Shown here piece by piece: positions 1-29,953 of a stretch of 29,953 bases of DNA; position 1 is the stretch's first letter; the number at the start of each line of letters is the position of its first letter. The notes below the pieces were generated by a model, which was not told the origin of the DNA, searched no databases, and saw nothing but the letters and a program-made list of their open reading frames with translations. The DNA lies in the IMG/VR virus record IMGVR_UViG_3300017754_000738, positions 1-29,953 of that record; one strand, given 5' to 3'. A program made the translations under genes and the position numbers. The stretch comes from a virus (taxonomy: Duplodnaviria; Caudoviricetes).

Positions 1-55
1 CCATGTGAGGTTCGTCGGCAATCATCTGTAGCAGGCGTGCTTTGGCGTCAGTCAT
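1..55 (-). CDS. 5' end of a gene running off the window (MTDAKARLLQMIADEPHM...)
   Basis: ATG at 55 with AAGAGG RBS about 6 nt upstream; frame open to the window edge. Confidence 0.45.
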   Translation of the reverse strand, partial: MTDAKARLLQMIADEPHM

Positions 56-348
56 GTCCAGCCTCTTGTGGGGAGATGTTTGGGATTACACCATAGGTTC
101 CCCAAGGGTGAGAAGCCGTGGCTCCCATCCCTCGCCCAGCGGGCGCACTTGTTGCACCGCCTAGCGTTCCTGTAAGGCTGCTATTCATTCGGAAGGGGTC
201 TTGTCTCACCATGTCCCCCTACCTTATCCAGTCCCTAGCAGAGAGGCTGGACGCACACATGGGGTGAAGCACGGTACGGTCTTTCATGGGTTCAGCCGAT
301 GCAAGCTAAAGCTAACGCGCCCTGACGGCTGCGAAGAAAGACGGACGT

Positions 349-440
349 AAAAAAAGCCGTTACTACTGCACTGGGTCGAAACCTCCAAGTATCCCTAGAG
401 GCCAATGCATGAGTAACGGCTTTCATCTGTTGCTTTCGAC
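349..440 (-). promoter_or_regulatory. attenuator/terminator-like structured leader (c4-a1b1-like)
   Basis: Minus strand stem AAAGCCGTTACT-CAT-GCATTGG...CCAGTGC-AGT-AGTAACGGCTTT followed by a U-run; upstream GTCGAAA (440-434) is complementary to TTTCGAC (381-375) inside the hairpin. Confidence 0.55.
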
Positions 441-505
441 GACAACGCGGTCAGTGTAGCACAAAAATGAGGCCGTGTGCGTCCTTGTGCTTCCTTGGTG
501 GTTAT

Positions 506-582
506 TGGCTGGCATGAAAGGAATCGAACCTGTGACCTACAGCTTAGAAGGCTGTTGCTCTATCCAACTGAGCTACATGCCA
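506..582 (-). tRNA. tRNA-Arg(UCU)
   Basis: Cloverleaf TGGCATG...CATGCCA-G-CCA; anticodon arm ACAGC-CT-TCT-AA-GCTGT; T-loop TTCGATT; one T-stem mismatch; encoded CCA. Confidence 0.93.
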
Positions 583-602
583 AGATGTAGGTCAGCGTCT
601 GT

Positions 603-677
603 TGGTCTGTGCGGCAGGATTTGAACCTGCGACCCCTCGCTTCCAAAGCGAGAACGCTACCGCTGCGCCACGCACAG
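603..677 (-). tRNA. tRNA-Pro(UGG)
   Basis: CTGTGCG...CGCACAG-A-CCA; anticodon arm CTCGC-TT-TGG-AA-GCGAG; T arm GCAGG-TTCAAAT-CCTGC. Confidence 0.93.
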
Positions 678-717
678 AGATAGACGGTCGAGGAAGGTCT
701 TGGGCTTTCATGCCCGA

Positions 718-726
718 AGTGTAACA
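718..726 (-). promoter_or_regulatory. extended -10 promoter (TGTTACACT) upstream of the tRNA pair
   Basis: TGn-TACACT; the same motif recurs at other intergenic sites. Confidence 0.5.
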
Positions 727-731
727 CGGAA

Positions 732-956
732 TTACCCGCCCAGCTTGTTCTCATCAAGCCGATGGTCACCGCACCAGTCATCGCACCAGACGATGGGAAA
801 GCCACCCAGCATGGGAGCATGACGGCGACAGCGGCCAATGCCACGGTAGTCATCGGGCATGTTGAGCGAGGTTGGAACCTTGGGGGCGTACCAGATGCAG
901 GACTTGCACCTCATGCCTTGAGAGCGGTTAATCCACGGGTCGGTTGGTTGGGTCAT
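732..956 (-). CDS. small Cys-rich putative metal-binding protein (74 aa)
   Basis: Start refined to ATG 956 with AAGGAG RBS; CxxC...GRCRRHAP...WCGDH pattern. Confidence 0.75.
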   Translation of the reverse strand: MTQPTDPWINRSQGMRCKSCIWYAPKVPTSLNMPDDYRGIGRCRRHAPMLGGFPIVWCDDWCGDHRLDENKLGG

Positions 957-966
957 GTTGGTCTCC

Positions 967-1206
967 TTAAACTTTCCAAGTGATGGCTTTGACAGCCCAC
1001 ATCTGCGCGGTCTGCGCTTCAGTGATTGCAACACTGCACATGCGCTTGACCTCTGGGTTATGCGTTGAATCGCGTAGGTCGTTCATGTTGTCAATGATGT
1101 TTGCAAATGCCTTCTTGCACCTGTCAACGTCTTTGTTGTTGCCGGGATTGAAGGTCAGGCCAACAGCCTTCTCTCCATAAGTAATTTCACGTTGCTCTTG
1201 AGTCAT
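967..1206 (-). CDS. Acb2/Tad1-like helical hairpin protein (putative nucleotide-signal sponge)
   Basis: AGGAG RBS; FNP motif and C-terminal RMCSVAITEAQTAQMWAVKAIT resembling the Acb2/Tad1 signature. Confidence 0.7.
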   Translation of the reverse strand: MTQEQREITYGEKAVGLTFNPGNNKDVDRCKKAFANIIDNMNDLRDSTHNPEVKRMCSVAITEAQTAQMWAVKAITWKV

Positions 1207-1217
1207 GGTTTCTCCTA

Positions 1218-3470
1218 TTAAATTGCATATGGGTTCACCCGGCGCTGCTTCTTGCCTGAGTCTTCGTAGTCATCCTCGTCGTAGTCTTCCCTTGGCGGTG
1301 GGTCAACATTGAGCCAGCCAGCGTCCCGCAGGTAGCGCAGGGCTTGCGTACACATGTCCACGAAGTCGTCGTGGGTGGTCTCGGGGAAGCTGCATATCTG
1401 GCTGACGAACGGCTCGGCCCAGTCCTTGACGTAGCCCTTCTTGCCGTCCGACTCAGGTATCCACACCCGGCCACGGCTGATGATGTTGGACACGATGTTC
1501 AGGCGCTGCACCTTGTCGGCCTTGCCGGGGTTGTAGGCCATGACCGGGAGGTGACCCCTCTGAAGGTCTTGAATCAGGCTGATGCCTGCGGACTTGTCTT
1601 CGACCAGCACGAGGTCAACCCGCTTCTTGTCCCGGCCTTCTCCGTAGACCACCTCGTACTCGTCCATGACCTTGGGGCGCAGGTCGGGGTACTGGAGCCT
1701 GTCCTGCCAGCAGTCGATGAGCATGACCGACATTGGGCCGTCCAGTGGCTTGAACACGCCCCACGTTCCAGCAGCCGTCGGGTCGTTCTGGGTCTTCTCG
1801 CTGGTGGCGCAGTCGTAGGACTGGACGATGTACTCGAACTTGGGGAACTCCTTGCCCGCAGGCCAGAGCTTGAACATGTTGCGCTTGACGATGCCGCCCT
1901 CTTCGGGGTCGATGATTTCGGCGTAGATTTCCTGCCGCCCCAGCTTGGTGCCCTCAAACTGGAGAATCTGCTTCTGGAAGTTCTTGGACAGGTTGGCAAG
2001 GTTGGTGTAGGTTGAGGCCGTGGTCATCGCCACATCGTCGCCGTCCCGGCCCACCAGTTCGATGATGAGGTCTTTCGGTCTGGGTGTCGTGGTGCAGATG
2101 AGTCTCGTCCTCTCGCCTAGGCGGACACCAAACATTATTTGTTCCCACGCGGCTTGGAGGTAGTCCCACGCAGCAAGCTCATCGCAGTTGTGGACAACGA
2201 TGCCGTTGGCTATGTACTCGTGTTCGCCGTCAACCGTCAGGTTGTAGGTTGGGCAGTTGGGCAAGCGTTCGACGCGGCGTACCGCCAGTTGCCTGAGTGC
2301 GATAGGTTCTGACAGTGGACTTTGCGCCACAGGCTTTGCAGCAGTACCTCTGGAATCTTTTGACTGCCATGTACTCTTGCTGGCAGACGATGCAGTTGCG
2401 TGGCTCTGGCGCAAACTTGGCATTCCTCCATTGCTCCACACAAGGCCGGGAGCAGAACTTGCCAGCCTCTCTCGCAGAGTGCGACACAAAGCCTGCGCCA
2501 CATTGAATGCACTTCGCATCTTTTGGGGAACGTAATCGCTCCAGCGTTTTGCGTGCGGCGGCACGCTGCTTGTCAGAGGCCGGTTGTCCTGTGGCATGTA
2601 GTCGCTGGTGCTGGCCTCGGGGCATGGCCTCCAGATTGGCTGGGTCGTTGTTGCCCTTGTCTTCGTCCTTGTGGTGAACAACCCACCCGGCTGGGATGGG
2701 GCCGTGGTGCTGCTCGTAGACCACCCTGTGCGCATGTCTGCGTCCAATGTACTTGTAGCCACCCATACCAAATCACCTTCCGTAAGTTCGCCAGCGGGAA
2801 TCCACCGAGTCCCCACCAGTATCGGATGGTCAGTCGTCAATGTCAAGCTCGTTGCGCCACAATCAATAGCCGCCAGTTGGTTTGGGTTGCCAGACAGCGC
2901 TGATGCTGTGACCATGCGCGGGCCAAAGCGGGTCTGCACCATATCCCCAGCTTGGATGGATTCCACGGGCCGCTGTGTGCCGTCAGGCATCAAGATGAGT
3001 GTGCCCGCAGGTAAACACCAACCGCCGTGGAACTGCGGGCCACGGAAGCGCTCAGGTTCGGAGGCGGGTATGCCCTTGATGAGGGAGCCGTTGGTCAGGC
3101 GTAGCTCGTGCGCGGTCTTGTTGTAGTCGGCTATCAGCGCCTTGGGGATGACGGCCAGCAAACCTGAGTCGCCCTCGAAGCAGGTTGCCCGCACGTCGGC
3201 ACTGGTCGGGGCTGCAACAAGCCAGCGTGTCCCCGGCTCGGTGTAGGCCCACCACCCTATCTGCTCGGCGGCGGTACGGGTCTTCCCGGCACCACGCCCC
3301 GCCAGCAGCAGCCAGATAGTCCACCAGTCGCCGTGGGGAAGTATCTGGTGGTCATGGGCCTGCGTGAGCCACTTCATCCGCCACGCCCACGCTATGACGT
3401 ACTCAGGGCTGGCGTTGGCTAGGTCTCTCTTGACTGCCGGGTCTTCCAGCAGTTCAATGATGTCGGTCAT
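1218..3470 (-). CDS. terL: terminase large subunit containing an intein (750 aa precursor, about 473 aa spliced)
   Basis: Walker A GRGAGKT; Walker B GGW|CDE split by the intein; TTTP coupling motif; C-terminal nuclease (SYDCA, VEDKSAG, HDDFVD). Confidence 0.96.
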   Translation of the reverse strand: MTDIIELLEDPAVKRDLANASPEYVIAWAWRMKWLTQAHDHQILPHGDWWTIWLLLAGRGAGKTRTAAEQIGWWAYTEPGTRWLVAAPTSADVRATCFEGDSGLLAVIPKALIADYNKTAHELRLTNGSLIKGIPASEPERFRGPQFHGGWCLPAGTLILMPDGTQRPVESIQAGDMVQTRFGPRMVTASALSGNPNQLAAIDCGATSLTLTTDHPILVGTRWIPAGELTEGDLVWVATSTLDADMRTGWSTSSTTAPSQPGGLFTTRTKTRATTTQPIWRPCPEASTSDYMPQDNRPLTSSVPPHAKRWSDYVPQKMRSAFNVAQALCRTLRERLASSAPGLVWSNGGMPSLRQSHATASSASKSTWQSKDSRGTAAKPVAQSPLSEPIALRQLAVRRVERLPNCPTYNLTVDGEHEYIANGIVVHNCDELAAWDYLQAAWEQIMFGVRLGERTRLICTTTPRPKDLIIELVGRDGDDVAMTTASTYTNLANLSKNFQKQILQFEGTKLGRQEIYAEIIDPEEGGIVKRNMFKLWPAGKEFPKFEYIVQSYDCATSEKTQNDPTAAGTWGVFKPLDGPMSVMLIDCWQDRLQYPDLRPKVMDEYEVVYGEGRDKKRVDLVLVEDKSAGISLIQDLQRGHLPVMAYNPGKADKVQRLNIVSNIISRGRVWIPESDGKKGYVKDWAEPFVSQICSFPETTHDDFVDMCTQALRYLRDAGWLNVDPPPREDYDEDDYEDSGKKQRRVNPYAI
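2187..3017 (-). mobile_element. intein (277 aa, precursor residues 152-428) in TerL Walker B
   Basis: N-terminal CLPAGT (block A), TTDHPI (block B TxxH), TYNLTVDGEHEYIANG (block F), VVHN|C (block G, Cys +1). Confidence 0.95.
2230..2766 (-). CDS. HNH endonuclease with C-terminal Zn-finger repeats, nested in the -1 frame inside the intein
   Basis: HRVVYEQHHGPIPAGWVVHHKDEDKGNNDPANLEAM..H..LH (HNH_3-type) plus CxxC...FCSxxC and CxxC...YCCxxC; SD AAGGTGA 6 nt before the ATG. Confidence 0.88.
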   Translation of the reverse strand: MGGYKYIGRRHAHRVVYEQHHGPIPAGWVVHHKDEDKGNNDPANLEAMPRGQHQRLHATGQPASDKQRAAARKTLERLRSPKDAKCIQCGAGFVSHSAREAGKFCSRPCVEQWRNAKFAPEPRNCIVCQQEYMAVKRFQRYCCKACGAKSTVRTYRTQATGGTPRRTLAQLPNLQPDG

Positions 3471-3775
3471 GGGCCAAACTGAACGGTGGCTTTAGCGCGG
3501 CGTCTTTTTTCACGTTCGCTGGCGTATGTTTCTTCCAGCCACTCTCGATTCACCAGCGCCAGATTGAGATTCACCAAGTAGCTGTCAATGATGTTCCACT
3601 TGCTGACCGACAAAATGATGCGGGGCTTCATGTGCAGGCGCAGGCGAAAACGATAAGCGGTGGCCTCATGCCTGTGAAAGTTGTACCAAGCCCACCAGAT
3701 GACAAAACCGCCCGGTGCCTTGCGGTAGTTCAGGCCCAGCCTCATGCTGTTGCCCTCGGGGATGTGGTGAATCAT
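3467..3775 (-). CDS. hypothetical protein between terS and terL
   Basis: ATGA overlaps with both neighbouring genes. Confidence 0.65.
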   Translation of the reverse strand: MIHHIPEGNSMRLGLNYRKAPGGFVIWWAWYNFHRHEATAYRFRLRLHMKPRIILSVSKWNIIDSYLVNLNLALVNREWLEETYASEREKRRRAKATVQFGP

Positions 3776-4365
3776 TCTGCGTTCGCTGCCTGACGCTTGA
3801 GTTCGGCGTGCTTGACAAGCTCGGCCAGACTCTGCTCGGCCTCAATCTTCACCTCAAACTTCAAGGGATTGTCGGGGTCACCACCCAACTCTAGTTTGTC
3901 ACCGTACTTCTTGGGCCTGAGCTTCATGGCCGTCCACTTGCGTGCCTCAATGCGGTTCTTCTGCCAAGCGATGTAGGAACTGCTCAGTTCGATGCGGATG
4001 AGTTCGCCAGTCTTGCTGTCAATGATGGGGTTCACCTCGGGCCGCTCGTCAGCAATCTGGACAATTTGGTCAGCCAGCGTGTCAGCTTGTTCTTCGCGTG
4101 CGCGTGCGTATCTCTTCGCGAATTCAGGGTCTCTCAGCAACCAAGCGTACACCGCCGTCTGGCATGGCATGTCTGGCTCGTTGGTGATTGACTTGAGGCT
4201 CTCCCCACTGCTGATGCGATTACAGATAAGTTCTGCCATCTCCTCTGTGTAGGTAGTGGGTGCCCCTGCGTTGCTCTTTGTGGCCTCGGGTGTGTCTACC
4301 CCTTGGCTTGTGGTCGTTTTGGGCTTTGCGGGCCGTTTGGGCGGCTTAGCGGTAGTTTCTGGCAT
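3772..4365 (-). CDS. terS: terminase small subunit (Sf6 gp1-like)
   Basis: GESLKSI...MP...VYAWL...YARAREEQADTLAD...RIEARKW..MKLRPKKYGDK; upstream of terL; AAGGA RBS. Confidence 0.9.
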   Translation of the reverse strand: MPETTAKPPKRPAKPKTTTSQGVDTPEATKSNAGAPTTYTEEMAELICNRISSGESLKSITNEPDMPCQTAVYAWLLRDPEFAKRYARAREEQADTLADQIVQIADERPEVNPIIDSKTGELIRIELSSSYIAWQKNRIEARKWTAMKLRPKKYGDKLELGGDPDNPLKFEVKIEAEQSLAELVKHAELKRQAANAE

Positions 4366-4399
4366 GGTGAATCCTTATTCCTATGCGGGCCAGTGTAAC

Positions 4400-4474
4400 T
4401 GGTTGCGGGGGCTGGAATCGCACCAGCGGTCTTCTGGTTATGAGCCAGACGGATTACTGCTTTCCTACCCCGCG
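4400..4474 (-). tRNA. tRNA-Met(CAU), initiator-like, divergent
   Basis: CGCGGGG...CCCCGCA-A-CCA with C1:A72 mismatch; anticodon arm TCTGG-CT-CAT-AA-CCAGA; atypical T-loop TGCGATT. Confidence 0.8.
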
Positions 4475-4483
4475 ATAAAAGTT

Positions 4484-4581
4484 GTTGGTGGCTGGTACTG
4501 AACTCCAGCTCACGGTGTCCTGTGGTGCGTATAGGGAGCGCATGATTCACAGGCTTCTCGTCAGTCCGAGGATTCACCAAC
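4484..4581 (-). ncRNA. C4-antisense-like RNA
   Basis: Closing stem GTTGGTG/CACCAAC; GGTGAAT..GGACTGA 5' arm and GCTGG-AGTTCAGTA-CCAGC-CACCA 3' arm resembling P1/P7-type C4 RNA as recalled. Confidence 0.6.
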
Positions 4582-4653
4582 ACGGCTGGAGGCTGGCCTG
4601 TTCTGGCGGCTCCGTCTATCACGGCAACATGCCGAGACCAGTCCCCATGCGTG
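4581..4653 (-). ncRNA. structured hairpin, c4-a1b1-like (copy 1)
   Basis: CACG-CAT-GGGGACTGG...CCAGCCTCC-AGC-CGTG. Confidence 0.55.
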
Positions 4654-4890
4654 ATGGCCTTCGTCTTTCCGAAGCGTCAGACGGTGCAACCGTAGGCAGA
4701 GGCTTGTCATTGCGTTCTGCGTAGCCTGCGAACAGGCGGATAAGTTGTCGGTGGTTCGGTGTGGACACATTCAGGCACTACCCCTAGCCGCCACTCCGTT
4801 TACGACTGCTTTGCGTTGCGTCAGGTTAGTGGCCCTTCGCTCTGCATTACCCTCGTCCCCCGTCCCACTGGGGTTTGCTCCTTCCCACCA

Positions 4891-5007
4891 ACACGGCTGG
4901 GTACTGGCTATCTAACCCACCTCATTCAAAAGTAGCCTAGGACTTCTGACTATCAGTTGGCGGGCCTACTAAGTCTTGCGGACTCAGGCTCCAGTACCCA
5001 TGCGTGT
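4891..5007 (-). ncRNA. structured hairpin, c4-a1b1-like (copy 2)
   Basis: ACACG-CAT-GGGTACTGG...CCAGTACCC-AGC-CGTGT; the 15-nt exact repeat caccaacacggctgg occurs at 4575-4589 and 4886-4900. Confidence 0.55.
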
Positions 5008-5081
5008 AAGTGCCAGCGCAGGGAGCTTCAGTAGAGTGACCTGCGACCAGCCCTGTCCGATTACTGTGCGTTGGCAAAAGT

Positions 5082-5090
5082 ATTCTAACA
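5082..5090 (-). promoter_or_regulatory. extended -10 promoter (TGTTAGAAT) heading the ncRNA/tRNA/terminase region
   Basis: TGn-TAGAAT about 6 nt upstream of the first stem (TGCCAACGCA at 5076). Confidence 0.5.
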
Positions 5091-5097
5091 CAAAGTT

Positions 5098-5112
5098 GCC
5101 CCTTACGGGGGC
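5098..5112 (-). terminator. GC-rich GNRA-capped hairpin, possible terminator
   Basis: GCCCCC-GTAA-GGGGC; only a weak U-tract follows. Confidence 0.35.
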
Positions 5113-5208
5113 GAGTCGGTCAAATCGCAGTGAATAAGGTGCCCACTACTTTGACTGGCGCGGTTAAGAGGGGAGATTCAAAAAAAACCCTCGTTGCCCA
5201 CTCACGCC

Positions 5209-5337
5209 TTACAGCAAACTTACTACAACGAAAACAATGGCACCAAAACCGATGATGGCGAAGAGTACGACCAGCACACCAAAAACGGTGTACAAGATGT
5301 CGAAAAGGTACTCGTAGTCATCATCGTCGTCAATCAT
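5209..5337 (-). CDS. small single-pass membrane protein (42 aa)
   Basis: Hand translation MIDDDDDYEYLFDILYTVFGVLVVLFAIIGFGAIVFVVVSLL; ATGA overlap with the upstream gene. Confidence 0.65.
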   Translation of the reverse strand: MIDDDDDYEYLFDILYTVFGVLVVLFAIIGFGAIVFVVVSLL

Positions 5338-5591
5338 GCTTTGCCCCTTGCTCGGATGGCAGCTTGCAAGGCACAGAAATCGTCGTGCGCTTTGCGCGTT
5401 GTCTCCATGTGCTTATTACTAGCGCCGTGGATTGACCACCACTTGCGTGCAAACTCCTCACACAACTTGGCGCACTCTTCACTCTCGTCGGCACGGATAA
5501 GTTTGGCGTACTTTTTGTCATCAAATTCAGAGGGGTTGACCTCGCATTGCTCGGCTAACTCCGCGTCTCGCTTCATGTCTCGTTTGTTCAT
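5334..5591 (-). CDS. hypothetical phage protein
   Basis: ECAKLCE...AAIRARG motif typical of small phage ORFs; translational coupling. Confidence 0.75.
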   Translation of the reverse strand: MNKRDMKRDAELAEQCEVNPSEFDDKKYAKLIRADESEECAKLCEEFARKWWSIHGASNKHMETTRKAHDDFCALQAAIRARGKA

Positions 5592-5821
5592 TTCCCGTCC
5601 TCCTCGCTTGCCATCGTGTAGGAATCGACTAGCTTACGCAGGTCTTTGCTGTCGCCTGCAATCAGCATGGCAATGCGTCTGCGGTCGCGCTGTAGGGCTT
5701 TGAGTGTGTCTGTTTGCACGGGGTTTTTTGTGCCCTTCATCACCATGTCGATGCAAATCTTGCGGGCATCAAGCCCACCCAAGTCGTATGCATTAACGTA
5801 ATTCCCGTCAGCATCATTCAT
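5588..5821 (-). CDS. hypothetical protein
   Basis: Start refined to the ATGA overlap at 5821, GGGAG RBS. Confidence 0.65.
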   Translation of the reverse strand: MNDADGNYVNAYDLGGLDARKICIDMVMKGTKNPVQTDTLKALQRDRRRIAMLIAGDSKDLRKLVDSYTMASEEDGK

Positions 5822-6042
5822 ACTGTCTCCCTCGCTTTCAGCATTGCGTCTGCCATTGCGTAAGAGGCTTCTGCATACCAATTCCAACCACCACCAATAA
5901 GTGAGTCTTGATAATCTTCTCCAGTAGCAAGCAGCCCCTGCATCGCCCGTCCCGCAAATTCATCACGCAGGGTCATGTCGCGGGCATAGCCGCCTGTCTT
6001 CTCCATCCATGTTGGGTCGATGGTTGTGGTTTCTTCTTTCAT
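5818..6042 (-). CDS. conserved small phage protein (MTLRDxFAxxAMQG family)
   Basis: MTLRDEFAGRAMQGLLA...SYAMADAMLKAR motif. Confidence 0.8.
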   Translation of the reverse strand: MKEETTTIDPTWMEKTGGYARDMTLRDEFAGRAMQGLLATGEDYQDSLIGGGWNWYAEASYAMADAMLKARETV

Positions 6043-6347
6043 TTCTTGCTCTCCTGAATCAGTTTACGGATGGCTTGCTGCGTTGCTTCACGCTCTACTT
6101 CATCCAAGTACCCGCGACAACCAGTATGCAGCGCGTCACGGCATTCGCGCATAAACGCTTCGTCTTGGTCTACTCCTGCCGTTTTAGCCACTGTTTTGAT
6201 AACGGTAAACATCAGCCAAGCACCAACAACCCAGCCAATCACAAACTTGGCAAACTCCAAGCCAAAGTAGGCATAGGCCGCAGTGCTTGCGTCACCTGAC
6301 AATTGCCGGATGGTGTCCAGCACCAGTTTCAATTCTTCGATGTTCAT
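6039..6347 (-). CDS. hypothetical protein with one predicted TM helix
   Basis: GAGGAG RBS; hydrophobic FVIGWVVGAWLMFTVI. Confidence 0.7.
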   Translation of the reverse strand: MNIEELKLVLDTIRQLSGDASTAAYAYFGLEFAKFVIGWVVGAWLMFTVIKTVAKTAGVDQDEAFMRECRDALHTGCRGYLDEVEREATQQAIRKLIQESKK

Positions 6348-6523
6348 GCTTGCTCCTCAATTGCTGCGGCCAACTTAGTCCTGTTCTGCTCGTAGATGGT
6401 GTCGAACACAATCAACGCACCCGCTCTGCTGATAGTGCCATCTGCAATCCGCGTGATGATTGCGGCCAAGTACGCTGGCGGCATCAGGGCGTTCATAAGC
6501 TGCCACTTTTGGTCTTCGGTCAT
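6344..6523 (-). CDS. hypothetical protein
   Basis: Start refined to ATG 6523 with AAGGAG RBS. Confidence 0.65.
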   Translation of the reverse strand: MTEDQKWQLMNALMPPAYLAAIITRIADGTISRAGALIVFDTIYEQNRTKLAAAIEEQA

Positions 6524-6669
6524 CTGCACTCCTTGGTGAACAACGCCCGCACGGTGAAGCACTCAGGGACGTACTGGTAGTAGTGGTAGGCGTACCCGGC
6601 CACCATCAGGGTTGCAACGAAGCCTATTGCCATGCAGGCAAATGCACACAGGTTGAGGATGGCTCTCAT
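6520..6669 (-). CDS. small membrane protein (49 aa)
   Basis: Hand translation MRAILNLCAFACMAIGFVATLMVAGYAYHYYQYVPECFTVRALFTKECR; GGAGG RBS; ATGA overlaps on both sides. Confidence 0.65.
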   Translation of the reverse strand: MRAILNLCAFACMAIGFVATLMVAGYAYHYYQYVPECFTVRALFTKECR

Positions 6670-6863
6670 TCTTCCTCCATCGTTTCGTTGATGGCTTGCA
6701 GCACCTCGTAGATGCGCTCAACCTCGTCGGCCACAACCTGCCACCGGGGCACAGCGTTGCCGATGCTGCCGTCAGCACTGAACTGCATGACCTCATCATC
6801 AGGTCGCAGCCCCCTTATCCCGCAGAGCTTGTAAGCGGCTTTCTTGCGGTCAAACGGGGTCAT
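6666..6863 (-). CDS. hypothetical protein
   Basis: Start refined to the ATGA overlap at 6863. Confidence 0.6.
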   Translation of the reverse strand: MTPFDRKKAAYKLCGIRGLRPDDEVMQFSADGSIGNAVPRWQVVADEVERIYEVLQAINETMEEE

Positions 6864-7033
6864 CCGCCCACCCCCATCTGGCCCGTCATGTTCAGGTAGT
6901 GGCTCTGGCGCTGCACTTGCAGCCACTCAATGCGGCGGGCTTCCGCCTCCTGCTCTTCCCAGCGTTTGGCACCCTGCTCGATGAGGCGCTGGGCGTCTTG
7001 AGCTACTTGCTTGTCGAATTCGGCTTGTGTCAT
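6860..7033 (-). CDS. hypothetical protein (57 aa)
   Basis: Hand translation MTQAEFDKQVAQDAQRLIEQGAKRWEEQEAE...; AAGGA RBS; first gene after the promoter at 7071. Confidence 0.65.
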   Translation of the reverse strand: MTQAEFDKQVAQDAQRLIEQGAKRWEEQEAEARRIEWLQVQRQSHYLNMTGQMGVGG

Positions 7034-7070
7034 CTTGGTTCCTTGGTTGCCTGCGTATTGCAGTGATGGT

Positions 7071-7079
7071 ATTGTAACA
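7071..7079 (-). promoter_or_regulatory. extended -10 promoter (TGTTACAAT)
   Basis: Intergenic, AT-rich upstream sequence. Confidence 0.55.
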
Positions 7080-7116
7080 GAAAATTAGATTTATCTGGCG
7101 CTTTGTGAAAAAAGTT

Positions 7117-8343
7117 CTAGGTGGTTTCCCTAGTCTTTAAGACTGCATCCACTTCTTGGATTCTTTTGCCAATCCATCCCATCACAGGCACAGCCATTGA
7201 GTTGCCCAGCGCCTTGTACCTCGGCCCGTCAGGGGTTGCCTTGCCCTTGGGCTGGATGTCGGTGTAGCGGTCTGGGAACCCTTGCAGGCGCTCACATTCG
7301 ATAGGCGTTAGGCGGCGTACCGCCATTGCTTGCGCGACACCATGCACACCCGTTGCATTGAGCGTGTACATAGGCCCGCCATCAGTAAACCCATCGCCAT
7401 TGCCACCGTTCTCAGGCTTGCGTCCTATAGTGTTTTCAGCAAGTGCAATGGTTTGCGCTGTTCCATCACTTTCCGACCACCAACCATGTCCATTACTGAC
7501 TGCCACCGCCATTGGATTCTTGGCTCCCAATGTTTGAGTCATGTCCACATCAGTCTGCGGGTTTGACATCTGTCCACTGAATGCAATGGGCTGCGCCACT
7601 CCATGCACACTTCTGCTTTGTCCTGTTCTGGCGCACAGACTACCTACTGAAACCACTTGTGAATCGTAGTTGCCGTTGTGACCTATTCCTCGTCCGGGTG
7701 TTCCTTTGTCAAGGGTTCCTGCGACATCGTAGTCACTGATAGGAGCGCCTGATGCAATGCTGGCGGCAAAACTTTTCCCCTTTTTTCGGCTCGGCGCAGG
7801 ATGCCCTTGCAGGCTGTGGCGCTCAAAAAGAACCGCTGCGGCAGGTCGCCAGTCTCCAAGGTATCCGACAACGAACACACGTTTGCGCCGCTGTGCCACT
7901 CCGAAATACTGAGCGTCAAGCACCCTGTATGCGAACCCATACCCGAGGATTGCCAACCCTCCGAGGAAGGAACCAAAGTCCCGTCCTTCAGCGGAGGACA
8001 GAACGCCGGGGACGTTCTCCCAGACCAGCCAGTTGGGGCGATATTGTTTAGCAATGGCAAGATAGGTAAGCATGAGGTTGCCACGAGGGTCATCCAGTCC
8101 TTTTCTGAGTCCTGCGACTGAGAAAGACTGGCATGGTGTTCCTCCAACGAAAACATCGACATCTGCATCAGGCCACCCCTTAAATTTGGTCATATCGCCC
8201 AAGTTGGGCACGGTTGGGTAATGGTGCTGCAACACCTTGCAAGGGAACGGCTCAATCTCCGAATAAGCCACCGACTCCCATCCTAATGGGTGCCAAGCAA
8301 CACTCGCTGCTTCAATCCCACTGCAAACAGAAAGAAATTTCAT
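7117..8343 (-). CDS. DNA (cytosine-5)-methyltransferase
   Basis: Motif I SVCSGIEA, IV GGTPCQSFS, VI ENVPG, VIII QRRKRVF, IX RRLTPIECERLQGFP, X YKALGNS. Confidence 0.95.
   Translation of the reverse strand: MKFLSVCSGIEAASVAWHPLGWESVAYSEIEPFPCKVLQHHYPTVPNLGDMTKFKGWPDADVDVFVGGTPCQSFSVAGLRKGLDDPRGNLMLTYLAIAKQYRPNWLVWENVPGVLSSAEGRDFGSFLGGLAILGYGFAYRVLDAQYFGVAQRRKRVFVVGYLGDWRPAAAVLFERHSLQGHPAPSRKKGKSFAASIASGAPISDYDVAGTLDKGTPGRGIGHNGNYDSQVVSVGSLCARTGQSRSVHGVAQPIAFSGQMSNPQTDVDMTQTLGAKNPMAVAVSNGHGWWSESDGTAQTIALAENTIGRKPENGGNGDGFTDGGPMYTLNATGVHGVAQAMAVRRLTPIECERLQGFPDRYTDIQPKGKATPDGPRYKALGNSMAVPVMGWIGKRIQEVDAVLKTRETT
7683..8168 (-). CDS. nested +1-frame ORF inside the methyltransferase, M.EcoHK31I beta-polypeptide-like
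   Basis: 161 open codons in the alternate frame; C-terminus SLSDTLETGDLPQRFFLSATACKGILRRAEKRGKVLPPAL; AAGGGGTG upstream of the ATG. Confidence 0.65.
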   Translation of the reverse strand: MQMSMFSLEEHHASLSQSQDSEKDWMTLVATSCLPILPLLNNIAPTGWSGRTSPAFCPPLKDGTLVPSSEGWQSSGMGSHTGCLTLSISEWHSGANVCSLSDTLETGDLPQRFFLSATACKGILRRAEKRGKVLPPALHQALLSVTTMSQEPLTKEHPDEE

Positions 8344-8352
8344 ATATGGTCT

Positions 8353-8661
8353 TTAGTGCTTCAAGTAGTCCAAAAGCCGCTCTAGAATGTCCGTGTGGTC
8401 ATCGTAAGGGGGTAGGCCCATCTGCTGCTCAAAAGTGTGCAGGATGAACCCCACGCCTGCTGCAAAGCCCTGCTCGTACTCCGTTGGTGGCGGTGACGCA
8501 TCAGTGGACGCCTTGCAGTCTTTGTGGGAAGCGGTGAACATGTCCATGTGGGCCAGCATGTCGTTGATGGGCACGGGCATCTTTGGCGGGGACTGAGTAG
8601 CACCGCAGTGCTGACACTCGTACTGGCCCGTCTCTACGTTGATAACTATGTGGTCGGTCAT
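8353..8661 (-). CDS. hypothetical protein with a Zn-binding-like motif
   Basis: GAGGAG RBS; CQHCG...HKDC. Confidence 0.75.
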   Translation of the reverse strand: MTDHIVINVETGQYECQHCGATQSPPKMPVPINDMLAHMDMFTASHKDCKASTDASPPPTEYEQGFAAGVGFILHTFEQQMGLPPYDDHTDILERLLDYLKH

Positions 8662-8673
8662 TTGGACTGCTCC

Positions 8674-9060
8674 TCAAATAAATAATTTGTCTGCTGCCGC
8701 TATTGCGGCCATCAAGCCCTCATGCTCTCGCACCCGGTGGTAGGGCACAAAGACCATGCGGTAGCCGTTTGGGTAGTGTTTCTGGAACTTCTCATGGCGG
8801 TCTGGTTGGGTGCCCTCAAGGACGCCAAGGTCGGCAGGCATGTAGCCCTCATCCGAGCAAACATGGCCTCCAAGATGGTGGCCTTCAGCGGATATGAGCA
8901 TCGCGTTAAACCAACCGGGGCTACCCCCGTTGTTGAAGCCGTAAATCCACGGAAGCTCGTCCACGGGCAACCCCTTTGGGTTGTAGACCGCGTTGCCCCG
9001 GCCCTCATGCTCAAAGTTGTGCTGGGCAAGGTAAAGCGCTGCTGCTGCTGGTGTGGTCAT
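8674..9060 (-). CDS. hypothetical phage protein
   Basis: GGAG RBS; ATGA coupling; IYGFNNGG...GGHVCSDEGYM. Confidence 0.8.
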   Translation of the reverse strand: MTTPAAAALYLAQHNFEHEGRGNAVYNPKGLPVDELPWIYGFNNGGSPGWFNAMLISAEGHHLGGHVCSDEGYMPADLGVLEGTQPDRHEKFQKHYPNGYRMVFVPYHRVREHEGLMAAIAAADKLFI

Positions 9061-9338
9061 GCTGTGTACTCCAATGCTTGCAGGTTGCTGATGAGGGCGT
9101 TGATTTCAGTGATGGTGTTTTGGAAGTCGGCCATCACCTGTTGCTTCTTCTTTTCTAGCGCCGCGATTTGCTGGGCGCGTGGGTCGTAGTTGTCCGGAAC
9201 TTCAATCTCTACCTGCCGCTCACCGACATAACTGCGGTCTTCGCTATCATCAAACTTGCAGGGATAAAGTTGGAATTCGCCTTCCTGCTCCCAGTCGTAT
9301 TTGACATAGTGCAAGTGCATGGTCATAGTGGTTTTCAT
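9057..9338 (-). CDS. hypothetical phage protein with C-terminal coiled coil
   Basis: AAGGA RBS; coupled ORF ending LQALEY. Confidence 0.8.
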   Translation of the reverse strand: MKTTMTMHLHYVKYDWEQEGEFQLYPCKFDDSEDRSYVGERQVEIEVPDNYDPRAQQIAALEKKKQQVMADFQNTITEINALISNLQALEYTA

Positions 9339-9709
9339 GTCAGTTCCTTTGGTAGTTCAACGGTATCGCCCAGCTTGCTGGCTACATAGCAGCGCATGGC
9401 GGCAATCAGGGGTGTTGGGCCGTTGAACACATCCTGAAATGCTAGGCCCCCCCTTGCGTGCCATGTAAGCCCACCCTCGCTTGACCATGTTCCGATAACA
9501 TGCTGCTCAATAATTGGCCCGCCTTGTGCCCAGTCGGTTGATGGGTGCCATTGCACATACTCACGGTTAATTGGAATCAGCAGGCAAGAACACTTACCTC
9601 GTACATCCAAACGGATGTCGATGCGTCTCATGTATTGGTCTGTGCCGAACCCCTCAGCCATTGCCACCGCCCAATCAAGGGCTGCTCCTGTCAGTTCTGA
9701 TGTTTTCAT
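9335..9709 (-). CDS. DUF2591/NinX-like phage protein
   Basis: ELTGAALDWAVA, PSTDWAQGGPIIE, GPTPLIAAMRCYVASKLG. Confidence 0.85.
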   Translation of the reverse strand: MKTSELTGAALDWAVAMAEGFGTDQYMRRIDIRLDVRGKCSCLLIPINREYVQWHPSTDWAQGGPIIEQHVIGTWSSEGGLTWHARGGLAFQDVFNGPTPLIAAMRCYVASKLGDTVELPKELT

Positions 9710-9723
9710 GGTGGTTCCTTTCT

Positions 9724-9737
9724 GGGGCCGAAGCCCC
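9724..9737 (-). other. UUCG-capped hairpin next to an RBS
   Basis: GGGGC-TTCG-GCCCC with no U-tract. Confidence 0.5.
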
Positions 9738-9745
9738 GTGGTTGA

Positions 9746-9922
9746 TTAAACTTTGTAGTAGTCGCCGACTAAGCCGTAAATGTTGCGAATCTGGTTAGCC
9801 GCATGTGACCCAATTTTTTCTGCCAGCCATTGCACGCTTTGTTTTCTTTCTTCCATGCTGATGCTGTTTTCCAAGTTAACGGCAAAGTCCGCCAAGGCTT
9901 GTGCAATTTGTGCTGTAGTCAT
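9746..9922 (-). CDS. hypothetical protein (58 aa)
   Basis: Start refined to ATG 9922 with GAGG RBS. Confidence 0.6.
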   Translation of the reverse strand: MTTAQIAQALADFAVNLENSISMEERKQSVQWLAEKIGSHAANQIRNIYGLVGDYYKV

Positions 9923-9935
9923 GCTGCCCTCTTGA

Positions 9936-10244
9936 TTAACGTGCGGTGACCTTGACGGTGAACACTGCGGTGGTTTTGGTGTACTGAGCCACTTGGTCAG
10001 CAGTGATGCCGAGCGCTGCGTACATGGCTTTGTGGTCAACGGTAGAGCGGTTGCTTTCGCTGTAGGTAGCCTTGAACAAAGCACCTTCGACAACCTTGTC
10101 GCCGCCTGCGCTGGCGCTGTCTTTGATGCTGTCCTTGATGGCGTCAGCTTGCTTGGTCAACTCGGCGATTTGCGCGAGGAGGGTACCGAGGGTATCCACG
10201 TTGCTGGTGGAGACTGCGGCCATTTCGACTTGAGAGACTTGCAT
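9936..10244 (-). CDS. conserved hypothetical phage protein
   Basis: AAGGA RBS; strongly biased codons; N-terminal coiled coil. Confidence 0.8.
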   Translation of the reverse strand: MQVSQVEMAAVSTSNVDTLGTLLAQIAELTKQADAIKDSIKDSASAGGDKVVEGALFKATYSESNRSTVDHKAMYAALGITADQVAQYTKTTAVFTVKVTAR

Positions 10245-10293
10245 GATGTTTTCCTTGTTACCTGCCTTGCACTATTGCTTGGTCAGTGCTGGT

Positions 10294-10302
10294 AGTGTAA
10301 CA
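10294..10302 (-). promoter_or_regulatory. extended -10 promoter (TGTTACACT)
   Basis: Intergenic; leader similar to that of the 7071 promoter. Confidence 0.55.
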
Positions 10303-10380
10303 AGGAATTACACAGAAAACCATCCCCCTCAAAAATATTTCACAATAATTTCTATCGAACTCTCAGAGCGATTAACTTTT

Positions 10381-10959
10381 TCAATTCTGCTCTGGTGTGG
10401 GCATTCGGTGCTTCCAGCAGTGGCCCTTGGCGATGCGCCATAGGTGGGTATACCGAAACCCCGTCAACCGAGCAGCTTCCGCTGGGCTAATTTCTTTGCG
10501 TTGCAAACGGTCAACCAGTTCCACGGGAACTTTGGCTCCGTGGTGTTGCTCACCCTTGGGGTACATATTTCTGGCAATCCGGTCACGCATGTTTCCTCGT
10601 TGGTCGTCCCACCGAAGGTTGTCCGGGCAATTGTTGGATGTGTCGCTATCGTTGTGGCAAGCAAACTCTCGCGCTGCTGGCTCCCTGTCAAAAGCCATCA
10701 GCACCAGCCGAGAGACTAGCTTGATGAATTTCTTGTTGTCCACACCAAACCGGACTGTCGCGTAACCGTTGCGTTGGTACTGCGACAAGAACCGGCCTTT
10801 GTAATGCTGCACCACATCTTTGTTCAGCAAAGCGGAGAATTTTTTAACCGCCCTTGGGTGACTGTAAATTCTTCCCTTGTTCGTGGCAGAGATAAACCCT
10901 TGGTACTGCGGGACAGCTTTTAGCACCTCGCCATCAAGCAATTTTGCTTCGCACGTCAT
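10381..10959 (-). CDS. NUMOD4-like/HNH homing endonuclease (192 aa)
   Basis: Start refined to ATG 10959 (GGAG, 7 nt spacing); VPQYQG..SATNKGRIYS, RLVLMAF, CHNDSDTSNNCPDNLRW...NMRD, C-terminal HTH-like segment. Confidence 0.85.
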   Translation of the reverse strand: MTCEAKLLDGEVLKAVPQYQGFISATNKGRIYSHPRAVKKFSALLNKDVVQHYKGRFLSQYQRNGYATVRFGVDNKKFIKLVSRLVLMAFDREPAAREFACHNDSDTSNNCPDNLRWDDQRGNMRDRIARNMYPKGEQHHGAKVPVELVDRLQRKEISPAEAARLTGFRYTHLWRIAKGHCWKHRMPTPEQN

Positions 10960-11221
10960 CAAGCAACTCCATTTCGGTGAACCCGTAATGAGCCTCAAAC
11001 GCTTTGCGGCCCATCCCATGAACACCCATGTTACCACGGTGATGTAAAACACACAAAGGCAATACATCCATATGGCTTGCTCTGCGCCCCATGCCAACCC
11101 CTGTTCTGTGATGATGAAGCTCAACCGGCCCCGGCTCGTGAGGGCCATGAATCCTTCTGCATACGGCGCAGCCAAGCTCGGCCACGAGCGACATGTGGCG
11201 TTGTTCGTCTTTGGTGGTCAT
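10934..11221 (-). CDS. Ref-like/DUF968 HNH-type nuclease (recombination enhancement family)
   Basis: Start at the ATGA overlap 11221; LGCAVC, ELHHHRTG.GMGRRASH.DVLPLCVLHH, FEAHYG. Confidence 0.8.
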   Translation of the reverse strand: MTTKDEQRHMSLVAELGCAVCRRIHGPHEPGPVELHHHRTGVGMGRRASHMDVLPLCVLHHRGNMGVHGMGRKAFEAHYGFTEMELLDDVRSKIA

Positions 11222-11469
11222 TTCTTCCTCGTGGGGCGGGGGCAGTCCTCGGGGACATGCACAACGCACCAGACGGCCTCTGGCGGGCGTTGGTGAGCGC
11301 CTAGCACCCACCTGTCTATGTAGGCGTCCGCCATCTTCTTGAGGCACGCTCGGGTCACCCTCAAGTCAATGCCCGTTCTGGCGCATATGTCGGACACGCT
11401 CAACCCGTCGGAGTGTTCCAGCAGCAGCGCCCGGATAGTGGGCGGCTTGGGCTTGTAGCGTTCATTCAT
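11218..11469 (-). CDS. putative winged-HTH protein
   Basis: DGLSVSDICARTGIDLRVTRACLKKM. Confidence 0.65.
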   Translation of the reverse strand: MNERYKPKPPTIRALLLEHSDGLSVSDICARTGIDLRVTRACLKKMADAYIDRWVLGAHQRPPEAVWCVVHVPEDCPRPTRKK

Positions 11470-11731
11470 GCTTCAGTTTATTTGTCAACGGGTGCTTCCA
11501 CCACCCGCTGTTGTCTTTTGAGCTTCTGTGCTTCACGCGGGCGTAGGTATCTGTCACCTCAAATCGTTCTTGCTCCACGTTGTCTTCCATATCGCGGACA
11601 TCCTTGTTTGTCCAACCACCGCGCACTTCCAAAGTCATGTTTCTTTTCCATTGCTCACAGTTGTTTACGCTTTTAAGCCCCATCACATGCGCCACGGCTC
11701 GGTCAAGTGCGGCTCCTGTTAATTTGGTCAT
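11462..11731 (-). CDS. hypothetical protein with a DUF2591-like N-terminus only
   Basis: LTGAALDRAVA matches the start of 9335..9709, then diverges. Confidence 0.55.
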   Translation of the reverse strand: MTKLTGAALDRAVAHVMGLKSVNNCEQWKRNMTLEVRGGWTNKDVRDMEDNVEQERFEVTDTYARVKHRSSKDNSGWWKHPLTNKLKHE

Positions 11732-11886
11732 GCGTCCTTCTCCAAAACAATGCGTTCAAGCACATCCATTGCGCTGCCAACATCTTCAACCAAATAGTCG
11801 GGGAGCCTTCTGTCGGGCTGGCTAAATGCCCACGATTCCATTGCGCTCAACAGCTTGATGATGCGCAGGGCTTCTGTTTTAGTCAT
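11728..11886 (-). CDS. hypothetical protein (52 aa)
   Basis: Hand translation MTKTEALRIIKLLSAMESWAFSQPDRRLPDYL...; ATGA overlaps on both sides. Confidence 0.65.
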   Translation of the reverse strand: MTKTEALRIIKLLSAMESWAFSQPDRRLPDYLVEDVGSAMDVLERIVLEKDA

Positions 11887-12524
11887 GTATTCTTTTGTTT
11901 GAGTTTGTTGTAGTGCGCTGTCAGCAGATTGTGTTCTGCAAGTTCTCTTGCTCGATGCTTGTTGATGCCCTCACGCATTAAATTGACAACAATCACATCC
12001 CTCCGTGCCACAGGCTCCTGCGCTGGCAGGGGTGAGGCCATGCGCTGCTGCTTCCATGCTTGGTATTCTTGTTCAACACCGTAAATAAACTGCCCGTTAT
12101 CGTGGCGGCGCGAGTTGACGGCGTTGTGTTCAACAAACTCAAGGCGCATCGCGTTGTCGTCAGGCTCCTGCGCTGGCAGGGGCGGCAGTGGGTCAACCAA
12201 GCTAATAATCGCACTCATAGCATCCATAATGTGCATGCCAAGGGGCGGTAGGTACTTGTTAATTACGGACACTATGGCCTCAAGCCTTTGACGGTCATCC
12301 ATTGCTGCTGGCTCTTTGTACACGCTCATGGGGTCGATGCGCTCACCATCTTTTTGCCACGATGTGCCGTACATGGCGCGGTCTTCGTGCATCTTCTTGT
12401 ACGCCTCATCAAAGTGGGAATTGATTTTGTCCATTGCCGCCTGTCGTTTGGCATTGAAGCCACCGCCCCAGTCACCCTGCCGCTGGGCAAGGTCATCGAA
12501 CGCTTCGTCTTCTTCAGTTTTCAT
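11883..12524 (-). CDS. mosaic hypothetical protein with repeated LPAQEP linker
   Basis: Start probably ATG 12524; 19-nt direct repeat caggctcctgcgctggcag. Confidence 0.7.
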   Translation of the reverse strand: MKTEEDEAFDDLAQRQGDWGGGFNAKRQAAMDKINSHFDEAYKKMHEDRAMYGTSWQKDGERIDPMSVYKEPAAMDDRQRLEAIVSVINKYLPPLGMHIMDAMSAIISLVDPLPPLPAQEPDDNAMRLEFVEHNAVNSRRHDNGQFIYGVEQEYQAWKQQRMASPLPAQEPVARRDVIVVNLMREGINKHRARELAEHNLLTAHYNKLKQKNT

Positions 12525-12687
12525 CTTTAATCTTTCGGTCAAGTTCTTTCAGCATTAACGCAAAATAGGCTTCGCGTATACCCAATCCTGAGTTTTCAAC
12601 AACCTCGTCGGTCAAGGTCATGGCGTAGTTCAATTCCTTCCAAGGCTTTGACTCGTCAACGTATTGCACCTTCAAAACCCAAGTCAT
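12514..12687 (-). CDS. hypothetical protein (57 aa)
   Basis: Hand translation MTWVLKVQYVDESKPWKELNYAM...; fills the gap and overlaps both neighbours. Confidence 0.55.
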   Translation of the reverse strand: MTWVLKVQYVDESKPWKELNYAMTLTDEVVENSGLGIREAYFALMLKELDRKIKDEN

Positions 12688-12896
12688 AGCACGCCGTTCT
12701 TCAGCGTGATGCAGGTGCCCTCAAGCTGAGTAATCATTGCGCTGCCTTTGAGGGCCATCTTGCGCAGGTTCTCTTTCTGCGACTCCACCGCAACGCGGCA
12801 CTCAGACTCGCGGGTGAAGTATTTCATTGACTGCATGAACTCACAGTTGCCGTTCATGCACACGAACAGGATGGGGATGTAGATGACTTGAATCAT
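12684..12896 (-). CDS. small Cys-containing protein, possibly exported
   Basis: Hydrophobic N-terminus, four Cys, ATGA coupling. Confidence 0.7.
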   Translation of the reverse strand: MIQVIYIPILFVCMNGNCEFMQSMKYFTRESECRVAVESQKENLRKMALKGSAMITQLEGTCITLKNGVL

Positions 12897-13132
12897 AGGT
12901 ACTTGTTCGCGCAGATTACGTCAATCACTACCTCGGTGTAGCGGCCATTGACCAGCTTGCGGGCGTAGATGATGCGGGGTCGGAAGTCAGCGCTGCGGCA
13001 CTCGTGCATGGCCTCAATCTGCTCACCACGGGTCAGTGGATGGGCGTCTCGCTCCACGACCAAGTTCTGCCCCATCGGCTGCGATGCGCAACCCACCAGC
13101 ACCAGCGGTGCCAAAACAAACAGCTTTTTCAT
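12893..13132 (-). CDS. putative lipoprotein
   Basis: MKKLFVLAPLVLVG-C lipobox. Confidence 0.75.
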   Translation of the reverse strand: MKKLFVLAPLVLVGCASQPMGQNLVVERDAHPLTRGEQIEAMHECRSADFRPRIIYARKLVNGRYTEVVIDVICANKYL

Positions 13133-13458
13133 AGTGTTGCCTTTCCTTCGGCGCGGTCATTCGCGCATTGTGTACGCCAGATTTCTACCCTTGCTTGTGC
13201 GCCAATCAAGTCCCAGCGGAGCTTCTCTTCAACCTCCACAGCGGCCCTCAAGCCGTCCAGTAGCTGCAAGTATTCATGATGGGCGTAGGCGTCTCGCTCC
13301 TGTGCTGCAATCACCTTCTCGCCGCTCTTCTTCATCAGAATGGCCTTCAGGCTCTTGCGGTACTCTTCGATGTAGGTGCGCTCTGCCCTTGCTTTGGCAA
13401 AACGCTTGCCGTGGACAAGGATGTAGTCCACCGCCTCATGTGGGTCAACTTCTCTCAT
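13129..13458 (-). CDS. conserved helical phage protein
   Basis: GAGG RBS; AQERDAYA...VEIWRT..AN motif. Confidence 0.8.
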   Translation of the reverse strand: MREVDPHEAVDYILVHGKRFAKARAERTYIEEYRKSLKAILMKKSGEKVIAAQERDAYAHHEYLQLLDGLRAAVEVEEKLRWDLIGAQARVEIWRTQCANDRAEGKATL

Positions 13459-13808
13459 TCCATCTCCTCAATGGTTATCTTCAACATGCCCCCGATGTCG
13501 GGTGCCCAGTAGATGCGCAGGTCGTGTATCTGCGAGTCGTCTTCGTACACCCCAGCGTGGGCCAGCGAGTCCAGCGTGGCCTTCAGGAGGTTGTCTAGGT
13601 CGCGTCGGCGGTTGTCCGGGCGGTAAGCCTCCACCGTAAGGTTCAAAGGCCCGTCAAAATGCTTCTGAGCGCGTTGGATGAGCATCTGGTCGGCCACAGC
13701 CTTGCGGTAGGAGCGGCCATCAGCGGAAATGAGCATCCGCCCGTTGACCATGCGCCAGTAGGTGTTGACCGACGGGGGCCACGGCAGGGTAATTTGCAGG
13801 GGCATCAT
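13455..13808 (-). CDS. rusA: RusA-family Holliday junction resolvase
   Basis: LPWPPSVNTYWR, PDNRRRDLDNLLKATLDSL, DDSQI. Confidence 0.93.
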   Translation of the reverse strand: MMPLQITLPWPPSVNTYWRMVNGRMLISADGRSYRKAVADQMLIQRAQKHFDGPLNLTVEAYRPDNRRRDLDNLLKATLDSLAHAGVYEDDSQIHDLRIYWAPDIGGMLKITIEEME

Positions 13809-14059
13809 TGGCGCTGCTCCGGTATGCGGTTGCGGATTGCTTCAGCCAGTCCTTGCACGCCTAGCACGTTGTATTCTGACCATTCATCTGCCATCTTGGC
13901 GCAGGCTTCTCGCTCAAGCATGATTGCCATCATGGTGGCTTGCATAGCGTAGGCCATGATTTCCTTCTTAACGTCCTCAAGCGCTTCGTTGAACTCCTGC
14001 TGAGTGAACAGGGTCTGCCCCTGACTGAACACGTTTTTCCTGAACGGATTTTCTTGCAT
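13805..14059 (-). CDS. hypothetical protein
   Basis: GGAG RBS; EREACAK...AEAIRNR motif. Confidence 0.75.
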   Translation of the reverse strand: MQENPFRKNVFSQGQTLFTQQEFNEALEDVKKEIMAYAMQATMMAIMLEREACAKMADEWSEYNVLGVQGLAEAIRNRIPEQRQ

Positions 14060-14321
14060 TGATTTGCTCCTGCTTCATTTGTTTTACCAACTCGTCAACG
14101 GCTGGCTTGCCCCTTGACTTCTCCATTCTTTCCTTGAGGTCGTACCACCAAGCCTGCGTTTGGAGTAGGCCAACCTCACTCACTTTTTTGTTGAACCTTG
14201 CTATCCACTCGCGGGCCTCGCACTCCTTCATGTACTGGATGACCGCAGGGTCTTGCTGTATCCGCACATGGTCTTTCTCCACCCAGATAGATGTGCTTTT
14301 CTTGGCACGGGGCTTTCTCAT
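13977..14321 (-). CDS. hypothetical protein
   Basis: ATGA coupling; ECEAREW..R...RG motif; the 3' end overlaps the next gene by 83 nt. Confidence 0.7.
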   Translation of the reverse strand: MRKPRAKKSTSIWVEKDHVRIQQDPAVIQYMKECEAREWIARFNKKVSEVGLLQTQAWWYDLKERMEKSRGKPAVDELVKQMKQEQINARKSVQEKRVQSGADPVHSAGVQRSA

Positions 14322-14683
14322 CCCTTCACCTTCGCAATCAACTCAGCAATGCGCCGCTTGTTTTTGGCAATCTGCTCGGCAGTCAACTTGTTCTCCAGCC
14401 GCAGTACGTTTGGCTCCACATAGGAGCGGCGTAACAAGGACAAGAACTGAGGCAGGGTAGGTGGCTCTTCCGGTAGCTGCTCCAACGCCCGCTTGATGGT
14501 CTCCGCGCCTACCCCGGCCATCTTCTCCGACCAGTGGTTCATTGCGTTGACCACACCAGCGTCCGTACCGTCGGCCAGCGTCTGACCCGTCTTCCACATG
14601 TTCAGGAAGCGAGTTCCGTAGTGGCCCTGCATGGTCGCAAAGATGCGCTGAATCCAGCCATCAGGTAAGCGCTGCATATGCAC
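14318..14683 (-). CDS. putative replication protein P-like helicase loader
   Basis: IFATMQGHYGTRF..W...PPTLPQF; directly follows the initiator. Confidence 0.65.
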   Translation of the reverse strand: MHMQRLPDGWIQRIFATMQGHYGTRFLNMWKTGQTLADGTDAGVVNAMNHWSEKMAGVGAETIKRALEQLPEEPPTLPQFLSLLRRSYVEPNVLRLENKLTAEQIAKNKRRIAELIAKVKG

Positions 14684-15311
14684 CTCGCTCGTCTCCGAAG
14701 ATGGCCCGTGCTGCGCTCAATTGCGCTGGCTGGTACTTGGGCTGGTCTTTGTTCATCCACTCAGACTTGAACCCAGTCCACCCACGGGCGCAGCAGATTG
14801 ACAACGCAGTCTCTAGGCTTACAGCAGCCTTCTGAGCCTCGCGCTCAATACCCCGCAGGGCAGTCTCAGTCATTGGGCTTTTCTTCGCGTTGCGCAGCTT
14901 GATGAAGTCACGCCATACCGCATCAGAAACGCCGTCAGGCGTTGTATTCTTTGGTTCCTTTACAGGTTGAACTTCCTGTTTTGTAGCCAGCTTCTGACCC
15001 ACCCCCCGGTCAGCTTCTGACCTACCCTCCGTCAGAAGCTGACCCACCCCGTTGAGCTTGTACTGGTTCGGAAGAGAGACCCCCTCCATCGACTTGTGGA
15101 TGATGGTCAAGTAGCCAGCACTTTGTAGGTCGAGCAGGTGACCCTTGAGGGTTGATACGCCCATCGCGCACTCTTGCGCTAGGAGCTTGTGCGAGGGGTT
15201 GCACTGGCCTGTGTGGCCGTTGCTGTGGTTTGCCAGCATCAGCAGAACCAGTTTCTGTCCTGCGCTGGTGCAGGGCTGCTCTATTGCCCATGTCATTGCT
15301 TGAAAGCTCAT
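14661..15311 (-). CDS. replication initiator with N-terminal HTH (HTH_36-like)
   Basis: QKLVLLMLANH...CNPSHKLLAQECAMG; C-terminal WRDFIKLRNAKK.PMT...GWTGF. Confidence 0.85.
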   Translation of the reverse strand: MSFQAMTWAIEQPCTSAGQKLVLLMLANHSNGHTGQCNPSHKLLAQECAMGVSTLKGHLLDLQSAGYLTIIHKSMEGVSLPNQYKLNGVGQLLTEGRSEADRGVGQKLATKQEVQPVKEPKNTTPDGVSDAVWRDFIKLRNAKKSPMTETALRGIEREAQKAAVSLETALSICCARGWTGFKSEWMNKDQPKYQPAQLSAARAIFGDERGAYAALT

Positions 15312-15332
15312 TTTTCACCTTACGTTGTTGGC

Positions 15333-15400
15333 CGTTACTGGTAGGAGACAAGGCAGGACGGTAACGAAACGTCTTTTCGGGAGCTAACCTAGCCATGTCG
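15333..15400 (-). promoter_or_regulatory. structured 5' leader of the replication initiator
   Basis: GACATGGC/GCCTTGTC outer stem; GACG-TTTCGTTAC-CGTC hairpin whose loop can pair with downstream GTAACG; extended -10 TGTTACACT at 15406-15414. Confidence 0.5.
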
Positions 15401-15414
15401 CAGTTAGTGTAACA

Positions 15415-15612
15415 TCAAAATAAATCAGGACGCAACTCTTTCTTTTTAACTGCCCTGCGGGTGTACTGTTCGATTTGGACGGCAAGGGCGGCGCTGGGCC
15501 TGCGGGTGCCAGCTATGAGCAGAGCAATCCACGTTTTAGTCACCCCTAAGTCTTTTGCCATTGCTGACTTGGCTCCACGGGGTAGAGCATTGAAATACTC
15601 AACGAGTGTCAT
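15415..15612 (-). CDS. Cro/YdaS-like HTH regulator
   Basis: KSAMAKDLGVTKTWI...RRPSAALAVQIE...ELRPDLF. Confidence 0.85.
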   Translation of the reverse strand: MTLVEYFNALPRGAKSAMAKDLGVTKTWIALLIAGTRRPSAALAVQIEQYTRRAVKKKELRPDLF

Positions 15613-15637
15613 TGGTGAATCCTTTTTTTAACACCCC

Positions 15638-15699
15638 ATCATACCATACGAAAAATATTTTTTGGAAGATGTCCAACCCCAAGTTAAACATGTTATAGT
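15638..15699. promoter_or_regulatory. divergent promoter region
   Basis: Minus strand TGG-TATGAT (-10 at 15643-15638); plus strand TGT-TATAGT (15691-15699); AT tract between them. Confidence 0.55.
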
Positions 15700-15729
15700 G
15701 CAGTCCTGTTTAACTTTCTGGAGCTTGTT

Positions 15730-15888
15730 GTGAGTGAATACGAGGAGCTTGTTTCAGAGAGGCAACAGGTGCTTGAGGAGGCCATTGACCGGGCCGAGGC
15801 GGGCAAAGCAACGTGGGAAGACTGGAACCTTATCCGGGCAGAGCTTGGAGTGTTCCGCAACCCATTTACCAACTTGAACAGGAGTTAA
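15730..15888 (+). CDS. hypothetical protein (52 aa)
   Basis: GTG start with GGAG RBS; MSEYEELVSERQQVLEEAIDRAEAG... Confidence 0.65.
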   Translation: MSEYEELVSERQQVLEEAIDRAEAGKATWEDWNLIRAELGVFRNPFTNLNRS

Positions 15889-15890
15889 AA

Positions 15891-16553
15891 ATGATAGCGA
15901 CAGACAGCGGCGGCGGCGACTTTAAGCCAGTACCAGCGGGGATGCACCTTGCACGGTGTTACCGCATCATTGACCTTGGCACCCAGAAGACGGAGTTCCA
16001 AGGGCAAGTGAAGATGCAGCGAAAAATCATCATGCAGTTTGAAGTGCATGGCGAGGATGACAGCGGCAAACCCATCCAAATGGATGACGGCAAGCCCATG
16101 AGCATCAGCAAGAACTACACGTTGTCGTTGGCCGAGAAGGCCACCCTGCGTGCTGACCTGCAATCGTGGCGTGGGCGTGACTTCCGTCCAGACGAACTGC
16201 GTGGGTTTGAATTGAAGAACGTGCTGGGTGCATGGGCCATGATTTCTGTGGTGCAGGCGATGGGCAACAACGGCAAGGAGTACACCAACATTGTCAACGT
16301 CAACTCAGTGCCTTCCATCATCAAGTCGGCTGGCCTACCCAAGGGGCACAACGAACTGCTGCTGTGGTCGCTGGATGACCCCAACATGCAGGTGTTTGAG
16401 ACCTTCAGCAACAACATCAAGAAAAAGATTCAGGAGTCCCCTGAGTACAAGGCCCGGATGCAGATTCCGCAGTCACCACCGCAACGAACTGCGCCACAAG
16501 CGCCGCATCAGGGCAGTGGATTTGAGGACATGGACGACGACATCCCGTTCTGA
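15891..16553 (+). CDS. putative phage single-stranded DNA-binding protein
   Basis: Start refined to ATG 15891 (AGGAG); FKPVPAG.HLARC..IIDLGTQ; acidic tail DMDDDIPF. Confidence 0.8.
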   Translation: MIATDSGGGDFKPVPAGMHLARCYRIIDLGTQKTEFQGQVKMQRKIIMQFEVHGEDDSGKPIQMDDGKPMSISKNYTLSLAEKATLRADLQSWRGRDFRPDELRGFELKNVLGAWAMISVVQAMGNNGKEYTNIVNVNSVPSIIKSAGLPKGHNELLLWSLDDPNMQVFETFSNNIKKKIQESPEYKARMQIPQSPPQRTAPQAPHQGSGFEDMDDDIPF

Positions 16554-16561
16554 AGTAAACC

Positions 16562-16927
16562 ATGCGCGACAAGAAAGACACCAACACACTGGACTTGTTC
16601 ACAGCAACGCCGCAGCCTAAGAAGCGGAAGTATGTGCGCAAGACTGAGCCACGGGCAATGGTGCGCAGGACTGACCCTGACACCAGCCGTGCGGCTGCGA
16701 ACACGATTGACGCCACTGCACTAGAGCAGCGCGTGTACGAGGTCATCTGCTCGTTCCCTAACGGGTGCATATCGGATGACATCGTCAGGCTAATTCCAGA
16801 GCATGGTGTCCAGACCGTCTCCCCGCGCTACGCGAAGCTCATCCGAAAGGGCTTCGTTGTGGATACGGGTGAGCGCAGGCAAGGTGCCGCTGGTCGAGGC
16901 CAGCGTGTGATGCGCAGGGCAGATTGA
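16562..16927 (+). CDS. putative winged-HTH DNA-binding protein
   Basis: RRTDPDTSRAAA...SPRYAKLIRKGFVVDTGERR. Confidence 0.75.
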   Translation: MRDKKDTNTLDLFTATPQPKKRKYVRKTEPRAMVRRTDPDTSRAAANTIDATALEQRVYEVICSFPNGCISDDIVRLIPEHGVQTVSPRYAKLIRKGFVVDTGERRQGAAGRGQRVMRRAD

Positions 16928-16932
16928 TTTAC

Positions 16933-17002
16933 GGGGGAAAGCGGATGCTGTGTGGTCTTGTGCGAGTTGATCGCCGCCCCCACCAGACGCAGCGAGTACC
17001 CC
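16933..17002 (+). ncRNA. putative structured RNA element
   Basis: GGGG-GAAAGCGGATGCTG...CAGACGCAGCGAGTA-CCCC in an intergenic gap, followed by a T-run. Confidence 0.4.
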
Positions 17003-17031
17003 ACCCATTTTTTTAACCACCGGAAAACTTT

Positions 17032-17439
17032 ATGAAACACACTCTTTTAATCATCGCAGCCACCTGCGCACTTGCTGCTTGTGGCAAAGACGAAGTCAGC
17101 TTTGCCTCGCTTGAGGAAGCAAAGGGCACAGCGCGTGAGAACGCCATGTGGAACGGCCAGCGCTATCGGCAGGAGAACATCTTGTACAAGGGCTGGGACA
17201 TCGTGGGCCGGGGTGACTCAACTCAGGACAACATCTGCCCACAGGGCGATGGCTGGGCCACGCTGGAGTTTGTGAACCCCGAGAAGACTCAACTCGTCAA
17301 GGTCAAGTGTTCCACCGTGTCGGGAAACACCGGATGCTTGGAGGACAAAGACTTCAAGACCAAGCCATTTGCCTCCGAAGATGGTCATTGCCAGCCCACC
17401 AACAAGGTGCCCTATCCACTGCCGAAGGTGGCAAAATGA
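17032..17439 (+). CDS. putative lipoprotein with four Cys in the mature domain
   Basis: MKHTLLIIAATCALAA-C lipobox; RGDSTQ...CPQGDGWAT. Confidence 0.8.
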   Translation: MKHTLLIIAATCALAACGKDEVSFASLEEAKGTARENAMWNGQRYRQENILYKGWDIVGRGDSTQDNICPQGDGWATLEFVNPEKTQLVKVKCSTVSGNTGCLEDKDFKTKPFASEDGHCQPTNKVPYPLPKVAK

Positions 17440-17537
17440 TGGTGGTCAACGTACTCATGGGTTTGGGCCTAGTTATCTTGTGCGCGGCCTGCGCGTGGGC
17501 TGGGTTCCACATGGGGAAACTTAGCCGCAAGGCGTAG
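17436..17537 (+). CDS. small membrane peptide (33 aa)
   Basis: ATGA overlap; MMVVNVLMGLGLVILCAACAWAGFHMGKLSRKA. Confidence 0.5.
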   Translation: MMVVNVLMGLGLVILCAACAWAGFHMGKLSRKA

Positions 17538-17545
17538 GAGAGAAC

Positions 17546-17833
17546 ATGTTTGGACTTTTGACCAGAAAACAAATGGATGCGTACATCGCAGAGCAGATAA
17601 AACAAATGGAAGCCGAACGGTGGCTTTTGGAGAACAACCAAGACAAGCTCTTTGCCGCGCTCAAGGCCTTGGAGCGGCGTGTTGAGATGCTGGAAGGCAC
17701 GCGACCAAGCAACATGCTGACCCCGGCAGAGGTCGATGCAGAAATTAAGAGGCGCGTTGAAATGAACCGCGCCGCACGCATCAAGTATCGCAAGCGCAAA
17801 GAAAAAGATTCAATCGCCCCAACCCCGAGCTAG
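17546..17833 (+). CDS. hypothetical coiled-coil protein
   Basis: AGGAG RBS. Confidence 0.7.
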   Translation: MFGLLTRKQMDAYIAEQIKQMEAERWLLENNQDKLFAALKALERRVEMLEGTRPSNMLTPAEVDAEIKRRVEMNRAARIKYRKRKEKDSIAPTPS

Positions 17834-17890
17834 ATAAATAATACCAATCGTCGGTATACAATGGAATCTTGTTAACCAACTGGGGAAACC

Positions 17891-18367
17891 ATGACTCAAC
17901 AAGATTTCATTGACAGATTTGAATACCGCGACGGGAAATTGTTTTACAAAAAATCTGAAGGGTGCATGAAAAAAGGTTCAGAAGCTGGAACGGTTTGTCA
18001 CGCAGGCCATTTGAAAACACTGATTAAGCGCAAACCTTATTTTTTGCATAGAATTATTTTTATGATGCATCACGGATATTTGCCAGAATTTTTAGACCAT
18101 ATTGATGGCAATCCAGCCAACAACCAGATTAAAAATTTGCGCCCTGCAACACATTCACAAAACAACTTGAACAGAGGTAAACACAAGCGAAACACCTCTG
18201 GGTACAAAGGCGTGACTTGGGTTTCTACGGCTGGCAAATACTCAACCAGAATTGCAATTGACGGGAAAAGATTTTTTCTTGGTTACTTTGATAATCCAAA
18301 AGAAGCCCATAACGCTTATTGCAAATTTTCCAAAACCACTCAACCACAATACATAAGGACACAATGA
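17891..18367 (+). CDS. HNH-AP2 homing endonuclease
   Basis: HRIIF...LDHIDGNPANNQIKNLR; NTSGYKGVTW...FLGYFDNPKEAHNAY; visibly AT-rich. Confidence 0.92.
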   Translation: MTQQDFIDRFEYRDGKLFYKKSEGCMKKGSEAGTVCHAGHLKTLIKRKPYFLHRIIFMMHHGYLPEFLDHIDGNPANNQIKNLRPATHSQNNLNRGKHKRNTSGYKGVTWVSTAGKYSTRIAIDGKRFFLGYFDNPKEAHNAYCKFSKTTQPQYIRTQ

Positions 18368-19134
18368 CTTTACTTGCAAAAAATAACCATGCTCAAGAAT
18401 CTGGGCACTGGTATACCCGTGACGGGGTGCCCCGGTACACCGTCATCGGCAAGAACGGCAAGGAGCGCAATACAACGCTCAGGGACGCCCGCACCGAGAG
18501 TCTGGTGCCATCTGTCACCACCATCCTGAACGTGGCTGCAAAGCCCGCTCTGACGGCTTGGTTGATGAATCAAGTTCTGATGGCCGCACTGACACTGCCA
18601 AAACTGACAGAAGAGTCGGATGACGACTACTGCAAGCGCGTCATGCAGGATTCCAAGGAGCAGGGCAAGGCGGCTGCCAACGAGGGCACAGACATCCACG
18701 CGGCGATTCAGGGCTACTACGATGGTCAGGTAGTCCGCGCCCACGAACAGAGCGTACAGGGCTGTGTGGATAGGCTCCAAGGCCACTTTGGGAATAAGCC
18801 TTGGATTGCGGAGCGCTCCTTCGGCCACGAGCTTGGCTTTGGCGGCAAGTGCGACCTGTTCACCAACGTCGGTGACGGCATCGTGGTGGACGTAAAGAGC
18901 AAGGAGTTCAACGACCCAGCCAAGGTGGACGCCTACGACGAACACCTGATGCAGCTTGCGGCTTACCGCGTCGGGCTGGGTGTACCCAAGGCACGCTGTG
19001 CTAACGTCTTTGTCTCCCGCTCGGTGCCCGGCCTAGCCGTGGTCAAGGAATGGGATGCGGCAGACATTGACCGTGGGTGGCTGATGTTCGTCCACCTTCT
19101 GACCTTCTGGCAACTCAAGAATAAACACTCATGA
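18364..19134 (+). CDS. PD-(D/E)XK-family exonuclease
   Basis: Start at the ATGA overlap 18364; PSVTTIL, GTDIHAAIQ, FGGKCDL, VVDVKSK, QLAAY. Confidence 0.88.
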   Translation: MTLLAKNNHAQESGHWYTRDGVPRYTVIGKNGKERNTTLRDARTESLVPSVTTILNVAAKPALTAWLMNQVLMAALTLPKLTEESDDDYCKRVMQDSKEQGKAAANEGTDIHAAIQGYYDGQVVRAHEQSVQGCVDRLQGHFGNKPWIAERSFGHELGFGGKCDLFTNVGDGIVVDVKSKEFNDPAKVDAYDEHLMQLAAYRVGLGVPKARCANVFVSRSVPGLAVVKEWDAADIDRGWLMFVHLLTFWQLKNKHS

Positions 19135-19355
19135 AATACCTGACTGAAGAAACCATCAAGCAGATTTTCTTTCAATCTGACCGTCCACGCCGTGACGCCA
19201 TACTGGCCGACGAGGTGGACATTGTTCAGTTTGCAAATAACCTGATTGCATATGCCCACCCGCATCTTGCTAAAGCAGAGCATGAGCGCTGCGTAGAGAT
19301 TGTGCGGGCGATGAACCCCGAGGTTGCTGCGGCGCTGGAGAACCAGCGGCCTTAG
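19131..19355 (+). CDS. hypothetical protein
   Basis: ATGA coupling; last gene of the + strand block. Confidence 0.75.
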   Translation: MKYLTEETIKQIFFQSDRPRRDAILADEVDIVQFANNLIAYAHPHLAKAEHERCVEIVRAMNPEVAAALENQRP

Positions 19356-20860
19356 CGCATGGAACTGCCAGTCATCCGTTGATTGGCTCGTTCTGCTGCT
19401 GCGCGGTCTCGGAAATAGCGGTAGCCTCCGATTCCCGCAGCGGCCAGTCCAGCGGGTATTGCTAACGCTGGAGCAGCAGCAAGTGAGGCAAGACCAGCGG
19501 CAGCGCCGAGGCCAGATAGGGCCATGTCGCCGTAGTCGCGTTGTTCGCTGGGCCTGTCCATCTGTTGCTTGATGTTTACCCCCTCACCTAAAGCTCCAGC
19601 AATTGCCAAGGGCGGTGCAGCGTAGCGCATGAACGTGCCAGCGCCACGGCCAACCTTGGAATCCATCATGTCCTTGAACAGGCTTGTGACGTACTCCAGA
19701 CCACCCGGCTTTGGTGGCGCGGTGGAAATGGGTGCGGCCACGGGCATACGCACCTCTCCTTCGGGTGCAAACCTGATGGACTCACGCGCCCCACCGCCTC
19801 CGCCACCAGTAGGAGTCATCAGCCCACCGTAGCGAGGGTTCTCAACAAACTGATTGGGAGCAATTTGATTCACCCGGCCAAGCGCGTCTCTGCGCTGGCT
19901 GGACAAGTCATGCACACCGCCTTTGTTCTTGGTCATGTCCAAGGCTTGGCCCGCCTCAATGTCCGTGAGGCCAGCAGCTTTAGCGTAGTTGAACGGCATG
20001 TTGCCCGTGGTGCCGGGGGCCATGCGCCCGCCATCTGGGCCACCAGATGGGATGATGCTCAATGGGCCACGCCCAGCGCCTCCTGTGGCCTGTGCAGAGG
20101 CTTGGGCGGCACGGGCTGCTGCTGCTTCCTGCGCGGCAATGCGACCTTCTTCCATCATCCGAGCAGAAGCTCTCACCGCAGCAGGAGCGGCACGCTTTAA
20201 GGCAATGGCTGTACCTACACCAGCGCCACCAATTTGGGCCTTGGCTCGGTCTCGCGCCTCTTCAATAATTTGACGGTCATCAGCGGTGCGGGCTTGGGAC
20301 TCCTCAACCAAATCAGCAATGTTGGCAGGGAACTCTTCTTCCCCGCCGACCGCTACTGGCGCAGAAGCACCATCTGCTTCAGTTGCTGTTACGCCGCCTT
20401 CTGGTGCCACGCCTTCTTCTGGCGCTGAATTGAACACGCCATACGACTGCAACTTCTGAACGTAGTCAGCCGTTTCTGCTGGGATGCCTTTTTGTGCAAC
20501 ATTCGTGTTGCTGAGGCTTACGTCTCCCGCGTTGTACAGCGCAGCAGACAGCAACCAGTCATTTTTGGTTCTGCCCAAGTTTTCTTTCAGCGCCTTCAAC
20601 CCAGCCTCAATGTTGGCGTCTTCATTGCGAAGCTGCTCTACGGTGTATCCCAAAGCCTTGCCCGTGGCGGGCATCACTTGCATTAGGCCAATAGCACCCG
20701 CCCGACTGTCTTTTACCTTGGGGTTGAACTGGCTTTCGTTCATCACAATGCCAAGGGCCAGAGTCTTGGGCACGCCCATCTCTTCGGCTTTTTGGGCGAC
20801 TTTCAGAGCATACGCAGCCTGCTCATCGCTCAGTGAGTTGATGAAGGTAAGGTCGGCCAT
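19352..20860 (-). CDS. virion/ejection protein with N-terminal lytic transglycosylase (SLT) domain
   Basis: NESQFNP, GAIGLMQVMPATG, ALYNAG, ETADYV; hydrophobic C-terminal helices. Confidence 0.88.
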   Translation of the reverse strand: MADLTFINSLSDEQAAYALKVAQKAEEMGVPKTLALGIVMNESQFNPKVKDSRAGAIGLMQVMPATGKALGYTVEQLRNEDANIEAGLKALKENLGRTKNDWLLSAALYNAGDVSLSNTNVAQKGIPAETADYVQKLQSYGVFNSAPEEGVAPEGGVTATEADGASAPVAVGGEEEFPANIADLVEESQARTADDRQIIEEARDRAKAQIGGAGVGTAIALKRAAPAAVRASARMMEEGRIAAQEAAAARAAQASAQATGGAGRGPLSIIPSGGPDGGRMAPGTTGNMPFNYAKAAGLTDIEAGQALDMTKNKGGVHDLSSQRRDALGRVNQIAPNQFVENPRYGGLMTPTGGGGGGARESIRFAPEGEVRMPVAAPISTAPPKPGGLEYVTSLFKDMMDSKVGRGAGTFMRYAAPPLAIAGALGEGVNIKQQMDRPSEQRDYGDMALSGLGAAAGLASLAAAPALAIPAGLAAAGIGGYRYFRDRAAAERANQRMTGSSMR

Positions 20861-20863
20861 AAA

Positions 20864-23164
20864 TTATTTCTTTCTCAAGGATTCCAGAAGCGCTTCTTTT
20901 GCGTTCTTGAGTTGTGGCGGCACTGCTTCACCAGATGACGTAGTTGTCGCTGGCTTGCCAAAAAACTTGTTGTACAAGCTGTCGGTTGTCTTGTCGTAGT
21001 CGGCATCAAGTTTTCTGGCTTCTGAACTTGACATCCAGTCGTTTATGGTCTTGCCTTTGCTTTTGGTTTTGTCGTTTCTCCAGTCTTGAAACGCCGTGAC
21101 CTTATCTTGGTTGTGTTTGGCTTTGGCTACCAGTAGTTCTATGCGCCGAGCCAATACAGTTGGGCTGTCAGAAACAGTGCCGCCAAGGTTGCGAACAATT
21201 TTTCGTTCGTTCTCCGTGACTGCGCCTTGCCCGGTCAAAAACTCTCTGGTGTACAACAACTCAATCTCAGCCAAATCTTTGCTTATCTCAGAGCGGCTTT
21301 GCAAATCTTGCTTAGTCATGTCGGGCATTACTTTTGCCAAAGCGCCCTCTGCATCTGCAAGTTTTACAGTTGTGTTCCCAAGAGAAATGCCATCAGAGAC
21401 CAATGATGCGACCGCGTTAAACAATCCGGGGTCAGCAAGTAAGCCAAGAGCCTTTGGGTTTTTAATTACGTTGTTCAGCACGCGCAAGCTGGCAGACTTC
21501 ATCTGCCGAGAAGTGTTCAACGACTTTACGAATGTCTGCTCATCCACTTCGGCAAGCTCACCTCTTTTCTTTTGCACGGCTTCTTCAATGGCAGCCTCAA
21601 CATCTTTGGGCCGATTGATTTCTTTGGCGTACTGCTCCGACTCAATTCGGAACCGCTCCCTCTCAGCGCTGTTTGCGGCTTCAGCATTTGCTTTCAGCGC
21701 ATCTTGTGATTGTTTTTCCTCCAACGATGCGTTGGCTTTTAACGGCGGGACGTTAATAATCCTTGGCGGTGCTGGTGGCTTTAATCCAGCAGACGCTGCC
21801 GCAGATGGCGGGGCAGAAGTCACGGCAGCGGCCTTTGCGGGCGCTTCAGCAGCTTTGGCAACGGGCACCACGGCAGCAGGGGCAGCAGCTTTAACGGCAG
21901 GCACTGAGGCAGCAGCGGGCGCAGGCGCGGCTACAGCAGCAGCAGGCGCTGGTGGTGCTGCAACCTTGATGGCTGCGGCTGGTTCGACAGCGCCGCCTTC
22001 AAGCGGAATTCCCTTGGTTGCGTTTGCCTTGAGGAAATTAAGCACCTGAAGGTCAAATGGATTTACGTCTTTTTCTGACTTGGCGTTTTTCAAGCGGAAC
22101 ATTGAACCTATCACTTCTGCTTCGATAGGACTCAACTTTGTACCTTTTGGCAACGGCTGCAAAGGAGTGCGTTCTCCTGATTCCGTTGAAACAGCAGAGA
22201 ACAAAGAAGGCGCTTTCAGTTGAAGACCAGTGAAGACGTTTTTGAGTTGCTGCTCGTCCACCATTTCACCGCCCGATGGGGCTTTGGCACCTGATTGCTG
22301 CTCGTTGTATTTGTCAACAATGTCTTTTGGAACAACGCCAGTTTTTAGATACGTTTCAGCAAATTTCTTGGCTACCTCTGGGCCTTGGTTGTTGGCAAAC
22401 TCGTACAGCTTGGCTGTGCGTGCGTCAACCTTGTAGGTTCCTGTGCCCATGAACAAGTCAATTTCTTTTGCGCCTGCTGGAGGTAGTCCCTCGGGCTGAA
22501 CATACTCCGCCTTTCCCGTCAGGTTGTTCACCCTGACACCATTTTGGTAGGTAAATTGTTGGTTCTGGAGCTTCATCATCTCCATAAGCGCTTTGGCATT
22601 TTCATCATTGCCATAGGTGGTAACGTATTTGGCGTACCTTTTCATGGCGTCCATGCCTATGCCAGTCTCACTTAATTTTTGACTTGGGCGAACGCCTTCT
22701 TGAACCAGCAAGTTAACTGCTTCTTTGCGCGGCATACCGTTGGCTACAAGGAATGACACGGCATCTTGGTCGCCGTAATCATCTGACGCACCTTCACCAG
22801 AAGTGCCGCCAAACAATCCTGCGGTGGCTTTTGATTTTTGGCGCATGAGCGCTTGGTCGCGGCGTGACTGTGCAAGCTGGAGGTTTGCAGCGGAGGTGTC
22901 TATCTCCTCTTGGTGCAGCTTGGACTGCATGTCCTCGTAGCTCTTCGACGCCATGCCAACCGCTTCGCCAAAGTTGCCACGGGACGCCAGAAGCCCTTGG
23001 CCGATTGCCATGAGGCTTGGGTCGTAGTTGCGTTGCTGACGCGCCGTGTAGGCGTCCATGACCCGACGCATTGCTTCGTCAACGTCATCGTCCTCTTCAA
23101 TCGCTTCGCCATACATTGGCTTCACTTTCAACGCGGACAAGGCTCCTGCTTGTTGCTTTGCCAT
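20864..23164 (-). CDS. putative ejection/internal virion protein
   Basis: Helical, A/P-rich linker; GQGAVTENER motif; AAGGAG RBS; position in the module. Confidence 0.7.
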   Translation of the reverse strand: MAKQQAGALSALKVKPMYGEAIEEDDDVDEAMRRVMDAYTARQQRNYDPSLMAIGQGLLASRGNFGEAVGMASKSYEDMQSKLHQEEIDTSAANLQLAQSRRDQALMRQKSKATAGLFGGTSGEGASDDYGDQDAVSFLVANGMPRKEAVNLLVQEGVRPSQKLSETGIGMDAMKRYAKYVTTYGNDENAKALMEMMKLQNQQFTYQNGVRVNNLTGKAEYVQPEGLPPAGAKEIDLFMGTGTYKVDARTAKLYEFANNQGPEVAKKFAETYLKTGVVPKDIVDKYNEQQSGAKAPSGGEMVDEQQLKNVFTGLQLKAPSLFSAVSTESGERTPLQPLPKGTKLSPIEAEVIGSMFRLKNAKSEKDVNPFDLQVLNFLKANATKGIPLEGGAVEPAAAIKVAAPPAPAAAVAAPAPAAASVPAVKAAAPAAVVPVAKAAEAPAKAAAVTSAPPSAAASAGLKPPAPPRIINVPPLKANASLEEKQSQDALKANAEAANSAERERFRIESEQYAKEINRPKDVEAAIEEAVQKKRGELAEVDEQTFVKSLNTSRQMKSASLRVLNNVIKNPKALGLLADPGLFNAVASLVSDGISLGNTTVKLADAEGALAKVMPDMTKQDLQSRSEISKDLAEIELLYTREFLTGQGAVTENERKIVRNLGGTVSDSPTVLARRIELLVAKAKHNQDKVTAFQDWRNDKTKSKGKTINDWMSSSEARKLDADYDKTTDSLYNKFFGKPATTTSSGEAVPPQLKNAKEALLESLRKK

Positions 23165-23174
23165 GACTTACTCC

Positions 23175-24515
23175 TTATGGGCCTTCATTCAAATAATCCC
23201 AGTAGCTTGTATCAAGGCTCCCACCTCCTGCGTTGGGATTCACATAGCTGTAATCAACCCCACTGTCCGGGAATGTGGCAGGATTGTCATATTGATAGCC
23301 CGGTGAAAGCGGCCCGGTGTAATAAGGGTCTGAAGGCGTTGTGTAGCCAGTATCCAATGGGCCACCCGATGTGGATGTATCTGAACCAATGTAGTTGCCG
23401 CCTGAATCAAACTTGTTACCAGCCGAGTCCGTTATGGTTCCATCGCTGTTGTATCTGACGCCGTCGCTAGTGTTCATTTCTGGGCCAATATTGCCAGTCC
23501 CCGTTCCCATTTCTCCGGGCTTGCCCCCAACGGAAGAGCCGCCTGAAGAACCGCTGCTACCGCCGCCAAAGCCTTTGAGGTAGTTGGAAATGCTGCTGCC
23601 AGCAGAAGATGCCAACCCAGAAATTCCCGAGCTATCAAAAAGTTTTTGCAGGTAGTTTGGAGTGGCGTTGCCAAACTTGTCGTATGTAGTGCCAAAACCA
23701 CTGGCAAGCGAAGCACCAACACCAAGTGTTTGAGCCAATGGTGAGCCTTGGTAGTAGCCGCTGGTTTGTGGGCCTTTGTCTTCCACTGTGGTGCCACCCG
23801 GCACGGTGTACCCGCGCATCAGTTGGGACACGTTTGTTGCGGTCTTCAGTGGAGCATCAAGCAACGACTGTTCGTACAACTGCTGTTCTGTGCCAGCCTT
23901 GGTCAATGCGCCAGCGCCAGTGAGTCCGAGGGACTGCTCTTGCCCAGCAATATCAGCTTGCGTTCTTGCTGCTTGGTTTTGCAATTGGGCGTTGTTCAGT
24001 GCAGCGGTCACGGAGGCGTTGTAGCCCTTGTCCAAAGCCCCGTACTGTTGACCAGTCAAGTCCGACTGTAGGTCAGACATTGTTTGACCCATTGCATTGG
24101 CGTAGCGTGAGCTACCCAGACCACCCGTGCTGACAAAGCCAGCCTTGAGTTGCGGCATCAAGTTGCGCTGGATGTTTCGCTGTTGCAAGCGCTCCATCTC
24201 GTCCACCACGTTGGTGGTGTACGGATTCATGAAGTTTTGTATCTGCGGCGCAGCGCCAGCGGCTGCCGTGCCTGCGGTGGCCGTAGCGGCGGTCAGACCG
24301 GGCCTGTAGGCTGTTGCGGCACCGGGGGTGGCGGCAAAGCCTTGCTGCTGCATCTCCGTCAGGGGAGCAACCTTGTTGGGGGCTGCAAGCGCCGTCTGCC
24401 CCGCTTGGGACAGGCCACTCAGGTAATTGGTGTAGTAGCTGGGCGCTTGTTGAGTGGTGGTCGATGTTCGCGTTACATCTGGATTTGCCCGCGTATCAAA
24501 AATGGTATCAGCCAT
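23175..24515 (-). CDS. putative DNA-transfer/pilot protein
   Basis: VAPLTEMQQQG, FMNPYTTNVV, GGLGSSR; Q/A/G-rich. Confidence 0.72.
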   Translation of the reverse strand: MADTIFDTRANPDVTRTSTTTQQAPSYYTNYLSGLSQAGQTALAAPNKVAPLTEMQQQGFAATPGAATAYRPGLTAATATAGTAAAGAAPQIQNFMNPYTTNVVDEMERLQQRNIQRNLMPQLKAGFVSTGGLGSSRYANAMGQTMSDLQSDLTGQQYGALDKGYNASVTAALNNAQLQNQAARTQADIAGQEQSLGLTGAGALTKAGTEQQLYEQSLLDAPLKTATNVSQLMRGYTVPGGTTVEDKGPQTSGYYQGSPLAQTLGVGASLASGFGTTYDKFGNATPNYLQKLFDSSGISGLASSAGSSISNYLKGFGGGSSGSSGGSSVGGKPGEMGTGTGNIGPEMNTSDGVRYNSDGTITDSAGNKFDSGGNYIGSDTSTSGGPLDTGYTTPSDPYYTGPLSPGYQYDNPATFPDSGVDYSYVNPNAGGGSLDTSYWDYLNEGP

Positions 24516-26787
24516 GTTTAGCTCCTTGCCGCTTGGTGTTCTTCAAAAAGTCCAACGGTGACTTGATTTCGGGTGGCAAATCTTTGGGTTTTGCTGACCG
24601 CACATGGGCACGAATGCCGTGCATCATGTCGTATAGTTTATCCGACCCCGCCTTTGTGGAGCCGTTTCCGATGGCCGCAACTACGTCGGCTGGGAACACA
24701 AATTCACCGTCTGCCAGCATGGCCGGGATGTCGTCCGACTGACCGTCTCCAGCACCCGTTACGGCGTCACCATGACGGAAGTCCACCCGCATCTTCCCGC
24801 CTGCTGCCATCAGGGGCGTGCTGAGTCCACCACGGGCATATTTTCCGTACCTAGTGCCATTCATTGCGCCGCCAGTTGCGGCTTGAATTCCTGTCTTCAT
24901 GTAGTCGGGCACGCCGTCCGGGGAGTACCCGGTCTCTTGTTCGGCGGCAGCTTGCTGGTTCAGGATGTCTTCAATGGGTCGGTCAACGCCATAGGTGTAG
25001 GGGTTCATGTCGGTTCCTTGCGGGGCTTGGTCACTCAATGCGTATTGGACAGCATTGGGGTCATTTGATTGTTGAAGTTGGTTGAACTCATCCAAGACGC
25101 TTTCAAACTTGGGCTGGTTGGGTATGACCTTGGTCTGAAAGCTGGAGGCCAAGCTGAGTGGCGCAACAGAGGACAGTGACGCCGTGTTGTTAGTTGATGC
25201 AGACGAACCAGAAGATGAACCAAGCGCACCAGACAAGCCAAACGCGGCAGCGCCAAGCGCATCAAGCGATGACGACGTCTTGCCACTCGTTGGCGCTTTT
25301 GCTGGAACGGCTGGCGCAGTTGGCGCAGTTGGAGTGGGCGTTGGGGCTGGCGAACCGGAGGAGCCTTTGCTGGCGCTATCAAGGTAATTTGACAGCGTGT
25401 CCTGCGTACTGACACCAGTGTTTACTGTCTCGCCAGTGGCAGCATTTGGGGCACCTGTGCCCGCCGTGATGCCTAAGTTTCTCAAGCCCTCGTTGAAGGC
25501 ATTGGAGATTGCTTTTGTGGTGCCAAAGTTCTGGTTCAGGCCGCTGGTGGCTTTGCCAATATTGCCATAAAGGCCCGACTCTTTGCCCAAAATTCCAGTG
25601 AAGATTGGGTTGGTGCCAAGCTCTTTTGATGCGTAGGAATTGATTTGACCAACCAACGCCGAAGACAACATGCCGCCCGGATTGCCGTTGATGGCACTGG
25701 TGACTATGCCAACAGGTATACCAAGGTTCTTGGCAAGCATACTAAGCAAGGTGCTAGATGCAATTTCCCCTGCCGTGATTTTCCCGGTGTACATGTCGTT
25801 CAGAGTCATCGCCAGACTTGCGCCGGGAATGAACATAGCCGCTGCTCGTGCCAATGGCTCCATGAAATTTACAAAATCTGTAGTCGCAACAATGCTGTCA
25901 GCAGTTTGACCGGGGTCGTTGTAAGTGAGACCCTCTACGCCCTCAACGGACGCATTCATGTTGGTCAAGTTTTTTGCATTGACGCCTGTTATGTTTCCAA
26001 GCCCAGCCGCTTGAAGTGCCTTAGCTTCAGCGTAGGTCGGCGACCGCCCAAAGGCGTCAACAAAAGCGTTTTGTGGAACGTCAACGCTGACTTCTCGGCC
26101 TTCTGGATTGTTTTTGCCGCCACCGAGCATCATGGTCTGCTTAGTGAGCGGCCCCATCAAGTCTTTGTAAACATTGACTACTGCACTTGGGTCTTTGTCT
26201 GCCGTGGTAGCGTACTTGTTGGCATCCCCTCCGTAATACGAAGCCAACTTTTCACTGGCTTGCTGCCGCAGGGCATTGACTTGCTCCGTCTTGGCTAAAT
26301 TAGCCTCTTGCTTGGTGGACAAGCTAACGTCTGAAAAGGGAGAGAGCGCAGGGTTTTCTCCCGCGCCACCCATCAGGCTTGCGGCTGCGGCTTGCTGTGC
26401 TTCTGCTGCTCTTTGGGCTTCTGCTGCTGCTGCCACCGTAGTTGCTCGTTCACGAGCCACATTGTCTGCGGCAGTTTTGTCAGCATCAGATTGCGCCGCC
26501 GGAGAGGGTGTATTTACTGGTGCAGCAGCCGCTTCTCTTGCTGTTTCTCCTATGGGCGCTCTTGAGGCGTCTGCTGCGGCAGCAGCGGCTGCGGCATTGT
26601 TTCCGCCACCCCCACTAGGAGGCGCACCACCATCTCTTGGCGCAGCACCGCTACCTTCACCAACATGAGCGCCACCACCACCCCTACCAGTGTCTCCGGG
26701 GTTGCTGCCGCCACCGCTTCCGCTGCTGCCTCCGCCACCCATGTAGCAGTGGCCTAGCAGCTTGCGCTTTTGCTCAAGAATGTTCAC
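24508..26787 (-). CDS. putative ejection protein with conserved C-terminal GDGQSDDIPAMLADGEFV domain
   Basis: G/A/S-rich; short basic leader followed by a poly-Gly stretch; position in the module. Confidence 0.72.
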   Translation of the reverse strand: MNILEQKRKLLGHCYMGGGGSSGSGGGSNPGDTGRGGGGAHVGEGSGAAPRDGGAPPSGGGGNNAAAAAAAADASRAPIGETAREAAAAPVNTPSPAAQSDADKTAADNVARERATTVAAAAEAQRAAEAQQAAAASLMGGAGENPALSPFSDVSLSTKQEANLAKTEQVNALRQQASEKLASYYGGDANKYATTADKDPSAVVNVYKDLMGPLTKQTMMLGGGKNNPEGREVSVDVPQNAFVDAFGRSPTYAEAKALQAAGLGNITGVNAKNLTNMNASVEGVEGLTYNDPGQTADSIVATTDFVNFMEPLARAAAMFIPGASLAMTLNDMYTGKITAGEIASSTLLSMLAKNLGIPVGIVTSAINGNPGGMLSSALVGQINSYASKELGTNPIFTGILGKESGLYGNIGKATSGLNQNFGTTKAISNAFNEGLRNLGITAGTGAPNAATGETVNTGVSTQDTLSNYLDSASKGSSGSPAPTPTPTAPTAPAVPAKAPTSGKTSSSLDALGAAAFGLSGALGSSSGSSASTNNTASLSSVAPLSLASSFQTKVIPNQPKFESVLDEFNQLQQSNDPNAVQYALSDQAPQGTDMNPYTYGVDRPIEDILNQQAAAEQETGYSPDGVPDYMKTGIQAATGGAMNGTRYGKYARGGLSTPLMAAGGKMRVDFRHGDAVTGAGDGQSDDIPAMLADGEFVFPADVVAAIGNGSTKAGSDKLYDMMHGIRAHVRSAKPKDLPPEIKSPLDFLKNTKRQGAKHG

Positions 26788-27191
26788 AGCTTGACCTCCG
26801 CAATAAGGTACTTCTCCTCAAACCCTAGTCGTGACCAGAGTCGGAAGGTGGACGGACGCATGGCCGCTTCAATCATGGTGGCTCCGTCTTTCTTGCATAT
26901 GTCTTGCAGTTGTGCCCAGTTTTCATCGGTGGTAATTCCTTCCCCGGCTAAGCAGGTGATGAAGGCCACGCGGGCATTGGCCCGGTTTTCATAAACCATC
27001 GACAGCGAACCGATGATGGTCTCACCCTCCGTAAAGGTGATGAGCCACCAGTCTCCCACACCCAGCTTCATCCGAATCTGGTCAAGCGTGTAGTCACCCT
27101 TGGTGTGCGGTTCGACGGCAGCAAAATACTGCTCCACCAGCGGCCATGTCTGGTGAACTTGAGCGAAGGGGACTTTAGCTACAACGGCCAT
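26784..27191 (-). CDS. GNAT-fold-like virion assembly protein (P22 gp14-like position)
   Basis: AFITCLAG...GATMIEAAMRPSTFRLWSRLGFEEKY. Confidence 0.65.
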   Translation of the reverse strand: MAVVAKVPFAQVHQTWPLVEQYFAAVEPHTKGDYTLDQIRMKLGVGDWWLITFTEGETIIGSLSMVYENRANARVAFITCLAGEGITTDENWAQLQDICKKDGATMIEAAMRPSTFRLWSRLGFEEKYLIAEVKL

Positions 27192-27451
27192 TAGGTTGAC
27201 TGCGTTGCAGGGTTGACAGCGCTGACTAGGGCTTCTGCCCAGTCGTTCCAGTTTTCAAATGACTCCGTCCGTGGGATGGCCTCGTTGGTGAACACGTCAA
27301 TTGCGGACAGCCCATTGCCCCAAGTCTTCCAGTCGGTGTGGACGGTTGGTATCTCAAGTTGCTGCGGGGCGTAAAGCTCACACATGAGGCTTGCCCACGA
27401 CTCAAAGGTGTGAAAGCGCGGGTCGTAAATGAGGGCGGGATTAAGAGCCAT
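27191..27451 (-). CDS. conserved Trp-rich virion-module protein (86 aa)
   Basis: Start refined to ATG 27451; YDPR...WASLM...WNDWAEAL. Confidence 0.75.
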   Translation of the reverse strand: MALNPALIYDPRFHTFESWASLMCELYAPQQLEIPTVHTDWKTWGNGLSAIDVFTNEAIPRTESFENWNDWAEALVSAVNPATQST

Positions 27452-29654
27452 ACGGTCTTGTGTCCCCAACGTCTGCGTGCAGCAAGGTCTTGCCCAACTG
27501 GTAGTCGCCGCCAGCCACATCGGAGATGAAGCGCAGGCGTATCTCGCGGCGCTGCTCACGCATGTCAATCTTGCCCGTGTTCTTGTCGAACAAGTAGGGG
27601 TCGCTTTCTTTGTCCACGCTCTGAGCAAATGGTCGGCCAGTGACCACCAAGCTCATTTCGCCCTCCATCAGAAAGTCAGGTTCGACGCGCTCCAGACGCT
27701 CCCACTTGTTGAGGCCAACAGGCGCAGGCTGTGACGGGCCTCCGTCAACCCATCCAAGGTTGCTGGTCTCAAAGAAGCTCTCGATGGCAAGCACATCCTG
27801 CCCATTGACGCTGTCCACGCCAATCTCATGCTGGAAGATTTGGATGAGGTCTGGCTCGGTGGAGAAGGTCAGGGTCGTGGTGGCTGAAGCCGTAGCCGCC
27901 ACAGACAACGTCACCGCCTGCTGGTAGATGGTCTGCACCTTGATGGAGAAGCCCGAGCCAGTTCCGCCAATGGATGCCGCAGCAGCGCTCAAGGTGTTGT
28001 CCACGACATAGGCCGCGCCACGGGCGGTGATGGTCACGGACGTAACTGCCCCGCCAGACACCACCACGGTGGCCCTTGCGCCCGTTCCAGAGCCTCCGGT
28101 GAGGGTTACGTTGGTGTAGGTGCCATCGGTGTACGCAGAGCCGCCTACGAGCGTGTACAGGGCTTTGATATTGCTGGAGGTGATGCCGTTGACTTTTGTG
28201 CCAGAGGTGATGCCAGCGCCAGAGACCAGTTGGTCAAGGATGATGTTGCCATCATAGGTGTCCGTGTACACAAACGTGCTACCAGAAAGAACCACAAAAG
28301 ACCCCGTGGTCACGACTGCCTCAGTGGTCACATCCCATGACGCTTGCACCGGGTAGGCAAACACTTGGGAGAAGTACCCAGCAGAGCGACGAGCGCCTTC
28401 CGCTTCCCCGGCGTCATACCAGATGTTTTCACGCACGTTGTAAATAATGGCGTCGGTGCATTCGGTTGCATCGCCCTTGGGGTAGAACCACCACACCTCG
28501 CCAAACCGTGGCACCTTGCTCACCCAGACCTTTTGGCGCTGGGCGTAGTTCAAGTTGTCAAAGAAGTAGTTCTGGTTCATGGCGTTCGGAATTTCCTTGA
28601 CCACACCGTTGTACAGCAGGAATCGGTCAACGCCGCACCAGTAGTAGATGCCGTCGTACTCAATGGCGGACTGGCTGGACAGGATGGAAGACTGGCTGCT
28701 GATGATGTCGTAGCGCCAGTATTGAGCAGGAGTTCCCTGCCCGCCGATGTAGGACACGCGGACTAGGCTGTCAAGGCTCCAGAACAGCCCAGAGGGCGCG
28801 TTTGAGCCACCCCTGACGGGTAGCCCTTGGACAATTTTCCCGGTGGCTACGTTGGTCTCGTTGGCGTCCGCAGACACCCAGTCTTCGGCGTTGCCTGCGG
28901 CGCAGTTCCTAATCAACCCGTCGTTGCCATACACAAAGACGTAAGGGTGCAAGGAGACCACCCCGCCCGACACTGAGACGTTGTTGTTGAATGTCACCGT
29001 CACCGTTGCACTGGCCGTTGCTGGAAGAGACAGCACCACGTTGACCGTTGACACGGACACCACGGTGGTGCCTGCTTGGATGCCCGCGCCAGAAACAGAC
29101 TGCCCCGGCCCAATCAAGGAATTTGATGCGGCCAACACAATGGTTGCGTTGGTGTTGGTCGTGGTGGCTGAGTCAGTGAACACACCAATCTGGCTCATGG
29201 TTGTGCCAGTGATGCTGCCAATCAGCACAGGAGTGTTTACCGTGCTGCTGATGCTGTTCAGGTTCTGGCATGGCGCAGCAAGGATGGTCTGCAAGCCAGA
29301 GCCAGAAACATCGTAGAAACCATCAAACTGCCACAGGTTGTTGTCGTTGGCCGTGAAGTTACTAAGGGTGAAATCTTGTACACCAGAGCCGATGCCGTTC
29401 TCGTCAATGGTCAGAACTTGCAGACCATCGTTGTACCCACTGAAGATGGATGTGAATGCGTTCTGGGTGTTGACCCAAATGCCACGGGATGGGCCGCTCA
29501 ACTGATTTGAGATGACCCTGTAACCACCCATCTTGCGCGGACGACCACGCTGGAACCTGACCCACTTCCCATCGGTGTAGTAGTTTTTGTCAAACACCGT
29601 TCCATCTCGCTGGACGCCAGCAATGGTGTCAATGGTGAAGACTTTTTGAACCAT
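27441..29654 (-). CDS. tail/head-stabilisation (nozzle, P22 gp10-like) protein
   Basis: WVRFQRGRPRKMGG, YYWCGVDRFLLYNGVV, FGEVWWFYP, IYNVREN.W; beta-propeller-like character. Confidence 0.75.
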   Translation of the reverse strand: MVQKVFTIDTIAGVQRDGTVFDKNYYTDGKWVRFQRGRPRKMGGYRVISNQLSGPSRGIWVNTQNAFTSIFSGYNDGLQVLTIDENGIGSGVQDFTLSNFTANDNNLWQFDGFYDVSGSGLQTILAAPCQNLNSISSTVNTPVLIGSITGTTMSQIGVFTDSATTTNTNATIVLAASNSLIGPGQSVSGAGIQAGTTVVSVSTVNVVLSLPATASATVTVTFNNNVSVSGGVVSLHPYVFVYGNDGLIRNCAAGNAEDWVSADANETNVATGKIVQGLPVRGGSNAPSGLFWSLDSLVRVSYIGGQGTPAQYWRYDIISSQSSILSSQSAIEYDGIYYWCGVDRFLLYNGVVKEIPNAMNQNYFFDNLNYAQRQKVWVSKVPRFGEVWWFYPKGDATECTDAIIYNVRENIWYDAGEAEGARRSAGYFSQVFAYPVQASWDVTTEAVVTTGSFVVLSGSTFVYTDTYDGNIILDQLVSGAGITSGTKVNGITSSNIKALYTLVGGSAYTDGTYTNVTLTGGSGTGARATVVVSGGAVTSVTITARGAAYVVDNTLSAAAASIGGTGSGFSIKVQTIYQQAVTLSVAATASATTTLTFSTEPDLIQIFQHEIGVDSVNGQDVLAIESFFETSNLGWVDGGPSQPAPVGLNKWERLERVEPDFLMEGEMSLVVTGRPFAQSVDKESDPYLFDKNTGKIDMREQRREIRLRFISDVAGGDYQLGKTLLHADVGDTRPYGS

Positions 29655-29953
29655 TAGAACGTGCCGCCCAAAACGCCGCCAGTGAAGTTGCCTGTGCCCA
29701 CAATCGCCAGCCCAGAGGCAGACAGGGTGGAGCGCAACACGCCCAAGATGGCGGTGTTGAACTCGCCCGAGGCTGCGCGATACACACCAGTCGATGTCTC
29801 AGAAGAAAAGTTCAACGCCGGGACGGCAACATTTCCATCGGTCAGGGAAATGCTACTGGCTCCAGCAAGAACAGTGTTGGCGTTCAGCAGGTTGACAGAA
29901 TCGCAGACCAATGTTGCCTGCTGTCCTGCGGGAACTGTCGCCACGCTTCCGCC
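29654..29953 (-). CDS. 3' part of a tail/virion protein (starts outside the window)
   Basis: DGNVAVPALNFSSETSTGVYR motif common in phage tail proteins; its stop overlaps the next start. Confidence 0.7.
   Translation of the reverse strand, partial: GGSVATVPAGQQATLVCDSVNLLNANTVLAGASSISLTDGNVAVPALNFSSETSTGVYRAASGEFNTAILGVLRSTLSASGLAIVGTGNFTGGVLGGTF

Follow-up and report, generated by a model that had tools for sequence, protein, structure and literature searches.

An intact phage TerL intein with a separate frame-3 HNH nuclease gene and a predicted promoter inside a splicing motif

Endonuclease genes nested out of frame within intact inteins are already known in print. An out-of-frame HNH gene was stated in 2015 for the terL intein of the Brucella phages Tb and Pr (JN939331 ORF07/ORF08; Tevdoradze et al. 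2015, PMC4422536), and the novelty that the first-pass annotation of the present locus implied for the nested layout is not upheld. The locus analysed here lies in a 29,953-nt phage sequence of freshwater source (the window). Like our intein, the Tb/Pr intein is intact, is situated near the TerL Walker B motif and carries on the same strand a nested HNH gene with Cys-rich modules under an open host frame. However, the Tb HNH gene begins at offset 823 from the terL start, which is frame 2 and not frame 3, and its PF01844 HNH domain is C-terminal, after the Cys modules, so that the order is reversed. The alignment between the two HNH proteins is confined to the Cys region (31% over 71 aa), the Tb intein is inserted at GNRAD/CVIIDD, and its upstream sense strand is without a sigma70 match. 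With frame, domain order and insertion site all different, our intein falls outside the Brucella Tb/Pr lineage. In its accessible text, the 2015 paper offers no expression mechanism for the Tb/Pr HNH gene.

Frame-3 endonucleases in intact inteins were described in two preprints. The actinobacteriophage inteins of Gosselin, Arsenault and Gogarten (bioRxiv 10.1101/2025.01.02.630785) share with ours the strand, frame 3, the intact intein, an unstructured in-frame middle, a patchy distribution, a frequent location in terL and the same origin model. Their nuclease is endonuclease VII-like and the HNH inteins reported there are in frame, whereas our nested protein matches only HNH_3 in Pfam and HNH in PHROGs; the main text of that preprint contains the words 'promoter', 'ribosome' and 'start codon' 0 times. 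The cyanobacterial dnaX intein with a LAGLIDADG endonuclease in a +2 ORF (Phillips, DeSimone and Gogarten, bioRxiv 10.64898/2026.09.14.751524) is similar in its frame-dependent dN/dS, in a putative Shine-Dalgarno sequence upstream of the nested start and in the coexistence of empty, mini and full alleles. It differs in the nuclease family and in its cellular host gene, and its accessible text uses neither 'promoter' nor 'HNH'.

Two further systems lie outside intact inteins. The ShiLan domain (Arsenault et al. 2025, PMC11855218) is likewise a zinc-finger HNH, encoded in the third frame while the host frame stays open, and is actively homing, but it is associated with no intein; its host is a DNA methylase, a ribosome site was not found according to the accessible text, and a leaderless start was proposed. 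Our locus, in contrast, contains a complete predicted HINT domain in the TerL intein. In the fractured genes (Dassa et al. 2009, PMC2677866) a separate endonuclease gene lies between the intein halves, overlaps the C-intein at its 3' end and is preceded by a putative promoter and a hairpin. There a stop breaks the host gene, a 27-51 nt non-coding gap holds the signals and the nucleases are Vsr-like or GIY-YIG, whereas in the TerL intein the signals share their bases with catalytic codons and the frame is unbroken, with 0 host-frame stops. How the second frame is expressed is a question left open in the accessible text of the hidden-endonuclease papers and asked outright in PMC11855218 (section 4.3). 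The TerL intein family offers a testable answer, with a conserved promoter match, a hairpin and a start codon at fixed places of the splicing domain. A promoter inside an intein splicing motif was not found in print in a search that covered subscription journals thinly; supplements may list HNH cases. The locus consists of a TerL intein and a separate frame-3 HNH gene, and we consider it likely that the two form a two-product homing element with a predicted internal promoter.

The TerL gene (3470..1218, 750 aa) and, unless stated otherwise, all features below lie on the minus strand. The N-extein (3018..3470, 151 aa) matches Terminase_6N and the PHROG terminase large subunit, contains GRGAGKT, which we take to be Walker A, and ends with RGPQFHGGW. 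It is followed in the TerL frame by the intein (2187..3017, 277 aa, TerL residues 152-428) and by the C-extein (1218..2186, 322 aa), which comprises the +1 Cys, the remaining ATPase and an RNase H-like nuclease domain. The insertion site GGW/CDE is immediately N-terminal of the Walker B acidic pair. The splicing motifs are all in the TerL frame, as the first-pass annotation had it: C1 follows GGW, the block B motif TTDH (T61-x-D63-H64) is part of the N-terminal splicing domain (2757..3017, intein residues 1-87), and block F (TYNLTV) and block G (VVHN) form the C-terminal splicing strands (2187..2300), followed by the +1 Cys of CDE. C1, T61, D63 and H64 are invariant in 19 aligned inteins. The Pfam Intein_splicing match has an E-value of 1.7e-6, under the gathering score. 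Against the PDB, the predicted model has 23 matches to HINT structures at E<=0.001, and its pLDDT is ~95 for intein residues 1-80 and 93-96 from ~residue 241 on. The in-frame insertion, missing from homologous alleles, the motifs and the predicted HINT fold identify a cis-splicing class 1 intein; it departs from a canonical full intein, in which the endonuclease is fused in frame. Since TerL is essential, its Walker B motif is interrupted and the splicing motifs are present, the intein presumably splices out of the TerL precursor.

The nested HNH nuclease gene (2230..2766, frame 3, i.e. -1; offset 251 in the intein) encodes 178 aa. A 178-aa HNH protein with two Cys-rich modules had been claimed for the -1 frame between 2766 and 2230, with both frames open across 537 nt, and both points were borne out. 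The protein matches a sole Pfam family, HNH_3 (E 8e-19), as well as PHROG HNH profiles. It is composed of the HNH_3 domain (~10-57), a helix, two Cys4 modules (C86/89/105/109 and C125/128/142/146; 8 conserved Cys), which probably bind Zn, and a tail overlapping block F. The beta-beta-alpha-metal HNH motif is intact, and H13, H31, H32, D34, N39, N40, N44, H53 and H57 are invariant in 29 aligned HNH proteins. Over its final ~30 codons the HNH gene coincides with the first portion of the C-terminal splicing strands; here both frames are constrained (pN/pS 0.72 in the host frame, 0.47 in the HNH frame). Foldseek with the predicted HNH model gave zero matches at E<=0.001. The best match in both profile and fold is I-HmuI (PDB 1u3e; profile E 4e-4; Foldseek E 0.01 and TM 0.28, which is weak), an intron-encoded nicking enzyme. 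It differs from the nested HNH in having D-H...N instead of H-H...H at the aligned sites, and the match does not include the Cys4 modules. From the likeness to I-HmuI, the nested HNH may act as a nicking enzyme at its target site. An antisense ORF (2400..2903, plus strand, 167 aa) was discarded; it lacks conservation, and the antisense frames hold 0-10 stops in relatives.

The host-frame linker (2301..2756, intein residues ~88-239) is without a recognisable domain. Its composition agrees with the earlier description of a middle rich in S, T, P, A and R and devoid of a nuclease motif (S24, T21, A19, P17 and R16 among the 179 host-frame residues over the nested ORF). In the predicted model the pLDDT is below 50 at intein residues 90-160 and 179-235. 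Among 14 sequences (91 pairs) the host frame over the linker has a pN/pS of 1.26 and a mean identity of 40%, compared with 0.27 and 71% for the HNH frame; the host-frame value for the N-terminal splicing domain is 0.37. The proposal that the intein frame serves as a passive linker is consistent with both the disordered model and the host-frame pN/pS. At the HNH start the most variable codon position moves from host 3 to host 2 (= HNH 3), and it reverts at block F. The first-pass annotation had proposed to look for the nested ORF, for stops in the HNH frame and for selection by frame in homologous inteins. The nested ORF recurs with an open HNH frame under an open host frame in 21 of the 21 distinct inteins at the GGW/CDE site, selection is purifying on the -1 frame and relaxed on the host frame, and host-frame stops are avoided. 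Under extein codon usage 68 host-frame stops would be expected and 0 were found in the 21 inteins, which are related and not independent. L, V and I codons ending in A number 0/250 before a purine versus 49/243 before a pyrimidine. In 12-24% of trials in which the HNH gene of the window was recoded synonymously, no stop arose in the host frame. A single open host frame is unremarkable; it is the openness across the family that exceeds chance.

These data also bear on whether the layout could be an artefact, with two compensating sequencing errors having shifted an originally in-frame HNH intein, or a relic in the form of a dead gene. The sequences all come from assemblies rather than reads, a contig of run X11 shows 2 alignment gaps, and an HNH of the same family does exist in frame within another intein (L059). 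Against this, gap-free contigs with 0-154 substitutions cross the intein in the public runs X1, X2, X4 and X7 and positions 2126-2953 in X3, the frames are identical in 21/21 relatives, and purifying selection is strong. An artefact or relic is effectively refuted, and the claim that a single sequencing frameshift cannot explain the layout stands. X1 and X2 may be the source sample of the window; run X20 (probably DNA) covers the intein in pieces.

A conserved promoter-like element and a 5' hairpin upstream of the ATG had been missed in the first reading. The predicted sigma70-type promoter, TTGACA-N17-GATACT (2818..2846), is the best of 3 matches at positions 1000-4600 of the window and coincides with codons L58-T59 ... 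P65-I66-L67 of block B. Matches were scored against the sigma70 consensus at a threshold of >=9/12. A 7-bp hairpin (2791..2808) follows 2-3 nt 3' of the predicted transcription start (~2811) and leaves the ribosome site outside. Its pairing is kept in 161/161 cells of 23 sequences, with one pair changed on both sides, and it appears in computed folds as well. No shared structure over the ribosome site or the ATG was found in 16 folded leaders (z-scores -1.9 to +1.1). The Shine-Dalgarno-like AGGTGAT (2772..2778), written in the intein codons E-G-D, lies 5 nt upstream of the ATG; the match is variable and often weaker in relatives. The start codon, ATG in 20 and GTG in one of the 21 inteins, is at a constant 51 nt past the -10 box. 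From these signals we infer that the nested HNH is probably translated independently.

All 21 distinct inteins have a promoter match of at least 9/12 at the same place. Leu58 is TTG throughout, a codon used for 11% of extein and 32% of intein-N Leu residues. Ile66 is ATA in 17 of the 21 (10% in exteins), and the other four all carry Pro65 as CCT, resulting in TATxCT. Synonymous recoding yielded the promoter in 6-15% of trials, so that 1.3-3.2 of 21 would be expected. A codon-blind pattern search returned 55 loci, 43 of them distinct: 42 family members, all with TTGAC, a score of at least 9/12 and a start codon, and one outsider, an intein with an in-frame LAGLIDADG-like domain that scored 8 and is the single outgroup control. 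The counts of 21 and 42 refer to related sequences, not independent ones; TTG and ATA may persist by descent, yet the synonymous sites of this intein are close to saturated (pS 0.66-0.76). With hexamers 17 nt apart and conserved beyond protein need, the element has the properties of a sigma70-type promoter.

Alternatively, the same homing element could depend on internal initiation on the long terL message for all of its nuclease, and the promoter match would be an inherited accident of the motif. The spacing of L-T-x-T-x-x-H-P-I-L alone gives at least 9/12 in the above 6-15% of recodings, and a single ancestor could have carried the match. In a set of 43 more distant clusters, about half are without a sigma70 match, and the promoter is not universal there. 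However, matches of at least 9/12 occur in 21 of these 43 clusters against 9.4 expected from shuffles, and 21 are found in sense versus 2 in antisense. Moreover, TTG is fixed in 42/42 family members though adjacent synonymous sites vary freely, the change of ATA to ATC or ATT is accompanied by CCG to CCT in 4/4 cases, and the hairpin starts at the predicted transcription start with its pairing kept. Expression by internal initiation alone is therefore unlikely. The mini-intein L262, one of the few examined on this point, has lost most of the HNH gene but retains the promoter match and the ATG; this pattern fits a recent deletion, but also persistence without function. We lean slightly towards block B being a working promoter from which the nuclease would be made early by the host polymerase; promoter-bearing nested HNH genes would in that case be a common form of phage terminase intein that annotation passes over.

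A nuclease without its own start, fused to the terL frame by programmed ribosomal frameshifting, would agree with the position of the HNH gene on the same strand, for which a -1 shift would suffice. In the window, however, a frame-3 stop lies two codons upstream of the ATG and leaves ~6 nt without a slippery run. The host-frame codons that preserve the ATG or GTG encode V, L or I and have a rare third base, and the shifted product would be without block G and the C-extein, which makes such a fusion extremely unlikely.

The full-length intein protein as query gave no relative among viral contigs because the host-frame middle is unconserved; the N-terminal splicing domain detected 11 loci in metagenome contigs, including the window's own record. 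In the same TerL family 63 loci are empty at the intein site, among them near relatives with best segments 91-98% identical. The window allele sits in a 100/100 clade alongside 10 intein-free alleles, and the extein tree requires at least 5-6 changes of intein presence among 68 rows, intein-bearing and empty rows having come from different queries. L012 and L089 (short flanks), L135 (frameshift), L038, L108 and duplicates were excluded from this tree. The exteins of L002 and L005 are 84% identical versus 96% for their inteins, and those of L076 and L077 82% versus 92%. AU tests on the intein data rejected 3/3 extein clades (p 0.007, 0.049 and 0.0005, one of them marginal; the groups were picked after the extein tree had been seen). 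The conflict between the trees is of the kind that homing predicts. In public sequencing runs we found full, empty (831-nt skips) and in-frame-deleted alleles, an in-frame deletion also occurring in L262; in the mini-inteins the linker is removed in frame. A co-conversion tract was not evident in the exteins adjoining the insertion site. The unbroken host frame, the frame-dependent selection and the patchiness with tree conflict, from uneven sampling, are those of an intein with an out-of-frame endonuclease gene. The suggestion of a dual-coded mobile element gains support from selection, stop avoidance, start signals and distribution.

The nuclease might instead be kept as a packaging helper of the terminase and not for homing. 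Some terminases are assisted by HNH proteins (PMC4422536, citing Kala et al. 2014), the same paper raised the idea for brucellaphages, and terL accounts for 30 of 36 host genes of the more distant clusters. The 63 empty loci with their near relatives, the in-frame deletions that eliminate the HNH and the mobility indicated by the tree conflict make this very unlikely.

For the homing element with its own nuclease gene we propose the following mechanism. The long terL message would give the precursor, from which the intein would be spliced out; a short message from the block-B promoter, made by the host sigma70-type polymerase, would give the nuclease from the ATG at 2766. In intein-free terL the nuclease would introduce a nick or a cut close to GGW/CDE, and repair would copy the whole intein in. 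The sequence L-T-x-T-x-x-H-P-I-L sets TTG-ACN and CCN-ATH-CT 17 nt apart, so that 29 bases could serve as splicing motif and promoter, with the 5' hairpin, the ribosome site and the ATG likewise written in splicing-domain codons. The element likely arose when a free-standing HNH gene entered a mini-intein, and frame 3 may have been favoured since few stops arise in the host frame in that register and synonymous choice can avoid most of these. A likely benefit is that nuclease expression is decoupled from late terL expression.

Nested frame-3 HNH genes form at least 43 more distant clusters (at 55% identity), and the HNH family also occurs between split inteins at 18 loci. Census rows were sorted by regular expressions, which placed the in-frame L059 in the free-standing bin; on inspection, 4/6 rows binned as 'non-intein' were inteins. 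The HNH of phiCDHM19 gave no relative among 26 pattern matches in genome contigs. This single HNH family exists as a free gene, between the halves of split inteins, out of frame inside inteins and fused in frame; these are the steps of the proposed route of endonuclease acquisition, and the nested form may be a living intermediate linking the free-standing, split and in-frame forms. To judge from these sequences, live nucleases are likely present in many of the phage terL inteins that have been recorded as degenerate or as an 'unknown insert'. The expectation that annotation misses such genes was confirmed in the GenBank records of TJE1, Highwayman and phiCDHM19, where the nested HNH genes are unannotated.

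Residues 152-428 of TerL in the window, a linear virus record of 29,953 nt (55% complete, found in freshwater metagenomes), form an intein (3017..2187) inside terL (3470..1218, product of 750 aa). All splicing motifs are in frame with TerL, as the first-pass annotation had stated: C1 after GGW, TTDH, TYNLTV and VVHN, followed by Cys-Asp-Glu. AlphaFold modelled the intein with a pLDDT of about 95 at residues 1-80 and 241-277, falling below 50 across most of the middle, and the model matched 23 structures of the HINT splicing fold at E<=0.001. This agrees with the earlier view that the middle of the host frame, i.e., the TerL/intein frame, holds no nuclease. A separate HNH open reading frame (2766..2230, 178 aa, HNH_3 E 8e-19) begins at intein offset 251, in frame 3 (the -1 frame). 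Its model has a mean pLDDT of 82; I-HmuI was the best profile match (E 4e-4) and also, weakly, the best match in the fold comparison (E 0.01, TM 0.28). Three related loci (L068, L088, L271) contain the same intein and start position with a longer and different HNH N-terminus (YDGVTWHKRPSG type), which suggests module exchange.

We considered whether the overlapping frames could be a sequencing or assembly artefact. The evidence from public sequencing runs consists of assembled contigs, not reads. Gap-free contigs cross the intein in runs X1 and X2, possibly the source of the record, where they are identical to the window, and in X4 and X7 with 154 and 138 substitutions, respectively. A contig of X3 spans 2126-2953 with 4 substitutions; one contig of X11 has 2 gaps, whose place along the alignment is not given. 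A single frameshift had already been discounted in the first-pass annotation. The gap-free contigs and the same frames in relatives effectively rule out an artefact. In the HNH search 15 of 64 loci were 62-75% identical, every one in the same terL site and frame. Adding further loci brought the family to 21 distinct inteins (828-876 nt), and the host frame and the frame-3 HNH were open in all 21; later scans gave 24 distinct inteins at the site. The site is empty in 63 loci. The terL of L135 is empty apart from 8 extra nt at the intein site (about 1471-1479), which shift the frame and are either a scar of repair or a misassembly.

Selection was compared between frames in 14 distinct inteins (91 pairs). 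Over the core, pN/pS was 0.27 in the HNH frame (identity 71%), in contrast to 1.26 in the host frame (40%) and 1.40 in the remaining third frame; HNH-frame synonymous sites were saturated in 55 of the 91 pairs. The most variable host codon position changes from 3 to 2 at the HNH start and back to 3 at block F, and the 30 codons overlapping the C-terminal splicing strands are constrained in both frames (pN/pS 0.72 host, 0.47 HNH). No host-frame stops were observed in the 21 sequences, whereas 68 were expected. A-ending Leu, Val and Ile codons occur in 0/250 cases before a purine and in 49/243 before a pyrimidine. Both purifying selection on the -1 frame and stop avoidance in frame 0 had been predicted. 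Since recoding of the window alone left the host frame open in 12-24% of trials, the open-frame argument rests on the family. The selection data and the stop avoidance argue that the host-frame middle is a linker, selected mainly for staying open. Frame 3 is likely favoured for a nested nuclease because, in this register, a host-frame stop requires NTA followed by a purine or NTG followed by A, and synonymous choice can mostly avoid these. In most unnested HNH matches, stops are likewise rarer in the corresponding frame than in the third.

A plain scan identified TTGACA-N17-GATACT at 2846..2818, the top of three matches in 3.6 kb to sigma70-type hexamers (scored out of 12). This predicted promoter is spelled by block-B codons of the intein, TTG ACA (L58, T59) and CCG ATA CTG (P65, I66, L67). 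All 21 inteins use TTG for Leu58, a codon that encodes 11% of Leu residues in the exteins and 32% in the intein-N part. Ile66 is ATA in 17 and ATC or ATT in four, and Pro65 is CCT in these four and in 0/17 with ATA, which changes the -10 box from xATACT to TATxCT. The HNH start, always 51 nt downstream of the -10 box, is ATG in 20 of the 21, formed by host codons GTA, TTA, CTA or ATA before TGG/TGT, and GTG in one (CTG TGC). Among recoded versions of the host protein, 6-15% carried the promoter match and 9-22% carried the ATG. A codon-blind search, accepting any codons for the block-B motif, returned 55 loci (43 distinct). The window's intein family accounts for 42, all with TTGAC and at least 9/12, starting with ATG in 41 and GTG in one; the lone outsider, with an in-frame LAGLIDADG-like domain, scores 8.

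A 7-bp hairpin (2808..2791) begins 2-3 nt after the predicted transcription start. Its pairing is kept in 161/161 cells (23 sequences), one pair varying between A-U, G-U and G-C, and 4/500 shuffles reach the same pairing in a control that ignores the relatedness of the sequences. The hairpin leaves the ribosome site uncovered, and no common structure masking this site was seen in leader folds. The window has a good Shine-Dalgarno match (AGGTGAT, 5-nt spacer); that of many relatives is weaker. Three points speak against the promoter reading: the sequences are kin, so the conservation counts are not independent; the outgroup is one intein; and the mini-intein L262 keeps its start signals after loss of most of the HNH.

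On the extein tree (68 rows) the window groups with 10 empty alleles in a clade supported at 100/100, and intein presence requires 5-6 changes. L002 and L005 share 84% identity in the exteins and 96% in the inteins; for L076 and L077 the values are 82% and 92%. The window's intein pairs as sister with the L009 intein (100/99); among the exteins, L009 is the farthest from the window (70%). AU tests on the intein data rejected three extein clades (p 0.007, 0.049, 0.0005), the groups being picked after viewing the tree. Joints skipping exactly 831 nt are present in runs X2, X9 and X11, and a contig of X9 lacks the HNH core through an in-frame loss of 432 nt. L262 (146 aa, in-frame deletion within the HNH) derives from a full element because HNH start, promoter match and tail remain. 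The empty, full and mini alleles appear to be states of a homing cycle.

We infer splicing, transcription and translation of the element and cleavage of empty terL. Most likely the element gives two products. A TerL precursor would splice, its overprinted stretch forming a disordered loop; the nuclease, made from a short internal transcript, would nick or cut empty terL, and repair would then copy the intein in. The first-pass annotation was right in its observation and is likely right in its mechanism. Its suggestion of an undescribed arrangement did not hold, as an out-of-frame endonuclease in an intein is a known kind. Published accounts report an out-of-frame HNH gene within the terL intein of every annotated brucellaphage (PMC4422536), frame-3 EndoVII-like endonucleases within intact inteins (10.1101/2025.01.02.630785), a frame-3 LAGLIDADG endonuclease within an intact dnaX intein (10.64898/2026.09.14.751524), and the HNH insertion without intein of ShiLan (PMC11855218). 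In Brucella phage Tb, whose record annotates both terL and the HNH gene, the HNH is in frame 2 and not in frame 3 as in the window, its Cys modules precede the PF01844 domain, the intein junction differs, and there is no sense-strand promoter match. For split inteins, putative promoters and hairpins have been described before the nucleases, located in non-coding gaps (Dassa et al. 2009). The literature searched contained no description of a promoter encoded by the splicing motifs of an intein; the word 'promoter' is absent from the main text of 10.1101/2025.01.02.630785, 10.64898/2026.09.14.751524 and PMC11855218. On comparative grounds, the window's family contributes a strong case for how a hidden gene gets switched on.

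A profile census over the collected loci gave 135 distinct HNH matches, counts that are not frequencies because the queries favoured nested genes. Nested in an intact intein were 71 in frame 3, including the window's own record, and two in frame 2 (L035, L221); seven were nested without a recognised intein end and 37 were free or other. The remaining 18 are flanked by the two parts of what seems to be a split intein, a fractured-gene layout (L020-L032, L039, L042, L043, L050, L172, L173, L190, L197 and others). The 78 nested rows kept formed 43 clusters at 55% identity; the host gene of the 36 scanned was terL in 30, portal and methylase in one each, truncated and of unclear identity in three and without assignment in one. 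Within this TerL family, a further insertion site lies in the nuclease domain (DDxVD[AS]|C...); inteins there likewise hold an HNH in frame 3 and have their own TTGACT-17-[CG]ATAAT match (L107:772-3117, L012:1-2832, L072, L109, L110, L114, L120, L132, L138, L140); L012 and L072 contain inteins at both sites. The terL of L037:593-3811 is interrupted by two inteins; both nest an HNH in frame 3 and show an 11/12 promoter match.

A sense-strand match of at least 9/12 was found upstream of the HNH in 21/43 clusters versus 2 antisense (controls: 8 in the HNH body, 7/40 further upstream, 9.4 from shuffles); half of the 43 clusters had no such match. Matches are in excess at split (13/18) and free (16/36) HNH genes too, which suggests that these HNH nuclease genes tend to carry promoters in every setting. 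Annotators miss such genes, as had been anticipated: the nested HNH is unannotated in terL inteins of the cultured phages TJE1 (L156), Highwayman (L157) and phiCDHM19 (L158), the last with a 12/12 promoter match. In L212:975-3008 and L234, DNA methyltransferase-like genes without intein motifs nest an HNH of the family in frame 3, resembling ShiLan. A DNA polymerase-like gene in L059:1444-4449 (assigned by eye from the sequence) has an intein with an in-frame fused HNH of the same family.

The window also encodes terS (4365..3772), a C5 methylase, a replication initiator, a transglycosylase and three tRNA genes, tRNA-Arg(TCT) 506-582, tRNA-Pro(TGG) 603-677 and tRNA-Met(CAT) 4400-4474 (-), which flank the terminase genes. 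Between terS and terL a 102-aa open reading frame (3467-3775 (-)) with no Pfam or PHROG match contains a 9/12 promoter match (3678..3650) oriented toward terL. A second endonuclease gene, a free-standing NUMOD4-HNH, is situated at 10381-11175 (-).
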